Shown in pieces: positions 1 through 64,000 of a stretch of DNA of 64,000 nt. A model generated the notes under the pieces. It did no database searches. It was not told the origin of the DNA and saw only the letters and a list, made by a program, of their open reading frames with translations. The translations under genes were made by a program, and so were the position numbers. This DNA is from a virus. Its lineage: Duplodnaviria; Caudoviricetes. Every line of letters starts with the position of its first letter. The first letter of the stretch is position 1. The DNA lies in IMG/VR virus record IMGVR_UViG_3300028048_000063, positions 64,001-128,000 of that record; one strand, given 5' to 3'.

Positions 1-3000
1 AGCTACGCCGTTATTTTTAAGGTCAGCAACAAAATTATTAATAAAACTATAAATTCCAGGACCTGTTGCACCCAAATTAACTACGTCACCAACAGCATCT
101 TTCCTAATATCGAAATCAAATGCTGGCAACAATAAGAAGTCATTTGCTATGGCTGTCTCATTATTTGGGAACATCATATTATCCCCGGCTTTAACTGCTA
201 CAGGAATATATTTTGCGCCAGCTTGCATTTCAGCAATCTTTATTAATTGCTCTTTTGTATATTTATTATTTCCATAAGTATCTGTCTTTTCTAGATCAGC
301 AACTTTTTGGTCAATATAAGCTTGCCCACCAGCTCGTTCTATCAATTCTTGTCGCTCTACGTCAGATAAATTTAAGAATGCTTCTTCTTGTTTTTTTCTA
401 ATATCGTATAATAATGTTCCTGTAATTTTGTCTAACTTTGGTAATTTAGAATCTTGCGATTGTATTTCTTCACTATATACACCGTTTTTAATATCTTGTG
501 CTAATTTAGTTATGTTTATATTCTTTAAAAATTCATCATTAATATCGTAAATAATTCCATGTCTGGCTCTAATACTACTTTCATTTGTGTCAATATCTTC
601 TGCCATTTCTTGGATCATATTATGATATTCAAGCATTCCATCATATCTTTTACGGGATATCTCTGTGTCTCTAGATTTATCTCTGTAATACTTTCTCAAA
701 TCACCCATATCTACATCAGATAATTGTTCTGTGAGATTAATCAAAGACATTAAGGAATTAAATTCACGATATCCATATCTAACAGGCATACCACCTTTAG
801 ATAAAGGCATACCATATTTTTTACCAGCGTGTCCCATTAACATATATGAAAGGAATGCGTCGTCTGCATTTTCAATTCCAATAGTATTTTGGAGACCACT
901 GTTAATAATATTAAACCATTGTTCAGGATTTAATGATATTGGTTTATCATTTTGTGTATATTTATAAGCAGAAGTACCGTTATAGGCTGTAGAAAAAGCC
1001 TCCATAAAAGCTGGGAAATATTTTTTAAATACTCCTCTAGCTGCAATTGCTTCTGGGCCAGACTGTTCAACGACTGTACCGTTTCCTACTTTATATAATG
1101 CATCCCAAGCATCTTGTAGTGCAGTTGATCCTTTGACAGTCAATCTTCGTTTAATTTCGTTAATAAAACCAGCAGGAGTTCTGTCTGAAGCAATAAATTC
1201 ACCCTTATCATTCTTTTCGGTGAGCATACGGCCATAAGCATCCCACATAGCTCCGATTGCAGAGTTGACTACATTTTTACTTTCTACGGCTTCTTTGTCT
1301 ATAATACCAGTAATGCTTTTGTTCATGTAAAAATCATCACTATGCCCACGAACTCGTGCAAGATATGGTAGTAATTCATTTAAATTAATAGAAGTACCTG
1401 TAGCACGTACTGTTGTACCTGGGGCAACATATTTCATACTTTGAGCACTATGTTTCCCATTATATCCTTGTAAAATACCAAAACTTGTGACACCAGAATC
1501 TTTATCAATATTACCAGCCAGCCAATCATTAACAAATGCGTCAATTTGATCCTCATATCTTTTCTTTTTAGTATTATATGTTGGTCTACCCAAACCGCTA
1601 CCAAAACTTAAAACATCTGCGCTAGGATTATATGTTTCTAAATCTGAAACATGTTGTTGCATAGCTTGTCTTACAGCTTTTTTAAGTAAAGCATCATCGC
1701 TTAGTTTGCTAGTATTATGTGCTTTTAATTTTTCAAATTTTAATTTAATAGCTTCATTGGCTAAAGATTTCGCAATAACACTACTTGCAGCAATTTCTTG
1801 TGCACGTTCTTGATCTAATATAATACCACCATTTTGTATACTAAGTACCAACTCTTTTTGTGCACGTTTTAATCTACTACTTAAAGCATTATATGCTGCT
1901 GGATCTAAAGCCTTGTCAACTGCGTCTCTCTGTTTAGTTAAATCGGCAACTCGCGCCTCTAAAGCATCATGCAATTCTTTTTGTGTAGCTTGAATAAATC
2001 TTGTAGTATCATATGCTTTTGAGTCTGGGTTTACTCCTAATCCACTTTGCTCTCTTTGTGTTAAAAATTTAGCTCCTTTTGTGAAAGCTTTTGAATTTTT
2101 ATCATTAAAGAAATTTTGTTCTGTTAATGTTGTCTGATATCCTTTTCTACTCTGTTTTGGTAGTAAGAAATTTAACATATGTGGCACATTATTTAAATAT
2201 GCCATAGTTAAACCATTAGAGTCAGAAACTGGACCATAGACTAAGTCCATTTTTGCTAATTGACCTAATGTATTTAATACAGGTACAGCCAATCTATAAT
2301 CATTTAGAATTGGCTTAAACTTACTATTACGTTTAATAATTTCATACCCCTTTTTAACACCAGAGGCAGATACAATTAACCCCATCTCGTTTAACAAACG
2401 AGTAGCTTGATCTTTTTTTACAGCTTGTTCAGCAAAGCTACCCTTGCCAGCATAATATTTATCAAGTATACCTTTAAAGAGATCTCCTAAATAAACGCCA
2501 GATTTTATAACGTCTTGTCTTTGTTGGCTTCCTTCTATCTTCATTGCGTCTTCTAGATCTCTCATTGTGGAAGCGTTATATTGAGACATAGCACTACCAA
2601 CATTTATAGCATTTTGAGTGCTGGTATTCATAATACGTTTAAGATCTTTTAATCCTTGGGCTGCTTGTACTTTATTTGCGGACTTAATCATCTTAATAGC
2701 TTCAATATTTTTTTCATATTGAAATTCTTGTAAGATATTATTAAGTGCGACTTCTGTGGCTCCTAATAATTTTAAGTTTCCTTCACCATCTGTTGCTGCT
2801 TGTAAAAGATTATTTCTTTGTTGGTTATTAAAATAAATAGTACCATGAGTATCTATTGGTAAGTTCCAAACTTGCTCTTTGATGCCCAATTTATTATAAA
2901 AGTCTTGATCACCATAAGGAAGAGGAACGAGTTGTAACATTGTGTTGTTTCCAACTTTTTGTGTTCTAACATTTACATCAATCCCGGCATCGTTTAATAT

Positions 3001-3213
3001 ATGTAGTACTTCTTCAAGCTTTGCTTTTGCAGATCCGCTACCACGCGTATCTAGTGCTTTTGTTATTATATCGATTTGCGATGAAGTACGTCCAGTATAT
3101 TTGGTCATATCTGTTGCTTTGTCTAAAGCATTTGTACCTTCGAGCGCTTGTCGTATCTCTGGATGTTTCCTAAATAGATCTTCTAGATCTCTATAATTTT
3201 CATTTTCTATCAT
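1..3213 (-). CDS. Giant protein, N-terminal 1071 aa (runs off window); probable virion-associated tape-measure/ejected protein
   Basis: Not in the ORF track because it has no stop in the window. ATG at 3213 is preceded by AAAGGAGG. My manual translation (MIENENYRDLEDLFRKHPEIRQALEG...NNFVADLKNNGVA) stays open to position 1. Function is inferred from size and position only. Confidence 0.55.
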   Translation of the reverse strand, partial: MIENENYRDLEDLFRKHPEIRQALEGTNALDKATDMTKYTGRTSSQIDIITKALDTRGSGSAKAKLEEVLHILNDAGIDVNVRTQKVGNNTMLQLVPLPYGDQDFYNKLGIKEQVWNLPIDTHGTIYFNNQQRNNLLQAATDGEGNLKLLGATEVALNNILQEFQYEKNIEAIKMIKSANKVQAAQGLKDLKRIMNTSTQNAINVGSAMSQYNASTMRDLEDAMKIEGSQQRQDVIKSGVYLGDLFKGILDKYYAGKGSFAEQAVKKDQATRLLNEMGLIVSASGVKKGYEIIKRNSKFKPILNDYRLAVPVLNTLGQLAKMDLVYGPVSDSNGLTMAYLNNVPHMLNFLLPKQSRKGYQTTLTEQNFFNDKNSKAFTKGAKFLTQREQSGLGVNPDSKAYDTTRFIQATQKELHDALEARVADLTKQRDAVDKALDPAAYNALSSRLKRAQKELVLSIQNGGIILDQERAQEIAASSVIAKSLANEAIKLKFEKLKAHNTSKLSDDALLKKAVRQAMQQHVSDLETYNPSADVLSFGSGLGRPTYNTKKKRYEDQIDAFVNDWLAGNIDKDSGVTSFGILQGYNGKHSAQSMKYVAPGTTVRATGTSINLNELLPYLARVRGHSDDFYMNKSITGIIDKEAVESKNVVNSAIGAMWDAYGRMLTEKNDKGEFIASDRTPAGFINEIKRRLTVKGSTALQDAWDALYKVGNGTVVEQSGPEAIAARGVFKKYFPAFMEAFSTAYNGTSAYKYTQNDKPISLNPEQWFNIINSGLQNTIGIENADDAFLSYMLMGHAGKKYGMPLSKGGMPVRYGYREFNSLMSLINLTEQLSDVDMGDLRKYYRDKSRDTEISRKRYDGMLEYHNMIQEMAEDIDTNESSIRARHGIIYDINDEFLKNINITKLAQDIKNGVYSEEIQSQDSKLPKLDKITGTLLYDIRKKQEEAFLNLSDVERQELIERAGGQAYIDQKVADLEKTDTYGNNKYTKEQLIKIAEMQAGAKYIPVAVKAGDNMMFPNNETAIANDFLLLPAFDFDIRKDAVGDVVNLGATGPGIYSFINNFVADLKNNGVA

Positions 3214-3241
3214 ACAACTTTTCCTCCTTTATAGACTAAAT

Positions 3242-3270
3242 AAAAAGCCGCTTTTATTCGTAGCGGCTTT
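3242..3270 (-). terminator. Intrinsic terminator closing the 3302-4771 cassette
   Basis: 9-bp stem AAAGCCGCT/AGCGGCTTT ending in a T-run on the minus strand. Confidence 0.6.
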
Positions 3271-3301
3271 CTTCATATTTTTATTATTATTTATATATAT
3301 T

Positions 3302-3748
3302 TTATTTTTGATCATCATCTTTTCCTCCTAGTGCATATTTACGATCTATAATATCGTCAATAATATAACAAAAATCGTATTCAGGGAAACCATTAAAGCT
3401 TCCTCCTCCATATTCTTTGCCTTCAAAGACCATGAAATACTGTTGTCCATAGTCATCGTCATATACAGGCACACATAGACCTCTATATTCAAGCATCCTT
3501 ATAGGAGGTTGATCCTGATACAAAAATTCTTTTTCTTCTTCTTTTGTTGCTTCCCTCATAATAGGTTTGAAGTCATCACAATAATACATCTTCATATCTT
3601 CAAACCATTTGTGTACTGCTTCATAATAACCTTCCCAGTACTCTTTCGACGTCTTGTAGAAAGATAGAGTTTTTGGCTCTGTCATTCTTTTTATGTAGTC
3701 GAGTTGGTGTTCGTAGTCACCTAATAAATTTTCAAAATTAAATTCCAT
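3302..3748 (-). CDS. Hypothetical protein (148 aa)
   Basis: ORF track 3302..3835; start moved to ATG 3748 (MEFNFENLL), which has an AAGGAGA SD. Confidence 0.7.
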   Translation of the reverse strand: MEFNFENLLGDYEHQLDYIKRMTEPKTLSFYKTSKEYWEGYYEAVHKWFEDMKMYYCDDFKPIMREATKEEEKEFLYQDQPPIRMLEYRGLCVPVYDDDYGQQYFMVFEGKEYGGGSFNGFPEYDFCYIIDDIIDRKYALGGKDDDQK

Positions 3749-3824
3749 AACTCTATCTCCTTTTTTAATTATTTTTATTCTAAAAAAATGGTGCCCGCCT
3801 ATGTGACGAACACCATGTAATTTT

Positions 3825-4091
3825 TTACCAAGCAATTATAATTGTGTCATCGAAGCTTTCATCATCTGCCATTGGATCAGATGTGACAATATATCCATCT
3901 GCTTTAAGATCGTCTATAATAGACTTTCTTACTTCTGAATCTGTGTCCCAGAAACTCCATCTAGTTCTGTTACGTCCTTCGTTAGCACATTCTCTAATTT
4001 CTCTGTAAATGTGATTTTTTAATGCTTGTGATGCAAGCATTCTTGTTCTTGCTTCTGCTGCTGTTAAGTAGCTTCTTGTTGTTTCTCCCAT
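3825..4091 (-). CDS. Hypothetical protein (88 aa)
   Basis: ORF with AGGAGA SD. Confidence 0.7.
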   Translation of the reverse strand: MGETTRSYLTAAEARTRMLASQALKNHIYREIRECANEGRNRTRWSFWDTDSEVRKSIIDDLKADGYIVTSDPMADDESFDDTIIIAW

Positions 4092-4155
4092 AACGTTTCT
4101 CCTGCTCTAAAGGGCTAATATACTTATGGCTATATCGCGAACCCTGTTAATTATA

Positions 4156-4599
4156 TTATTTCTTCCAACCGCCAGAGAAGTAGTCAAAAAGATCTCTAAC
4201 CATCTCACCAAATCCAAAGGCCTTTTCAAATTCAGAATCTGGATCAATTGTAATCTTTGTGTCACCATCTGTGTCGGCTGCAAGTATTTCTTCTACTTTA
4301 TCATCTTTCTTATAATACTTATCAGAATATAAGAAATCATCTTCTTTTTCTTTTAACTTATCGTAATTATCGACCCCGTATAATTCAATAAAGTCTGCCT
4401 TCATGTCATCATATTTAAGCTCTGCTTTTGCGATCTTTTCTGCAGCTTCTCTTCTGATTTTATTAATATTATCGCAGGCATCTAATAATTCTTTAAAATC
4501 TTTGTTCATTTGTTCCTCGCCTTCTAATATGGCTTCTGCTTTTAATAGTTCTTCTTCTGTTTTGTAAAATTGTTTTGTTTTTTCTGAATAGTATAACAT
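4156..4599 (-). CDS. Hypothetical coiled-coil protein (147 aa)
   Basis: ORF with GGAGG SD; charged helical composition. Confidence 0.7.
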   Translation of the reverse strand: MLYYSEKTKQFYKTEEELLKAEAILEGEEQMNKDFKELLDACDNINKIRREAAEKIAKAELKYDDMKADFIELYGVDNYDKLKEKEDDFLYSDKYYKKDDKVEEILAADTDGDTKITIDPDSEFEKAFGFGEMVRDLFDYFSGGWKK

Positions 4600-4645
4600 T
4601 TTTCATTCCTCCGTTCTGTTTATTTGTTTGTTTATGTAGGTAAGA

Positions 4646-4728
4646 TGGTGAGTCCAGGAGTCCCCGGCGTCCTGGTTCTCTAGTCATATAAACTAGCGTT
4701 CTTAGGGAGATATTTAAACTAACCCACC
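4646..4728 (-). tRNA. Atypical tRNA-like RNA (anticodon position ATA; enlarged D and T loops; no encoded CCA)
   Basis: Acceptor GGTGGGT/ACTCACC+A; TA at 8-9; D stem GTTT/GAAC; anticodon stem CTAGT/ACTAG with 7-nt loop TTATATG; T stem CCAGG/CCTGG with a 12-nt loop lacking TTC. Confidence 0.6.
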
Positions 4729-4742
4729 AGATTACTATTAAT

Positions 4743-4771
4743 ATTATACTGTATATAAAGTTGAAAGTCAA
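4743..4771 (-). promoter_or_regulatory. sigmaA-type promoter driving the tRNA-like RNA and three small ORFs
   Basis: TTGACT-17 nt-TATAAT. Confidence 0.8.
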
Positions 4772-4790
4772 CTAGAATTTTCAAATTGAT

Positions 4791-4823
4791 AAAAGTAGGG
4801 GCGGAAAAATCCACCCCTACTTT
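4791..4823 (-). terminator. Intrinsic terminator after the SipW-signal gene
   Basis: GC-rich stem GTAGGGGTGGA/TCCGCCCCTAC followed by TTTT on the minus strand. Confidence 0.7.
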
Positions 4824-4954
4824 GGTTACCCATAAAATACTCTTACTAATGCTTATTGCCCTCTTATGTAACAGTATCGATAATCCACTATGCTTTTTGC
4901 CCTATATGTAAATTATCTACATTTATATTTTTTAATGGAAAAAAGTTTTAGTTA

Positions 4955-5950
4955 TTATGCTTCTGTCATGACGCCGTTATCCCATGCGTAAAGTTGATCA
5001 TCTGCGTAGTCAAAGAAAATCTTAACGTCTGCACCTGTACCTGCGTTAGCAATAATACATGCGTCATCTGTTCCTTCGATCCAAACAATCAATTTAACTT
5101 GAATAAGATCTTCAAATGGTGTCATAGCTGTTGCACTATCATAGAGTGGTACAATATAATACCAATCACCAGCAGCAACTGTGTGGTGTTCATCAAGAGT
5201 TGATCCAGCTGCGGATACATATGTTCCTGCTGTAACAGTCCCTGTGAAGTTGTTAGATTGTACTTTCCCTGGGTATGCACTCATACCTCTATTTGCGATT
5301 GTATCTGTAATGACAGTTTCAGATGTACCGTCATAGATAGCGAGATAGAAGTGGATAGCTGCTGCCATCTTAATTTGAGTACTTGCTGTTGGTACGATTT
5401 GAAGTGTGAGATAAGCTTGTTTTACACTGTTTGCATTAGAAGCTGTTACTGCTAAATCGAAATCGATATAGTCTTTTTGAACTTCTGCTGCCGCAACAGA
5501 ACTTGTATCTACAACGCTTGCGTCTCCGTTAGCCTTATACCAACTATTTGCTGCGATTGTTGTGCTAGCTGCTGAACCTGTGCCAGAAATGGCTGTTGTT
5601 GTATAGCTGACTGCTTTGCTTGCTCCTATTGTCATGTCAATGTTTTGGCCTGCGTTTTCTGGATCTTGAATTTGGAAATTAAGATTTGTACCCATATAAG
5701 AGTCTCCATTCCATTTTGATCCGTCCCAAACAACATCACCGTATCTATAATCAGTGTATTGTCTTGAAGCTTGAGCTGTTGTTGTGCCTAAAGCACCAAT
5801 AATCAAACCATCAGCTGCTGTGGCTTCTAAACGGATAGATTCTACAGTTGCGCTTGCTGTAGCACTAAACCATGCATAGGTTGCGGTAGTTAAAGATACT
5901 GCTAACACTAGTACCATAACTATCGTTGCGATTGTTAAACTTTTCTTCAT
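4955..5950 (-). CDS. Secreted protein with SipW-cognate (TasA/camelysin-type) signal peptide
   Basis: MKK, hydrophobic stretch, then TTATYAWF (T-x-A-W-F signature); Ala/Thr/Ser-rich beta-type body. Confidence 0.7.
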   Translation of the reverse strand: MKKSLTIATIVMVLVLAVSLTTATYAWFSATASATVESIRLEATAADGLIIGALGTTTAQASRQYTDYRYGDVVWDGSKWNGDSYMGTNLNFQIQDPENAGQNIDMTIGASKAVSYTTTAISGTGSAASTTIAANSWYKANGDASVVDTSSVAAAEVQKDYIDFDLAVTASNANSVKQAYLTLQIVPTASTQIKMAAAIHFYLAIYDGTSETVITDTIANRGMSAYPGKVQSNNFTGTVTAGTYVSAAGSTLDEHHTVAAGDWYYIVPLYDSATAMTPFEDLIQVKLIVWIEGTDDACIIANAGTGADVKIFFDYADDQLYAWDNGVMTEA

Positions 5951-6038
5951 AATTTTATCCCCTTGTTTTTTTATTATACGAGAATATTTCTATCCTCGTA
6001 TTTTTTTATTTACAAAATTGAATAAAAATTATATTTGT

Positions 6039-7238
6039 TTAATTTTTTTGATATAAATAATAATTAAAGTTTGGATCGTATTCGTTATTAAGATTGTCAA
6101 TAATATCTCTAAAATATGGATAATCTGTAGCTTTAGCTTTTTCTATGAAATATTTATTTGCTTGAGCTTCAGCAACAGTTTCTCCACAATTGTTTACAGA
6201 CTCAAAAAAGTCACCCTTATAATAATAATTATCTGCAGGACATTCTTCACAACTATGTATAATAGGACATCCTTGACATTGATAATTGTTATGTGCAGAG
6301 ATTCTATTTAAAAAATCTGTGACAAAATCCATATCTAATGTTTTATTGAAAATATTTCCAATTGGCCTATATTTATCTTGTAAACTTGATTCAGATAATC
6401 TAAAACAATTATATAAGTTACCATATACGTCTATAGCTATCTGTACACCTGTCATTCCGCAACTTGAATATTCTTTAACTGAATTATAATTATACGTAAA
6501 AGGAGTTATAATAAAAGGAATTTTATTATCAAGTATCCAATCTGCAACCTTAATTAACTCATTTTTATATTGCTCACACTCTACAGGTGTAATTTCTTGT
6601 GTAATATCTAGATTCATTCTTGCTCTTTGATATCCTAATGAATATAAATATTTACAAGAATCTAAAATATATTTGAAAGTTTCTGGCGTAAATGTCATTT
6701 TACTGTTTGGGACGTCACCTATTCTTTCTTTCTCTGCTTTTACAGCTCTATCTACATCATAAAAACTCGGCCTACCATCTTTATATCTTCTGCACTTATC
6801 ATGACATTCTTCACATCCGTCTATTGTGATTGGGGCAGAGATCTTTTCTTTATATTTATTCAAAAAATGTTGTACATCTTCGTTAAAATATGTTGTACCA
6901 TTTGTCTCTAATACTATACGGGTTTTATAAAACCATTTTACTAAACGGTGTTTAGCACACTCTCTAAACCAATAATCCGTTATAGATTCTACTAAATCCA
7001 TATACAATGTTATCTCTCCACCAATAAAATCTAGCTCCACTTCTGTATCGTTATCAATTTCATTGTTTTGTTCGAAATAAGGTCGTAAAAAACTTTCGCC
7101 TGTTGTTTTATATGATATAACTTCGTCTATGAGTTTTGTGGCCGTTGTAAGTTGTATGACTTTATTTTTTTTAAATTCATAACAATAGGTACATGCCATA
7201 TTGCATTCTTCTGTTATATGAAAAGTTACTCTAAACAT
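6039..7238 (-). CDS. Radical SAM/SPASM peptide maturase (resembles the CXXX-repeat target family)
   Basis: CNMACTYC (CxxxCxxC), FIGGE motif, C-terminal SPASM cysteines CG...NCF...CQGC...CEECP...NCG. Confidence 0.85.
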   Translation of the reverse strand: MFRVTFHITEECNMACTYCYEFKKNKVIQLTTATKLIDEVISYKTTGESFLRPYFEQNNEIDNDTEVELDFIGGEITLYMDLVESITDYWFRECAKHRLVKWFYKTRIVLETNGTTYFNEDVQHFLNKYKEKISAPITIDGCEECHDKCRRYKDGRPSFYDVDRAVKAEKERIGDVPNSKMTFTPETFKYILDSCKYLYSLGYQRARMNLDITQEITPVECEQYKNELIKVADWILDNKIPFIITPFTYNYNSVKEYSSCGMTGVQIAIDVYGNLYNCFRLSESSLQDKYRPIGNIFNKTLDMDFVTDFLNRISAHNNYQCQGCPIIHSCEECPADNYYYKGDFFESVNNCGETVAEAQANKYFIEKAKATDYPYFRDIIDNLNNEYDPNFNYYLYQKN

Positions 7239-7563
7239 TTATAGTATCCTCCTCATCTTTTAAATAAACTTCTATATCACCATTAACTCGACCATGAATA
7301 TAAATAATTTTATAATCAATTAAATTATCGCCATAATAAAAGATCATAAGATTATGTATTCTGTCTAAATTATTGTTTATTCGATTGACACAATTCTCTC
7401 TTTCTGCAATCAAATCTGAAATAATATTATCTATACATAAATCCGCATATTCTTCTTGTGTTAAAGCATTTACTAAATCTGTTGTTACATCTATGTTATA
7501 AATATCTTGTTCACAAAAATCATTGATTAAATCATTTGTCATTTTGTATATAACTGTCTTCAT
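7231..7563 (-). CDS. Small acidic accessory protein of the radical SAM cassette
   Basis: Lies between the Cys-rich gene and the rSAM gene and overlaps the rSAM start; position matches the small partner in CXXX-repeat modification loci (inference). Confidence 0.5.
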   Translation of the reverse strand: MKTVIYKMTNDLINDFCEQDIYNIDVTTDLVNALTQEEYADLCIDNIISDLIAERENCVNRINNNLDRIHNLMIFYYGDNLIDYKIIYIHGRVNGDIEVYLKDEEDTINV

Positions 7564-7574
7564 ACACACCCCCC

Positions 7575-8186
7575 CTATTGTCCAGACGACCTTCTACATG
7601 TAACATATATACAGGTACTGCCGCCCTTTGAAGATTTGCCACAAGTTGTTACAGCTGAACAAGTACTACAACTAGAAGAAGAACCACAAGTTGTTGTAGC
7701 ACTACATGTGCCGCAAGTACGACCAGATGCTCTATATTCTATTGTTGTTGCTCCAGATACAGTCACAGATGTTGTCGAAGTATTATTTACATATGGATAT
7801 ACATAAAAAGTATAACTACCAGCTGTGTATGAAATATAACTTGGCATCGTTAAAACGTCTCCGTAGTGGGCTGTAAATGTCCATGAAGCAGCAGCCCCTG
7901 ATGCTGTTGTGCTCCAGCTTTCAGAACTATGAGTAGAATTTGTGACTGTCAACGTGCCAAAATATTCAGGGGCGTATGTTCCTGTTAAGGAAACCGTAAT
8001 TGTATATTTCTCTTGAAGAATGGTATAGATAGTACTTGACCCAGTTCTGTAAGAAGAATCAATGGCGCCTGTGACAACAGACAGTGTACAATCATACCCT
8101 GAACTGTTAGCTGGCGTATAATTTGAAGATGCTTGGTTTAGATTAACAGCATAATCTTGACTACTATTTTTTGTATAATATGACAT
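7575..8186 (-). CDS. Ser/Thr-rich protein with Cys-rich C-terminal tail; putative rSAM substrate and tail-fibre component
   Basis: C-terminus TCGTCSATTTCGSSSSCSTCSAVTTCGKSSKGGSTCIYVTC (8 Cys); start set at ATG 8186. Confidence 0.7.
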   Translation of the reverse strand: MSYYTKNSSQDYAVNLNQASSNYTPANSSGYDCTLSVVTGAIDSSYRTGSSTIYTILQEKYTITVSLTGTYAPEYFGTLTVTNSTHSSESWSTTASGAAASWTFTAHYGDVLTMPSYISYTAGSYTFYVYPYVNNTSTTSVTVSGATTIEYRASGRTCGTCSATTTCGSSSSCSTCSAVTTCGKSSKGGSTCIYVTCRRSSGQ

Positions 8187-8187
8187 A

Positions 8188-8592
8188 TTAATCACCAACC
8201 TTTTCTTCGAGCTTTTTAACTCTATCTTCTAAATTATCATTACGCTTAATCTCTTCTTTTAATGCACCTATTAACCAGTAAATTAATTTAGTTTCATTAA
8301 TTGAATAAAAACCATCATCATTAATATAAATCATAGACTTTAAGTATTCGTTTGGTAATATTTGTTCTAATTCTTGTGCGATTATACCTATAATTAAATT
8401 TTTATCTTTATCACACTTAAAATTAAATTCTTTAAGTATAATTTTATCTAAAATTTCTTTGAAATTAATATCCTTAACTTCTTTAATATTTTCCTTTAAT
8501 TCTTTGTCTGACGTTGAATAGAAATTAACTGCAGTAATTTTTCCTGTTGAAGTTAAATCTCCATTCACTATTGTGCTGCCTAAAATTGCCAT
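8188..8592 (-). CDS. Stand-alone tail-fibre intramolecular chaperone (peptidase S74-like)
   Basis: STSDKELKENI, GIIAQE, and a C-terminal coiled coil LIGALKEE...LEDRVKKLE. Confidence 0.8.
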   Translation of the reverse strand: MAILGSTIVNGDLTSTGKITAVNFYSTSDKELKENIKEVKDINFKEILDKIILKEFNFKCDKDKNLIIGIIAQELEQILPNEYLKSMIYINDDGFYSINETKLIYWLIGALKEEIKRNDNLEDRVKKLEEKVGD

Positions 8593-8594
8593 AG

Positions 8595-10514
8595 TTAATT
8601 CTCCTTTATTTCTCTAGTTTCTAAGAAACCATTTTTTAATAATCTATTTGTTGTGCTACTAACTCTTATATATACTAACTGCCATCCATAGCATTGTTGT
8701 CCATTGTAACTTGGTATATATCCAGTTCCCCAGTACGAACAAATACCACAACCAAACCAGTTACCATTCGATGTATTAGCAAAGCACATTTTACAATTAC
8801 TTGCATTATACCAATACATACCAGCATAACTATTTGTTGTTGTTGCAGATATTCTAGTTACATTTGTTCCAACTTTTGCAGGATTAACATCGTCCCAAGT
8901 TGCATTAAATGGATTTTTATTTTGTTTCCATCTATATCGTTCAAAGCCTCCCCCAACACTAGTTTGGTGTTGAACCATAAACTCATACCAGCCACTTTCT
9001 GGTCTATTTACGACATTGATCAAACCAAAATTACTCCATTTATCTATTGCTTGCGAGTTTAATGTCGTAAAATCACCACTGTTACTAAACACACCATTTG
9101 CTACATTATGGATACAAATAGGTAGCCAAGTGGATCCATCTTCTAATGTAACAGTTTCATACAAACTTGATGTTTTGATAGACCCTGTCTTTAAAAAACT
9201 CGTTTTTGTTAAAGTGGTATCTTCTTCTACAATATTACAGTAAATACCCCCTTTATTGTCAACACTTTCTCTTACCTGGTATAAGGCTGTTATGTCTGTC
9301 TGCGCTAAAGCAGTTGCATAAACCCTAAGATCAGATACTTGCCCGTTAAACCAGTTAGCTCCACTACAACGTATACCGAGCCTCATTTCTCTTGATCCAA
9401 AATCAGATCCAAATGATCCACTTTGCGTTCCTTTAGATACTCCGTTTATATATAATGTTGCATTTGTAGATGTCATAGTAACTACTACATGATACCATGT
9501 ACCAGTAGTGAATCCACAAGTAGAGGCACTCCATGTGTAAGAGCCTCCAGCAGAACTATAACATTGTAATCCATATGTTGTACCGCCATACATTGGTTGT
9601 GTCCCTGTCTCCCCAGAAGGAGCTCTATTATCTATAATATGGTAAGAGCCAGTGCTCCCAAATTTTAGCCAGCAAGCATATGTCATTGCAGTTGTTAGTG
9701 GAATACTTCTATATACATAATTACTACTACCATTAAATGAAGCGCTTCTTCTTCCAATGTTTGTTGTTGTGCTGTAACTAACGCTACCTGATCCATTATG
9801 TCTAAGACCACTCGAATCGGTTAGATCTTCTGTATTAAAAGTATAATGTAATATTAATCCTCTAGCAAGTTCTTTTATTTCCTTTGTAGATAATGTATGA
9901 TTATATGCTCTTAAATCATTTATATAACCATTTAATTTATAGTTATCATAAACACCATTACCGCTAGCATTGGCGAAAGACCAACACCCAATCATAAAAT
10001 AGTCTGCAGGTGTAGACATGCCAGTATATGCATGTGATCCATCTAAATTACCGTTGACATATAACCTAATAGTACTGCCATCATATGTATAGCAAAGATG
10101 GTACCAAGTGTTCGCTTGTAATAAAGTAGAACCACAATAAGTATTATATGTTCTTGAGCTCCCGTTACCAGTATTTACACTCAAATAGCCAGTAGTAGAA
10201 GACACGTATTTAATTGTCATCCCCATACCTACATTACTTGGGTATCTGTGCTGCCCTGCAATAGATCCACCAAGAGAACTATCACTGCTCAAACTACTGA
10301 ACTTAACCCACGCACATATAGATTGATTTTGACCTAAAGTGACTGTATTGTTAGAAACATATCCACCACTAGAATAAGATGTGTTGCCATAACAACATAC
10401 TGTTACCTTACCCGCATTGGTTAAACTAGAACCACTTAAACTAGTAAAATTTAAATTTGAAGTTCCATAATTAATTATACTATTATTCAAGGGAAGCCAT
10501 ATTACTAAACTCAT
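8595..10514 (-). CDS. Tail fibre/receptor-binding protein with two LamG (ConA-like lectin) domains
   Basis: WYHLCYTYDGSTIRLYVNG and WYHVVVT..TLYING with G.I.DLR.Y motifs; start moved to ATG 10514 with an AGGAGG SD. Confidence 0.8.
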   Translation of the reverse strand: MSLVIWLPLNNSIINYGTSNLNFTSLSGSSLTNAGKVTVCCYGNTSYSSGGYVSNNTVTLGQNQSICAWVKFSSLSSDSSLGGSIAGQHRYPSNVGMGMTIKYVSSTTGYLSVNTGNGSSRTYNTYCGSTLLQANTWYHLCYTYDGSTIRLYVNGNLDGSHAYTGMSTPADYFMIGCWSFANASGNGVYDNYKLNGYINDLRAYNHTLSTKEIKELARGLILHYTFNTEDLTDSSGLRHNGSGSVSYSTTTNIGRRSASFNGSSNYVYRSIPLTTAMTYACWLKFGSTGSYHIIDNRAPSGETGTQPMYGGTTYGLQCYSSAGGSYTWSASTCGFTTGTWYHVVVTMTSTNATLYINGVSKGTQSGSFGSDFGSREMRLGIRCSGANWFNGQVSDLRVYATALAQTDITALYQVRESVDNKGGIYCNIVEEDTTLTKTSFLKTGSIKTSSLYETVTLEDGSTWLPICIHNVANGVFSNSGDFTTLNSQAIDKWSNFGLINVVNRPESGWYEFMVQHQTSVGGGFERYRWKQNKNPFNATWDDVNPAKVGTNVTRISATTTNSYAGMYWYNASNCKMCFANTSNGNWFGCGICSYWGTGYIPSYNGQQCYGWQLVYIRVSSTTNRLLKNGFLETREIKEN

Positions 10515-10524
10515 ATATACCTCC

Positions 10525-12111
10525 TTAGAATACAAAATCTATAGACTCAGTTGATGTATTATATTGCATTGTAGCTTTAGCTGTCCCCGAAGATGTAATT
10601 CTATACTTATCACTATCTAATTGTCCAGCTGCGCTTGATAAAACAACATAATTCGCACTTCTACCACCGGACGTACTAGAGTTTAAAGTAATTTTTCTAC
10701 TGCCACTTGTTGTAATGGCACTAGTACTATCTATCGATAACCCTGTTCCAGCAGTTGTGATAGTTACACTTGTAACAGTACCATTAGCATAATTATTTGG
10801 GTTACTTGCTAAATAATATTGACTATGAGTATGGTTCTTAGAAACAGCAACTCCATCAGTATCTGTTGCGCCATTCATGTCTCCAGTAGCTAGCTTAACA
10901 TGGCCGTAGTTAGCGGTTGTGCCAGCACCATAGGTGGTAGCAGAAGAAGCGTGTGAAGTAGGTGTTCTGCTATTACTTAATCTACTATCATTACCAACGC
11001 AAACTGAGGTCGCACTCGTTCCTGTAGGTACATATAAATCATTAACTCCTGTACCTGTACCTATTTTTAAACCAGAACTATAGCTTGGTGTGTGATAATA
11101 GTTTGTATCAACCCCTCCTGCTAATACTTCTGTCATAGTTTTGGTAGTGGTTCCATCAGTTAAACCTGCTGCTCGTAAATTACCAGCTAAATATTCATTT
11201 CCAGACCAATCTAATGTTCTTGCATTTGAACGAGCAGATGAAGTTCCATTACCAACTATTTCTACATAAGTATCAGCTGTATCTTCTATATTATACTTAC
11301 CACCTACATGCTGATATTGTGAAGATGCAACAGTGCTAAAACCTTCGGCATGAGAACCTTGGCCTGAAGCAATAGTACCAGAACCTTCAGCATGAGAATT
11401 AGGACCTGACGCGAAAGTATTATACCCTTCGGCGTGTGCTCCGCCATTTGATGCTATTGTACGATCACCTTCGGCGTGAGATAATCCATAGGCTGCGCCA
11501 TTACATATATATACTGTGGCACTTGATAGCGCAGAGCTAGACAGGGTTGATGACACAGTTATTGTAGTACCCGTACCAGAAACAGTGTTAACTCTTGCAA
11601 CTTTTTTATTTGTGCCACTCCCATATGATAATATCGTGCCAACTTTTGGTGCAACACCAGAAGCAATAGTATAGCTTGTAGTATTTGCATCTCCAGTGAG
11701 TTTAAATGTAGAACTAGTAGATTTACCATATCCTTCTGCATGGCCACCATCAAGAGCAGTTGTCCCCGTACCTTCAGCATGTGAGTAATTACCAAAAGCT
11801 CCTGTAATATATCCTTCTGCTAAAGAATAACTTCCGGCAGCAGTATTACTACTACCTAATGTTGTACTGTAACTACCAACAGTAGTCATCATAGCTCTAT
11901 TCATACTTAAACTACCAGTACCGATCGCATCAGCTTTATTCATTTTTGTGGATATATCTGGAATTTGGCTTGTTAAAGCAATCGTCGAATCTGCGGTTAA
12001 TGTAGGCAAAACCGCTTCATATCCGTTATTTTGCAATCTTTCTGGAATAATTTCGTAATCTGTTACTCCATCTGGATTTATTTTTTTAATTTTATTTGTA
12101 GGTAAAGCCAT
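10525..12111 (-). CDS. Tail fibre with YadA-head-like SHAEG repeats
   Basis: Multiple (S/A)HAEG repeats, VGNGTSSARSNARTLDWSGNEY, YGHVKL fibre motif. Confidence 0.75.
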   Translation of the reverse strand: MALPTNKIKKINPDGVTDYEIIPERLQNNGYEAVLPTLTADSTIALTSQIPDISTKMNKADAIGTGSLSMNRAMMTTVGSYSTTLGSSNTAAGSYSLAEGYITGAFGNYSHAEGTGTTALDGGHAEGYGKSTSSTFKLTGDANTTSYTIASGVAPKVGTILSYGSGTNKKVARVNTVSGTGTTITVSSTLSSSALSSATVYICNGAAYGLSHAEGDRTIASNGGAHAEGYNTFASGPNSHAEGSGTIASGQGSHAEGFSTVASSQYQHVGGKYNIEDTADTYVEIVGNGTSSARSNARTLDWSGNEYLAGNLRAAGLTDGTTTKTMTEVLAGGVDTNYYHTPSYSSGLKIGTGTGVNDLYVPTGTSATSVCVGNDSRLSNSRTPTSHASSATTYGAGTTANYGHVKLATGDMNGATDTDGVAVSKNHTHSQYYLASNPNNYANGTVTSVTITTAGTGLSIDSTSAITTSGSRKITLNSSTSGGRSANYVVLSSAAGQLDSDKYRITSSGTAKATMQYNTSTESIDFVF

Positions 12112-12126
12112 AAATCTCCCTCCTTA

Positions 12127-12348
12127 TTAAAGCATTAAAGTATCTTCGACAACTTCTCCTTTAATTAAAAAAGGAAGATCGTTTACCGTATGTATACCAT
12201 CACCAAGTTTTATTTTTGGCGAATTATTTTCGAAATCATAAACTATTATTGTAAAAATATTTGGGATATAATTTACCGCCTTTTCCCAATTTTGAGGCGT
12301 GTCCACCTTTACGATGGCGTTTGATTTTTCCATAATTTTCTCCTCCAT
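12127..12348 (-). CDS. Small fibre-associated protein (hyaluronidase/Mtd N-terminal-like)
   Basis: KIKLGDGIHTVNDLPF motif. Confidence 0.6.
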   Translation of the reverse strand: MEEKIMEKSNAIVKVDTPQNWEKAVNYIPNIFTIIVYDFENNSPKIKLGDGIHTVNDLPFLIKGEVVEDTLML

Positions 12349-12387
12349 TTCAAGATATAACGCTTATCTTTTCAAAGCGTGCAAGAT

Positions 12388-12415
12388 AAGAGGAGCCATT
12401 TCTGACTCCTCTTTT
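12388..12415 (-). terminator. Hairpin / possible terminator
   Basis: AAGAGGAGTCA-GAAA-TGGCTCCTCTT on the minus strand. Confidence 0.45.
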
Positions 12416-12423
12416 TAAATTGT

Positions 12424-13497
12424 TTAAGAAACTGTAACTTCGACAGTTTTGCTTGTCTTTGTTAATGATACAGTACCTGTAGCTGTACCAGTTGAATCAA
12501 TTGTAGCTTCAGTACCAGTGAATGTAGCTGAGTTAACTGTAGCTTTATCATATGTAACGCCTGTGATAAGTGCGTTTGTAGCTTTTGTACCAGTGAATTC
12601 TGGTGTACTTGCAGAAGCAGAAACTCCTGTGAGAACAGTCTTTTTCTCAAAGGTTGGTAAAGTAACAGCTGTTGGTGTGTTTGCTGTAAATGTATCTGCA
12701 CCGTGAGTTGCAGGTGTAAAGCTATCTGTGCCTTGTGTGAATGATCCTGCTGAGAAACTGAAAGTTAGAACTTCATTAGTTACAGTTGCTGACCATGTTG
12801 GTGCAACAAAACTATCGTCTCCTTGTTTGAATGATCCACCACTAAAGCTTCCTCTTGTGAAGCTTGCAGCTGTACCTGCTGTAACTGATCCAGTGGTTTT
12901 CTCACTATAAACATCTGTTGATGTTGGATCTACTGTTATAGTTGGTGCTGAAACACTACCTGCTGGTGTATAATCTGCTTTGGTTAAATTTGCAGCAGTT
13001 GCTGTTTGTGTCAATGTAACTGCGACACTACCTGCTGGTGTATATGTAGCACTAACACTAGCTGCACCGTTTGTAAAGCTTGCACTATCTGCTGTCGTTA
13101 CAGATCCACTACCAGAAGCAGTATCTTTATATGCTAAATCACCAAGGTTGCTAATATCTGCATCAGTATCACCAAGTTTTTCCCAAATCCAAGCTGGTGT
13201 AGCTGTACTACCTTCATTAACTGGGATATACTCATCGTATATATCCTTAGGTAAAGTTTGCTTTGATGGCACTAAATAAATATTTGATTTATCTGCATCT
13301 ACAGCTGCTAAAGTACCAGTAATTTCTGTAGAACCGTCCATCCACTTTACACCAACTGGTGTGTCAGCAGCAGATGTACATTTGTGGAATGTAACACCTT
13401 GAAGTTGCTCTATCATATTTCTGGCTTCAGCGTCTTTAATAACATAAGTAGTGTTATCACCAGGCAACTTTACTTGTGAAATATAAGTATTTGGCAT
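12424..13497 (-). CDS. Virion fibre/decoration protein (Thr/Ser/Ala-rich, YTPAGSV repeats)
   Basis: WEKLG, LGDLAYKD and repeated YTPAG/FTGT motifs typical of phage fibre proteins. Confidence 0.6.
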   Translation of the reverse strand: MPNTYISQVKLPGDNTTYVIKDAEARNMIEQLQGVTFHKCTSAADTPVGVKWMDGSTEITGTLAAVDADKSNIYLVPSKQTLPKDIYDEYIPVNEGSTATPAWIWEKLGDTDADISNLGDLAYKDTASGSGSVTTADSASFTNGAASVSATYTPAGSVAVTLTQTATAANLTKADYTPAGSVSAPTITVDPTSTDVYSEKTTGSVTAGTAASFTRGSFSGGSFKQGDDSFVAPTWSATVTNEVLTFSFSAGSFTQGTDSFTPATHGADTFTANTPTAVTLPTFEKKTVLTGVSASASTPEFTGTKATNALITGVTYDKATVNSATFTGTEATIDSTGTATGTVSLTKTSKTVEVTVS

Positions 13498-13549
13498 TTT
13501 GCCCTCCTTTAAAGATTTTTAATCCTAAATAAAATTATAGTTTTATATA

Positions 13550-14005
13550 TTAATTAACTGAGAAGATCAAAACCTCATTTGATCTACTACAACTAACTTT
13601 ATTATTCCAACGGTCACGTTCCCCATCTTGGATATGAACATTGGTATTATTTATATGTTGTTCTAATGCAGGATCAATTATCACACTATATTGATAAGCT
13701 TTCGTTGCAATAGTAACATTAATAATTTGTGTATTACCTTGATATAAGATATCTGTTACATATCTTCTTATGGTATTATCTTTATAAGCTAGTTTATAAT
13801 AACAATTATTATATATAATCTGGCTTAATGTGCTTTTTCTTAAGTTTTCGAACGTCTCGTCATCAAACACTCCAGAAGCTTCCGTAATAGTGACGTCTGA
13901 TGCAGCGATCGGTCCGATTTCTTGTTCGATTTGGTCTATTCGTTTATTGGCTGCTTCAACTTGTTGAATACTATTCGCAGCCATTCCTCTCGCTAAAACA
14001 TCCAT
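13550..14005 (-). CDS. Tail-associated hypothetical protein
   Basis: N-terminal MDVLARGMA; C-terminal HINNTNVHI..ERDRWN motif seen in phage fibre proteins. Confidence 0.55.
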   Translation of the reverse strand: MDVLARGMAANSIQQVEAANKRIDQIEQEIGPIAASDVTITEASGVFDDETFENLRKSTLSQIIYNNCYYKLAYKDNTIRRYVTDILYQGNTQIINVTIATKAYQYSVIIDPALEQHINNTNVHIQDGERDRWNNKVSCSRSNEVLIFSVN

Positions 14006-14055
14006 AAAATAACTCCTTTAATGAGAGAGGTATTCCCCCTCTCATTTATGTTTGA

Positions 14056-17000
14056 TTAATTATATTTTCTTAAATAACTTGTTGAGAAATATACCATACT
14101 TGACGAACTTATAGTTGTACTTGCTAGGAAATAAAGCCATTGACCATCATGGAATATATATCCTACAGGATCGTTTGTTGTAAAATTATATGCTGTACAA
14201 AGATAATCGGTATCGGTCTTAATTTGTGATCCCCAATTAGCAAGGATTTGAATTGACTTATTGGAGTCATATATTGGTATATCCGCACCAGATCCAGCAT
14301 ATACATATGCAATATGATATGTAGTGCCAGCTGTTATATTAGAAGCAGTAAAACGTCCAGTTAAGTGAATAGAGTCATTTGCTCGCGCGAAGCGAAGTGT
14401 GCAATCACTTGAATGAGAATCCCCATTGTAATCTTGCAATTCGCCTGTGCTTACAAAATTTATACCATTAACTGGTGCATATGGAGTTGGTGTATTGGTT
14501 AAATCATTATAATTACCTGTCTTTGCAACAGTTGCTAATTGCTCATCTGTTGTTAGTGTACCATTTGTTGATGGTAAATTTACTGTAATATCACTATTTG
14601 ATTGATTTACTAAAGTCGTATGATTAATTTTCATACTACCTGTAATATATTCATTACCAGACCAATCTAATGTACGAGCATTAGATCTTGCGGAACTTGT
14701 ACCATTACCAACAATTTCAATATAATTACCATATCCAGTACCTCTCGATAATGGATCTGTTGTTACGTCTGATATGTTGTATTCTCCAAAAACATGTTGA
14801 GAAACAGCTTTTGCCTCATTATGCTTACCTTCTACATGGGACGCTTCTCCAGAAGCAATGTTGTTTTCGCCTTCTACATGAGAAGCTTTACCAGAAGCTT
14901 CATGCTGTAATACGCAACCCAACCACTGACTGCTAGAGTAAGCTTCATTAAGTCTCCATCCTGCTTGAAATTCATCTGCACTTGCGATTGTTATGGAATT
15001 TGATGTTTTGCTTTCAACGTAGAATAGAGGACAAATATCAGAACTATTTCTATATGTTGGTACTATAAATTTGGTTCCAACATCCAATATAGTTAAATCT
15101 GAAGATGAAACATTGAATGTAGCACCTGTTTTTGTAACTTGCATACTAAATTGATCAACAGACATACCTTCGCTATGAGAACATTCTCCAGATGCGATAG
15201 AATATCCGCCTTCTGAATGAGATCCTATTCCCTTAGCGATGGTGTTTTGACCTTCGCTGTGAGAATAATTTCCAGAACTTAATCCATAATATCCTTCTGT
15301 GTGAGAAGCTAGACCAACACTATTTGTATATTGTCCTTCTGCATGAGAGTCAGCGCCGACCGCTTTTGTTTGTTCTCCCTCACTATGTGAGTCGCTGCCT
15401 ATAGCAATTGTTTTATATCCTTCTGCATGAGAATAACTTCCAGATGCCCCAGAGCATCCCTCTGAGAACCCATATGCCCCAGCTGTAGATTTAAAATAAT
15501 GTACGTTTTGAGGATTTGTTCCTAAAGTTTTATCAACAGTAACTGTAACTTCAGCATACCATCCCATTGATTGAGATGTTCTTGTTAATACTTTAGCATA
15601 GTCGCCAGTATCTTTGACATATAAATAATCTCCTACTGCTACGTCAGAAATAGGATTGCTGTATGATGCGGTGATAACATAAGTTGTACCAGAACCGCTT
15701 AAACTACCATAGCTGTCATCGTCTGCTGGTATTAAGTTAGGACCAACGGATATACTGCCATCACCAAGAGTTATAGAAGCTTTTGTTAATGCAATAGAGT
15801 CTTTACCAACGCTTTTGCCTTGATTTAATATTATTAAACTATATCTGTTATTTTCATATTTATAAATATTATTATCGTGTTTATAATATTTTCCATCTTC
15901 TGGCTGTGGACTATAACTTATAGTAGCCGTTCCTACGAAATTACCATTCCAGTCAGGACTTGTTGTCACAATAGAAGCACCATCGACTGTATAATAATAG
16001 CTTGATGAATCAGTTGGTAAATAGAAATCTCCATGAACGTCTACATTGGACTGGAATCCGCCAGAGTTACTATTATATATTGTGAAACCTTGATATGGAG
16101 TACGTATCATAAATTTGTAAGCATCATTATCGTACTGATCAAATATTGCTTCAAAAGTAAGATGTTCGTTTGGGTTGGTGGACATCTCTGCGCTCATTAA
16201 TACTACAGAATAATTGCTACTGTCCACAGTATTTTCTAGCATTTCTAACAATTCTGCTGCTTTTGATCTATCAAAATGTATCGCATCGCCTTGATGAATT
16301 TGTTCTTGGTCTGTATATGCATGTATTGTATACACAGTCTCTTGATTTATGATCGGTTTATTGTCTAAATCATCATAATCTGTAACACCCTCGATTTGGA
16401 TATTTCCGGACCCTAAAATAGATTCATTATTAATAGTTTTAATATTGGTACCTGAAACTAATGTGTCCTGTTTTCCAGATAAATCTTGTTGCGTTGCAAC
16501 CACAGATGTGTCGATAGAAAATTCATCTCCACTTAAAGATAAGCCATTGCCAGCGGCGTATGTTGAATCTGTCGCAGAAATTACATTATTATTAATCTCA
16601 ATATTATTACCAGCAGTTAACACATCCTGTTTACCTGTTAAATCGTTTTGTGTAGCTACAACTGTAGTATCTATATTAAATTCTGTGCCTTTTAGTGATA
16701 AACCAGTACCTGCTGTATATGTTGTATCTGTGGCTGAAATCTCATTATTACTATCTATAGTAATATTTGCGCCTGCTGTTAATACATCTTGCTTGCCTTG
16801 TAAATCAGATTGAGTTGCAATAACTGAAGTATCAACACTAAATTCTGTACCATCGAGTGACAAACCAGTCCCTGCTGTATAAGTTGTATCTGCAGCTGAA
16901 ATTCTACCACTATTACTAATAGTAATATTATTTCCGGCTATTAATGGTATTTGCCATGATTTCCAACCACTTACATCATTACCATTATTCCAATATGTAT

Positions 17001-17496
17001 ATTCCCAATGATATGGTGCTACACTTCCTGACGTTAAAGTTAATCTAATAACTTTGTTTCCAGCTGTTGTTGCAATAATATCTACGACAACATCTGCATT
17101 CATTAATCCTATAGCTGGAAAATCACTAAATGTAACACCGCCGAGATAAGCCATACCTACAACAGCACTTACATCAGCATTAACATCATCACAAAATTCT
17201 TTTGTAGTTCCGTTGGTTTTCCAATTTGGATTGAATGTTTGATATGTAGTAACCGATAAATCTCCAGAACCAAGTACAGATTCTCCATTAATGGTTTTAA
17301 TATTCTCACCGCTTACTAACTCGTCTTGTTTTCCAGATATCTCTGATATTTCACTCATGATACTAGGATCAAGTTTAGTATCGGTAACTGCGCCATCAGC
17401 TATTTTACTAGTAGTAACAGCACCATTATTAAGATGTTCAGAATCTATATATTGTTCTGCACCAATTTCTTGGTTACCATAATAAATTTTTGCCAT
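14056..17496 (-). CDS. Long tail fibre/adhesin (1146 aa)
   Basis: GKQD.L.AG.NI...ISATDTTYTAG repeats, SHAEG/SHSEG YadA-head-like repeats, LATVAKTGNYNDL. Confidence 0.8.
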   Translation of the reverse strand: MAKIYYGNQEIGAEQYIDSEHLNNGAVTTSKIADGAVTDTKLDPSIMSEISEISGKQDELVSGENIKTINGESVLGSGDLSVTTYQTFNPNWKTNGTTKEFCDDVNADVSAVVGMAYLGGVTFSDFPAIGLMNADVVVDIIATTAGNKVIRLTLTSGSVAPYHWEYTYWNNGNDVSGWKSWQIPLIAGNNITISNSGRISAADTTYTAGTGLSLDGTEFSVDTSVIATQSDLQGKQDVLTAGANITIDSNNEISATDTTYTAGTGLSLKGTEFNIDTTVVATQNDLTGKQDVLTAGNNIEINNNVISATDSTYAAGNGLSLSGDEFSIDTSVVATQQDLSGKQDTLVSGTNIKTINNESILGSGNIQIEGVTDYDDLDNKPIINQETVYTIHAYTDQEQIHQGDAIHFDRSKAAELLEMLENTVDSSNYSVVLMSAEMSTNPNEHLTFEAIFDQYDNDAYKFMIRTPYQGFTIYNSNSGGFQSNVDVHGDFYLPTDSSSYYYTVDGASIVTTSPDWNGNFVGTATISYSPQPEDGKYYKHDNNIYKYENNRYSLIILNQGKSVGKDSIALTKASITLGDGSISVGPNLIPADDDSYGSLSGSGTTYVITASYSNPISDVAVGDYLYVKDTGDYAKVLTRTSQSMGWYAEVTVTVDKTLGTNPQNVHYFKSTAGAYGFSEGCSGASGSYSHAEGYKTIAIGSDSHSEGEQTKAVGADSHAEGQYTNSVGLASHTEGYYGLSSGNYSHSEGQNTIAKGIGSHSEGGYSIASGECSHSEGMSVDQFSMQVTKTGATFNVSSSDLTILDVGTKFIVPTYRNSSDICPLFYVESKTSNSITIASADEFQAGWRLNEAYSSSQWLGCVLQHEASGKASHVEGENNIASGEASHVEGKHNEAKAVSQHVFGEYNISDVTTDPLSRGTGYGNYIEIVGNGTSSARSNARTLDWSGNEYITGSMKINHTTLVNQSNSDITVNLPSTNGTLTTDEQLATVAKTGNYNDLTNTPTPYAPVNGINFVSTGELQDYNGDSHSSDCTLRFARANDSIHLTGRFTASNITAGTTYHIAYVYAGSGADIPIYDSNKSIQILANWGSQIKTDTDYLCTAYNFTTNDPVGYIFHDGQWLYFLASTTISSSSMVYFSTSYLRKYN

Positions 17497-17524
17497 GTAT
17501 TTTAACCTCCTTTTAAGATTTTAA

Positions 17525-17629
17525 AATTTTTTACTCCTTGTTAAAAATAAACATAAACTTAATAACAAGGAGTAAAAAATTCCAAGTTATAAGTTTGTAA
17601 ACGAGGAGAGGCGGAGAGACCTCTCCTCG
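17525..17629 (-). promoter_or_regulatory. Structured leader element upstream of the 1146-aa fibre gene
   Basis: GC hairpin at 17602-17629, then a 19-bp stem at 17525-17581 whose loop carries TAAGTTTATGTTTATT (identical 16-mer at 38596-38611). Confidence 0.5.
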
Positions 17630-17658
17630 CACTTATTTAGTTGTATAAAAGATCTATT

Positions 17659-17868
17659 TTATTTAATCTTAGGAAAATGTGGGAAGATAGATTTCTTCTC
17701 TGCTTCGACATCTGTAATTTCATATAAATCCTCAGAATAATCGCCAAAGACACAATTAACTAATTCATTATTTTTTAGATCTTTAAATTTGTAATATTTG
17801 TTTGTTTCATTGTCATAACATTTTGTAAGTGTGACCTTAAAAATTTTATCTTTTACTATTCTTTTCAT
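17659..17868 (-). CDS. Hypothetical protein (69 aa)
   Basis: ORF with GAGG SD, in operon. Confidence 0.6.
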   Translation of the reverse strand: MKRIVKDKIFKVTLTKCYDNETNKYYKFKDLKNNELVNCVFGDYSEDLYEITDVEAEKKSIFPHFPKIK

Positions 17869-17880
17869 ATATCCACCTCA

Positions 17881-18744
17881 TTATAAAGTTATATCGCCAT
17901 CACTGCAATGAATTGTTGTAAGCACACTTGGGTCACACCAGTCAGTGCCAAAAGTAATATTTCCCCATTCAGCCATTGTTCCTGTGTAGGTTAAACTTGA
18001 TAAATTTGAACAGCCAGAGAATGCATTCCAGCCAATAGATGTTACACTGTTTGGTATACGTACATATGACAAATAGCTACAACTATCAAAACTCCAGTCC
18101 TCTATTCCTGTTATATTATCTGGGAGCACGATAGTATCCAAAGCGCTACAGGCTTGAAACATACTACTACTAATTTTAGGTATTGTACACTTATCCATGT
18201 ATACGTTTGTTAAATTGGTACATCCTTGAAATATATGAGTACCAAATTGCCCATTTTGAATTACACAGGCTCCAAAGTCAACACTTTGTAAATTAGGACA
18301 ATTTTGAAAAGCGTATGATCCTATACTTTCAATACTATCTGGAATAGTAATACTAGTAAAATTAGTTCTGTTTTTAGCAGCTGCCATTTCAATTCTACGA
18401 CATTCACTACGTATTGTTTCTGTATTTAAATTTAATAAAGTATAATAACTATTTCCTTCTGCAGGCATATACATATTTACATTGCCCCAGCTTCCAACTA
18501 AATTTGGGGCTACATTAACAGAAACCTCGCTATATCCAGCACAAGAATCGCTGCTGGCATAATATGTCCCATTCTCTGATATAGATTTAGTATAAATTGG
18601 TACATTTACATATACGGAATTATATCCATCATATCCGCTACCTTCTGGTGTATATGTGTGTTCATTTTCTGTGGCGTTTAAATCTGTTAATTTGGCCCCG
18701 CCACCTGTTACAATCATAGGATTTTTAACTAATACATTACTCAT
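17881..18744 (-). CDS. BspA-type leucine-rich-repeat protein (LRR_5)
   Basis: Repeats ITIPDSIESIGSYAFQNCPNL and RIPNSVTSIGWNAFSGCSNL. Confidence 0.85.
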   Translation of the reverse strand: MSNVLVKNPMIVTGGGAKLTDLNATENEHTYTPEGSGYDGYNSVYVNVPIYTKSISENGTYYASSDSCAGYSEVSVNVAPNLVGSWGNVNMYMPAEGNSYYTLLNLNTETIRSECRRIEMAAAKNRTNFTSITIPDSIESIGSYAFQNCPNLQSVDFGACVIQNGQFGTHIFQGCTNLTNVYMDKCTIPKISSSMFQACSALDTIVLPDNITGIEDWSFDSCSYLSYVRIPNSVTSIGWNAFSGCSNLSSLTYTGTMAEWGNITFGTDWCDPSVLTTIHCSDGDITL

Positions 18745-18745
18745 A

Positions 18746-21700
18746 TTAAATATCCCCCTCTGTTATTTTAATATATACATCACCACCAATGGCATCTTTA
18801 TCGATACAATAGAAATAAAGATATATATCATCTCCTCCGTTTTGAATATGAGCACTTTGAAGAACTAATCCACTTTGTGCAAACATAACTGGGTTATTAT
18901 TTACCAATTCAAATACATAGTTTTTATTGTCATCAAGATCAAAACTAAAGTCTTTATTTGATTTGCTAAGATATTTTTGTGCTTGATCTTGGAATGGACT
19001 TGTAGCACCTTCGCTAAAGTCAGATGAGCTTAGATATATCCTTAATTTATTTGCTGCTGGTATTTCAGAAGCTGTAATTAATGCCTCTAATTCACCATTA
19101 ATAACCTTACTTAATGCACCAATAGATGCTGGTGTAAATGAAGCAAATGCAAACGTATTTAAGAAGCTCTGTACATCACTAGGTATAGATAGAGTTACAG
19201 CGAAAGGCATTTGCATAATACCTTCGGATGATAAGTAGTCTGTGCTTGTATTCCACTCACCCTCAGGTGATCCTTCTTGCATATAAAGACTCATTTCTTC
19301 TATATCTTCTATCATTGACATAAATATTCCAGCTGTACTAATTTCTATTGGAGCCATACAAATGAGTTCCATTTTTTCATCTCCAAGGTTAGCCCATAAA
19401 TCTTGAATATAATATGTATATTCTTCGCCCATATTAAATGAGAAATGAAGTAATGTCTTTTGATTGAATGGTATTAAACCTACAGCAACGATATCACCAG
19501 CTTGTGGGTTTTCTGGAGGTGTTTCGCCCTCTATAGGTGTATATGTCTTTTCAACCCATTCACCTGAAACATATTGTTTAAGCAAATATGTCATAACACA
19601 GAACCAATACATACCCTCTGTTGGCTCACTTGGTTCACTTTCTTCGGTAACTTGTACAGATAATTGTTCCCAACTTGAACCATTATATATTAAGAAATCA
19701 GGAGCACCTTCAAAAGAAATATAGAATGTATGATCTGGTACAATTTCTGTTGTTGTAATATTTGGATCTGATGTAATATCAAAAGCTATTGAAGATGTAG
19801 AAAGACCGTCACTTAAATATTCTTTACTTTCCTCTATATCTGCTTCTTTGTAATATTGTCCTTCAACAAAAGGAATGGATGCACTCTTAAGGTTATCTGC
19901 CCACCAAGATGTATGGTATAAGGATTGTATTGTATCATCGCTATCTAATTCTTCTGGGTTACCATTATATATACCTGTAGACTTCATCCAACCAGATTGA
20001 ATACCATATCGTAAATAGTCACCTGTTGAATAAAGGTATGCAGATATATCACTTGAGCCGTCGCTAAAAGCCCTCCAACCAAGTATTGCCAACAATTTAT
20101 TATCATCTTCAGGCTTCATGAGCATGATATATAAACTAGAATCTTCATGCCCAGTATATGCTAACATAACCATTGATTCTCTATATTCGTTTTTGAATAA
20201 TTTTGCTTGTGAGCCACCATCAAACATATATGTCAAGCCATAAACATTTGTTGTAGAAACTAATTGCCAATCACTTCCATCATATTGATATAAATTTTGT
20301 GTATCATTTGTATCATACCAGAATTGATCTTGTTGTGGATCGCTTGGTCGACTTCCTGTTTGTGGAGAGAACTCGTTCATAGATCCAGATGTATAATAAT
20401 AGAAATTATAATCATCTCTCTCTGGGTTCGGTGTCTTAGCTACCTTATAATAATTTCCGTCAGAAATAGTTATCATATTTGAACATGTAATCCAACTGTT
20501 TCCGAGATACTTCTTTAAAGTACCATTGTCGTACCAATAATCATAATTTTGTGGATCAGCTGGCTCAGAATCGGTATATGTTAATTCACGTACTTTGTAT
20601 CTTATTTTGTCTGCGTCTTGATCTGGTGAATAATTATCCCAGTCATAATTATCAATGTCGGTTAAACGTGTAGATGCGTCTATACATAACTTGTTTAATT
20701 TTGTTCCTACTTCAAAAGCACTAATTTCTGTTTCTGGTACTTCTTTAAATGGAGCGTTCTCTAACTCAAAATAGTCAGATGTGCCTGAACCGCCGCCAAT
20801 ATCTTGAGCAGAAAAGCTAACTCCAGGCTCTCTTTCACCCTCTTTACCAATTTGTATAGAAAGTAGCTTTTGTGCGCCTTCACCCATAAATATTACTGTA
20901 GAGAACATTACCGTATCATATCCTGGCATAGACATTTTTGTTATTTTTGGTGCATACAAAGGTTGTATAACATCTTGTCCACCTTCTTCTCCAACTTTAA
21001 TATTTACTTTAATAAAAGAAATTTCTGTATTTACTGCTTCTTCAAATTCTTCTGTAGTAATACTTAATTCACCAATAGGTTCAAGCGTCTCACCACTTAT
21101 AACACCGATTGTTTCTATTACAGCAACACCCTCACCTGGTGCACCGCTTCCGTCTATAGCTTTATATTCTTCTCCGTCATAGAAATAGATCTTGCCAGAG
21201 ATATATTGAGATGCGGCTGCAGTTCCAACAATTATTCCATTCCAAGATGGTGGGTTAGTATCTGTTATTGTATTAATAGTTCTTTCACTTGAACTAGAAA
21301 TATTTATAGTATAATCACCATTAGCATCTAAATTATGCCAACCAGCAGTTGCTAAATCTGGCATATCTTCTGACATATAAATAACATCAAAATCACCTAA
21401 TGCTCCAGTATCGCTAAGAACAAATACCCCGTATACACCATTATCTGTAAATCCATATATTAAAGGTGATTCTTCACTAGAACCTGCCATTAACAATCCT
21501 TCCTCATATTGCGTCCAATCAACATTTTGTAAGAATGTTAATAATTGACTTTCTTTGCTTGTATCAAAGTGTATCTTATCTCCATTAGAAAGTGTTTGTC
21601 CTATTGTTAATGCTTCAAGTCCACTACCTTCACCCGTGTGTCTGTAGTAAGTATTAGCGACAGGTGTAAAGCCAACTGCTTCTAAATCTTGATTGATAAT

Positions 21701-22012
21701 TGGTTTGTTATCTAAATCGTTGTAATCATCGACACCAAGCTCTCCTACAACACTGATTACACCGTTTGTAATATCAATATTTGTACCAGCGGTATATGTT
21801 GTATCTGTTGCACTAATAACACCGTTACTAATATCAATATTAGAGCCCGCTGTTAATGTATCTTGTTTTCCTGCTAAGGCTGTAAATACAGCGCCGCCTT
21901 CAACAGGATTGACGCTATTTTCAACTACACTACTATCTATAGCTTCAATTCTTGCGTCTTGAATGTCTTTTAAGACACTATCTTTTTTAATTTTATTTAT
22001 AAAATTACTCAT
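18746..22012 (-). CDS. Large acidic fibre/adhesin-like virion protein (1088 aa)
   Basis: Shares GKQDTLTAG..ISATDTTYTAG and DYNDLDNKPIINQ modules with 14056..17496; repeated WYD..LYQYDGSDW modules. Confidence 0.7.
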   Translation of the reverse strand: MSNFINKIKKDSVLKDIQDARIEAIDSSVVENSVNPVEGGAVFTALAGKQDTLTAGSNIDISNGVISATDTTYTAGTNIDITNGVISVVGELGVDDYNDLDNKPIINQDLEAVGFTPVANTYYRHTGEGSGLEALTIGQTLSNGDKIHFDTSKESQLLTFLQNVDWTQYEEGLLMAGSSEESPLIYGFTDNGVYGVFVLSDTGALGDFDVIYMSEDMPDLATAGWHNLDANGDYTINISSSSERTINTITDTNPPSWNGIIVGTAAASQYISGKIYFYDGEEYKAIDGSGAPGEGVAVIETIGVISGETLEPIGELSITTEEFEEAVNTEISFIKVNIKVGEEGGQDVIQPLYAPKITKMSMPGYDTVMFSTVIFMGEGAQKLLSIQIGKEGEREPGVSFSAQDIGGGSGTSDYFELENAPFKEVPETEISAFEVGTKLNKLCIDASTRLTDIDNYDWDNYSPDQDADKIRYKVRELTYTDSEPADPQNYDYWYDNGTLKKYLGNSWITCSNMITISDGNYYKVAKTPNPERDDYNFYYYTSGSMNEFSPQTGSRPSDPQQDQFWYDTNDTQNLYQYDGSDWQLVSTTNVYGLTYMFDGGSQAKLFKNEYRESMVMLAYTGHEDSSLYIMLMKPEDDNKLLAILGWRAFSDGSSDISAYLYSTGDYLRYGIQSGWMKSTGIYNGNPEELDSDDTIQSLYHTSWWADNLKSASIPFVEGQYYKEADIEESKEYLSDGLSTSSIAFDITSDPNITTTEIVPDHTFYISFEGAPDFLIYNGSSWEQLSVQVTEESEPSEPTEGMYWFCVMTYLLKQYVSGEWVEKTYTPIEGETPPENPQAGDIVAVGLIPFNQKTLLHFSFNMGEEYTYYIQDLWANLGDEKMELICMAPIEISTAGIFMSMIEDIEEMSLYMQEGSPEGEWNTSTDYLSSEGIMQMPFAVTLSIPSDVQSFLNTFAFASFTPASIGALSKVINGELEALITASEIPAANKLRIYLSSSDFSEGATSPFQDQAQKYLSKSNKDFSFDLDDNKNYVFELVNNNPVMFAQSGLVLQSAHIQNGGDDIYLYFYCIDKDAIGGDVYIKITEGDI

Positions 22013-22040
22013 GTTGTTTTCCTTCCTCCTTTAAATATTT

Positions 22041-22628
22041 TTAAATAAATTCTACTACTTCACCATTAAATTCACCACCGTGGACTAACACTAATGTTGT
22101 ACCATCAAAGTAATCATCTTCTGGATCTTTAGAAAGAACAAGTGTTTCACCATCAAAGTGTTGTGGATTATCAATAATATAAAGATAGCCTTGATATTTA
22201 TTAGCAGGCTCTTCTTTTAAAGTTACAATCTTAATAATTCCACTATCGTTATCACTAACTGGTGCTACATTGAGTCCTTCGACTCTTGTTTGGATTCCCG
22301 CATAAATTGCTTTATTTTGTACAGGGTTTTCTGATGTTGGACTTAATTCAGGATCGATACTATCCGTCATTTGTAACCATTGATCTGTACCCTCATATGT
22401 GGTCCATACATATTCTGCACCACTTGGTACAGTACCACTACTACCTTGGTACTTAACGGTATACATATCACCTAATTCTGCGTCGTTAGGTAATTCGTTG
22501 TAGTAATCTACAACACCCTTATAAGAAACGCCCCTTGGTAACGCATCTATACGAGCATTTGCTAAATTTGCGGCAGCAAGGCCGCTCCCGGCCAAACCTC
22601 TGGCAATAATATCTACTCCACTAGCCAT
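22041..22628 (-). CDS. Fibre-associated protein
   Basis: YKG.V..YNELP..AELGDMY and LSPTSENPVQNKAI motifs of phage fibre N-termini. Confidence 0.6.
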   Translation of the reverse strand: MASGVDIIARGLAGSGLAAANLANARIDALPRGVSYKGVVDYYNELPNDAELGDMYTVKYQGSSGTVPSGAEYVWTTYEGTDQWLQMTDSIDPELSPTSENPVQNKAIYAGIQTRVEGLNVAPVSDNDSGIIKIVTLKEEPANKYQGYLYIIDNPQHFDGETLVLSKDPEDDYFDGTTLVLVHGGEFNGEVVEFI

Positions 22629-22629
22629 A

Positions 22630-23007
22630 TTACGCCTCCGCTACACCTGTAATTACTGCCTCTCCTTCTATTGAGCTAACAACAACTCTTACTCTTGCAT
22701 TTCCATTAATACCAATAGCATAAATACCATTTGAAGTGATCTCAGATAATACTTGGAATCCACTCATGTTAATAATTGCTAATGGTGTCCATGAACATTC
22801 TTCGTCTGTCATTGTTTCGCCATTTGGTTTAATGATATTTACACATCCTTCTACACTAAGCGCAATGCTTGTAGCTCCGCTAACTTCAAGTGTTAATGTG
22901 CTAAAACCATTATTTCGGAAAGGTTCACTTGTCCCCGCTGCTGATACTGGTGTTTTCACAGAATCAAAGAAAGGGAAAATTTGTTTGTCTGTTCTGATAC
23001 TTGGCAT
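22630..23007 (-). CDS. Small beta-rich virion protein
   Basis: ORF heading the fibre operon; AGGAGG SD. Confidence 0.55.
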   Translation of the reverse strand: MPSIRTDKQIFPFFDSVKTPVSAAGTSEPFRNNGFSTLTLEVSGATSIALSVEGCVNIIKPNGETMTDEECSWTPLAIINMSGFQVLSEITSNGIYAIGINGNARVRVVVSSIEGEAVITGVAEA

Positions 23008-23012
23008 TTTTC

Positions 23013-23090
23013 ATTCCTCCTTGTTAAAAATTAAAAAATAAACATAATAATAACAAGGAAGTTAGAACAAAACCCCAAGTTATTATTGCC
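23013..23090 (-). promoter_or_regulatory. Structured leader whose stem covers the SD of 22630..23007
   Basis: Stem TCCTTGTTA/TAACAAGGA with a TTATGTTTATT loop and upstream ATAACTTGG; all three are shared with the 17525 element. Confidence 0.5.
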
Positions 23091-23215
23091 AGGGGACGAA
23101 GCATGTAAAACAAACACACTCACGCCCCGTCCCGTTATTTTTGTCTAATTAAATTTTATTTTTTTGTTTACCAAATAAAAGCTTCATTTTATTCGATATC
23201 GAACAGTGTGTTCGA

Positions 23216-23791
23216 TTATTTTTTGAAATCAGAGATATTTCTTCTCTTAAATTTTTCTGATACGTAATCATATTCTACTAAGCCATTAAAGATAACTTTT
23301 CCAGGAATTTTATATTTAATAAGATAATCTTTATTATAGTCATCTATAGCTTCCTGCATAGTATTAAACCCAGGATAAATTTTAGTATAATCATTAACAT
23401 ACCATTTTCCATCTAAACAGAAAATTAAAATACAATGTCCATCTGTAATTTTAGATGGTGTTACTGTTAAAAGATAACATTCAATACCGCTGTTGTATAA
23501 ACAATGATAAACTAGCGAATGAAAACCATCACAGTCATCTTTTAATGGTTGCTCTAAATAAGTCGCGTAATTTTGTGGTGGAGGCACGATTGCATCTCCT
23601 AATTGATCAATACCATCAGCTGTCCATATAAAGCTGTTATATAATCTTACAACTAAACTCTTTACTTCTTGTAATGTGCCGGCTTTATCTATTGACTGTG
23701 TACCTATATTAGATTTAATACATTTTTTAAATCTATAATTACTCCACCAACACCACCAACTAATTATTAAATTTCCAAAAAATTCTATCAT
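23216..23791 (-). CDS. Transglutaminase-like/cysteine-protease-fold protein
   Basis: DDCDGF ... GHC ... WYVND catalytic triad pattern. Confidence 0.6.
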   Translation of the reverse strand: MIEFFGNLIISWWCWWSNYRFKKCIKSNIGTQSIDKAGTLQEVKSLVVRLYNSFIWTADGIDQLGDAIVPPPQNYATYLEQPLKDDCDGFHSLVYHCLYNSGIECYLLTVTPSKITDGHCILIFCLDGKWYVNDYTKIYPGFNTMQEAIDDYNKDYLIKYKIPGKVIFNGLVEYDYVSEKFKRRNISDFKK

Positions 23792-23792
23792 A

Positions 23793-24248
23793 TTATTTCT
23801 CCTGTAATCTGTAAGTGATATCTTTTACTTCTTTGTTTGTTATTTTTAATAATCTTTGATTTGTTGTTGGTTTATTTAATGGTCCTTTATCTTCTTGATA
23901 TGATCCATATTTATAATAATCGAGATATCTTAATAAACGATCATCTATTTCGTCATCACCACTATACATAGCAACTTTAAGATCAAAAGCAGTATGAATA
24001 TAATTTGTTAAATAAACAATATCATTATGGCTTGAATCCCCACCCATGAATAACACACAAGTAATGTCTGGGTGTTTTTTTATTAAATTCCACATTTCTT
24101 CAAACGTCAATTCTGTACCAATATCTTCTCTTAAATATGCAGAGTGACAATTTTCGCATCTATGTGGACAATTAGTTATATTGATAGCTAAAGAGATCTC
24201 ATCTGGGATCTCTTGAAAAACTATCGCTGTATCATAATATTTAAGCAT
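23793..24248 (-). CDS. nrdG: Anaerobic ribonucleotide reductase activating enzyme
   Basis: CPHRCENCHS, MGGD, KYGSY, TTNQRL; adjacent to nrdD. Confidence 0.92.
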   Translation of the reverse strand: MLKYYDTAIVFQEIPDEISLAINITNCPHRCENCHSAYLREDIGTELTFEEMWNLIKKHPDITCVLFMGGDSSHNDIVYLTNYIHTAFDLKVAMYSGDDEIDDRLLRYLDYYKYGSYQEDKGPLNKPTTNQRLLKITNKEVKDITYRLQEK

Positions 24249-26163
24249 CGCAATTTTCTCCTGTAGCGTAATACCTTTTGCTTGCCTCTATTTGTCTAAC
24301 CTCACTGAAGTTAGAAATTCTCTTTAAATAACCAATAATCCTTGTTGCGTAATCTAAATTTTTAGAGCCACAAACTGGGCACTCCTTCAACATACGCTTA
24401 TCAATATGACCACAATCATTACAAATTGTATTAGGAATATTAAAGGTAAAATATGAACATCCAGATTTAATAGCAATATCCATGAGCTTTCTATATTGCT
24501 CTTTTGATAAATGTTCAGAAAGGTTACAATGGTAAGCTGATCCACCGTCTAAATTTCCTATGAAATCTTTACCTTGCAAATACATTTTTGTAATAGGATC
24601 GTATGTCTCGTCTTCAACTGGATAAAAATAAGAATTATACAAGTTTCTACCTTCTGGTACCCAATATCCTGCTTTTTTATCCCAATTGTATAACTTTGCA
24701 CCTGCATTTTCACCTGGAACCTGCTCCGTATTCAGACGAATGTGTTCAGTACGATGTTCGGCATTTCTTTCTTTAATTGTATTCAAAATGTCTTTTGTAT
24801 ATTGTTTATATCCTTCATTATCTGGTTTAATTTCTATACCCTTATATTCTTTTGGTATATACTCGTCGACAGTTTTTAAGAATTCGGCGCCCTCGACCAG
24901 ACCTGAGAACCCACATGTTAAATACTGTTTGTCTAAATCAATAAATCCAGCTGTATATACTGTTAATAATCCAGCATTATACATATCCCAAAGATGGTCA
25001 TTCCATGCTTCGAGGTATTTATGTACTCGATCTACAATTATAGTGATATATTCAGAAAGAGACTTTCTATTCCTCTTATACTTCACATTAACCTCCTCAT
25101 TGAACCAATTTTGAACAATTCTGTTAATGTTAAGTGTAATAACTTTTTTGGATCCAGTCTCTACTCCACCAGCACCTAACGTGTATGAGAAAACGTTTTC
25201 TTCAATAGCATTTTTTAATCTGCAACAACTTGAAAGAGCGTCTGCAGAATCGCTGTTATATAAGAAGAAGCTGTGTCCCTCACTCCACATCTCAGCAGTG
25301 AAATCAGCCATTTCTTCATCGACATATTTATGAGTATCTTTATCCCACAATAAATTCATTGTTTCAACTGGGAAAGTAATAACTTCTTTAGTTCTTTCTT
25401 TATTGAACCATTTCATAAACATCTTTTGAAGTTCTTTTGTTGTTTCCCAACAAGGCTCATCTCCATCTGGGAATATAAAATCCTTAAAGATAGAATTAAA
25501 ATATCCTTTATCAAAATATGCAATGTTTGTAAAAGGAGATTGATATCCTCTAGCTGCTGCTGGTTGGTTTACACAATATACAAATTCTTGAAACAAATCT
25601 TCTACGATATGTCTAACTGTAACTTGATTATTACCAATATTCCAAACTGGCTCATCTAAATGATCCATATAATCTGCGCCATAGTCATTTCTAAGGAAAT
25701 GATCTAAATATGGTAAAAACTCAGGAACAGCGACTGCACCTGCAAATTGACCTGCGATCAAGAAAATTAAATTACATAATCCTCCAATAAAGCTGCTTGC
25801 GTGCTTTGGTGGTCCTGACGTTCCACCTAATCTCTTTAATCCATCAAGTAAGAATGGATATAGAGATATAGCTACACAGTAAGGCATTATACTGGTTTCG
25901 TCATGACTATAAATGATATGATTTTTAAGATCGTCATCGAATTGATCACACAATTCTTGACCATATTTTTCTAATAAATATTTTTTTGTAATAGCCCTAT
26001 TTATATCAATAAAATCAGGCTTTGATAATTCAGTAGACATTGTTGCTATATTTTTACTTACAACATTAGCATTAGCATCTACTTGACTACCTGTTGCTGC
26101 ATTGCTTGCCTTTTTATAGTTATCTATAAACTTTAACTTTTTTTCTAATACTCTAGAATCCAT
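24241..26163 (-). CDS. nrdD: Class III anaerobic ribonucleoside-triphosphate reductase (no ATP cone)
   Basis: TFPV, SSCCRL, CNDC..CPVC zinc site, TRIIGYL glycyl-radical loop. Confidence 0.95.
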   Translation of the reverse strand: MDSRVLEKKLKFIDNYKKASNAATGSQVDANANVVSKNIATMSTELSKPDFIDINRAITKKYLLEKYGQELCDQFDDDLKNHIIYSHDETSIMPYCVAISLYPFLLDGLKRLGGTSGPPKHASSFIGGLCNLIFLIAGQFAGAVAVPEFLPYLDHFLRNDYGADYMDHLDEPVWNIGNNQVTVRHIVEDLFQEFVYCVNQPAAARGYQSPFTNIAYFDKGYFNSIFKDFIFPDGDEPCWETTKELQKMFMKWFNKERTKEVITFPVETMNLLWDKDTHKYVDEEMADFTAEMWSEGHSFFLYNSDSADALSSCCRLKNAIEENVFSYTLGAGGVETGSKKVITLNINRIVQNWFNEEVNVKYKRNRKSLSEYITIIVDRVHKYLEAWNDHLWDMYNAGLLTVYTAGFIDLDKQYLTCGFSGLVEGAEFLKTVDEYIPKEYKGIEIKPDNEGYKQYTKDILNTIKERNAEHRTEHIRLNTEQVPGENAGAKLYNWDKKAGYWVPEGRNLYNSYFYPVEDETYDPITKMYLQGKDFIGNLDGGSAYHCNLSEHLSKEQYRKLMDIAIKSGCSYFTFNIPNTICNDCGHIDKRMLKECPVCGSKNLDYATRIIGYLKRISNFSEVRQIEASKRYYATGENCDA

Positions 26164-26165
26164 AA

Positions 26166-26399
26166 TTACTCTCCTTGCTTAATAGGTGGTTTGAATTGAT
26201 TGATCCAATCCATCATAGGCTTACCTTGTAATATTTGTCCATCAACCTCGATAGCAGGTGTATGAGAAATTCCTTTCTCCTTCATCTCTTCAACACTTAA
26301 GCAAGAATTGTATTCTACTTTATATTTGTCAAGCAACATTCCAACCATTCTACATTGAGGACATGTTGCTGTATGATAAAATGTAATCTTATCTTCCAT
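26166..26399 (-). CDS. Glutaredoxin/NrdH-like redoxin
   Basis: CPQC motif and HTP cis-Pro; 77 aa; directly upstream of nrdD. Confidence 0.8.
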   Translation of the reverse strand: MEDKITFYHTATCPQCRMVGMLLDKYKVEYNSCLSVEEMKEKGISHTPAIEVDGQILQGKPMMDWINQFKPPIKQGE

Positions 26400-26415
26400 A
26401 ATCTATATCTCCTTA

Positions 26416-27135
26416 TTATTTCTCTAATACTAATACATTACAGAACCCAGATTTATAGACACAACCATCTAAGCCAACAATTTTTTCTCCTATATATGTA
26501 GAATTATCGTTATTATCCGCAGGGGCGCCATCTAAGGCCGTGCGAAAGTCAGATGTCTTCCAATGACCACAGACAATTATCTTGTCTTCTGGTACTGTGC
26601 AGACCTGGATCATCTTCCATGGACATGCTAAAGTAGCACTCATCCATGCATAAAAAGACGCATCTCTCCAATTTTCGCGGCAATAAAACCCCTCATATGG
26701 AATCCAAGAATGAACAAATAATAAGTTGTCGCATTCCCAATAATTAACCCACTCGTCACTAAATATCCATTGCACTACTCCTGTATTAATAAAAGGTTGT
26801 ACTAATGAATTAAACTTTAGTCCTGGATAAAAATTTTTTACAAATTGTTCTATAGTATTCGCTGTGCCGTTATTTATATCGGCAGATAATAAATATCCTC
26901 TTTCTGTAATTGCTTTTAAAAAGAACTCGTGATTACCACGAATTAATACACGTCTATTTTTAGGTATAGAACGTAGAAACCTATATACTTTTACACACTC
27001 AGATCCACGGTCAAATATATCGCCAAGAACAACTAAAATACTATTCTCGTCTGTCTTACGATACCCTGCTTTACGCAGGGCAGAGCGCATTTCTTTATAA
27101 TGACCATGAATGTCAGAAATTATAAAATATCTCAT
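26416..27135 (-). CDS. Calcineurin-like metallophosphoesterase (Ser/Thr phosphatase type)
   Basis: SDIHG, GDIFDRG, RGNHE, CGH, LDG motifs. Confidence 0.9.
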   Translation of the reverse strand: MRYFIISDIHGHYKEMRSALRKAGYRKTDENSILVVLGDIFDRGSECVKVYRFLRSIPKNRRVLIRGNHEFFLKAITERGYLLSADINNGTANTIEQFVKNFYPGLKFNSLVQPFINTGVVQWIFSDEWVNYWECDNLLFVHSWIPYEGFYCRENWRDASFYAWMSATLACPWKMIQVCTVPEDKIIVCGHWKTSDFRTALDGAPADNNDNSTYIGEKIVGLDGCVYKSGFCNVLVLEK

Positions 27136-27899
27136 TGTTCTTCATCGTCTGGTTTAATATCTGTGATATGATTTAATTTTTTATCAAGATCTTCACCTAT
27201 CTTACTATATTTAGCTTCGTCTTGTGCCAATCCTTCTTCGACTTCTTTTGCGGCTAATTCACCTAAAGTTTGTTGAAGTTCATCACCGCCATTGTTCATA
27301 ACATCAACCGCAAGTAGCCCTTTGATCATATCTGGAGTAAATTGATTTTTAACATCTTTAAGTGTTTCGATCCACTTATTATACTCTGCATCATTAAGAA
27401 TAGATGCTGTTTGAATTAAACGATATGCATTAGAAACATTGATCATATTGTCAATATAAGAGCAGAAACGTTGATAGTCTTTTGAACAGACATTTAAAAT
27501 GGTGTCTGCAAGTCCGTATATGTAACAATAGTCATAAGCAACAAAAGTTTGATCTAAAATACCTATATCATTATCAATATTGATAACATATGATAATAAT
27601 CCTTTGAACATCTTATCAATTTCTAACACACTTGCTGCACCACTTGAGTCTAATTCGTCAATTAAATCTTTAGCTATAGTAATTGCAATAGTTGTCTTTT
27701 CTTGTAATGGTAAAAAATCTCGAATTTGCAATTGACTTAAAAATGCTTTAATAGCTAAATCATTTTCTTCTGTCGGATCATCTTCAAAAGTAAGACATAA
27801 AGTAAGATATTGATTTAAAGATAAAAGATCTTCCTCCTGTTCGCTTTTTTCTGTTACTTCAATATTTTGTTCTTCTGTATTTTTAATTTCTTCTTCCAT
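27132..27899 (-). CDS. Hypothetical acidic protein (possible tail chaperone)
   Basis: 255-aa ORF in operon. Confidence 0.6.
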   Translation of the reverse strand: MEEEIKNTEEQNIEVTEKSEQEEDLLSLNQYLTLCLTFEDDPTEENDLAIKAFLSQLQIRDFLPLQEKTTIAITIAKDLIDELDSSGAASVLEIDKMFKGLLSYVINIDNDIGILDQTFVAYDYCYIYGLADTILNVCSKDYQRFCSYIDNMINVSNAYRLIQTASILNDAEYNKWIETLKDVKNQFTPDMIKGLLAVDVMNNGGDELQQTLGELAAKEVEEGLAQDEAKYSKIGEDLDKKLNHITDIKPDDEEQ

Positions 27900-27901
27900 T
27901 T

Positions 27902-28912
27902 TTATTCTCCTTTTACCTCAGTATTTTTTATAAAATTTGTAAAAAATTCACCCAAAATTTCTTCTGCTGGAATATCTGAATAAATCTTGATCATGTCAGA
28001 ATTCGCCCATCCGAATATTTGAGTAATAACATCGTCTGGTAATTTCATACGTTTTAAATACGTACAGAAAAAATGACGACTAGAGTGAGCATAGTAATCA
28101 ATGCCAAATATTTTTGAAATTTTAGCTGCAAAACTATTTGCTGTTGATACTGTAGCTGGGACGTATTCACCATCTTTTTTTGTTACAAACAATGAATCCA
28201 TCACTATTCCTTTTTCTTCTCTTTCTTTTAACCAAAGGTTTAAGAAAGGCTGAAACAATTCTTTGATTACATATTTCTTAATAATCTTCCCTCGTTTCCC
28301 TTGTCCTTTTGATCTTATTTCTGGGGTACAATACATATACCCATCAAATACTTCTCTTTCTGGAGTAAAGAAATTTACCTTCATTTGCAACAACTCAGCT
28401 TTTCTACTACCAGAAGCGCATGCTAAAGCCAAATAACATGCAATTTGATATTCTTTTTCTTCAACAAGTTTTTCCAAAATTTCTGTCATTTGTTGGTTAG
28501 AAATTACAGTCTTTTCTCTAACTGTTGCAATCTTTACAGGCTCAAGCGCACGTAATTGATTATGAAACTGTGGATATACATCTTCATATAATAACTCTAT
28601 CTCCGAAGATAAACTACTTAGCACAGATTTCAACGAAGCAATACGATTGGCACTCATACCTAAATCTCTACACCAACCAAAATAATAAACAAAGTCACGA
28701 CGTTTTAGATCAACAAAAAACTTGTCGTCATTTTCATCGTAATTCCAACAAAAAAATACTTTTAACCATTCTTCATATTGATGAATTGTTTGAGGACTCT
28801 TATCGTTAGATTTACAGTATTTTATAAAATCATTGACTAATTGCTTATTTTCTTTAGAAACTTCATCCCAACTTGATGTAATATTATCGTTATATACTGT
28901 CGATCTTCCCAT
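27902..28912 (-). CDS. Tyrosine recombinase/integrase family protein
   Basis: SAM-like N-terminus, GSRKAEL (R), HSSRH (HxxR), FGW, catalytic Tyr in IKIY. Confidence 0.9.
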   Translation of the reverse strand: MGRSTVYNDNITSSWDEVSKENKQLVNDFIKYCKSNDKSPQTIHQYEEWLKVFFCWNYDENDDKFFVDLKRRDFVYYFGWCRDLGMSANRIASLKSVLSSLSSEIELLYEDVYPQFHNQLRALEPVKIATVREKTVISNQQMTEILEKLVEEKEYQIACYLALACASGSRKAELLQMKVNFFTPEREVFDGYMYCTPEIRSKGQGKRGKIIKKYVIKELFQPFLNLWLKEREEKGIVMDSLFVTKKDGEYVPATVSTANSFAAKISKIFGIDYYAHSSRHFFCTYLKRMKLPDDVITQIFGWANSDMIKIYSDIPAEEILGEFFTNFIKNTEVKGE

Positions 28913-28933
28913 TACATCCTCCTATAATCCTTT

Positions 28934-29605
28934 TTAAGCCCTTGTAAGCCCCTGTAAACGCTTTATCTCCTCTAAACAAGCATCTATACTATGTTGAGCC
29001 TTAAGTTCTTTACAGTGCTTTTTAACGGCTTTTATTTCTTCTGTTAAATCTTTGTTCCATTTTATATCTATGAATGTTTTTGCTAACATAATAGCGTCAG
29101 ATTCATCAAAAGATATATCTGTAAATCCATAGGTATTTTTTATATATGTCTGTATATCTTGCTTTTCAACTTTATGTTTATTATCCCAATTCATTAAATG
29201 TCTGAGATAAGCATGAGTTGAAATAGGATATACACCAACATAATCATAAACAGCTATGTTGTGTGAATAAGTATAATAGTCCAACATAGCATGACTTTTT
29301 GCTAATGCAATAAAAGTCTGTACAGTTGAGGATCCACCACGTAATTGCACTGGCATAGCCTCTTTATATACTAAAATATCATTAAGATTAATTCCTAGTG
29401 ATGATAATGAGTTAAAGAACGTATCTAACTCTGCGTATAAAGCAGCTACTCCAAGTTCATGATCCTTGTTAACTTTTAAGACTTTTGTTTGTATAGGAAT
29501 ATTTTTACTTAAATCCCAAATACATACACCAGTTATACGACTAGCTAAGTCAAACATTATAAGATATTTATAATTATCAAGATTTTTATGAAACTTAATT
29601 TCCAT
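28934..29605 (-). CDS. RuvC-like Holliday junction resolvase
   Basis: FDLASRITG, YKE and DESDAI acidic motifs. Confidence 0.75.
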   Translation of the reverse strand: MEIKFHKNLDNYKYLIMFDLASRITGVCIWDLSKNIPIQTKVLKVNKDHELGVAALYAELDTFFNSLSSLGINLNDILVYKEAMPVQLRGGSSTVQTFIALAKSHAMLDYYTYSHNIAVYDYVGVYPISTHAYLRHLMNWDNKHKVEKQDIQTYIKNTYGFTDISFDESDAIMLAKTFIDIKWNKDLTEEIKAVKKHCKELKAQHSIDACLEEIKRLQGLTRA

Positions 29606-29606
29606 C

Positions 29607-29906
29607 TTAATCCTGTGTTGCGATTGCTACTTCTTCAGCTCCTGGGGCAACTTTGCAACAAATAAATGAATTAGCTAAATTATTTTGAATTTTATAAACA
29701 TAACAATATTCACCTGGTGTAAAATTAAATTTTGTCATGTTTGGTACATTATAAATGACTGAAGTTTTGTCTGGAATGACATACACATTATAGTGGTTTG
29801 CATCAACTTGAGATGTCACTTCACACAATATTGTACAGTCTAATTTATTAAGTTCTTGTTGGATGATGTCACGAATGACATCGACCATCTTATCAGCTGC
29901 ACTCAT
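29607..29906 (-). CDS. Small tail/baseplate protein (OB-fold-like)
   Basis: N-terminal helix then beta strands, GEYCYV; context. Confidence 0.45.
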   Translation of the reverse strand: MSAADKMVDVIRDIIQQELNKLDCTILCEVTSQVDANHYNVYVIPDKTSVIYNVPNMTKFNFTPGEYCYVYKIQNNLANSFICCKVAPGAEEVAIATQD

Positions 29907-29928
29907 GATATCCTCCTTGTAGTAATGA

Positions 29929-29959
29929 TAAAAAACCCTTCACCATTGCTAGTGAAGGG
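29929..29959 (-). terminator. Intrinsic terminator
   Basis: CCCTTCAC/GTGAAGGG stem plus T-run on the minus strand. Confidence 0.7.
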
Positions 29960-29966
29960 CAAAAAA

Positions 29967-30203
29967 TTACTTTTCCTCTTCTACTTCTTGTTCTACAACT
30001 TCTTCTGCAGCTTCTTCTGCGATTGGTTCTACAACTAAGTATTGTCTGTTTTGAGGCTTTTTACCTTTCTTTTTTGTTTTTGCCTCTTCTTCAGCAGCCT
30101 TTTTTGCTGCTTCTTCTGCTGCTGCACGAGCTGCTGCTTCTGCTGCTCTTCTTTTTCTTGTTGCTGCATTCTTTTTCAATAATTCTGCTTTTGTAATTGT
30201 CAT
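29967..30203 (-). CDS. Small Ala/Lys/Glu-rich protein
   Basis: 78-aa ORF with AGGAGG SD; basic N-terminus, acidic C-terminus. Confidence 0.65.
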   Translation of the reverse strand: MTITKAELLKKNAATRKRRAAEAAARAAAEEAAKKAAEEEAKTKKKGKKPQNRQYLVVEPIAEEAAEEVVEQEVEEEK

Positions 30204-30224
30204 GTTAACTATCCTCCTAACTAA

Positions 30225-30608
30225 TTACTTATTGTTTTTGAGTGTATATAATACTGACTCGATTTTCTCTCCTAACCATTTCTCTATATCACCAAAATTA
30301 GATTCTATATATGATTTAAGTTCATCGGTTAGTTGTCCTTTAATTATTGCTAAAGCTTTATCTTTTGCTTTTGCTTGTGCCTCTGCATCGAACTTTCCGT
30401 CCTTCTTTAAAGCTTCTACAAATTCTTGGTACACTGTTTTTACTGCATCTGTAACTATTGTTGTAACTTTTGTTAAGAACATAGCTAAATTTTTATCTTT
30501 AATTTTAGTATTCAACCAGTTGGTTAATACTACTACACCCCAACTAACTAAACCTGTTACAACAATTCCAAGAGCAGATAATAAAATATTTAAAACTTCT
30601 TGTGGCAT
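30225..30608 (-). CDS. Holin (LL-H-like)
   Basis: One N-terminal TM helix, AVKTVYQ, KIESVLY pattern. Confidence 0.7.
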   Translation of the reverse strand: MPQEVLNILLSALGIVVTGLVSWGVVVLTNWLNTKIKDKNLAMFLTKVTTIVTDAVKTVYQEFVEALKKDGKFDAEAQAKAKDKALAIIKGQLTDELKSYIESNFGDIEKWLGEKIESVLYTLKNNK

Positions 30609-30751
30609 AATGTTTCTCCTTTTAAAAAATTAATCTACCCCAGTCATTGGGGTGAACATAATACTTAGAGTATTATTATAAAATGACCAATAAAACAGTA
30701 ATTTTATAATAATACTCGGCGAGCCGAAGCTCGCTTCGTATTATTTTTGTG

Positions 30752-30895
30752 TTATTTTTTACTAGCAGTACAATTTTCTGTTTTATCGATCGTATATTGA
30801 TGCGATTGTGTACAGTATTGTTGATACATACACTTCTTCTTGGTTAACTTACACGTATAACCAGTCTTTTTGCTGCCAGTTAAATATTTACACAT
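30752..30895 (-). CDS. Small Cys-rich protein (47 aa), below the ORF-track cutoff
   Basis: Manual translation MCKYLTGSKKTGYTCKLTKKKCMYQQYCTQSHQYTIDKTENCTASKK; GGGGA SD right after the major tail gene. Confidence 0.6.
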   Translation of the reverse strand: MCKYLTGSKKTGYTCKLTKKKCMYQQYCTQSHQYTIDKTENCTASKK

Positions 30896-30907
30896 ATTGA
30901 TCCCCTA

Positions 30908-31990
30908 TTATGCTGCTACGATCTTAACTGTATCTGTGAGATCTTCATATGCAACTGTAATATCATAACCAACAGCTGCTGCTTTAAACTTACCCTCTGA
31001 ATCTAATGCGTCTTCTGTATCATTATAGGTAAATGTTACATCTGCATTATCAAGTTTAACAAGTTTTCCACTTTCTCTTTCAGCATAAACAATTGGTGTT
31101 GAACCAGCTACTAAACAGTCTTCATCAATAATAAGTGCTTTATAATCTGAAACTTCACGATCATAAATAACTTCAATGATTCTTAAGAGTTTTCCACCAA
31201 CAGAGTCACATTCTAATGATTCAGATGCAAGTGCGATACCTGCGAGTGACATTGTTTGGTTGGAGCTCATGTTCATTGAGAATTCTTGTGCACCATTAAG
31301 TTGGAAACGTGGTACTTCGAAAGTGATTGTGCCTGCTTCTTTACCTTGAGAAGCTGCACATGAGTCTCCTGCAAAAATAGGAGCTGTGATGATTAAGTAT
31401 AACTCTTGTGGAACGATAAGAGTTTGAATTTCAGCTGAAACTGCCTTGCTGTCTTCTGCTAAATAACGAACACAGTAATTTGCATTTTGTTCTAATCCTG
31501 CTGCTGAAGCTTCTTCTGCTGTGAAAGAACCTACATACTTGTCACCAGATTTTGTACAGCTTGCGAGATTGATTGAATGCCAATCATCTGTTCCTTCTTT
31601 TGCGAACCAAATTGTAATTGGGTCGCTGTCAAGACATGCAACTGGTAATGCAAGAGCTTGTCTTGCAAGACTGAAAGTATTGTCTCCTTCGTATGTACAT
31701 TTATCTGTGAAATATGCCTTTTGGTCATCGTCACTCATGTAAACACCAAGTTGTGCTTCGAGGTATTCGTGTTTCCATTGAATATCTGTTAAGTTGATTT
31801 CAACGTTTGTGTCATGATAGAAAGAGAATTGGATAGGTGCTCCTGTACCACCACGAATATCGTCTTTTGTTGTACTAATATTTAATCCAGAGTCTGTTAA
31901 TGTTTTTGAGACAAAAGCTAATTCAAATTTACCGTCAACAATACGGAAAGCTTCTGCCTTACCAACTGAACCTAAAAAATATTTTGCCAT
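30908..31990 (-). CDS. Major tail tube protein
   Basis: Beta-rich; DIRGG.G and FEVPRFQLNG..FSM motifs; position after neck genes. Confidence 0.7.
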   Translation of the reverse strand: MAKYFLGSVGKAEAFRIVDGKFELAFVSKTLTDSGLNISTTKDDIRGGTGAPIQFSFYHDTNVEINLTDIQWKHEYLEAQLGVYMSDDDQKAYFTDKCTYEGDNTFSLARQALALPVACLDSDPITIWFAKEGTDDWHSINLASCTKSGDKYVGSFTAEEASAAGLEQNANYCVRYLAEDSKAVSAEIQTLIVPQELYLIITAPIFAGDSCAASQGKEAGTITFEVPRFQLNGAQEFSMNMSSNQTMSLAGIALASESLECDSVGGKLLRIIEVIYDREVSDYKALIIDEDCLVAGSTPIVYAERESGKLVKLDNADVTFTYNDTEDALDSEGKFKAAAVGYDITVAYEDLTDTVKIVAA

Positions 31991-32026
31991 AGTTTTCTCC
32001 TTTAAAAATTTTTTAATTTTAATATA

Positions 32027-33040
32027 TTATCCAAGGCTATTTTGAATTTCTTCTACTGTCTTATAGGTATCACCATACATATCTTTATTTGGTTTATAAA
32101 TCCAATGTTCGATTGTTTGACCTTTTGGCAGCGAGACGAATCCACTCATAATAGCTTGTTTCATAATTTTATAGTTGATTAAATCATCAACTGTGCTTAA
32201 AGCAAGATTAAATTTTCTTATTGGCATATTATATATTTCATCAAATTTATAATTAGTTGCTATTGATAAACAAACAACCTTTTTCTCAATCGAAGCATGC
32301 AAATCGCTTTTCATTTGTTCAAGTCGAAGTTTTTCGTCATGATCTCGCTTAATTGCGGGATCAACCCACGAATCATCTGCATAGTCAGAGAAATTTTGAT
32401 ATAATATAATTTGCCTTAATTTATTAAAATCTTGTTTTGAAATTTCATGCCCATCAATAAGTAAACAATTACCTTTACCAGAAGAATCTGGCATCGTTTT
32501 AATCATTTCTTGAAACTCTGTACCCTCACAATGTGGACATTTTAACTGTGGAGGTTGTATATTATTTTGGTCTATATCTTGCATTTTTGTATTTTTTGTA
32601 AAATTTTCAAAATCTTTAATAAAATCCATAAATGCTGGACTATCATACTTCATCACTTCACCACAATGTGTACATTTTAAACCATTGGTGATATGAAAAA
32701 CGATTTCAAATAATTTTTGCAATTTATACGACCACATTTGTCCCTCTTTTGGATCTTGAAGTTTAGAAATTAAATAATCTAAATGCGACATTTTAATTCC
32801 TTCTTTTGTTTCATTTTTATTTAACGTTAGACAACTTGTACACATTGAAAACACTTCAAAATCTCTAACTGTGGCGGGATAAATAGTTAAGCCATTAAAT
32901 GGTATAGGTTTATCTTCTCGAAAATATTCTATTTCGTATCTTTGTAATAAATCTACAATATCTTTTCTTAATTGACCATATTTATTATCCGCTATCGGAC
33001 CTTCTTTAAATTGAATTTTCTTTTCTTCACCTTCTGCCAT
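32027..33040 (-). CDS. Tail assembly protein with inserted zinc ribbon
   Basis: CTHC...CPHC; EIYNMPIRKF chaperone-like motif. Confidence 0.5.
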   Translation of the reverse strand: MAEGEEKKIQFKEGPIADNKYGQLRKDIVDLLQRYEIEYFREDKPIPFNGLTIYPATVRDFEVFSMCTSCLTLNKNETKEGIKMSHLDYLISKLQDPKEGQMWSYKLQKLFEIVFHITNGLKCTHCGEVMKYDSPAFMDFIKDFENFTKNTKMQDIDQNNIQPPQLKCPHCEGTEFQEMIKTMPDSSGKGNCLLIDGHEISKQDFNKLRQIILYQNFSDYADDSWVDPAIKRDHDEKLRLEQMKSDLHASIEKKVVCLSIATNYKFDEIYNMPIRKFNLALSTVDDLINYKIMKQAIMSGFVSLPKGQTIEHWIYKPNKDMYGDTYKTVEEIQNSLG

Positions 33041-33052
33041 CTTATGCCTCCT

Positions 33053-33781
33053 TTAGAAGCTTTGCGCTGGATTTGAAGAAATTCCAGAAATAGCCATATT
33101 AAAGTTAATTTTATGACCAAAATAAGATCTTCTGTTATATACTGTCATTTTAGCATTACCTTCAATTTTTGAACCTAAGCCTGTCATGGCGTTGTTAATG
33201 TTAAATTGTAAATACCCTATTCCGTCTAAATACAATCCGTTTAATTCTGCTAGAATACACTTAAGTAATACTGATGTTCTGGACTTAAATCTTACTGTAG
33301 GATTCTCGAGATCTGTATAATAATAATCATTTGGATTTGTTTCTGGGTTAGACTCTAAATCTGCATCCCCATATACAACGTCAGCATTAATATGTGTAAC
33401 TGTTTCTACAGAAACAATCACATTAGCTCTCATATGATCGATAGGATATAAGTCGTCTACATAAATATAGACAGAACTACATTCTTCTGCCCAAGCATCG
33501 TTACAAAAAGGTTGTAAGAATAATCTTAAAGAACCAGTTTGTCCACCTGTTGGACTTGATCCAAATCCTTGAGTAATTTCCATTTTTTCTGCCATTGTTA
33601 GGTTTTCCATTGCAAGGGCATCTCTAGAATTATATTTTAATACTTTCCAAAACATTTCTGCATCTTTTGTTTTAGAATTTAATAAATGTTCAACAATTTT
33701 ACATTCTATACCATCAATGTTTGGTATACGATTAAACTCACTATAATCACTGTATCCATAATAATTATTTGTATTTGCCAT
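33053..33781 (-). CDS. Putative tail terminator/completion protein
   Basis: Position between head closure and tail tube genes. Confidence 0.45.
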   Translation of the reverse strand: MANTNNYYGYSDYSEFNRIPNIDGIECKIVEHLLNSKTKDAEMFWKVLKYNSRDALAMENLTMAEKMEITQGFGSSPTGGQTGSLRLFLQPFCNDAWAEECSSVYIYVDDLYPIDHMRANVIVSVETVTHINADVVYGDADLESNPETNPNDYYYTDLENPTVRFKSRTSVLLKCILAELNGLYLDGIGYLQFNINNAMTGLGSKIEGNAKMTVYNRRSYFGHKINFNMAISGISSNPAQSF

Positions 33782-33793
33782 ATATCTTCTCCC

Positions 33794-34984
33794 TTATACT
33801 CCTTGTCTTAAATCTAATTTGAAACTTGATGAAAATGCTTTATGGTTTGGTGAATCTTCGGCATTAACACTCCAAGTTAAAATTAAATTACCCCTTAAAT
33901 AAAGCTTTTTCCTTATTAATGTAAATACGTTGCTTTCTGTTGTTAAACCAATATAAGAAAAAATATCAACATTTAAAGGTAAGTTTTCTAATTGACAAGA
34001 TAGATTGATTTTAATATTAGGAATAACCACTCCGTGTGAATTTACTACGACTGGTTTAAATATAATTCCTAGTGAGTCTAAGAATGTTGGTATCTTATCA
34101 GGACCTTCGAATATAATACTATAAGTTTCTTCTCCTTCCTCGCCTGGTGTTACAGGTGTTGGTTCATCTGTAATTATTAAATCTTCTGTAGATTGATATG
34201 CGATACGATGTTCAAAGTCGTCATAAGGGGAAGTTTCTGTGAGTTCTAAATAAATACGCATTAACCCAACATCTTCTGGATTAAATGTAGAATTACCATA
34301 AAATTTATTTATTGCTTTAATTCTATAAACTTTATCATAACCAACGATAAAACGTTGATTAATATAATAATTTTTTGTGTATTCATTATGTTGAGCAATG
34401 ATTAATAATTGAGATTGTGGTGATACTGCAACTTCATTATATACTAAACTTACAGACGTTAAATCACGTCCTTGAATAACAGGTTCGTAGTGATAATGAG
34501 CGACACTTTGTTCGTCTAAATAAATACTCCCGAGACTGCCGTTACATCTCTCTATAACCATACTGGCTGTGATTTTAGCACCATTAGTATTGGTTGCGAT
34601 CCAAACATTTTTATCCTTATCTGCGATAGGACTACCATCATCATTTGTTGTGCCAAAGCTATGCTCAAATCTAAAACGACTACCAATAACGAATCTATCT
34701 TCAAGAATATTCTTAAAAACTATACTCTTACAGTCGTCAGAAATTGCGCTACCCTTCTCAGATTTTACACTTTGCACCACTACTTCGATAGGTGAATATG
34801 TTTGTTTACCCCATTCATTCTCATATTCAATATCAACACGATTTGGTCTATAAGACCACTCAGCATTAACTTTGTCTTGTAATTCTTTAATAAAATAATT
34901 ATCTTTACTATAATTTTTTGGAGTTTGTGATAAAATATCGTAACGGTTAGCGGAATGGGTTATATTAATTACTCTTCTCGTCAC
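33794..34984 (-). CDS. Putative head closure/neck protein
   Basis: Beta-rich, INQRFI..YRIK motif; synteny. Confidence 0.5.
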   Translation of the reverse strand: MTRRVINITHSANRYDILSQTPKNYSKDNYFIKELQDKVNAEWSYRPNRVDIEYENEWGKQTYSPIEVVVQSVKSEKGSAISDDCKSIVFKNILEDRFVIGSRFRFEHSFGTTNDDGSPIADKDKNVWIATNTNGAKITASMVIERCNGSLGSIYLDEQSVAHYHYEPVIQGRDLTSVSLVYNEVAVSPQSQLLIIAQHNEYTKNYYINQRFIVGYDKVYRIKAINKFYGNSTFNPEDVGLMRIYLELTETSPYDDFEHRIAYQSTEDLIITDEPTPVTPGEEGEETYSIIFEGPDKIPTFLDSLGIIFKPVVVNSHGVVIPNIKINLSCQLENLPLNVDIFSYIGLTTESNVFTLIRKKLYLRGNLILTWSVNAEDSPNHKAFSSSFKLDLRQGV

Positions 34985-35327
34985 TGATATTTCCTCCTTG
35001 TAATTCTTTTATAAGATGGTCTACAATACCTTTAGCTTCCATGATTTGTCTTTTAATTTGAGCATGAGTCATAGTTTTATAATTTTGATTATCATATAAT
35101 CCGTGGATTTTTATGACAACTCTTGTGAGTTTGTTTGAGCATAAAACATTTGCCGAAGCTAAATCAAACATAAACCCATAAAACCATAAACTAATATCAT
35201 TACCTGAATTCTGTTCAGACTCAATCATATATAATAATTTGATCAATTGACTTCTAATAGAGGTGTAACATTCTTTTTCCTCTGTTAATGAAAAATGTCG
35301 TTTAACATTTCCAGAATTATTTTCCAA
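34965..35327 (-). CDS. Hypothetical neck-region protein
   Basis: 120-aa ORF overlapping its neighbours. Confidence 0.6.
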   Translation of the reverse strand: MENNSGNVKRHFSLTEEKECYTSIRSQLIKLLYMIESEQNSGNDISLWFYGFMFDLASANVLCSNKLTRVVIKIHGLYDNQNYKTMTHAQIKRQIMEAKGIVDHLIKELQGGNISDEKSN

Positions 35328-36027
35328 ATTTCACTCCTCCTTTAGGGGTAGCCATGATCCTCCAGTTAAGTTCTGCCACTAAAGTATCCATATCCCTATT
35401 CATTTGATTACGCCATTCACTTTTCGCCCTTGCCGAATTTGCAGGAGAATACATCTTAAAATCAGTGTCTGTTAAAATGTTTCTGACTTCTAATACTCTA
35501 CCAACCTCTTTATCACCCCAAGCAGATAAAAGAGCATATGCTAGAATATTAATAATCTTGTCCATAATAGCGTCCATATTAAAATCTGGACGCAAACAAT
35601 CTGAAAAATCAGCTGTAAATGCACCTGCATAGAACCAAGTTACACTCCATGTTTCATTAGCCTCAACTACTCTTGCAAAAGTTACAGAATTATTCTCTGG
35701 ATCATATGATCCTGGAACAATTTTGTCGTTAATTCTATAAGTGAAGCCAACTCCTACACCATTATTTTTAACTTGTTGTTCTAAAACGTAAGTGTCTGAT
35801 CCATCACCTGAATCTTTTTCTATATATCCTTCTGCCGCATCATATATATTTAATTTATCGGTAATTGCGACTGGAGAAGTAAATTTATTCTTACCGATAA
35901 TCAAGAAATCAAGCATATCGCTTTGAAATCCTGCTCTATCATTAAAGTATTTTTGATCAATGTCAGGGTCTGAAAACAGATTAAAAGCACGATCAAAAAT
36001 ATCGCTAAAATATATCATATTATTCAT
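35317..36027 (-). CDS. Putative head-tail adaptor
   Basis: FSDIFD..., DFKMYSPAN motif; two genes downstream of the MCP. Confidence 0.55.
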   Translation of the reverse strand: MNNMIYFSDIFDRAFNLFSDPDIDQKYFNDRAGFQSDMLDFLIIGKNKFTSPVAITDKLNIYDAAEGYIEKDSGDGSDTYVLEQQVKNNGVGVGFTYRINDKIVPGSYDPENNSVTFARVVEANETWSVTWFYAGAFTADFSDCLRPDFNMDAIMDKIINILAYALLSAWGDKEVGRVLEVRNILTDTDFKMYSPANSARAKSEWRNQMNRDMDTLVAELNWRIMATPKGGVKFGK

Positions 36028-36110
36028 CCCCCTTTCATGTGTATACCCAACTGTGTTTTTGCAACACAGCGGGTTAAAGTACTCTGAATTAATATAAAAA
36101 GCTACTTATC

Positions 36111-36740
36111 TTACATTTCTGTTGGAAGAATTTTATATCTGCCACTGATTTCATCTTGCTCTCTTGCAAAAGCACCATTTGTTAATCTGTTCATAAGGTC
36201 AATCTTTGCACGATCTACGAAATCAGGATCTCCAGATATAAACTTGTCTTTATAGAAAGAAACAATACAATGCTTGTGAGAAGTTAACGTTGTTTGATTC
36301 CATAAATCTTCAAGTTCTGCTAGACTAAGTTTACCAATATTTGCAAGCTTGCTAGCTGTTAAACCAAAGTCTTTATCTGTTTTTAATCCTTTTGCGGCAG
36401 CAATATCTAAATTCTTATTAGAAACTGCTAAAATGCCTTCATCAAACCATTTTCTATATTTGCCAACAAGTTCATCAAATTGTATTCTACTAAGTGTGAA
36501 TTCTTCACCAAATTTATTAAAACGTAACTCTAAATTACTAATCTTAGCACATCCTAAACTATTTGAACAATAAACAATTGTTACATCTGTACTTGGTACA
36601 GTAAATGTTACGTTTGGTGCTGGTGTTGTATATGAACTTTGTTGTCCTTTACTTTGCTCTGCCAACAGAGCTTTCAATTGTGCTATTTCAGCTTGTAATT
36701 CAGCCTTTGTTGGGCCTTTTGTTGTGTTATTTGTAGCCAT
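36111..36740 (-). CDS. Hypothetical head-region protein
   Basis: Start moved to ATG 36740 (MATNNTTK) with an AAGGAGA SD. Confidence 0.65.
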   Translation of the reverse strand: MATNNTTKGPTKAELQAEIAQLKALLAEQSKGQQSSYTTPAPNVTFTVPSTDVTIVYCSNSLGCAKISNLELRFNKFGEEFTLSRIQFDELVGKYRKWFDEGILAVSNKNLDIAAAKGLKTDKDFGLTASKLANIGKLSLAELEDLWNQTTLTSHKHCIVSFYKDKFISGDPDFVDRAKIDLMNRLTNGAFAREQDEISGRYKILPTEM

Positions 36741-36766
36741 AATTTTTTCTCCTTTTACCTCTTTAC

Positions 36767-36796
36767 ATAAACCCAACCCCGAAGGATTGGGTTTAT
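36767..36796 (-). terminator. Hairpin/terminator after the major capsid gene
   Basis: ATAAACCCAATCC-TTCG-GGGTTGGGTTTAT. Confidence 0.65.
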
Positions 36797-36825
36797 AATA
36801 TTTTTTAATTAATCTGTGTTAAGAA

Positions 36826-37911
36826 TTATAATGTGATTGTACCGTATTTTGGTCCAACGATAGCTGCAACACCAACTCTCATTTCAACAGAGATACCATA
36901 TCTTCTGTCTGATGTATGATCTGGGTCAAATGATACAGAAACTTCGTTTCCTTCAAATAAAATCTTAACTGGTTTTGCACCGCCAACTGGTACCATATAA
37001 ATAATATTATCTGGTAAAACAAGTTGTGCTGTTGTGTTTGTTGTTCCTGGAACGAGAACGTTGCTAATTGCAACAAGTGGAACTCCAAGATATTGATCAA
37101 GGTATCCAACTTTATTCATTTCTTCACCGATTTCAACTTGGAAGTTTCCAGCGAGTGAAACATTGCTTAATGCAACTGCTGTACCGATTGCAACAACGCT
37201 CATACCACCGTTAGCTGCGGATACTCTTTCTCTAAGTGTTCCGAAGAGGTCTGGTGTAATACCATTAACTGTATAAGCTGCACCAAAGTCTGTTGTTGCT
37301 TGTGTCATACCCTTAACTGCCTTTAAGAAAATGTATGCCATGAATGACTTACCAATCTTAAGAGCGAAGTTACCCATATCAAAAATACCACTTACAAATG
37401 GATACCAATCGATAGATGCATCGATTGTGATAGGATGTGCATTAAGAGTAATCTCTGTATCGAACATTGGTTGATCGATTCCTTTTCTTACGCCTTCAGC
37501 TTTGCTGTTTACTTTGAAGAGGTCGTTAGATTCGATAATGAATCTTGCTGTCTCGCCGTAACCTACTTGATGTACTTCAGAAATGAATCTTGAGAATGTG
37601 TCGTTTGTAACTGTTGGAACGATAACATTAACAACTTGTGCAATAACTGCATTGAAGTTATCTCTTACTGTGCTATTATTCTTAACCATTGGTCTTGCAA
37701 AGATTGCTAAACCGTCTGCTTCGAAGTCTGCTTCGTAACGTGTTCCTTCTACAGCTTTCTTACCCATAGCTTCGAGTAATTCTCTGTTTTTATCTTCATA
37801 ATCGCTAGCTACTTTACCTTCGTAACGTGCCATTGCTAATTCAACTGTGCAGTCAACTAAAGAGTTGAAAGCTTCATCATTAGATTTTGTGTAACTGAAC
37901 ATCTTTTTCAT
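36826..37911 (-). CDS. Major capsid protein (HK97 fold)
   Basis: 361 aa, strongly biased codons, YLGVPLV motif; follows scaffold and decoration genes. Confidence 0.8.
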   Translation of the reverse strand: MKKMFSYTKSNDEAFNSLVDCTVELAMARYEGKVASDYEDKNRELLEAMGKKAVEGTRYEADFEADGLAIFARPMVKNNSTVRDNFNAVIAQVVNVIVPTVTNDTFSRFISEVHQVGYGETARFIIESNDLFKVNSKAEGVRKGIDQPMFDTEITLNAHPITIDASIDWYPFVSGIFDMGNFALKIGKSFMAYIFLKAVKGMTQATTDFGAAYTVNGITPDLFGTLRERVSAANGGMSVVAIGTAVALSNVSLAGNFQVEIGEEMNKVGYLDQYLGVPLVAISNVLVPGTTNTTAQLVLPDNIIYMVPVGGAKPVKILFEGNEVSVSFDPDHTSDRRYGISVEMRVGVAAIVGPKYGTITL

Positions 37912-37943
37912 AGTTATTCCTCCCTATTGTATTCCGCACTAGA

Positions 37944-38495
37944 TTATAATTGAACAACTTCACAAAGATAGATCTTACCATCACTCTTCATACCTGTTGT
38001 AAGGTCTTCTTCGACTAAAACTTTGACTCTTAATCCTGTTCCAGTTAAAGATGCTGCTGGTGCAAAAGTTGTCTTACCTGCTGCTGGAGCACCAAATTGA
38101 CCAACTGTTGGTGTGCTTGCGAAGTTAGCTTCACCTAACCAGAATTTGTCATGGAGAGCGAGTCTTCTTACTCTGTAAATTGTTCCTGCTGGTACTGTTA
38201 AACCATAAAGCTTAATACCATATTTAATTACGTTATTTGGTGTATATCCAGATTCAGAATATTCTTCAATTCCTGCATAGTCACAAATAACAACTTCGTC
38301 GTTAGCTGCTGTTGGAGCAGTTGCTACATATACGTCGTACTCTTTACCATTTGCTGCGTATGTTGTATCTGCTGCTAAATCTCCTAATTTAACGATAGCA
38401 CCGTCTGGGATTGCAACTTCTGATACAGCATTAGCTAAATAAGAGTCTACTACGTTGCTAATCATTTTGCCTGTTTTAAAAACATTAGCTGCCAT
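37944..38495 (-). CDS. Head decoration/cement protein
   Basis: 183 aa, Ala/Gly/Thr-rich, between scaffold and MCP. Confidence 0.6.
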   Translation of the reverse strand: MAANVFKTGKMISNVVDSYLANAVSEVAIPDGAIVKLGDLAADTTYAANGKEYDVYVATAPTAANDEVVICDYAGIEEYSESGYTPNNVIKYGIKLYGLTVPAGTIYRVRRLALHDKFWLGEANFASTPTVGQFGAPAAGKTTFAPAASLTGTGLRVKVLVEEDLTTGMKSDGKIYLCEVVQL

Positions 38496-38680
38496 AATCT
38501 TTTTTCTCCTTATATTTTAAATATTGTTTTAAATAATTATATTAAAAACCACGAAATAACCCTCTGTATTAAAAACTAACTTCGGCATATTAATTAATAA
38601 ACATAAACTTATACTCGGGTTTTTAACCTATGTTAAAAACTGAACCTGTTTAGGTTCGAATGTTAAATGAAATGATCTTT

Positions 38681-40279
38681 TTATTTTCCTACGTATTGGC
38701 GTAAAGTTGACCAACGATCATTCTTAACCTTTTCTTCTTTCTTTTCTGCAAATGCAGCGTTGACATCTGGGTTAGCAATTGGAGCTGAGAAGCTCTCTGC
38801 TACACTGTCTTCCTTTTTTTCTTCTTTTTCTTCGAATGTCTCTTTACTGTTGAGTTCGCACTCAAACTTGTATAATGCGATTTGTGTCTTTAAATCATCA
38901 ATAGAAGTGATTTCATCATTTTCACATTTTGCTGCGAATTCTTGAGCTACTGAATCTTCGATCTTAGAAGATTTAATAAGACTGTTAACTTTAGAGATAA
39001 ATTCTTTCTTTTCATAGTCCTTAACTTTAGATGCTAATTCTTCACATCTAGCTTTAAGTCCTTCTAATTCTGAAACTACAGCTTCATATTGTGCAGATAA
39101 TTCTTCAAAATTATTTCCACATTCTTTTGCTGGCTCTTCATCCTTATCTTCTGAACCTTCATCTTTATTGTCCTCGTCGTCCTTATCATCTTCGGATTCT
39201 TCACAGTGCTCAGTCTCTGGTTCTTCCACTTCACATTCAGCTTTATTGTCTACTGACTCATTTTGTTTTTCATCTTCAGCAGGTTCACTTTCTTCTGCGC
39301 AATGGCCACACTCATCTTCTTTTTTGTCTTCTACTGGTGTTTCTTCACAATGACCACACTCGTCAACCTTTTCCTCTAAATGACCGCATTCTTCAACTTT
39401 TTCTTCGTCTTCTTTCTTTGCTTCGCAGACACATGGATTTTTTCCACAATCTGGACAAACATCGTCTGCCGCAAATTTTTCTTCAACGATTGGTTGTTCT
39501 TCGGTTTGTAAATCAGTAGACTCAAAATTGCCTGTTTTGATTACTTCGTCCATTTTTTGAGCCTCCTCTATTTTTTTGTCAGAATTATCTAATTTTTCAT
39601 ATGCAAGTCTTAATGCTTGGGTCTGTTTTGCATATAAATCTTTGCCCATAATATCGACAACTGATAACTCTGCGTCTTCTATTCCTGGTTCCACTTTCAT
39701 TCCGTTTCTTGATCCTAAAATTGTTATTCCAACAAGATTAAAATCATTGATTTTCATTACTCCGTTTTCCAGGATTTCATAATCGGTGATATCAACCTCA
39801 ACAGAAATGTTTTTTGCTGATCCACCCATTTTTTGTGCACGCTTTGCGTCTTTAATTAAACGTTTTACTTGTTTAAAACTATATTGTGTCCAAAGACAAC
39901 AATTTAATTTAATCCATGATAATCCTTTGTCATCTTGTATAATTGTGACAGGATCAGATTCTCTAATTAAACCAAGGATTCTTTCGCCTTTTGTTCCAAG
40001 AGTATCCCAATAGCTCATACCTGTCTCTGTATCATATTCCCACTCTCCATTATGACTTACGAAATCACCATTCTCAAAATATCCAAGAATTGGTTTATTA
40101 ACGAAAGTCTTATTTGCTACTGCTCTTTGCATAGCTTCTGGAGTAAACCAAGAATTATTACGATTAGGGTTTGCACTACTGATAGCTTTCATGGATAATT
40201 CTAAAAAGTCTTTTTTAAGTAAAGGCTTAATGTCAATCTGACTAGCGTCAACTTCAAAAGATAATTTTGTATTATTCAT
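38681..40279 (-). CDS. Prohead protease-scaffold fusion
   Basis: NRNNS, KPIL, ISVEV, GITILG..VEPGI protease domain; acidic linker and C-terminal coiled coil. Confidence 0.75.
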   Translation of the reverse strand: MNNTKLSFEVDASQIDIKPLLKKDFLELSMKAISSANPNRNNSWFTPEAMQRAVANKTFVNKPILGYFENGDFVSHNGEWEYDTETGMSYWDTLGTKGERILGLIRESDPVTIIQDDKGLSWIKLNCCLWTQYSFKQVKRLIKDAKRAQKMGGSAKNISVEVDITDYEILENGVMKINDFNLVGITILGSRNGMKVEPGIEDAELSVVDIMGKDLYAKQTQALRLAYEKLDNSDKKIEEAQKMDEVIKTGNFESTDLQTEEQPIVEEKFAADDVCPDCGKNPCVCEAKKEDEEKVEECGHLEEKVDECGHCEETPVEDKKEDECGHCAEESEPAEDEKQNESVDNKAECEVEEPETEHCEESEDDKDDEDNKDEGSEDKDEEPAKECGNNFEELSAQYEAVVSELEGLKARCEELASKVKDYEKKEFISKVNSLIKSSKIEDSVAQEFAAKCENDEITSIDDLKTQIALYKFECELNSKETFEEKEEKKEDSVAESFSAPIANPDVNAAFAEKKEEKVKNDRWSTLRQYVGK

Positions 40280-40763
40280 CTGCTACCTCTTTTTTGTTGT
40301 CTGAATTTCTAAAAAATTCTTCTTCTGTTGGTAAGTCTAATACTTTTTCTCTACGAGAATCCATAACACCATTTTTACCTAAATTATGGTATTGTTGGTA
40401 AATATTCTCAAAGTTTTCTAATTCTTCTTTACTCACCCAACCTTTATTAAGATATTTATTAGATAAACTATATAACCTGTCGCGAAGTATAGCTTGAATA
40501 GCTTTACGTTGATTATGATCTGTTTTATTTAATTCATCAATATCTGATTTAATTGCTTGAACTTGCTCTTTAATAGGAGCATTTTCTTCACTAATAACTT
40601 CACGAATTATATCTTGTTGCTCTTTTCTCTTTGCGTCTTTAAATACTTGTGACTTTTGACTCTTTCTATCTCTAAAGTCTTTCCAAAACATAGAAGCCAC
40701 AGTACCAAAACCTAATAAACTCAATATTGATAATACTATAGAAACTACTTTATACCACTCCAT
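40272..40763 (-). CDS. Membrane-anchored coiled-coil protein (holin-associated family)
   Basis: N-terminal TM helix, LRDRL, YHNLGKNG motif. Confidence 0.55.
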   Translation of the reverse strand: MEWYKVVSIVLSILSLLGFGTVASMFWKDFRDRKSQKSQVFKDAKRKEQQDIIREVISEENAPIKEQVQAIKSDIDELNKTDHNQRKAIQAILRDRLYSLSNKYLNKGWVSKEELENFENIYQQYHNLGKNGVMDSRREKVLDLPTEEEFFRNSDNKKEVADE

Positions 40764-40775
40764 GTATTCACCCCG

Positions 40776-41270
40776 CTATATAGCGATGAAATGGGTGTAG
40801 TCTTTAATATGTATATTTAATGTTTGAGGATCTAATTTATTTGCTGCATTAATCCATTCATCGACTTGTTTAATGAAAGGTTGAACCTTACCTAAGAAGT
40901 CTTCTCCAAATATACGTACTTCGTCATCTTCATCCATATCTGCTATTTCAATTAATTCCTTTGTAGCGTTGCGAATTCCAATTAAGGTTTTCATTAACAC
41001 GTCGAAAACTTCTTTTAAATCCTCGTAGTCCTTATCGTATCCACCAATATCTAAACGAGTTGGTCTTGCTGATAATTGTAACATTTGATCTGTAATATCG
41101 TCTGCCCAAGCTGGCATTACGTGAGCTACATTATGATGTACTATATCAGCGATTCTAGTATAATAATGATAATCTAAACTATATGCAAGATTATCTATAA
41201 TAGCATTAGCATTAAAACACATGGAAGCTAATGCATTCATGCTATTATATGAATTTACGCTCATTCTCAT
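40776..41270 (-). CDS. Ferritin-like four-helix-bundle protein
   Basis: 164 aa, helical, with His/Asp/Glu spacing reminiscent of ferritin/Dps. Confidence 0.45.
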   Translation of the reverse strand: MRMSVNSYNSMNALASMCFNANAIIDNLAYSLDYHYYTRIADIVHHNVAHVMPAWADDITDQMLQLSARPTRLDIGGYDKDYEDLKEVFDVLMKTLIGIRNATKELIEIADMDEDDEVRIFGEDFLGKVQPFIKQVDEWINAANKLDPQTLNIHIKDYTHFIAI

Positions 41271-41292
41271 TTTTTTCTCCTCCTATTGTGTT

Positions 41293-43152
41293 TTATTCTC
41301 TATTTTCTGCTATATTATCTCCCCTATCACGAGATGCAGCTGTTGATTCATTCTCAATATCTCCATCTTCAATCATAGGTCTTCCTGCTTGTCCTGTTAC
41401 TTGCTCTGCCTCCGCTTCGGCTGCTTCTTGAGATAATTCTGCACTCTTTAATTGACTATATGTCATAAAATCTTTATAGAAATCTAAGTTTTTAATATAA
41501 TCAGCTATTGCTTTTGTATCTCTCATAGAAATACCTTCTGAAGACATTAGTTTTGGTAATAATCCAACATTACCATTCGCGACAACTTCTTTTAAGAATT
41601 TCTTCTCATTCTCAATATTAAATATATCACCCCAAATTCTAATTTTCCATTCATATTTAAGTCCTAATTTATTTTTTAATATAAAATTCATGACTTGTTC
41701 AAATTGGTTTGTAACATATTTTTGTTGAGATGCTGCTAATTGTTTAGCAACAGTAATTTGTGCTACGTTTGGTTTTTCTGTTGCGATTGTTAATCCACCT
41801 TCTCCAGCAGATTCTAAGAAATTACTTGTAGCAGTACTAATTATTTCAGATGAATTAACATCTGCATTTAATTGTTGTAACTTCATATTTTTTGCTGGCC
41901 ATAACCATGCTTCTACATTTGTAGATGTTGCTTGGTTAAATTGTGTCATATAACCTTGTAAAACTTCAGGACTGTAAACGGATTCGTTCTTACCTGCCCT
42001 TGGGTTTGGAATTGTCTCGATTTCACCAGTTAAAACTGCTGTTAATGGTGTACTTGCAATTAATCCAGCTAATTGACCATAATCTGTTAATTCTTGTAAC
42101 TTTAACATTAATCCCATTGTATCTGGTGCAACCCAAGGATGTGAATTATCACTCCCAAAAGTATAACAAATATCATATGGTAATCTAAGCCAGAACATAT
42201 AATTCATTTGACGACCCTTTTTAATACCTTCAATAATTGATAAATATTCTTGTCCGTCATATTTAAATTTAAAGTTTCTAGCTTTTTCTAAATTAAGTGA
42301 TCTCTTTTTTGTATCTGGATTTTCTTCAACAACGCCAGTCTCAAGCATTGAATTCCAAGCCTCGATCATAAACTCGCCAAAATCAGCTGGAGAATTCGCA
42401 ATATCTAAGAAATACATCATATCAAATGATATTGTAAATCCTAATTGTCCTTTTCCTGTGATTTTTATCCAATCTGTTGGCATTTTTTGTAATGTACAAA
42501 ATGCTGTGGTTTTATTTTTACCTTGTCCATTAAATTTATTACGTAATAAATAACTAGACTTACCTTCTCTCTTAACTTCTAAAGCTATCGTTTTAAAAGT
42601 AACTGGTATGTTAAATGTCTCCAACCAATTTTGTACTAATCTATCTTCTGACTTAAAATCATCCTTATTATAATCACTTGTTGAATCTAACATTTCTGGA
42701 ATAACAAAATAATTATAAATAGGGATATCACAAGATCTTCTTAAAATATTATAATAAATTTGTTGAGCACTACCATTAGCCCAGGCTAAACTTCTCAATT
42801 CTCTTTCATGATTCGCCGGGTTCTCTAAGAATGCTCCAATATCTGCTTTATTATATGTTTTTGCGTGTGAATATAGATTTTTAATCCTTTGGTTTTGCAA
42901 AAATGGATTTAATTTATTCCATTTTGTTGCAACCGTAGAAACCATTGTGCCGCTGACCATTGTATCTAGACTAGCAATTTTATTAAAAGTTTTTTGCCAT
43001 CTTTCAGTTAAATCTTCAACGGTAATACGTTCTTGTTCCATATCTAATCTTTCTTGAGATTTTTCGTCAACAACAGACTCTGCCACCACTGGATTTTTAG
43101 GGCGTCCGAGTTTCTTTTTTGTTTGTTCGTTCTTTTCTTCATTCTCAACCAT
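41293..43152 (-). CDS. Portal protein
   Basis: 619 aa, downstream of terminase, C-terminal AGRP motif. Confidence 0.75.
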   Translation of the reverse strand: MVENEEKNEQTKKKLGRPKNPVVAESVVDEKSQERLDMEQERITVEDLTERWQKTFNKIASLDTMVSGTMVSTVATKWNKLNPFLQNQRIKNLYSHAKTYNKADIGAFLENPANHERELRSLAWANGSAQQIYYNILRRSCDIPIYNYFVIPEMLDSTSDYNKDDFKSEDRLVQNWLETFNIPVTFKTIALEVKREGKSSYLLRNKFNGQGKNKTTAFCTLQKMPTDWIKITGKGQLGFTISFDMMYFLDIANSPADFGEFMIEAWNSMLETGVVEENPDTKKRSLNLEKARNFKFKYDGQEYLSIIEGIKKGRQMNYMFWLRLPYDICYTFGSDNSHPWVAPDTMGLMLKLQELTDYGQLAGLIASTPLTAVLTGEIETIPNPRAGKNESVYSPEVLQGYMTQFNQATSTNVEAWLWPAKNMKLQQLNADVNSSEIISTATSNFLESAGEGGLTIATEKPNVAQITVAKQLAASQQKYVTNQFEQVMNFILKNKLGLKYEWKIRIWGDIFNIENEKKFLKEVVANGNVGLLPKLMSSEGISMRDTKAIADYIKNLDFYKDFMTYSQLKSAELSQEAAEAEAEQVTGQAGRPMIEDGDIENESTAASRDRGDNIAENRE

Positions 43153-43564
43153 TTAACTCTTCTTCCTCCTTATCCTGTGATTTTTGTTGTGCTTCCAATG
43201 TTAACCTATCAATCTCTTCATTTAATAGATCTAGTCCTATAGAAATGTCATGAAAAACTTTTTGGCTTTCATCTTCACACATTTTATAATTAATTCTCAC
43301 AATCCTATCCATCAACCAGCCATTAATAAAATCACTTTCTCTTGGTTGATTTGTTTGTGAGTATGTTTCAATATAAAATTTATTGAAACCTGCTTTTTTT
43401 AAAAGATTCCCGACTTGTTTTTCAGTAGTATCACCCTCGATATCACCAAAAAACAAGGCGTTGTTGTCCCACAAGAAATCTCCTTTCTTCATTAGTGATT
43501 GCACTAATTTATCGAAATCTCCTGTCGAACTGTTATAATCTGTAATTATTTTACAACAAATCAT
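43145..43564 (-). CDS. Hypothetical protein
   Basis: Start moved to ATG 43564 (MICCK) with an AAGGAGA SD. Confidence 0.65.
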   Translation of the reverse strand: MICCKIITDYNSSTGDFDKLVQSLMKKGDFLWDNNALFFGDIEGDTTEKQVGNLLKKAGFNKFYIETYSQTNQPRESDFINGWLMDRIVRINYKMCEDESQKVFHDISIGLDLLNEEIDRLTLEAQQKSQDKEEEELNG

Positions 43565-43577
43565 TTTTACTCTCCTT

Positions 43578-45485
43578 TTACCTCTGGAATGGAGATTTTC
43601 CTTGAAATGGACTAACTCGTTTATTACTTCCATGAATACCAAGGGCATTTAACCATGGATCATTTTCATTAGAAGTTGGTTTTTTAGTAAACATATTACT
43701 ATAATCTAATCCTACTCCATCTCCATATTCTTCTTCCTCTCGTAAATTACGGATTTCCCAACATGCTAATACAAATACATAGTTACGGTCATCATGCATT
43801 TTCCCTCTTTTCTCTGGTGGCAATTGATAAGTTACATTACCAACAGAGGTTTTAATTCTGACCATAGCTACGATTTCTTCCTTCATAAGATCCATTTGTA
43901 TCAAAGACGCCATTTCTGGTTTAGATAATTTCTTTTCAGTACCATCTTCTAACACTAATGTATCATATTTTGGACATGGTGGCGGAAATTTAATTATTCC
44001 TTGAGGTACTAATACTTTAGCTGCCTCAAATAATGCGTTTCTGTATTTACGAGGTTCAATTAATTTTAAACACCCCTTAACACATTTTGGATAACCCTCT
44101 GCCCAAAGAACAGAAAACTCATTTTCATCGTCATATACGCCAGGATGTTTTTTACCTGCCTCGTCTTCCCAATCTTTTGCGAGTTCTTGGGCGATAGCAC
44201 TTGCTTGTCCACCAGCACCGAAATCTAATAGCAATGTTACATTTTCATAAGGTGCAATGTTTTCTCTTCCGTTATACTCATACACAAGCTCTCTGATCCT
44301 TTTAACTTGTTCGTCAATACGCATTGGACGTTTAGATCCATCTCCATATGTAACTACAAGGTTTTCCATATGTACGAGCCTTCCACAAATTTGTTTATCT
44401 TCATTCTTAAAAACTTCTGTAATTAGAACAGGCGCATTATCGTTCTTAGATGCAGGGTCGTAAGAAATGATATACTTATGCTTCTTTCCACCCCAACTAA
44501 GTTTAGGTACAAATATTTCTGTATTAGAGAATATATCCGTTCTCGATACGACACTATCCTCTAAATCAAAATGGTCAAATATATTATAATATTCTCTATT
44601 AGCTGCAATTTCATTTTCACGCATTTTTCTATCCACTTCGTCTTGTGATAGTAAAGGCGTAACAGGTTGTCCATCTACTGTTGGATGGATAGGTATATTG
44701 CAACTAATATCGGCAACGAAATATTTATCATTACCAATTAACATTTGTTTTGTGCCTTCTTTGTATTTTGCATAGAAATTTGAGTTTGTATCTGACGCTG
44801 ATCCTATATATAAACGTATATTTGGTATATCTTGTGGATATACGTCTGAATCAAAAGATCCACCAAGTTTGAATGATGAGTCTTGCGACATATATGGTTC
44901 TGTTACGTCAAAAGTTTCTTGCGCAATAAAACCAGCTTCGTCATAAACGTTTACATTAGAACGTCTACCACGAGCAGATCTTGAAGATCCGGCAATAGCA
45001 TTTATTTTAGATCCATTACATAATTCACATTTATTGCCTGTTTTATAGTCATGAGTAAAACCATCTGAATCACTCTTAGTTTTTTTAAGTTCGTCAATAA
45101 ATACTGTATTGTTGTTTACGATTGTTTTAATATTGTTACTAGCTATATCTTCCATTTTCCTGAATGTATCATTAGCTGTTGTCCAGTTCTCTGAAATTAT
45201 CTGTGTTTGTAATTTAGGAAACAATAAACTTCTAGCCATCATAAAACACCCTATAAGAAAAGACTTACCCGCGTTTCTCGAGCAAGCCCATATAACGTAT
45301 TCTTTTGTCCAGGATTCTGAAAGTAGCCATTTTTGATAATCCATTAAAGTAATACCTAATATTTTTTCAATAAATGCAACAGGATTTTGTCTTCCCCATT
45401 GTATTAATTTGATGTATCTCTTCATGGATTCATAATCACGGAGAGTTACATTATTAGATATTTTATTTTGATAAACACTAATCAT
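43578..45485 (-). CDS. terL: Terminase large subunit
   Basis: Walker A SRNAGKS, Walker B VYDEAGF, nuclease YDPA and HDDR. Confidence 0.9.
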   Translation of the reverse strand: MISVYQNKISNNVTLRDYESMKRYIKLIQWGRQNPVAFIEKILGITLMDYQKWLLSESWTKEYVIWACSRNAGKSFLIGCFMMARSLLFPKLQTQIISENWTTANDTFRKMEDIASNNIKTIVNNNTVFIDELKKTKSDSDGFTHDYKTGNKCELCNGSKINAIAGSSRSARGRRSNVNVYDEAGFIAQETFDVTEPYMSQDSSFKLGGSFDSDVYPQDIPNIRLYIGSASDTNSNFYAKYKEGTKQMLIGNDKYFVADISCNIPIHPTVDGQPVTPLLSQDEVDRKMRENEIAANREYYNIFDHFDLEDSVVSRTDIFSNTEIFVPKLSWGGKKHKYIISYDPASKNDNAPVLITEVFKNEDKQICGRLVHMENLVVTYGDGSKRPMRIDEQVKRIRELVYEYNGRENIAPYENVTLLLDFGAGGQASAIAQELAKDWEDEAGKKHPGVYDDENEFSVLWAEGYPKCVKGCLKLIEPRKYRNALFEAAKVLVPQGIIKFPPPCPKYDTLVLEDGTEKKLSKPEMASLIQMDLMKEEIVAMVRIKTSVGNVTYQLPPEKRGKMHDDRNYVFVLACWEIRNLREEEEYGDGVGLDYSNMFTKKPTSNENDPWLNALGIHGSNKRVSPFQGKSPFQR

Positions 45486-45505
45486 GTGCCCTCCTTTCTA
45501 TCCTT

Positions 45506-46573
45506 TTAATCTACTCCATCATATAAATGATATTCTCTATCGATGAATTCTTGTATTTCAGACTCTTTAATCCCTTTGGCTCTATAGTCTGCTTCTAATT
45601 CGTCTAAGAGTTTTTGTTTTTTGAGTTTCTCTTTAGCCAATCTTGCTGCTTCCATTGCGTCTTTAGCTTTTCTTTGAGCTTCTTTAACTGTAGCAACTTG
45701 TCCAATTAAGATATCTGCATAATCTGTTTTGGATAAATTGATTTGGTTTAATTGAGCTTTAAAGCTAATATTAGCAATTTCTTCAATAGCTTTAGATGTA
45801 GATATATCATAAAAATTAGTTATACCTTCATCAATACCCTTCTCCTCAATTTGATTTATTACGTCAGACAACATACCTTTTCCAGAAACACCTATACCTT
45901 TTACGGTAAAGTTATTTTTTTCTGCTGTTGTATTAATTGAGTCTTGAAGTGTTTTTTGAACTTTGATTAATTGGTCAAGTTGTTTTTGTGTTTCATCATC
46001 AACTTGTCCTGTTTTCATAATCTCGTTAATCTTTTTTTGATACTTCTCTAAATTATTATAACTCCTAACGACAGAAAGAGCTGCTTTTGCTTTAGCAACG
46101 TCTTTACGCATACCTTCGTTAAGCATACCAGTCATATCTCTATATAACTGTGGCTTATCTTCAATATCATCATCCTTAAATGGATCGTATGCTAAAATAT
46201 CAATTACAGCTAATCTGTTTTTACGAGTTTCTTCATCAAGTGCACCAATTTTGGCGTCTTCTTGATAAATCTTTTCAAAATTTTCTCTCCTAAGTTGAGA
46301 GAAAAAGTCTTTATTGTCATATTTTGGGTTTGCTTTGATAATATCTATATATGACTGTGGTAATAATTCTGCAAACCCAGGAGTCTTGAGAATCATGGAT
46401 CTGAGAAGGACACTGTCATAAAAGATATCATGATTGAAACAATATTTAAACATAGCCGCAATATGATCACCTTTACTCTCTGTTACTAATTCGACATATT
46501 CATTATTTTGTGTTTGTGTATTCTGATCTTGGTCGTTTTCTGTAACAGTAGTCAATTCTTCCTTCTCTTCCAT
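45506..46573 (-). CDS. Hypothetical helical protein upstream of terL (possible small terminase/packaging factor)
   Basis: Position; AYDPF motif; coiled coil. Confidence 0.45.
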   Translation of the reverse strand: MEEKEELTTVTENDQDQNTQTQNNEYVELVTESKGDHIAAMFKYCFNHDIFYDSVLLRSMILKTPGFAELLPQSYIDIIKANPKYDNKDFFSQLRRENFEKIYQEDAKIGALDEETRKNRLAVIDILAYDPFKDDDIEDKPQLYRDMTGMLNEGMRKDVAKAKAALSVVRSYNNLEKYQKKINEIMKTGQVDDETQKQLDQLIKVQKTLQDSINTTAEKNNFTVKGIGVSGKGMLSDVINQIEEKGIDEGITNFYDISTSKAIEEIANISFKAQLNQINLSKTDYADILIGQVATVKEAQRKAKDAMEAARLAKEKLKKQKLLDELEADYRAKGIKESEIQEFIDREYHLYDGVD

Positions 46574-46597
46574 AATTTCCCCTTTTATATAGTACTT

Positions 46598-47881
46598 TTA
46601 TACATCGAATTTGATATCGATATCTACAATGTTACCATCTTCCTCAAAAATTACCATTTTTTGTGAAGGATCACTGAATAATCTCTTTGAAACTGCATAT
46701 TCTTCTGTGCCAACTAATGAAGCATTTACAAAAACACGACATCCTTGATAATCTCTAGCACTACTACTATGATAATGTGCTAAGAAAACAAAAGATACAA
46801 ATGTTTGTGTAGCTGCACACATATTTTGGAATGAAGATTGTTTACTACCTAAATGTCCATGTTCATAACAGCATACACGTCCATCTTTAAGCGTAAATAC
46901 ACCGAGACTTTCATCTAATCCATTATCTGCAAAGATAATGTTGGAATTTTTAAGTCTTTCTTTTAAATACCACCAAGTAATTTTGCAGAACGATTCTCTT
47001 TCAATTGCATCGTTCTTATTTGCGATCATTCTATCATGATTTCCTGTGACTTGATGATAATATACTATTGGAGCTGCTGATTGTAATATATTAAGTATCT
47101 CTGCTAAAGCTTCTGATGACTCAATAACTTGAGATGCAACATCCATTTGTTGTTCAATACGGATTGTATTGTGAATATATCCAGCAATAAAATCAGAAAG
47201 TCCTAAAACGTGTAAAATTTCAACATTAAATTTCTTACAATATTTAATAGCGTCATCTACAACTTCACTTAATCTAGCTCTTAAGATCTCGCTATTTACT
47301 GTTTGTTTGAAGTTTGTTGTGTATGTTCCCCAGTGCCAATCACTTAAACATAAACAAGCTTCAGAGCTTCTTTCTTCACCATTTTGTGGTTTAAAAGAAA
47401 CTTTTGGAAGTTTTTCTACTCCTTTAATTGCTGAAACTAATTCGTCTCTGAAACTTTCAACTCTTGCTTCGTCTCTAAGACTACGGCGATATCCATTCAT
47501 GACATCACGTGTCTTAATTTGTTGCTTATATAAGCTTTGTTTTAATTCCTCTGTCTTTTCTTCAAAATCAGCGAAACTAATATCGTCAATGTTTTTGCCA
47601 CTTAACATATGCTCATTGTGGATCATTTCATCCTTTGCATATCTTCTACCTTTGATCCATTGTCTAAAAGTATCGCCTTTTACCATAGGATCTCCGAACT
47701 TATCAAGTGGTTGTAAAATCTCTACGAGTTTATCCCAACCACCAAATTCTCTTTTTTGAGAATTATTCATTTCTATGAATGCGCATCCAATATCATACAT
47801 CTCGTCTTCGGTAAAACGTCCATCTTCTCTGGAGTCGATATCAATTGCATCAATCATTGTCCATAAATCTTGTACAGTCAT
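46598..47881 (-). CDS. Calcineurin-like metallophosphoesterase (YonJ-like)
   Basis: SDWHWG, GNHDR, HGH, AHYH motifs. Confidence 0.8.
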   Translation of the reverse strand: MTVQDLWTMIDAIDIDSREDGRFTEDEMYDIGCAFIEMNNSQKREFGGWDKLVEILQPLDKFGDPMVKGDTFRQWIKGRRYAKDEMIHNEHMLSGKNIDDISFADFEEKTEELKQSLYKQQIKTRDVMNGYRRSLRDEARVESFRDELVSAIKGVEKLPKVSFKPQNGEERSSEACLCLSDWHWGTYTTNFKQTVNSEILRARLSEVVDDAIKYCKKFNVEILHVLGLSDFIAGYIHNTIRIEQQMDVASQVIESSEALAEILNILQSAAPIVYYHQVTGNHDRMIANKNDAIERESFCKITWWYLKERLKNSNIIFADNGLDESLGVFTLKDGRVCCYEHGHLGSKQSSFQNMCAATQTFVSFVFLAHYHSSSARDYQGCRVFVNASLVGTEEYAVSKRLFSDPSQKMVIFEEDGNIVDIDIKFDV

Positions 47882-47991
47882 ATTTTTCTTTTTACTCCTT
47901 TTACTTCTATTTTTTGCACTATAAAAGTGCGATTTTATTCAGTTTATTTGCTCCCTTTCCATATATAATAAGTGCGATTTTCCTGGCGTGT

Positions 47992-48813
47992 CTATTCTAT
48001 AGCTTTTTGTGTCTCTAAATACTCTAAAATTCTATTTTTTCTATAGTTTTTGTAGCATTTTTCACATATTTTACGCTTTGTCTTAGTGGAAACTACGAAT
48101 TCTCTACCACATTTTTCACAATATCTTACATTATTTTTAATTAAAGGCAATATATTTTGTATATCATTTATGTCATCACATGTATACATAACCTTACCCT
48201 TATAATGTATAAAATCTGGTTTATATACAGGATAAGCTTCGCTTATTCCTCTTTGAATGTCATCTATAATTTTTACTGTATTATTTTGTAATTTATATTG
48301 TGCAATTGTATCTTGGCAATCTCCACCATAATTTTTACTCTTAAAACTTGTCTGTCTTATTGCCCATGCGTTTAATGTTTTTGTTTTTTGAACTCTTCTG
48401 TGAATTTGCACGTCAAATTTGTAGTATGTAAGTAAACAGAGCCAATATTGTTTTACCCACACAGGTGCATTTAATGAGTTTAAGAATTCTATTTCTGGTC
48501 TGTATATTTTAATAGGTTTTAATTCTTTAGCACAATTAATATTTTTATATTTTGGTTCTTCAGTTTTTTTGTATAATGAGTTAAATTCGATCATTAATTG
48601 TTCTTCATCATCACTAAAAATTTTAGCGACGCCATTTTGAATTTCTTTCCATAACGCAAAACATTCGCTCTCAGTTTTACCAAGAACGTTTTTCAAATAA
48701 CATAAGTAAACAATTTCCTGCATAAAGCGTTTTTTGTTGTCTGCAGGATCTTCGGTACTTAAGACTTTGGTTTCATGTATTTTTTTACATTGTTTTGCCC
48801 AGTCTAATATCAA
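47992..48813 (-). CDS. Hypothetical protein with C-terminal zinc ribbon
   Basis: CEKC...CEKC. Confidence 0.7.
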   Translation of the reverse strand: MILDWAKQCKKIHETKVLSTEDPADNKKRFMQEIVYLCYLKNVLGKTESECFALWKEIQNGVAKIFSDDEEQLMIEFNSLYKKTEEPKYKNINCAKELKPIKIYRPEIEFLNSLNAPVWVKQYWLCLLTYYKFDVQIHRRVQKTKTLNAWAIRQTSFKSKNYGGDCQDTIAQYKLQNNTVKIIDDIQRGISEAYPVYKPDFIHYKGKVMYTCDDINDIQNILPLIKNNVRYCEKCGREFVVSTKTKRKICEKCYKNYRKNRILEYLETQKAIE

Positions 48814-48879
48814 TTTATATTCTCCTTTTTAGCTATCCAAAATCTAAGTCTAGCTCTCTTGTGGATAACTACATTCTAC

Positions 48880-48908
48880 ATTATACTGGATATTATTAAA
48901 AATATCAA
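48880..48908 (-). promoter_or_regulatory. sigmaA-type promoter (leftward)
   Basis: TTGATA-17-TATAAT with TATCCAG just before the -10. Confidence 0.7.
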
Positions 48909-49210
48909 CTAAAAATGTAAATTTGGGTTATTTTATGTGGTTTTGAAAAAACCTGTTCTTTCTTTTATTTTATTTTTCTTTCTTTTCGAAAAAGAAACAA
49001 AACAGAGTACTACGTAGTACTACAGAGTTACAAATAAAACTACTAAAAAAATATAGTATCAAATTTGTTGAACTACGAAGTAGTGAAAACAATTTCGGGG
49101 GAACTATCTAGAATAATAGAAGAAATAATAGGAGTTAAGAGGGAAAAAAGAGGAAAGAAGGAGTATTTGAATAAATATTTTAAAAAAATGAAAAAAAATA
49201 CAAATTTAAA

Positions 49211-49239
49211 TTGATTTTCTGCATAGTATCCAGTATAAT
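49211..49239 (+). promoter_or_regulatory. sigmaA-type promoter (rightward, RNA polymerase operon)
   Basis: TTGATT-17-TATAAT with TATCCAG just before the -10. Confidence 0.7.
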
Positions 49240-49325
49240 ATTAGTAGTTGAAGTTGAGTAGACTTTGACTAAAAAAATACTTAATAAAAGGAGGCATCCT
49301 ACCACAGGAATATGACAAGATAATT

Positions 49326-49736
49326 ATGAAAAGACCAGGCAGCAACCCAATTAACTTGAAAGATTTTGTAAACACTAATATTAAGACTAATCCAAATACA
49401 AATATAACAGTCAAATTAGTAAATACAGAAACAAACGAAAAAATTTTTATAGGAAGTAGCAACAAAAATACGACAACGTATTATACAGTAATTTATGATC
49501 CTCAACATACTTCAGCTTCAGCTGGTAATGCTTATTATTGCAATAGGATTAAAGACGTAGCAGAAGTAATAAACTTTTTATTTGAAAATGAAGACATATA
49601 CGCTACTAAAATACAATCACTAAACTCAAATAATGTTCTTGATCAACCAGATACTATTTCTTTAGATGATAAAAGATATGAATATCTTTACAGAGAATTA
49701 GTTATAGATCCAGACGATGATATATACAACGATTAA
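49326..49736 (+). CDS. Hypothetical protein (136 aa)
   Basis: ORF between the promoter and the RNAP gene. Confidence 0.55.
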   Translation: MKRPGSNPINLKDFVNTNIKTNPNTNITVKLVNTETNEKIFIGSSNKNTTTYYTVIYDPQHTSASAGNAYYCNRIKDVAEVINFLFENEDIYATKIQSLNSNNVLDQPDTISLDDKRYEYLYRELVIDPDDDIYND

Positions 49737-49786
49737 TACATATACACAAAGATAAATATATAAAAAAGGATACAAAATTATAAATA

Positions 49787-52696
49787 ATGGCAGTAGTTCA
49801 AAATTTATATCAAGTTTATAAATTACCAGCTTCAATGTTGGTAAAAAATGACTGTAAGATAGACGATTACAGATTCTCCAAAGCTCTCAAAGAGGGCAAT
49901 GTTGTTTCAATAGGAGATAATTTAGTCTTTCAACAGTTACGTTATATCCATGGCGATTATAGAAATCACACGGAGCTTTTTAATTATGTTACAAAATTAA
50001 GAAGTGTTATGCACAAATACAAAAAAGATGGCATGTTTAGAGAAGCTCGTGTTCTTAATCAAAGAATTTCAAAAGTATTATTTGTACAAGACATAGTAAA
50101 TGTTTATATTGATGGCAAAAAATCTGATTTCCACGCATTCAGAACTAAAGGTTTTGATTTAAATGGTATTCACTACGTATATTTATGTAGTGGTAGCGGA
50201 CAAATTCGTAGAAATACAGCTACATTTATTAATGAGAAATATAGAGACAGAGTCGTAAAAACATTAAACTGTGGATTAGATGAAAAGACATCTGATTTTG
50301 TATTAGCTAAGTATAGTGCATATTTTGCACTAGCATTCTCTTCTATACTTTGGGTTAGAACACCTCGAGTTTGTGTCATTAAGGATTTCTACAATACATT
50401 AAAACAAGAACCTGTAGATTTTATTTATCATGACGAAAATGATAGTGGAAAAGCTAAGATTGAAGAAAGAAAAATGGACTTAGAATTAAACTGCGCCGAT
50501 GGACAAGGATTAGTAGATCCAGAATTTGCTAAACTTTGGTCAGAGGATATGAAGCTAAAATATACACCTTGTTCTTTTGTTGTACGTTCTTGCTTCATTA
50601 AAGGTAATCTTGCAACATTTGATTTTAAAGCTTATGCTCATGAACACGGTATCACAACAATTAGAGACCGTTGGGGTAAGGTTTATAATATTGATGAAAT
50701 AGACGTCCTTCTTTCCGAATCTCAATTTAAAACCTATAAGTATTATAGCAGTTGGCAAGAATACTGCGACTATACCACAAAAGGTAATATTCACTGGGGC
50801 GTAGCTCGTTATAATAAAATAGAAGATGAAGAATATGTTTTAGCAAATTATCAATACATTCAAGCATTATCTCTCGATACAGAAGATATTCAAAAATTAA
50901 TAGCTCCAACAGTAGAATGGATCAAACAAATTTGTTCTGGAGATCTTCTCTACGCCATGCTTTACGCATTTGGAACTAAATCACAAAATGTTGAATATAA
51001 TAATCTTTACGGATCTGCTAAAACAACAGCAATGCGTGCCTTAATAAAAAATGCTAATTTTTTAGACGATACTTATATCCAACAAAAACTCTATAAAAAT
51101 ATTACAGAGTCAATTAATCATGCAAAACTTGGTAAGATTTGGATCCGTGGTAATTATCAATTTATGGTCTCAGATCCTGTCGCACAATGTCAAGCCGCAC
51201 TTGGACTTCCAGTCACAGGCGTCTTAAAACGTGACGAAGTATGGTCTGACTTCTGGACAAAACGTGAGGTCAAAAAACTCGACCTCTGCAGATCACCAAT
51301 GATCGACGTCCACGAACACAATCCATGCACCGTTCATTACTCAGAAGAAGCTTCAAAATGGTTAAAGTATCTCACAAGTGGTATAGTATTCTCAATTTAT
51401 GATACTTCAACATTTAGAGCTGAAGATGCAGACTTCGATGGTGATATAGTTCTATCAACAGATAACGAGTTTTTCCTTAAAGGAGCTCATAAAGATCATA
51501 ATATCATTACATACGAGAAAGGTTTAGCAACCCCAGCAAAAATGACCGTAAATAACATAACTTCAACAGTTATGAAAGGATTTGGTACAGGTGTTGGTGG
51601 ATTCTCAAACACAGCAACAATTCTCTATGCAATGGCAGCAATCTTTAACAAACCAGGACATGAAGATCAATATAACGAGATAATGACACGTATTAAACTT
51701 CTCCGTGAAATCGTGGGCCAAGAAATTGACCGTATTAAAGGCGCCGATAAACCATCACTCCCTCCAGAGTGGAAAAAAATCGAAAAAATCGCCCCAAACG
51801 ACTCACAAGACGAAGTCATACGCAAAATGCGCCGCAATGCGATGGTTGTATCTAAAAAACCATACTTCTTTAGATATCTCTATCCAGAGCTAAACGCACA
51901 ATATAAACAATTTGAGTCATCATATAATCAAATTAGTCGTGACATGTTTGGTATAAAGTTTAAAAAACTTCTCATGAAGGAAAATAAAACCGAAGAAGAA
52001 AAAACTCTTATTCGTCGTTACCAAAAATATTCACCATTAATTACAGCACCTTGCACAATGAATAAACTCTGTAAAGAGTTTGAATCAATAGATTTCGATA
52101 TAAAGTATGCACGTGATTTTTCTGGCGGGACAGGATCAAAAGATAAACACCCAGTTAAATCCATGCTTCCAACTTTTGAGTCGGAATTTGAACCAATATT
52201 TGATCAAACAAAACTAGATACAGTTCGTCAAATGTATCGCGGTTTTTCCGACAAAAAACAGATCAAACACCTATCAAACATACTCACTCAAAATCTTATT
52301 CAAGAGGATGAGTATCAAGAATATCGCTCAACAATCTATGACGAAATCCTCGAGCGCCTTAGACAACAAATGGTAGATGCGGACATATCCGATAAAGAGT
52401 TTTTATATTATTCTTATAAACTCTCTAAACTCTACGCCTCATTTAATTGGGGTTTTGTCTGGGAGGTTCTCGATGATCATATCTTAACCTACATCCCTCA
52501 AGGACAAACATATTGCCCTGTTAAGGATCCAGATGGTGAATATTCATATCTCGGCAATACATATTCACTTAAAGACATAACAAAATTTGATCTCTCAACA
52601 ACAGAAGATACCGATTTTGATTACGAGATAGATTCTGATGAGTTTAACTTTACAACATTCGCCAACGGTTTTGACGAAGAAGAAGATTTTAATTAA
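49787..52696 (+). CDS. YonO-like single-subunit (double-psi-beta-barrel) DNA-dependent RNA polymerase
   Basis: SGQIR, DGQG, RSP and catalytic ADFDGD motifs; EIDRIKG; SPbeta-like context. Confidence 0.88.
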   Translation: MAVVQNLYQVYKLPASMLVKNDCKIDDYRFSKALKEGNVVSIGDNLVFQQLRYIHGDYRNHTELFNYVTKLRSVMHKYKKDGMFREARVLNQRISKVLFVQDIVNVYIDGKKSDFHAFRTKGFDLNGIHYVYLCSGSGQIRRNTATFINEKYRDRVVKTLNCGLDEKTSDFVLAKYSAYFALAFSSILWVRTPRVCVIKDFYNTLKQEPVDFIYHDENDSGKAKIEERKMDLELNCADGQGLVDPEFAKLWSEDMKLKYTPCSFVVRSCFIKGNLATFDFKAYAHEHGITTIRDRWGKVYNIDEIDVLLSESQFKTYKYYSSWQEYCDYTTKGNIHWGVARYNKIEDEEYVLANYQYIQALSLDTEDIQKLIAPTVEWIKQICSGDLLYAMLYAFGTKSQNVEYNNLYGSAKTTAMRALIKNANFLDDTYIQQKLYKNITESINHAKLGKIWIRGNYQFMVSDPVAQCQAALGLPVTGVLKRDEVWSDFWTKREVKKLDLCRSPMIDVHEHNPCTVHYSEEASKWLKYLTSGIVFSIYDTSTFRAEDADFDGDIVLSTDNEFFLKGAHKDHNIITYEKGLATPAKMTVNNITSTVMKGFGTGVGGFSNTATILYAMAAIFNKPGHEDQYNEIMTRIKLLREIVGQEIDRIKGADKPSLPPEWKKIEKIAPNDSQDEVIRKMRRNAMVVSKKPYFFRYLYPELNAQYKQFESSYNQISRDMFGIKFKKLLMKENKTEEEKTLIRRYQKYSPLITAPCTMNKLCKEFESIDFDIKYARDFSGGTGSKDKHPVKSMLPTFESEFEPIFDQTKLDTVRQMYRGFSDKKQIKHLSNILTQNLIQEDEYQEYRSTIYDEILERLRQQMVDADISDKEFLYYSYKLSKLYASFNWGFVWEVLDDHILTYIPQGQTYCPVKDPDGEYSYLGNTYSLKDITKFDLSTTEDTDFDYEIDSDEFNFTTFANGFDEEEDFN

Positions 52697-52717
52697 AAAA
52701 AGGAGAAAAAGTAGAAA

Positions 52718-53479
52718 ATGGACACAAAAGACAATAAAAAACTAAACGCTCCACAAAAGGAGTTCCTAGAATTACAAACAAAAGAGTTACAGACAATTTA
52801 TGAGGCTTATAAGGAAATAGTCTCTTCTGATGAATTTGCTGCACAGCAAACCCCAGAGGCTCAAACTGCCTATATAAAAGAAGTTCTCGCCCAAAAACTT
52901 TCCTCTTCATTCTCCTTCACACCAGCCGTTGCTGAACGTATTGCCACACATATTCTTGACCTCTTCCCACAAGTTCAAGATATAGAGACACAGTATATCA
53001 TAAACACAGATACAGACATAGATGCAAACACGGCGACACAACCAGCCACGCCGACAATCTTTATCACACTTAAAGATTACGAGAGATTTATAGAAAAGAT
53101 CCAGTTAGCAAACACTCCTCCAACAGAGCAGTTGAAGTCACTTCTCTTTTCATTCATGGTTTTCTATCGTGATAACTATCATCCAACAGGATGGGTTCGC
53201 TATGATCGTAAAAATATATTCTATCTCGCCGGACTTTCATCCCTCTCTACACAAAAACAAGAGAAACTTGTAAATAAACTTCACGATCATTTTGGTCTTG
53301 ATATGCGCGTAGTGGGATCTAATCAACCAATTCCTTGTTTTAAGATTAATTGGCTTTATGATCAAGACGATGTTTCAACTCCAAAAAATCCACTTCTCTC
53401 TTTCGGTCCGTTTACACCTAAAAATCTTAAACAAATAATAACAAAGGCTAATAATACAATGGAGGATATACAACAATAA
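52718..53479 (+). CDS. Hypothetical protein
   Basis: 253-aa ORF with AGGAGA SD. Confidence 0.7.
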   Translation: MDTKDNKKLNAPQKEFLELQTKELQTIYEAYKEIVSSDEFAAQQTPEAQTAYIKEVLAQKLSSSFSFTPAVAERIATHILDLFPQVQDIETQYIINTDTDIDANTATQPATPTIFITLKDYERFIEKIQLANTPPTEQLKSLLFSFMVFYRDNYHPTGWVRYDRKNIFYLAGLSSLSTQKQEKLVNKLHDHFGLDMRVVGSNQPIPCFKINWLYDQDDVSTPKNPLLSFGPFTPKNLKQIITKANNTMEDIQQ

Positions 53480-54090
53480 TGCTAAATAAGATTAAAAATT
53501 TATTTTCAAAACTTAGACAACGCCGTCTAGCTCGCAATACCGCAATAATTCTCTACGGAATTTTTGAGAAAAAAGATCCAGATTTTTCTGGTCCTTCAAC
53601 ACCTCACCCATCTCCAATAGAATTAATGCAACACTATACCCCAGTAACAATTGCTCCAACACGAGAAGATGCAATGAAAGTTATAGATAAACTTATCTAT
53701 TTTAATCATTTTGATCATTTTGCCCTCTGGTGCGATTCTCATGGTTATACAGATACTTGTGCATGGATATATCCATCTTGGACACAATATAAACGCGACG
53801 TCCTCACTCTCGACACAATAAAAACAGAAAGCGAGAAATATTCCGCCTTTGCACTCACATATTCACGTAAGGATATATCTAGTATTATACGTATGTTTTC
53901 ACACTGCGAGCCACTTCTTCTTCCTTATGAGAAAGACATTGAACTACAAGCTTATCTTAATCGTACCCCAATTCTTTCAGGGCATCTCGCTTCAATAATT
54001 GCCGCAGATACAGTGGACGGTGCTAAAATAAAAAATGCTATTACACAAATTCAAAAAATCACCGAAACACAACCCTCAGAAAAAATTTAG
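53479..54090 (+). CDS. Hypothetical protein
   Basis: 203-aa ORF, translationally coupled, GGAGG SD. Confidence 0.7.
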   Translation: MLNKIKNLFSKLRQRRLARNTAIILYGIFEKKDPDFSGPSTPHPSPIELMQHYTPVTIAPTREDAMKVIDKLIYFNHFDHFALWCDSHGYTDTCAWIYPSWTQYKRDVLTLDTIKTESEKYSAFALTYSRKDISSIIRMFSHCEPLLLPYEKDIELQAYLNRTPILSGHLASIIAADTVDGAKIKNAITQIQKITETQPSEKI

Positions 54091-54109
54091 AAGAAAATTA
54101 AAAATTTAG

Positions 54110-54140
54110 TTGACGATTGTTTTATTATCCAGTATAATAT
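54110..54140 (+). promoter_or_regulatory. sigmaA-type promoter of the DUF2828/vWA gene
   Basis: TTGACG ... TATCCAG-TATATAAT. Confidence 0.65.
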
Positions 54141-54229
54141 ACACAGATAACATGAAATAGTTATCGCCAATAAACCAAAACTAAACCTAAAAAATAAAAA
54201 TATATACAAAAAAGGAGACATAGACAGAT

Positions 54230-55879
54230 ATGGATACACAAGGAACAGTAAACGCATACGAATACGATCAAGCACAACAACTCGATGAAATCATTTCCGA
54301 GGAGACAAAAACACCTCATACAGATTTCTTAACCGCAATGGCACGAGTTGCTGCCTTAAAGCGTACAGAAAACGGTGCTCCAGCATTATCCACATCTCTC
54401 TCTGCACTCTTAGATTTATTCGGAGAGATAGGTGCTCTCCGCTGTCGCTCAGAAGCAGATATTATTAGTCTCTTCCTCGCAGCATACGGCGAAGATAAAA
54501 ACCTCGCTCTCAAAACACTCTTCTACGCAAGGGATATCCGTGGTTCTCAAGGTCTCGGTGAACGCCGCACTTTCCGTGTAATTCTCCGCTACCTCGCACT
54601 CAACCACCCAGATGACATAGCTCACCTCATTCCTCTAATTCCATTCTTTGGACGCTGGGATGATCTCTTTGTCCTCCTCGATACCCCTCTAGAAGATACA
54701 ACTCTCGACTTGATCGCGGAGCAGTTTGAATCAGACCTCCAAAATCTCAATTCAAATCACCTCCAAAATATATCACTTTTAGCAAAGTGGTTGCCATCCG
54801 TGAATGCTTCCTCCAAGGCAACACGTGATACCGCAAAACACCTCCTAAAAAAAGGCTTACATCTTTCACAAAAAGACTATCGCCATAAACTTTCTGCTCT
54901 TCGAGCTGCTCTCCGCGTGATAGAAAAACAAATGTCATCAAATAACTGGTCCGATATTAACTACGAATCAGTTCCATCATACGCAGCACTTCGTTATAAA
55001 CTAGCGTTCGCTCGTCATGACCAAGAACGTTATGAAGCTTATCTCGAAGCACTAATGCATGGCGAAGCAAAGATCCACGCAGATACCCTCTATCCTTATG
55101 ATATCGTTCGTGATCTTTTTAGTGAGTCTTTCTGGAGTACAAACTTCACCGAAGATGCTATACAACTCGCCACAGCACAACAACTTTGGAATGCACTTCC
55201 AAATTACCTCGCCGACACACCTAACGCCGATCAACGTTATCTCGTCATGGCAGATACCTCCGGCTCAATGTTTGACCGCGTTGGATCTATCTATAGATCT
55301 ACATCTCTCGCCGTATATTTCGCCGAACGTACAACAGGGTACTTTGCAAATACATTCCTAACGTTTACCGACAAACCAAAACTCGTTAAACTATCTCCGG
55401 AACTTTCTCTTAAAGAGAAACTCCAAATAGTCCTTAACCCAGATTATGTCGGTTACTCAACAAACCTCGACCGCGCTTTCGCAACAGTCCTTGCCGCTGC
55501 CGTCGCTGCTAAAGTTCCTCAATCCGAACTTCCAACAGCTATCCTCGTAATCTCTGATATGGAAATCGACCAAGCCGTAGATTTCTACGATCACGCCGAC
55601 AACCAGACCGAACAAGACGTGGATCCACGCTCGGCAACTTTCACAGAACGTTGGACACAAAAATTTGCAGAAGCAGGTTATACCCTTCCAAATATCGTCT
55701 ACTGGAACGTAAATGCACGTAACAATACATTCCACGCAACAGAAACAGATAACGTTCGCTTTGTCTCTGGTTCTTCCGCTGCAACTTTTACAACTCTCTG
55801 TAAAACAAACGGAGCAACCCCAACCGAAACAATGCTTGCAACTATCCTTGACGATAGATATAGAGATATACATATCTAG
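54230..55879 (+). CDS. DUF2828-type TROVE-like helical + vWA protein (Ro60-related, putative RNA-binding)
   Basis: TENG, RDIRG.G.GER, GRWDDL, AKWLP, L.PYDI, MIDAS motif DTSGSM, ISDME, YWNV, SG.S. Confidence 0.82.
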   Translation: MDTQGTVNAYEYDQAQQLDEIISEETKTPHTDFLTAMARVAALKRTENGAPALSTSLSALLDLFGEIGALRCRSEADIISLFLAAYGEDKNLALKTLFYARDIRGSQGLGERRTFRVILRYLALNHPDDIAHLIPLIPFFGRWDDLFVLLDTPLEDTTLDLIAEQFESDLQNLNSNHLQNISLLAKWLPSVNASSKATRDTAKHLLKKGLHLSQKDYRHKLSALRAALRVIEKQMSSNNWSDINYESVPSYAALRYKLAFARHDQERYEAYLEALMHGEAKIHADTLYPYDIVRDLFSESFWSTNFTEDAIQLATAQQLWNALPNYLADTPNADQRYLVMADTSGSMFDRVGSIYRSTSLAVYFAERTTGYFANTFLTFTDKPKLVKLSPELSLKEKLQIVLNPDYVGYSTNLDRAFATVLAAAVAAKVPQSELPTAILVISDMEIDQAVDFYDHADNQTEQDVDPRSATFTERWTQKFAEAGYTLPNIVYWNVNARNNTFHATETDNVRFVSGSSAATFTTLCKTNGATPTETMLATILDDRYRDIHI

Positions 55880-55886
55880 AAAACGA

Positions 55887-55948
55887 TCGACGCATACAGC
55901 AGCTATTTAAAAGGAAGATCATTTTTAATAACTATAATACCGCGTCGA
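55887..55948 (+). ncRNA. Small RNA unit 1 downstream of the Ro-like gene
   Basis: Closing stem TCGACGC/GCGTCGA, then ATACAGCA; internal TTAAAAG-GAAGATCA-TTTTTAA hairpin. Confidence 0.6.
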
Positions 55949-55960
55949 GATATATAAAGA

Positions 55961-56034
55961 AAGGCACACACAGCAATATGATGTTAAAAGATCACTTTTA
56001 GAACCGCAATTTCTAATTCCCTCCATCGTGCCTT
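55961..56034 (+). ncRNA. Small RNA unit 2 downstream of the Ro-like gene
   Basis: Closing stem AAGGCAC/GTGCCTT, then ACACAGCA; internal TAAAAG-ATCA-CTTTTA hairpin. Confidence 0.6.
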
Positions 56035-56040
56035 GTTAAA

Positions 56041-56070
56041 ACTCCCTCACTTCGGTGGGGGTGTTTTTTT
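56041..56070 (+). terminator. Intrinsic terminator
   Basis: CCCTCAC-TTCG-GTGGGGG followed by a T7 run. Confidence 0.85.
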
Positions 56071-56083
56071 ATACCCGCTTAGG

Positions 56084-56232
56084 TATAATTATATATATCT
56101 ATATATGTGCGTATACCTGTACGGGTATATTTTTATATATATGTATCTGCATATATCTATATAGATCTGCATATAAACAGGCAATATATATGCATATGTC
56201 TACCTATATGTATATAGGGATATATATAAATA
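56084..56232. repeat. (TA)n-rich low-complexity, quasi-palindromic tract
   Basis: Dense TATATA/ATATAT with several short palindromes. Confidence 0.6.
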
Positions 56233-56448
56233 CCCCCACCCCCTTTTTACCTGGAAAAGTAGATATTTGGATATAGAGAGAGGGACACGGATAGATAGAA
56301 AGATATAGGTCGGGTTCGATGGACAACGTCATACTATATATTTTAATTTTATTTTTTATTTTAAAAATGTAAATTACATATTTACATATATTTTATTTTG
56401 TTTAAGCGGAGGTAGCAACCATGGCTATCTACTATCATTTAAAAATAG

Positions 56449-56898
56449 GTGATTTTTATGTTTAATATGTTAAAAAAACCTTATTATTTTGATTTAGACG
56501 GGGTTCTAGCGGATTTCAACGGCGAGATAAACGCCGTCGAGAGATTTGAACAAGAAAAAGATTTCTTTTTCAATCTCAAACCAATAAAAAAGAATCTTGA
56601 CGAAGTCAAAAAATTGATCAACAATAATAATATAGTTTATATTATTACAGCAAGTCCTAATGCAAGATGTGATAATGATAAAGTTCATTGGCTCAGGAAA
56701 TATCTTCCTGAAATCCAAAGAAAGAACATTATCATTCTCCGCAACGGACAAAGCAAAGTCAAATTCATGAGGAGCCGACATGGCATCCTTATGGATGACT
56801 ACAGCAAAAATTGCCGCGAATGGATTACAAAACGTGGCAATACTAGTTGTAAAATAACTATTGAATTTGATGTTCAATATTATTTAAAGCAACTTTAA
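56449..56898 (+). CDS. HAD-family 5'(3')-deoxyribonucleotidase
   Basis: FDLDGVLADF (DxD), ITAS, K, LMDD. Confidence 0.85.
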   Translation: MIFMFNMLKKPYYFDLDGVLADFNGEINAVERFEQEKDFFFNLKPIKKNLDEVKKLINNNNIVYIITASPNARCDNDKVHWLRKYLPEIQRKNIIILRNGQSKVKFMRSRHGILMDDYSKNCREWITKRGNTSCKITIEFDVQYYLKQL

Positions 56899-56934
56899 AA
56901 GAGTGGTGGTGCAATTGCATCACCCTACTTTTAT

Positions 56935-58968
56935 GCCCACATAGGACACGTCCCTACGTGAAAGTCGTAGACGTGTGGGTGGATATAAGCGTAAGCTGAA
57001 CCAACGTCCAAGTCGCGGTATTCCCGCGGTGTATACAAGCACGTATACACAAAGCGGGGTGCGATTACTGCGGCGTAGCATAGCTTTTGCTGTGCGACTC
57101 CGGCGGAGTATAAACAGCCAACCCGGCAGGGTAAAATGTGGGGTAAGCGTCACCCCGAGAGCGCGCCGAACAGGTGTCGTTAGTTATGACGATACTGTAG
57201 TAGGACAATACCGCACTCTTCAACGACCTGTCTGGATCGATAGCCTAAGGGTTATTGTGAAAGATGGACTCACGAAAGCTAGTCTCCGGACTAGAGGAGT
57301 AGGAGTGTGAAAATAACTGTCGTCACGCGACTTATCATCGTTGTGACACGTCCTGGATAAGGGCCATAGGGATTGGCGAGATCTCTTGGGTTATCTATTC
57401 TATATATCAAATTCGTGTCGATATATAGACGTCATGTGCTAAAAGGCGATTGGCGAAAAGAATAGCGGCTATGCATTGGTCGTAAGGAGGAGTGAAAAAG
57501 AGACCCGAGACAGCGGTATCCAAAGTAACTCGGTCGCAACGCAGACAGTAGGGAAGGTAACAACCCTGTACAAGCTGATAAGCGTCTTAGAATAGCGGCT
57601 GCATGAAAAGTGCGATGTAACGAGCAACCCCTTGATAAGGGGAGAGCAGGGAATAAGTGCTAGTGATCTAGATAGGTAACTATCTGGATTGCATTACAGC
57701 CGAACTCTACTCTGCTTCCAAATCTGGTGGCGACACCAGTGAGTAGAAGTCTGTGTTACGCTCCTGAATAACGGGGAGGATGGGACGATCTCCATCCGTA
57801 TTACGAGTATCTCTCGGAGTACAATTCCTACACACCCAGAGCTGTCCTTGGTATGGGGGTGATGGGTAGGATCCCGGCAACAGAACACAAAGGCAAACCC
57901 TGGAAGGCCAACGTTCCAGGTTATTGTCCGAATTAAATAACGAGTGGTGCAGCAGCAATGCACCAAAAGAAGAATGCGACTGACTGTTTATCGGTTTGCA
58001 GGACGCTTTTGGCAAAAAAAGAGCACCCCGTGTAGGATGATTATAATGTCTATACCAAACGGTATGTCGGTGCAAGCTGATGTATACGAGGAGATCGATA
58101 GACTAAAGGGGATTTCCACTAGAAGCCAAGCTCACCATGGCGCACAGGAGATTAGACCAGACTTGGGGAGGATAGATACCCCGAGGCAACGTGTATCGCT
58201 ACACGGAGCCCATCAACATATATGAGAATATATGTAACAGCGTATAATTTATTATATGTGAGCAGTAATGTGAGTGGATGGGTGTTTAAATAACCGAATA
58301 AGTCACGCAGAGTAGGTATTAGGTACAAAAGAATGATAACCGATAGGTCTCAAAAGACAATAAGGTTTGATTCACCTAATAGTGAACGGTGAGCGAAACG
58401 GCAGCGAGTAAGCTACTATATACAACAGCTTATATTGGTATCCCTAGTTTTCTAGGTGGTGCCGTATAGACGGGCGTATTAAAGTGTAATCCGTAAGGAT
58501 TGCTGTAGTAAGGTTATATAAGACTTTATGTCGAGATGTAACTGTAGCGTCCTCCGACCGCGGAGGAAGGGCGATAAGCCTAAAAGGGAAGCTTTGTCTA
58601 AGGATAGTTTATATATAAGGGTATGTCATACTCATCGAGTGCGCCGCAGTAATGTGGTAGTATCAACAACTATAGGTAACTATAGCGGGGAGTATGAACT
58701 ATCTGGACAAATGACGTGACCAACCAGCTGAATAGGTTAGGTGAGCCCCCTGGAGGGGCGGAAGAGACAAGAGCGAGTGAGTTAAGCAAGAAGTAGTGTA
58801 AAGTAGCGCTTGATGTTCGTCGTAACATCTTAACTAGGAGTGGCCGAGTAACTTCCTAGAGTGCAAAATATACTATGGATTGCCGACTATAGGATCTCGT
58901 AACTCCAGACGCCTACATACCGTTCGTATGTATACTGCAATCGCAGGAGAGTTTGTGAATGATTGTTT
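56935..58968 (+). ncRNA. Candidate giant structured non-coding RNA (~2.0 kb)
   Basis: No credible ORF, visibly higher GC than the flanks, more than 25 hairpins with plus-strand G-U pairs and GNRA/UNCG loops; 3' end set by the twister cleavage site; 5' end approximate. Confidence 0.75.
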
Positions 58969-59017
58969 AATGTGGCCATGGACGGTGACAAGCCCGTGTA
59001 AACACAGAGTCAAACAA
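58963..59017 (+). ncRNA. Twister ribozyme, type P1
   Basis: P1 TTGTT/AACAA, U^AA, P2 TGTG/CACA, GCC, P4 ACGG/CCGT, L4 TGACAAGC, GTAAA, GAGTCA (T1 TGAC/GTCA); predicted cut between 58968 and 58969. Confidence 0.9.
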
Positions 59018-59045
59018 AAAACTAAAACAAAAAAAGGAGAAAAAA

Positions 59046-60047
59046 ATGAGATTATTAGTGTTAAAGTGGTATGATACCACAAAAGATGAAGAAGAAAAAG
59101 TAACTGCATTAAAAAATGCAGGCTTTAAAATCCTAGGTAAAGAAAATACCTTTGCCGAAGGCAGAAATTACAAAGTCGAATTACCAAATGCGACTTTAGA
59201 AAACGAAAAAAAGACTTTTTATGAAGTTTTAAACGAGTTACAAACTCAAAAAGAAAAACAAGCAGCCCTTGCAAGAGCCGAAGCAGAAAAAAAAGCTGCT
59301 ATCGAAAGAGCAAGAGTTGAAGCAGAAAAAGCAAAACAAATTGATTGGCTCCACAAAATAATTAAACCAGAAGAAACATACGAAATAAAATACACCTATA
59401 TTGGTTGCCCAGATGGGTATAATGACGAATATAGAATGGATATCGGAAACATTCTTTCCGTATCCATTGGAGATCATTATGATTGGGGAGCCATGGAAGG
59501 TGAGTTCCAAAACTTTACTTGTAAGGGTAAAGAGTTGCTCACCCAATTAAGACTCCATCATCAAGACAGATGGGACAATGACAAAGAAGTCCAAGATTAT
59601 ATCATCGAATATATGATAAATGTATATATCCTTATCGGACTTCCAGGAAGTGGTAAAACTACAATAGCAAAAAAATACCACTATAATGTGGTATCATCCG
59701 ATGCAATAAGAAAAGAGCTATATGGCTCCGAAGAAGCCCAAGGTGATGGGCGTGTTGTATTCAAAACATTTTATGATAAAATGGAAAGAATACTATATAA
59801 TGGCAGCAGTGTTGTTTGCGATGCTACAAACATTAGCATCAAAGCTAGAGCACAGGCAATTAACTGTGCAAAAAAATACGGCACAAGAATTGTCGGTATA
59901 TGGATCAAAAAAGATGCAGACACATGTATCGAGCAACAAAAAAACAGGGATAGACAAGTCCCTGTAGATGTCATAAAAAATATGGAATCTCGCTTCGAAG
60001 TACCAACATTAGAAGAAGGATTCGATGATATAATTATCATAAGTTAA
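59046..60047 (+). CDS. Unknown N-terminal domain fused to an AAA_33 polynucleotide-kinase-like P-loop domain
   Basis: GLPGSGKTT, SSDAIR, DATN...R, R.RQVP..VI, P.LEEGFD. Confidence 0.8.
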   Translation: MRLLVLKWYDTTKDEEEKVTALKNAGFKILGKENTFAEGRNYKVELPNATLENEKKTFYEVLNELQTQKEKQAALARAEAEKKAAIERARVEAEKAKQIDWLHKIIKPEETYEIKYTYIGCPDGYNDEYRMDIGNILSVSIGDHYDWGAMEGEFQNFTCKGKELLTQLRLHHQDRWDNDKEVQDYIIEYMINVYILIGLPGSGKTTIAKKYHYNVVSSDAIRKELYGSEEAQGDGRVVFKTFYDKMERILYNGSSVVCDATNISIKARAQAINCAKKYGTRIVGIWIKKDADTCIEQQKNRDRQVPVDVIKNMESRFEVPTLEEGFDDIIIIS

Positions 60048-60086
60048 CTCATGATCAAGCTGACCTATCGGCTATACGGGGAAACA

Positions 60087-60142
60087 AACTCAGGGAACAG
60101 GTGAGGCCCCTGCAGAGTCGCTGTGAATTGCGACGATGAGTT
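60087..60142 (+). ncRNA. Hammerhead-like three-way junction with a variant core
   Basis: Stem III AACTC/GAGTT, stem I GGG/CCC, CTGCAGA, stem II GTCGC/GCGAC, GAT; ACAG in loop I is complementary to CTGT at loop II. Confidence 0.45.
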
Positions 60143-60195
60143 AAAATCCAGAAGCCAAAAATATAAACAAACCATATTAAAAAGGAGAAATAATT

Positions 60196-60690
60196 ATGGA
60201 ATTAAAATATGTTATAGTCACCGACTATCACAATGGTAACAAAAAATCTAGACTATATTTCGTTTCGAAAGAAAACAATATAGAAATCTGGACAGCAAAC
60301 ATTAACGAAGCTAAAACCTTTACTGATGAAAATGTGGCAAAAAACGAATGTATTTTAAATAATATATTCTATGCCCCACAAGGTCATTTTAAAGGTCATG
60401 TGGTCCCAGTCGCTTTTACAAAAGCATCTATTGACAAAACATTTAACAACATAATTGCCGATATGACATCTACTACAACAGGTGACCCTGAAATTATAGC
60501 AGATGCAATAATACGTAGTAAACATGCTTACAGTAAATTACGTGAACGTGAACAAATTGTACTTACTTTAGTCATGTACGGTTTTTCATATGAAACTATT
60601 GGCAAAATGTATAACAGAACTGGCCAAAGAATCGCTGGGATACATAAAATAGCAGAACTTCGTTTTGAAATATTCTGCAAAGAAAATTAG
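60196..60690 (+). CDS. Protein with C-terminal sigma70 region-4/LuxR-type HTH
   Basis: KLREREQIVLTL...GFSYETIGKMYNRTGQRI. Confidence 0.75.
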   Translation: MELKYVIVTDYHNGNKKSRLYFVSKENNIEIWTANINEAKTFTDENVAKNECILNNIFYAPQGHFKGHVVPVAFTKASIDKTFNNIIADMTSTTTGDPEIIADAIIRSKHAYSKLREREQIVLTLVMYGFSYETIGKMYNRTGQRIAGIHKIAELRFEIFCKEN

Positions 60691-60714
60691 TGGTAAAAAT
60701 ACTCAAACATTTCT

Positions 60715-60803
60715 CCCACAGGCCTCTAGCGTAAGCTATGCACACTTGTGGGCGTTTTGTTTTAGCCTCTTACTCCGACAGGCCCTTGCGGCACACTTGT
60801 CGG
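60715..60803 (+). repeat. Two copies of a hairpin motif ACAGGCC...GCACACTTGT
   Basis: 60715-60752 and 60775-60803 with covarying outer stems (CCCAC/GTGGG vs CCGAC/GTCGG). Confidence 0.65.
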
Positions 60804-60842
60804 CGGAACGGTAATACTTTACGGGTGGGTCCAAGGAAGCCC

Positions 60843-60904
60843 GTAAAGATCGAGGGCGGTCAGACCAGACCGTAAGGCCTAGCAGTGGGTCCCAAGTCCC
60901 ATGC
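60843..60904 (+). ncRNA. Circularly permuted twister-like ribozyme candidate
   Basis: GTAAA-GATC-GAGGG, P1 CGGTC/GACCG, TAA, GGCC, P4 GTGGG/CCCAT with a TCCCAAG loop; P2 has one mismatch. Confidence 0.5.
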
Positions 60905-60949
60905 AAAAGTCAAATAAAAAACAAAAAATTCTAACAAAGGAGAAACATT

Positions 60950-61504
60950 ATGGTTACTTTAATCATTTTCTTTATATGTTTCTTGCTTGCAAGTAAACAT
61001 ATAGCAACAACACCTGACTATGATAATCCAGAACAAATCAGGTTCGCCAAATACTCTTATGAATTTTTCTGTGTAAAAAAATTAAAAAAATTACACGAAA
61101 AAAATCACAAAAAATGGGCCGCAGAAATTGAAAAATTAATAAAACTAGAAAACGGAGAATACAACGAACATTACAATTTTTGGATGAAAGCATCTGACCC
61201 AAAAAATCTTCGTTATGAAGCATTATACGAATTAAAATGCGAAAACAATGAAGTTGTTAAATACCTCGTCTGTCTTTGGAAAACACCAAGAAAACACACT
61301 AGACATAAAGATTTAATACAAAATACTCAAAATAATGAGTATACTATTAAACCTTATGAATATAAACAACATAGCGTCCATGGAGACCACGGGTCCAAAG
61401 GACAGCGAAAATGGAAAATTTTCACAAAGTCTGTAAATAAAGCGCGTAAAGAGAAACACTCATATGCGCATTTATATCCAGATCCAGAATATGCAAGTAT
61501 ATAA
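60950..61504 (+). CDS. Hypothetical protein (hydrophobic N-terminus, basic)
   Basis: 184-aa ORF with AAGGAGA SD. Confidence 0.65.
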   Translation: MVTLIIFFICFLLASKHIATTPDYDNPEQIRFAKYSYEFFCVKKLKKLHEKNHKKWAAEIEKLIKLENGEYNEHYNFWMKASDPKNLRYEALYELKCENNEVVKYLVCLWKTPRKHTRHKDLIQNTQNNEYTIKPYEYKQHSVHGDHGSKGQRKWKIFTKSVNKARKEKHSYAHLYPDPEYASI

Positions 61505-61551
61505 TCTAACCCCCAAGGCTTGGGCCTGCCTATATACAAAGGCCCACTTAT

Positions 61552-61609
61552 GTGTATTCTAATTTCTTTTGAAATGGTAGTATGGGTTCAAATCCCGAAA
61601 TACACACCA
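61552..61609 (+). ncRNA. D-armless mini-tRNA-like element with encoded CCA
   Basis: Acceptor GTGTATT/AATACAC + ACCA; T arm TGGG-TTCAAAT-CCCG; only a short ATTTC-TTTT-GAAAT hairpin in between. Confidence 0.55.
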
Positions 61610-61678
61610 ACAAATTTGGTGCCGACCATAAAGACGGAAAATCTACCCCATTCATAATAAGGTAGAGGAGATACGATT

Positions 61679-62695
61679 ATGAAGCAAGATAACAACAAAA
61701 TTAGCTTAAAAAGCTACTCAGCACAACTTGATGCAATGAGACAAGCCAATGCAAAACAAAGAGAAATTGAGGCAAGAATGGCAGCAGCACGTAAAGTGAA
61801 AGCCGACAAAAAAGCGGCAGCAGACTTTGGTGCAATGGTAGAAGCTCTTGGCGTAATCACGATTAACAGTGAAAACAAGATTATAGCGGCTAGACAAGCA
61901 TACACAAATATGTCAGAAGAAGCCAAACAACTACAAACAGTCGCTGGAAACAAAGAACTCAAAATCGATGGCAGCTTGTCTAAATTAGTAAAAGCAGAAA
62001 ATGCTCTTAAGCAAGTCAAAGATGATATCAGACTTGCCCACGAAAGAGCAGTTTCAGCAGCAGATAGAAAAATCTACCTCGAAGCCTCAAAAATCAAAGG
62101 TATAAGAACTCAAGCAGAGAACTTAAAAACAGAGGCTTTAAACGGTCCATACGCTGAATGTGCTAAAGTCATCTTTACGATGTTACCTCATGTTGGTGCT
62201 TTAAACACAAAAGACGATACAATTATCGCAGCTGCAAAAAAAGCTCGTAACAAGGTATATAATGATATCGATACAGTTGCAATATACTTCCACAATGAAT
62301 GTAAAGAGCTTAAGCAAACTTTAAAGCGCCAAATTCAATGGATAGTAGACAAGTATGTAGCAAAACGTGGTACAGCAACAATGGAAGATATTGACAAAGA
62401 AATCAGTACAAAATATTCAAAGTATAATCTTGTCTATGTTATTCCTGCAGGTGCAGTATTTAACATTGTTAAAACTGCAATAGGCATAAAAGTAACAATT
62501 TATACTTTAAATAAATGGTTCGGTTTAGACAAAGATGATTCTTGGGAAGTCTGTATCCCAGAGTCTGTACCAGAAATTTGTTTTGATAGTATTGACACGG
62601 AAGAAGACTTTAACGAATCCGACTTTGATATGGATAAAATATTTGGTTTGTTAGATGACTCAGACAGCAACAGCGATAGTGGTGAAGACAAGTAA
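61679..62695 (+). CDS. Hypothetical Ala/Lys-rich helical protein
   Basis: 338-aa ORF with GAGGAG SD; acidic C-terminus. Confidence 0.7.
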   Translation: MKQDNNKISLKSYSAQLDAMRQANAKQREIEARMAAARKVKADKKAAADFGAMVEALGVITINSENKIIAARQAYTNMSEEAKQLQTVAGNKELKIDGSLSKLVKAENALKQVKDDIRLAHERAVSAADRKIYLEASKIKGIRTQAENLKTEALNGPYAECAKVIFTMLPHVGALNTKDDTIIAAAKKARNKVYNDIDTVAIYFHNECKELKQTLKRQIQWIVDKYVAKRGTATMEDIDKEISTKYSKYNLVYVIPAGAVFNIVKTAIGIKVTIYTLNKWFGLDKDDSWEVCIPESVPEICFDSIDTEEDFNESDFDMDKIFGLLDDSDSNSDSGEDK

Positions 62696-62702
62696 CCGCT
62701 AG

Positions 62703-62771
62703 TTAGTATATCCGTATAAGCGTCATTTCAGGTTGAGCTAGACTCCCTGGGGTGACGCTTGGGTATATTAA
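62703..62771 (+). other. Long intergenic hairpin
   Basis: TTAGTATATCC/GGGTATATTAA plus AAGCGTCATTTCAGG/CCTGGGGTGACGCTT. Confidence 0.65.
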
Positions 62772-62833
62772 TAAGAGTATATACATAGAGATATACTGCT
62801 ATTAATATAACCATAATAAAGGAGAAAAATAAT

Positions 62834-63247
62834 ATGGAAATTAAAAACTTAACAACAAACATGATCAAAAAAACAATTCAAGAATTTTGTGACACAAAAC
62901 AAGATATTGATTTGTCAGCAACAGAAATCTTAGGACAAGATATAGTCTACAGAGATACTCCAGAGTTAGATGAAGTTAGAATCGTAAATTACTTCAAGCA
63001 CGAATTTATTGAGCTCACATTAACAGCTAACTATGGACATAACGGCGTTGCAAACTTTTCTGGTAGTATCCTTGTTTCTACTAGATATTTGACACACCAG
63101 GATTGGAATGGAGAATGTCTTCCTATAATCAATATAGACCAGCAGCTCTTAACTAGAGCAAACGCAACAAACGATTTCAAGGATATTCTCAAGGCTATAG
63201 TTATTGACAAAAAGATTACAAATATGTCACACATTATATTAAAATAG
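62834..63247 (+). CDS. Hypothetical protein
   Basis: 137-aa ORF with AAGGAGA SD. Confidence 0.7.
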   Translation: MEIKNLTTNMIKKTIQEFCDTKQDIDLSATEILGQDIVYRDTPELDEVRIVNYFKHEFIELTLTANYGHNGVANFSGSILVSTRYLTHQDWNGECLPIINIDQQLLTRANATNDFKDILKAIVIDKKITNMSHIILK

Positions 63248-63258
63248 GAGAAAAGAAC

Positions 63259-63594
63259 ATGAAAGCAGAAAACATTATCAGTGTCAACAACGCAAGACAA
63301 TTCAACCAACTCTACGAAAAAGAGTTAGTAATTGCTAGAACAGAAGAAGGTACCCCTAGAGATAATTTAGCATGGAGTATTTTACTCTTTGGTAATGATT
63401 ATATTATATATAAACAAGAACCAAAGAACGATAGCAGTTTTTATCCAATTATTCTAACAAAAGTTAGAGCAATGGATAGTATAGCAAAAGCATTAGATTT
63501 TACAAAAAAGATCGGATGCAGTAAATTCTGTATTAAAGACCATGATGTTTATGTCGATGATCTAAGCTATAACGAAGTCTTGAACAGAATTTAA
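63259..63594 (+). CDS. Hypothetical protein
   Basis: 111-aa ORF with AGGAGA SD. Confidence 0.7.
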   Translation: MKAENIISVNNARQFNQLYEKELVIARTEEGTPRDNLAWSILLFGNDYIIYKQEPKNDSSFYPIILTKVRAMDSIAKALDFTKKIGCSKFCIKDHDVYVDDLSYNEVLNRI

Positions 63595-63692
63595 AATCAC
63601 AATATATGATAGTCTACATCCCTATGCATGCGTAAGTATTGAGTTTACGGCATAAGGGGTGTGGGCTTAAAAATATTCTGGAGGAAAAGAAA

Positions 63693-64000
63693 ATGAACAC
63701 ATTATTAGCAGAAGAAGTTTTACAAAATTTAAAACCAATATTTCTACAAAATGCTTCTTGGCCCCAACAACAAAAAATCGAGAGCGTATCGAAAAAATTT
63801 TTAGAAATATTAGAAGATTTGAGTATTCAAAATTTTGAATATTCTAAGAAATATGAATATGCCCCAGGTGCAAAAAAGCACCACCATAACTATAAGCACG
63901 GATTGTTAGTGCATAGTGCAACCTTAGCTATGGAGCTAGCCAAGAGAAGTGCAAACATCGACTTAACGGCCTATGATTGTGCAGTGATAGCATTCGCACA
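63693..64000 (+). CDS. HD-domain protein, YhaM/CBF1-like (truncated by window end)
   Basis: Manual translation from ATG 63693 (GGAGG SD) contains APGAKKHHHNYKHGLLVHS and reaches VIAFA at the edge, just where the HD dyad is expected. Confidence 0.7.
   Translation, partial: MNTLLAEEVLQNLKPIFLQNASWPQQQKIESVSKKFLEILEDLSIQNFEYSKKYEYAPGAKKHHHNYKHGLLVHSATLAMELAKRSANIDLTAYDCAVIAFA

What the first reader, a model, noticed from the sequence alone, without database searches (positions are those of the whole stretch)
6039..8592. Radical SAM/SPASM maturase cassette wired into the tail-fibre operon: possible thioether cross-linking of a virion protein
Seen: four tightly coupled genes directly after the LamG fibre. 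They encode an S74 chaperone, a 203-aa Ser/Thr-rich protein with tandem CxxC(x5)CG repeats at its C-terminus (CGTCSATTTCG / CSTCSAVTTCG), a small acidic protein and an rSAM/SPASM enzyme. Established: rSAM/SPASM enzymes of sacti/ranthipeptide and CXXX-repeat systems install Cys-carbon thioether links in Cys-rich peptides. Unusual here: the substrate is a ~200-aa fibre-like protein rather than a short RiPP, and there is no transporter or peptidase for export. Inference: RiPP-type chemistry repurposed to mature a receptor-binding tail tip in an anaerobe's phage.
Basis: partly seen in the sequence, partly recalled or inferred. Interest (0 to 1): 0.82.

Follow-up and report, generated by a model that had tools for sequence, protein, structure and literature searches.

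The report
Phage cysteine-tail protein with radical-SAM maturase
A 150-kb phage of an anaerobe carries, right after its tail-fibre genes, a radical-SAM enzyme, a small helper protein and a 203-residue protein ending in a cysteine-rich tail; the set stays together in every related phage examined, which suggests, without proving, that the phage enzymatically cross-links the end of a tail-associated protein.

Summary
On the minus strand, four abutting or overlapping genes follow the LamG fibre gene. They encode a stand-alone S74 chaperone-like protein, a 203-aa Ser/Thr-rich protein, a 110-aa acidic protein and a 399-aa radical SAM/SPASM enzyme. The 203-aa protein has 8 Cys in its last 46 residues.

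The enzyme's best family match is the CXXX-repeat maturase TIGR04115. The match is full length but scores 192 bits against a cut-off of 350. The target and helper HMMs do not match.

In a tree the enzyme falls in a fully supported clade nested among phage CXXX-ladder maturases. In the roughly ten distinct contexts found for this clade, the gene just upstream ends in a Cys-bearing tail on a conserved beta-sandwich domain.

The helper is a new small family, predicted to dock on the enzyme (0.79 against a best control of 0.20). The enzyme lacks the usual N-terminal recognition domain.

My best reading is a divergent phage branch of the CXXX-repeat system that cross-links this tail, most likely through thioethers. 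Neither the chemistry nor a place in the virion is shown.

This scan has already noted canonical CXXX-ladder cassettes in phage tail modules in at least 73 other genomes. It has not noted this short-tail variant. New variant of a known kind; interest 0.6.

The parts
6039..7238 (-). Radical SAM/SPASM enzyme, 399 aa, the predicted maturase. It has no N-terminal recognition (RRE) domain.
   Evidence: TIGR04115: 191.9 bits, E 2e-56, profile positions 4-359 of 359, cut-off 350. PapB family NF047865: 116 bits. SPASM TIGR04085: 31.3 bits against a cut-off of 27. CxxxCxxC at residues 12-19 and the seven SPASM Cys are invariant in 9 relatives. The closest solved structure, CteB 5wgg, aligns only from CteB residue 100.
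7231..7563 (-). Small acidic helper protein, 110 aa from ATG 7563, pI 4.1. Its stop overlaps the enzyme's start codon by 8 nt.
   Evidence: No Pfam, NCBIfam or PHROG family. It belongs to a small family found only upstream of enzymes of this clade. AF2 model: pLDDT 90, one strand, four helices and a beta-hairpin. Predicted to bind the enzyme: score 0.79 against a best control of 0.20.
7575..8186 (-). Cys-tail protein, 203 aa from ATG 8186, the predicted substrate.
   Evidence: Translation. Family members range from 179 aa to more than 1,300 aa. All carry the same last beta-sandwich and a Cys-bearing C-terminus, and each is followed by an enzyme of this clade.
7578..7715 (-). Cys-rich C-terminal tail, residues 158-203. 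It holds two C-x2-C-x5-C-x5 units and a terminal C-x4-C-x-[KR]-S-x-G motif. This is the predicted site of modification.
   Evidence: 8 Cys in 46 residues. Tail Cys positions are kept in the relatives with multi-Cys tails, while the terminal motif is kept across most of the wider clade. AF2 pLDDT is below 50 here.
7713..8012 (-). Beta-sandwich (Ig-like or CnaB-like) domain, residues 59-158, directly before the tail.
   Evidence: AF2 pLDDT 80-94. Best structural matches are stalk domains of Gram-positive adhesins and pilins: 5u6f Z 8.4, rmsd 2.5 over 95 residues; 6bbt Z 8.1. These are marginal by the tool's own calibration.
8022..8186 (-). Conserved N-terminal segment, residues 1-55, with no confident fold on its own. 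It may be a docking or recognition segment.
   Evidence: Similar N-termini in P0125, P0126, P0128 and P0130 despite different lengths. pLDDT below 50.
8188..8592 (-). Stand-alone S74 intramolecular-chaperone-like protein, 134 aa, with its own ribosome-binding site.
   Evidence: Pfam PF13884, E 6e-11. It matches the C-terminal ends of many PHROG tail-fibre families. S-D-x3-K motif at residues 28-33. The same stand-alone gene sits in relative L095, whereas it is fused to the fibre in L003 and L012.
8595..10535 (-). Context: LamG-domain fibre-module protein, 646 aa.
   Evidence: Laminin_G_3, E 3e-41. PHROG virion structural protein families.
10525..12111 (-). Context: fibre protein, 528 aa. Its N-terminal 46 residues match the N-terminus of the S74-bearing fibre of relative L003.
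   Evidence: 54% identity over residues 1-46, E 3e-13. phrog_2012 minor tail protein, weak.

Best explanation
This is a divergent, phage-borne branch of the CXXX-repeat radical SAM/SPASM maturation system.

Proposed mechanism:
1. The four genes are made together with the late tail-fibre genes.
2. The 399-aa enzyme lacks the built-in recognition domain of peptide maturases. It works as a complex with the 110-aa acidic helper.
3. The complex acts on the disordered, Cys-rich last 46 residues of the neighbouring 203-aa beta-sandwich protein.
4. The most likely chemistry is reductive cleavage of SAM, abstraction of a hydrogen from a nearby residue, and capture of that carbon radical by a Cys sulfur. 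Each event gives a thioether (ranthionine-type) ring.
5. The floppy tail thereby becomes a compact knot that reduction cannot open and proteases should cut less readily, on a protein of the tail-fibre module.

Shown here: the genes and motifs, the family relationship, and the strict co-occurrence of enzyme and Cys-tailed target. Supported by a model only: helper-enzyme binding. Inferred: that the tail is the substrate, the thioether chemistry, and that the product is part of the tail.
For: Family. TIGR04115 is the best match and covers the full length. PapB comes next, and SPASM is above its cut-off. All cluster-binding Cys are invariant.

Tree. In a tree of 74 distinct enzymes, the window groups with L003, L004, L006, L008, L009, L011, L012 and L015-L020. 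Support is 1.0 on a long stem, and the clade sits among canonical phage CXXX-ladder maturases.

Pairing. In every context of that clade, the gene just upstream ends in a Cys-bearing tail after the same beta-sandwich, while its N-terminal part varies from about 180 to more than 1,300 aa. More widely, 79 of 80 IMG/VR loci holding a relative of the enzyme have a Cys-dense ORF on the same strand nearby.

Single candidate. The tail is the only such sequence in the 150-kb genome.

Tail-module setting. S74 fibre or LamG genes lie upstream here and in L003, L012 and L095. Canonical cassettes sit after baseplate-wedge and tail-protein genes and beside tail-fibre genes.

Helper. The genes overlap by 8 nt. 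The complex model scores 0.79 against a best control of 0.20. That mark was reached by 58 of 80 solved complexes and by 2 of 110 mismatched pairs. The three runs agree in 100% of contacts and the partner's pLDDT is at least 87. My own alignments were used, so those counts hold only roughly. The enzyme lacks an RRE.

Precedent. Radical SAM/SPASM enzymes install thioethers on proteins as well as peptides: CrpC on the 28.8-kDa CrpA (PMC13692751) and QhpD on quinohemoprotein amine dehydrogenase (PMC8326336). CteB links a Cys to a Thr two or five residues downstream (PMC8326336). In both repeat units here, a Thr lies five residues after the second Cys.
Against: - No chemistry has been measured.
- The enzyme scores far below the TIGR04115 cut-off, and the target and helper match no CXXX-system model.
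- The tail contains no Asp or Glu. PapB-type acceptors are therefore absent apart from the C-terminal carboxylate (PMC12373016).
- The paired C-x2-C motifs could simply bind a metal.
- The protein matches no PHROG or virion family, and no cultured phage carries this variant.
- Two nested relatives, L011 and L012, have only two Cys and no helper. The repeats and the helper are therefore dispensable for whatever the core function is.
- The helper shows no RRE-like fold.
Confidence: 0.55

Rival explanations
1. The Cys tail is a plain metal-binding element, with Zn or an Fe-S cluster held by the C-x2-C pairs. The neighbouring radical SAM enzyme does something else, or only helps to load a cluster.
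For: Two C-x2-C pairs lie 12 residues apart, as in zinc knuckles. The authors of the CrpA study also suspect a metal-related role for their Cys-rich protein (PMC13692751).
Against: The residues between the Cys are almost all Ser, Thr, Gly or Ala, with no hydrophobic core, and AF2 gives no fold. The tail co-occurs with an enzyme of this clade in every context examined, including relatives with only two Cys. The enzyme's nearest families are all Cys-peptide maturases.
Confidence: 0.12
2. The enzyme modifies the same tail, but by different chemistry. Candidates are Cys to formylglycine as in anaerobic sulfatase maturases, a sactionine (C-alpha) link, carbon-carbon cross-links, or epimerisation.
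For: Weaker matches to the anaerobic sulfatase maturase (52 bits), QhpD and cyclophane-forming enzymes. There is no acidic acceptor in the tail.
Against: The top matches are CXXX-repeat and PapB, then other Cys-rich-peptide maturases. The only solved structure found at strong significance is the thioether-forming CteB. The feature conserved in the targets is Cys itself.
Confidence: 0.15
3. The product is not a virion part. It could be an assembly chaperone for the fibre encoded upstream, or a factor released at lysis. In the second case the beta-sandwich would serve as a large leader for a RiPP-like end.
For: Genes directly after fibre genes are often assembly factors (general knowledge of tail-fibre operons). 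There is no PHROG structural match. The N-terminal 55 residues are conserved but unfolded.
Against: No protease or exporter is present in the cassette. The family grows by adding beta-rich repeat domains up to more than 1,300 aa, as structural and adhesin-like proteins do. Canonical relatives occupy the fibre slot after baseplate genes.
Confidence: 0.15

Closest known systems
NCBIfam CXXX-repeat peptide modification system (TIGR04115 enzyme, TIGR04114/04117/04118 targets, TIGR04116 accessory, TIGR04119 second maturase)
   Same: The enzyme's best match is TIGR04115, over the full length, and it nests among such enzymes in a tree. The layout is the same: a Cys-rich C-terminal target, then a small protein of about 100 aa whose gene overlaps the enzyme gene.
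   Different: The enzyme scores 192 bits against a cut-off of 350. The target has 8 Cys spaced 2/5/5 plus a terminal motif, not a Cys at every fourth residue, and it follows a folded beta-sandwich. The helper shows no detectable similarity to TIGR04116 or to the canonical phage helpers. There is no TIGR04119 gene. The system's chemistry is uncharacterised as far as my searches reach.
Canonical CXXX-ladder cassettes in phage tail modules (IMG/VR loci L021-L094, gut phage contigs L001 and L010, Salmonella phage SPN3US)
   Same: They share a phage setting beside baseplate and fibre genes, an enzyme of the same radiation and a small protein encoded just upstream.
   Different: Those targets have a shared N-terminal domain of about 110 aa and ladders with 11-13 Cys per 40 residues, up to about 350 residues long. 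The window's clade instead has a short tail on Ig-like domains and its own helper family. I found no paper on either form.
Ranthipeptide maturases PapB (freyrasin) and CteB (thermocellin)
   Same: These are the second-best family (PapB, 116 bits) and the closest solved structure (CteB, E 3e-9). Both are SPASM enzymes that make Cys-to-carbon thioethers (PMC12373016, PMC8326336).
   Different: Those enzymes carry an N-terminal RRE that binds a leader peptide, and they act on short peptides. PapB needs an Asp, Glu or C-terminal carboxylate acceptor. Here there is no RRE, no acidic residue in the tail, and a folded protein as substrate.
CrpC/CrpA of Methanococcus voltae and QhpD/quinohemoprotein amine dehydrogenase
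   Same: Both are radical SAM/SPASM enzymes that install thioether cross-links on a protein rather than a peptide. CrpA also has a repeated Cys motif in its C-terminal part and an N-terminal domain that aids recognition (PMC13692751, PMC8326336).
   Different: CrpC belongs to TIGR04463, which the window's enzyme matches at only 42 bits against a cut-off of 525. CrpC has its own RRE. Both systems are cellular, not viral, and have no link to a tail module.
Covalently cross-linked stalk domains of Gram-positive pilins and adhesins
   Same: The beta-sandwich before the tail resembles these domains most closely (Z 7.3-8.4). They too are surface fibres stabilised by internal covalent bonds.
   Different: The Z-scores are marginal. 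Those bonds are isopeptide, ester or thioester links that form on their own inside the domain. They are not enzyme-made thioethers in a terminal tail.

Membership tests
CXXX-repeat system (NCBIfam) | Enzyme reaches the TIGR04115 cut-off of 350 bits | tested here: not met
   191.9 bits, E 2e-56, profile 4-359 of 359. It is the best of 36 families.
CXXX-repeat system (NCBIfam) | Target carries tandem Cys-x-x-x repeats (TIGR04114/04117/04118) | tested here: not met
   No match even at E up to 10. Cys spacing is 2/5/5 in two units.
CXXX-repeat system (NCBIfam) | TIGR04116 accessory protein present | tested here: not met
   No match for the 110-aa protein or anywhere in the genome, though that genome-wide search also rang in no control genome. 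Profile comparison with canonical small proteins gives probability at or below 0.4%.
CXXX-repeat system (NCBIfam) | TIGR04119 second SPASM maturase present | tested here: not met
   No match in the 150-kb genome.
CXXX-repeat system (NCBIfam) | Enzyme falls inside the maturase radiation in a tree | tested here: met
   The clade has support 1.0 and sits among canonical phage maturases. Its sister is L040, with support 0.72. The tree is midpoint-rooted FastTree on 74 distinct sequences, after dropping 18 identical rows.
Radical SAM superfamily | CxxxCxxC cluster motif | tested here: met
   C12, C16 and C19 are invariant in 9 relatives. Pfam PF04055 scores only 20.6 bits against a cut-off of 29.5.
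SPASM domain (TIGR04085) | Score above cut-off and seven auxiliary-cluster Cys | tested here: met
   31.3 bits against a cut-off of 27. C260, C278, C321, C324, C330, C333 and C351 are invariant.
PapB-family ranthipeptide maturase (NF047865) | Score above 340 bits | tested here: not met
   116.1 bits.
RiPP radical SAM maturases with a fused RRE (CteB, PapB, CrpC) | N-terminal RiPP recognition element | tested here: not met
   The radical SAM motif starts at residue 12. Alignments to CteB and to RRE-bearing families start at their positions 80-100.
PapB-type thioether target | Asp or Glu acceptor C-terminal to each Cys | tested here: not met
   There is no Asp or Glu in residues 158-203, so only the C-terminal carboxylate is available. 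Chemistry as described in PMC12373016.
Stand-alone RRE (PqqD-like) | The 110-aa helper has the winged-helix RRE fold | tested here: inconclusive
   The AF2 model is confident (pLDDT 90). No RRE appears among Foldseek or VIA matches, and the best Z is 6.5, to generic helical hairpins.
TIGR04463 (CrpC family) | Score above 525 bits | tested here: not met
   42.3 bits.
Peptidase_S74 intramolecular chaperone | Pfam PF13884 above cut-off, and a Ser-Lys motif | tested here: met
   42.9 bits against a cut-off of 22. S-D-x3-K at residues 28-33. Unlike the usual form, it is a separate gene, and this is conserved in L095.
Virion tail-fibre component | The 203-aa protein is present in particles | not testable with these tools
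   No PHROG match. No cultured phage carries this variant. Only gene position supports it.

The most novel reading that the evidence does not exclude
The phage enzymatically staples the C-terminal end of a tail-fibre accessory protein into a thioether knot that serves as the exposed, protease-proof tip contacting the host. Substrate recognition would use a folded beta-sandwich and a new helper protein that docks on the enzyme, in place of the leader-peptide and RRE logic of RiPPs. That would make it a virion protein carrying RiPP-type cross-links, and the short-tail clade a minimal, tractable model for the widespread phage Cys-ladder cassettes.
Probability: 0.3. Interest if true: 0.8.

Novelty: new variant of a known kind. 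Interest (0 to 1): 0.6.

Why it matters
Radical SAM thioether chemistry is known from small secreted peptides and, so far, from very few proteins. If phages use it on tail-module proteins, three things would follow:
- It would be a new kind of virion maturation.
- It would give a possible reason why such particles withstand gut proteases and reducing conditions.
- It would explain why these proteins could be missed by standard proteomics.

The short-tail clade offers a small substrate, with 8 Cys and in some relatives only 2. It also offers a three-gene set that can be co-expressed and read out by mass spectrometry. That makes the uncharacterised chemistry of the whole CXXX-repeat family directly testable.

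Tried and rejected
- Close relatives in IMG/VR with the single enzyme sequence: none. An alignment query was needed.
- tblastn of the Cys-tail protein against 50,697 phage records: no match.
- Helper protein: only 4 sequence relatives in the 5.8-billion-protein set. Foldseek against the PDB found nothing at E <= 0.001. VIA wide search gave best Z 6.5 to generic helical hairpins, with no RRE listed.
- Homology between the helper and the canonical small proteins: two profile comparisons were not significant. The second aligns end to end, but at E 0.15.
- Homology of the window's target and helper to those of the canonical phage locus L001: none.
- The 331-aa TasA-like gene downstream as part of the cassette: rejected, since the gene in the same position in L006 is unrelated.
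- LamG and S74 as one gene split by a frameshift or an assembly error: rejected. The S74 ORF has its own Shine-Dalgarno sequence, the upstream frame is closed, and L095 has the same separate gene.
- A paralogue of the beta-sandwich elsewhere in the window: none.
- Covariation of the predicted interface. Enzymes that lost the helper (L011, L012) are less conserved at the 23 interface positions than elsewhere (0.43 against 0.52 and 0.30 against 0.52). Helper-bearing enzymes are not. The sample is too small to count as evidence.
- Literature searches on the CXXX repeat, TIGR04115, phage plus thioether plus tail fibre, SPN3US plus radical SAM, SPASM plus bacteriophage, and phage-encoded RiPP: no paper on such cassettes.
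Full report
**Setting.** The window is bases 64001-128000 of a 150,079-base IMG/VR virus record that CheckV rates complete. It carries portal, terminase-like and many tail-type genes, plus an anaerobic ribonucleotide reductase. A long late operon runs on the minus strand at about 33% G+C. An anaerobic host is therefore plausible.

Read in the direction of transcription, the minus strand encodes:
- a 528-aa fibre protein (10525-12111);
- a 646-aa protein with two LamG domains (8595-10535; Laminin_G_3, E 3e-41);
- a 134-aa Peptidase_S74 chaperone-like protein (8188-8592; E 6e-11);
- the Cys-tail protein (7575-8198);
- a small acidic protein (7231-7569);
- a 399-aa radical SAM/SPASM protein (6039-7238).

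The junctions show how tightly the genes are coupled:
- The S74 gene has its own AAGGAG and starts 2 nt after the LamG stop.
- The Cys-tail gene most likely starts at ATG 8186, 1 nt after the S74 stop.
- The small gene most likely starts at ATG 7563, after a run of G. That gives 110 aa with pI 4.1.
- Its stop overlaps the enzyme's ATG by 8 nt.
- No terminator-like site lies between 4800 and 12500, and promoter-like sites occur at chance level.

The 203-aa protein is 38% Ser+Thr. It has Cys at residues 158, 161, 167, 173, 176, 182, 192 and 197, and only one Cys elsewhere. Two 15-residue units of C-x2-C-x5-C-x5 share 11 of 15 residues. Eight Cys in 46 residues against a 1.5% background is far from chance. 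No other plausible gene in the whole genome has such a tail.

**The enzyme.** It has CxxxCxxC at residues 12-19. Its SPASM domain is above cut-off (TIGR04085, 31.3 bits against 27), and all seven auxiliary-cluster Cys are invariant in nine relatives. The family matches, in order:
- TIGR04115, the CXXX-repeat maturase: 191.9 bits over the whole profile, but well under the cut-off of 350.
- The PapB ranthipeptide maturase family: 116 bits.
- Other Cys-peptide maturases, at lower scores.

The closest solved structure by sequence is the thioether-forming CteB, and the alignment begins at CteB residue 100. RRE-bearing families likewise align only from their positions 80-100. The enzyme therefore lacks the N-terminal recognition element that such maturases use to hold a leader peptide (role described in PMC8326336 and PMC12373016).

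It gives a mixed result. In current NCBIfam, TIGR04114 is the Cys-repeat target, TIGR04115 the enzyme, TIGR04116 the 90-aa accessory protein and TIGR04119 a second maturase. Only TIGR04115 matches, and below cut-off. The 203-aa and 110-aa proteins match nothing even at E up to 10. The genome has no match to TIGR04116 or TIGR04119, though the TIGR04116 search also rang in no control genome.

**Relatives of the enzyme.** They form a ladder from 85% down to about 30% identity. I fetched contexts for the closer ones and for relatives of the Cys-tail protein. In every case the gene directly upstream of the enzyme ends in a Cys-bearing tail.
- L095 is syntenic with the window: 533 aa, LamG, a stand-alone S74 gene of 134 aa, a 194-aa Cys-tail protein, a 102-aa small protein and the enzyme.
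- L003 and L096 have targets of 478 and 464 aa. L004 has one of 921 aa, L006 one of 187 aa, and L008 one of more than 1,300 aa.
- The N-terminal parts differ by added beta-rich repeat domains.
- The last beta-sandwich and the tail are kept.
- A terminal motif, C-x4-C-x-[KR]-S-x-G, lies a few residues from the C-terminus and is shared across most of the clade. The C-x2-C-x5-C-x5 units, two or three of them, belong to the window's closer relatives.
- L011 and L012 keep only the two terminal Cys and have no small protein, yet an enzyme of the same clade follows directly.

**Wider survey.** An alignment query found 283 relatives in IMG/VR, of which 80 loci were fetched.
- In 79 of the 80, a same-strand ORF with at least 5 Cys per 40 residues lies within a few kb of the enzyme.
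- Most are canonical ladders with 11-13 Cys per 40 residues behind a shared N-terminal domain of about 110 aa.
- Six loci, L015-L020, are of the window's type: the same beta-sandwich, a six-Cys tail, and a 105-aa small protein whose gene overlaps the enzyme gene.
- Sampled neighbours are baseplate-wedge, tail and tail-fibre proteins.
- The same holds for gut phage contigs L001 and L010.
- In the cultured Salmonella phage SPN3US, three Cys-ladder ORFs lie unannotated or called in the wrong frame, between a fibre-like virion protein and two radical SAM genes.

**Tree.** In a FastTree of 74 distinct enzymes, every enzyme with a short-tail target forms one clade. Support is 1.0 on a stem of 0.92, and the clade is nested among canonical phage maturases. 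L011 and L012 group with the window, L003 and L004 at 0.998. The window's system is therefore a derived branch of the CXXX-repeat radiation. Within it, the two-Cys, helper-less forms are probably secondary reductions.

**The target's fold.** AF2 gives a confident beta-sandwich for residues 59-158 (pLDDT 80-94). It gives no confident fold for residues 1-55 or for the tail. The sandwich resembles stalk domains of Gram-positive adhesins and pilins (5u6f Z 8.4; 6bbt Z 8.1). That level is marginal by the tool's own calibration. The result fits an Ig-like structural or adhesin-type protein. It does not show a fibre or a receptor-binding function.

**The helper.** It has very few relatives. An iterative search finds it only upstream of enzymes of this clade. 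The canonical phage cassettes have a different small-protein family, 61 sequences in my set. Profile comparisons between the two are not significant.

Its AF2 model is confident (pLDDT 90): one strand, four helices and a C-terminal hairpin. It has no informative structural match.

A complex model with the enzyme supports binding but does not show it. The score is 0.79 against a best control of 0.20, a mark reached by 58 of 80 solved complexes and 2 of 110 mismatched pairs. The runs agree in 100% of contacts and the partner's pLDDT is at least 87. My own alignments were used, so those counts hold only roughly.

The modelled interface joins helper helices 22-56 to enzyme residues 88-105 and 128-132. 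The helper's small sheet is outside the named contacts. I read the helper as a docking subunit that stands in for the missing RRE. That role is inference.

**Chemistry.** Thioether formation is the best guess because the nearest characterised relatives make Cys-to-carbon thioethers.
- PapB links Cys to the carbon next to an Asp or Glu carboxylate, or to the C-terminal residue (PMC12373016).
- CteB links Cys32 of its peptide to a Thr two or five residues downstream (PMC8326336).
- Protein substrates have precedent in QhpD (PMC8326336) and in CrpC, which installs ranthionine links on the 28.8-kDa Cys-rich CrpA (PMC13692751).

The window's tail has no acidic residue. It is rich in Thr, and a Thr lies five residues after the second Cys of each unit. 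A CteB-like acceptor is therefore more plausible than a PapB-like one. This rests on resemblance, not on a test.

**Rivals.** Three remain open, and none is excluded:
- a plain metal-binding tail;
- other radical chemistry on the same tail;
- a product that is not part of the particle.

The strict pairing of tail and enzyme, including in the two-Cys forms, argues most strongly against the first.

**Novelty.** I found no paper on phage cassettes of this kind. Earlier notes of this scan describe canonical CXXX-ladder cassettes in phage tail modules in at least 73 genomes. I reproduced that pattern independently.

I rate this a new variant of a known kind. It shares the enzyme radiation and the operon logic. 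It has a different target architecture, a new helper family and no fused recognition domain.

Noticed in passing
window 8188-8592 (-); L095 4595-4999: The S74 intramolecular chaperone domain is a separate 134-aa gene with only 27 residues before its S-D-x3-K motif, and the same gene exists in relative L095. In L003 and L012 the domain is fused to the end of the fibre, as is usual. What a free S74 module chaperones, or what becomes of its 27-residue stub, is open.
   Followed up: partly
window 4955-5950 (-): The 331-aa protein just downstream has an N-terminal hydrophobic segment ending in a TasA/camelysin-like (SipW-type) signature. A 331-aa gene follows the enzyme in the 85%-identical relative. 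The gene in that position in L006 is unrelated, so this is not part of the conserved cassette.
   Followed up: partly
window 8595-8810 (-), C-terminal ~70 residues of the LamG protein: The LamG fibre-module protein ends in a stretch with 5 Cys in 40 residues. This could be a disulfide or metal site, or conceivably a second substrate. Not examined.
   Followed up: no
L013 (Salmonella phage SPN3US, NC_027402) 2067-2459, 2470-2874, 2890-3096: Three ORFs of 130, 134 and 68 aa, each with a short N-terminal domain and a Cys-every-fourth ladder, lie between a fibre-like virion structural protein and two radical SAM genes. The record annotates only one 112-aa hypothetical protein there, in a different frame.
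   Followed up: partly
L008 and L012: Two relatives of the cassette sit in phage contigs that need another genetic code. The enzyme of L008 translates to the database protein only with TGA read as Trp. The target of L012 does so only with TAG read as Gln.
   Followed up: no
proteins P0056, P0082, P0083, P0092, P0097: Several relatives of the enzyme, 580-600 aa long, carry precomputed Hint/intein Pfam domains. This suggests intein-interrupted radical SAM genes in other phages.
   Followed up: no
L006 1-688; L007 1-689: An IS605 OrfB/TnpB-type gene (Cas12f-like TNB domain) lies just upstream of the fibre genes in the 45%-identical relative.
   Followed up: no
L025 3979-5223; L064 3564-5471: Many canonical phage cassettes carry two Cys-ladder genes in a row. 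One has the N-terminal domain of about 110 aa, and the other is almost pure ladder.
   Followed up: no

Follow-up and report, generated by a model that had tools for sequence, protein, structure and literature searches.

A candidate ribozyme-terminated long structured RNA in an exchangeable locus of gut phages

The plus strand of a 150,079-bp phage record from IMG/VR contains, at positions 56933-58968, a candidate long structured non-coding RNA of 2,036 nt, the 3' end of which is the predicted cleavage point of a twister ribozyme. Positions here and below are those of the window, i.e., the whole 64,000-nt stretch that was analysed, which corresponds to bases 64001-128000 of the record; the record is rated 100% complete. 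Our main reading, to which we assign a probability of roughly 0.6, is that the region specifies a functional, ribozyme-terminated long structured RNA that is made of a conserved core and a lineage-specific periphery and acts as RNA. Judged from sequence comparison, it is a structured RNA of a small undescribed family, similar in kind to the ROOL and GOLLD RNAs of phages but not a member of either; no description of such an RNA was found in the literature.

Genomic setting, composition and folding

Position ~49000 separates minus-strand genes, on its left, from plus-strand genes, on its right. The rightward group includes the gene for a YonO/RdRP-like single-chain RNA polymerase (49787-52696, 969 aa, PF05183), which has hundreds of relatives with 55-92% identity in gut assemblies and is the marker of a large and for the most part undescribed clade of 130-155-kb phages; the gene is well suited to gathering further versions of the variable RNA locus. 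The upstream neighbour of the RNA is a gene for a Ro60-like RNA-binding protein with DUF2828 and DUF7788 (54230-55879, plus strand; Pfam E-values of 2e-41 and 5e-27, and a match to PHROG 850, 'RNA-binding protein', with E 1e-121). This gene is kept in all close relatives, and its mycobacteriophage counterparts are annotated as 'Ro-like RNA binding protein'. The closest Ro-like proteins in GenBank (40% identity) come from two human-gut phage fragments with tRNA arrays upstream of the Ro-like gene (L002:1-1700 and L003:660-1700); the arrays include ~120-nt matches to the tRNA model, uncalled by ARAGORN, which could be intron-containing tRNAs or Y-RNA-like tRNA mimics.

On the 3' side of the terminator of the Ro-like gene lies an AT-rich stretch (56069-56270), conserved in every relative, that probably contains the promoter of the variable cassette next to it; it draws several weak hits, on the two strands, from models of AT-rich miRNA hairpins, which are noise from palindromic AT repeats. 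The final sequence in common with the closest relatives is an AT-rich intergenic stretch at 56300-56399 (plus strand), which we infer to be the promoter region of the cassette. The cassette opens with a gene for an NT5C-type 5'-nucleotidase (56449-56898, plus strand; Pfam PF06941, E 9e-12), which is missing from the closest relatives and is probably co-transcribed with the RNA. A weak terminator-like hairpin followed by CTACTTTTAT (56905-56924, plus strand) stands between the two. Downstream of the RNA is the gene for a 333-aa protein (59046-60047, plus strand), the C-terminal half of which is a polynucleotide-kinase-type P-loop kinase (AAA_33, E 1e-22, and a PHROG match to polynucleotide kinase), the N-terminal half having no assignment. 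In a search of 15 billion proteins and 5.8 billion clusters, this protein retrieved only itself and kinase-domain relatives of at most 45% identity; atlas look-ups of its N-terminal half and of a 338-aa neighbour gave nothing informative, and the kinase and Ro-like proteins, taken as single queries in IMG/VR, had no match. The PF09414 RNA ligase and RtcB are both absent from the genome, so that a phage-encoded step of sealing or circularising is without support.

Neither strand of the interval 56900-59045 has an open reading frame above ~120-130 codons, either under table 11 or with one stop codon reassigned (TAG=Q, TGA=W or TAA=Q; none of these opens a frame), and a search of the seven longest frames against Pfam and PHROG gives nothing better than E 0.009. 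An earlier, sequence-only reading of this DNA had noticed about 2 kb lacking a usable frame and a G+C content well above the flanks, and both observations stand: no frame appears under the four genetic codes, no protein family is matched, and G+C is 0.45-0.52 along the stretch compared with 0.30-0.37 on its sides. At 0.47 overall, the G+C of 56933-58968 makes it the top 2-kb outlier in the 150-kb genome. Both GC skew and AT skew are positive, and the plus strand is purine-rich.

The most distinctive feature of the stretch is its hairpins. All of those named in the sequence-only reading are present in the sequence, and the strand preference of tetraloops that it had pointed out is pronounced, with eight hairpins on the plus strand and one on the minus strand when only stems of 5 bp or more with a GNRA or UNCG tetraloop are counted. 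Shuffled sequences give 0.8 +/- 0.9 such hairpins (maximum 4 in 300 shuffles), and the rest of the 64-kb window has about 1.1 per 2 kb. Genome-wide, this count ranks first among 2-kb windows, the median being 1 and the next independent window having 4. The predicted fold of 56930-57929 has an energy of -365 kcal/mol on the plus strand (z -5.95) and -303 kcal/mol on the minus strand (z -3.6), and the mean z of 200-nt windows along the plus strand of the RNA is about -2.2, compared with a baseline of -0.8 that was obtained with 150-nt windows. Folding energy alone is not convincing, since some nearby coding stretches likewise have low z. The coding region of NT5C, for example, folds at 56600-56799 with -59 kcal/mol (z -6.6 relative to shuffles), and a similar excess is seen at 59000-59500.

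The reported internal repeat, AGAATAGCGGCT, is also real (12 nt, at 57459 and 57589). The nested and crossing long-range pairs that had been tentatively proposed did not hold up: they are not above chance, as the best long-range complement in the stretch, of 12 nt (57064/58642), was matched or beaten in 21 of 300 shuffles.

The conserved core and the variable locus

Five contigs, L011 to L015, follow the window with 95-98% identity from 49001 to 56399, beyond which they cannot be aligned with it. Directly past this break, each of them that reaches far enough has a gene-free, G+C-rich stretch of ~1.4-2 kb. We distinguish type A, the version of the window; type B, found in L013, L014 and L015 (in the latter as a short downstream part); and a mosaic of types B and E in L011, which has only the first part of type B. 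Type C (L004 and L010) and type D (L008) come from more distant phages. All of the types A-E are purine-rich on the plus strand and have 5-8 GNRA/UNCG hairpins on that strand versus 0-4 on the minus strand. Comparisons by k-mers and by windows found nothing in common between the types, except among A, B and E. In remote relatives, the polymerases of which are ~30% identical to that of the window, the place that the RNA occupies relative to the RdRP-like polymerase gene is taken by an array of 20 tRNAs, with a 21st about 1.5 kb further on (L061:6578-9348 and L064:15659-18429).

Window-based comparison detected one significant motif common to the window and types B/E, and alignments extended it to a series of collinear blocks between 57309 and 57885, broken up by insertions specific to the window. 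The conserved core proper is at 57313-57613 (plus strand), and a distal collinear block, ATCCCGGCAACAGAA (57871-57885, plus strand), is the probable far edge of the core as judged from the alignment. Both RNAs accommodate six helices, set between conserved joining sequences: P0 (57313-18/57389-94), Pa (57395-400/57460-65), Pb (57430-34/57451-55), Pc (57437-39/57446-48), Pd (57466-71/57477-82) and Pe (57601-04/57610-13). These comprise 30 base pairs, of which 20 are the same in the window and in L013, eight differ on both sides and two on one side, in each case with pairing kept; no pair is broken. Helix Pa is altered at all six pairs, from CUAUUC/GAAUAG in the window to UCUAGU/ACUAGA in L013, while its strands abut the conserved blocks GGUUAU, GAAAA and CGGCU. 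The internal repeat, AGAATAGCGGCU, turns out to represent two conserved core elements, one copy being the 3' strand of Pa together with the start of Pd, and the other the lead-in to Pe.

A covariance model built from types B/E alone, i.e., from three sequences with the window left out, matches the window at 57393-57493 with 29.3 bits (E ~3e-7, the E-values being rough), the next match in 14 kb scoring 8.3 bits. A nucleotide profile (nhmmer) and the covariance model R1 recovered no members beyond L011 and L013-L015 in 87 related loci; the family numbers five sequences, namely type A of the window and these four. Other searches with the RNA gave no match in 50,697 phage records (BLASTN), matches to the twister and the NT5C gene only in 89 related loci (BLASTN and nhmmer), and chance matches only in exact-pattern scans, with two patterns from the RNA and with three from the core, the latter run against IMG/VR and against a set of prokaryote genomes with one per species. 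None of these searches turned up a second copy of the RNA, and the RNA, the NT5C gene and the kinase gene of the window are so far unique to one record.

Covariation covers ~30 of the ~620 base pairs that the RNA is predicted to hold. Comparative support is limited to the core (~300-570 nt), and there is none for the ~380 nt on its 5' side or the ~1.1 kb on its 3' side, because the version found in the window is a singleton. In types B and C, substitutions between two near-identical sequences showed no clear preference for the plus-strand fold, and the alignment of four type B sequences is too conserved for covariation.

These data bear on whether the stretch makes one molecule. It could instead, as the sequence-only reading had also allowed, be a cluster of smaller RNAs made from one transcript, with a core RNA of ~300-600 nt next to unrelated hairpin-rich RNAs. 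That would agree with the confinement of conservation between the window and its relatives to 57313-57885, and with the local character of the predicted fold, in which 495 of 623 pairs bridge fewer than 100 nt and those of long range do not exceed chance. The mosaic in L011 suggests modules that move separately, and the tRNA array of remote relatives is itself a set of many small RNAs at the same place. On the other hand, there is no internal ribozyme, tRNA-like element, strong terminator or promoter between the would-be units, and in types A and B, the total lengths of which are similar, the core occupies a comparable relative position. We consider the cluster the main rival to our reading, if an unlikely one. 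The sequence-only reading had proposed a new class of giant phage RNA; describing it as a new family is fair, because part of the RNA is backed by compensatory base-pair changes relative to related phages. With four-fifths of the pairs local and long-range helices not above chance, a single 2,036-nt molecule is a hypothesis.

The twister ribozyme and the 3' end

The proposal that the RNA is released at its 3' end by a ribozyme agrees with a predicted type-P1 twister self-cleaving ribozyme at 58964-59016 (plus strand, Rfam RF03160), which is conserved and covarying. Its predicted cut falls between 58968 and 58969, exactly at the end that had been proposed for the RNA. The match has 45.3 bits, with an E-value of 5e-8 over 3.6 kb and 5e-10 over the genome, and is below the Rfam gathering score of 67.2 bits because the optional P3 hairpin is missing. 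This 3' boundary element shares with the type-P1 twister the conserved core and covarying P1 and P2. The core motifs, namely UAA at the cleavage site (with the cut after its U), AAGCCCG, GUAAA and GAG, are all present and are invariant across 10 phage copies. The element is 98% identical in L013, and is also kept in L004 and in nine more distant phages, the polymerases of which are only 47-48% identical to that of the window at the protein level. P2 and P4 are 100% paired, two P2 pairs having changed on both sides, whereas slid controls are at most 58% paired; P1 covaries across three lineages (UGUU/AACA, GUAU/AUAC and CUGU/ACAG).

Twister cleavage leaves a 2',3'-cyclic phosphate on the upstream product and a 5'-OH on the downstream product. 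In this locus, the RNA would receive the cyclic phosphate and the kinase mRNA would start with a 5'-OH. The ribozyme is no obligatory part of the RNA, as L014 has a type B RNA without a twister. In the L027 group, the twister is found directly before genes with no long RNA upstream. On both counts, the ribozyme is best seen as a transcript-cutting module that happens here to set the 3' end of the RNA.

Several observations on RNA ends were made in the related loci. A twister-P5-like element in L011 (L011:19073-19123; 36 bits, just under the gathering score of 37.6) is located directly upstream of a 145-aa polynucleotide-kinase-type gene (19189-19626), so two differently permuted twisters, in the window and in L011, precede genes of RNA kinases. 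This arrangement hints that the kinase may act on 5'-OH ends made by ribozymes. The gene-free type D stretch contains, at L008:16225-16305, a twister-sister ribozyme (RF02681) that, at 44.9 bits, exceeds its gathering score of 34; the locus is equivalent to that of the RNA in the window. Type C RNA ends, at ~17895-17960 of L004 and likewise in L010, with a tRNA-like minihelix that has a 7-bp acceptor stem and a T-arm with GGUUCGAGUCC, followed by ACCA; ARAGORN makes no call there, and the minihelix may mark an RNA 3' end made by RNase P/Z-type processing instead of a twister.

In another explanation, the stretch is a long structured untranslated region with no function of its own, either the 3' tail of the NT5C message or the leader of the kinase message, or both. 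The tail would shield the NT5C message from 3' exonucleases, and the twister would merely uncouple two messages. Such an arrangement would fit the lack of a visible separate promoter, the twisters that stand directly before genes in the L027 group, and the twister-like element just before the kinase gene in L011. It is at odds with type B, which starts directly after the AT-rich promoter-like region and has no gene upstream, and with the compensatory multi-helix core and the extreme density of GNRA loops, which well exceed what a stabilising tail needs. We regard it as improbable.

Less probable still, to the point of being hard to defend, is that the stretch is decayed or foreign filler DNA, for example dead genes or debris left by recombination, within an accessory region that varies. 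In its favour are a locus that is a hotspot of recombination, a version that is unique to the window, and a G+C unlike the rest of the genome; yet the seven longest frames retain no trace of protein similarity in Pfam or PHROG, and debris would not account for a strand-specific excess of tetraloops, covarying helices and a conserved flanking ribozyme.

Relation to known RNAs and possible role

The stretch had been described as free of rRNA, RNase P, tmRNA and intron hallmarks, and the database searches agree, with the twister as the only exception. At gathering scores, neither ROOL, GOLLD nor any other Rfam family covers the RNA in the window. When 55800-59400 was searched with E-values up to 5, with GOLLD, ROOL and introns among the models, only the sub-threshold twister and AT-rich hairpin noise at 56070-56270 appeared. 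ARAGORN finds no tRNA in the window. Domain 5 of group II introns has an AGC triad, a 2-nt bulge on the 3' side and a GNRA tetraloop. We give next to no credence to a known large ribozyme in disguise, namely a circularly permuted group II intron at 56933-57077, for which GUGCG at 57058 and a hairpin at 56948-56978 with a GAAA-containing loop might speak, since no model of a group II domain, of a group I or other intron or of a non-twister ribozyme matches at E up to 5, the hairpin departs from domain 5 in that its bulge, of 1 nt, is on the 5' side and its loop measures 7 nt, and there is no reverse-transcriptase frame. Group II introns, including the circularly permuted form, were rejected on both the Rfam domain models and the geometry of domain 5.

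Large protein-free structured RNAs are rare, and ROOL and GOLLD have recently been shown to build cages of unknown purpose. Both are phage RNAs of unknown function that are often found near tRNA islands, and GOLLD has one conserved region and one variable region (PMC12286853). Like them, the RNA discussed here is large, protein-free and intricately folded, belongs to a phage, and has one part that is conserved and another that is less so. As for tRNA islands, the window itself has no tRNA, and two remote relatives (L061 and L064) have 20 tRNAs at the corresponding place relative to the polymerase gene. The RNA differs in that it matches neither Rfam model, even at E 5, would be two to three times longer, and ends at a twister; it is known from only five sequences.

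Two other systems invite comparison. The bacterial and phage Y RNAs of the YrlA type, associated with Ro60/Rsr, share with the candidate the position of a structured non-coding RNA beside a Ro60-like gene. Y RNAs are ~100-200 nt long and have a tRNA-like domain and a stem that binds Ro, whereas the RNA in the window is 2 kb long and matches no tRNA-like or Y RNA model. MALAT1 is a long non-coding RNA, the 3' end of which is made by cutting at a small structured element, mascRNA, and not by termination. The likeness, a 3' end produced by cutting at a structured RNA element, is one of analogy only; here a self-cleaving ribozyme would do the cutting, in a bacterial and viral setting, and the two are not taken to be homologous.

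If the main reading of a functional, ribozyme-terminated RNA is right, transcription would proceed rightward from the conserved AT-rich region at ~56300-56400, with the NT5C gene or just after it. The most economical version is co-transcription with NT5C, in which case the weak hairpin at 56905-56924 would be read through. The twister would then cut between 58968 and 58969, and the ~380 nt and ~1.1 kb on the two sides of the core would be lineage-specific decoration of the same molecule. The RNA might organise itself into a scaffold or assembly, or serve as a decoy for host factors that bind or cut RNA. A role at the level of RNA is supported by the setting, an RNA-handling accessory island with the Ro60-like protein and the polynucleotide kinase, and by the tRNA array at the same place in remote relatives, given that ROOL and GOLLD occur near such arrays. 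That near-identical phages have the RNA replaced in the manner of a cassette suggests a possible involvement in phage-host conflict.

A bolder version, which we consider unlikely and put forward with reserve, has a single 2,036-nt RNA built round the core, using its GNRA loops for tertiary or intermolecular contacts in an assembly like those of ROOL and GOLLD, released by the ribozyme, in a locus that is an arms-race hotspot. As one RNA, it would be the largest ornate non-coding RNA known from a phage. Unrelated giant RNAs (types A-E) and tRNA arrays would be replacing one another at this locus between near-identical phages, which would imply a role in countering the RNA-targeting defences of the host.

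A practical limit is that very few members are known so far, all from uncultured phages of the gut. If the main reading is true, it would be a third large phage RNA family, unrelated to ROOL and GOLLD and much longer, with a 3' end made by a ribozyme. Its members would be neighbours of a Ro60-like protein and an RNA kinase, at a site where phages otherwise 95-98% identical exchange one RNA for another, and would offer a tractable system for studying the roles of such RNAs in infection. It would further suggest that phages can exchange giant RNAs as accessory cargo, just as they do tRNA arrays.
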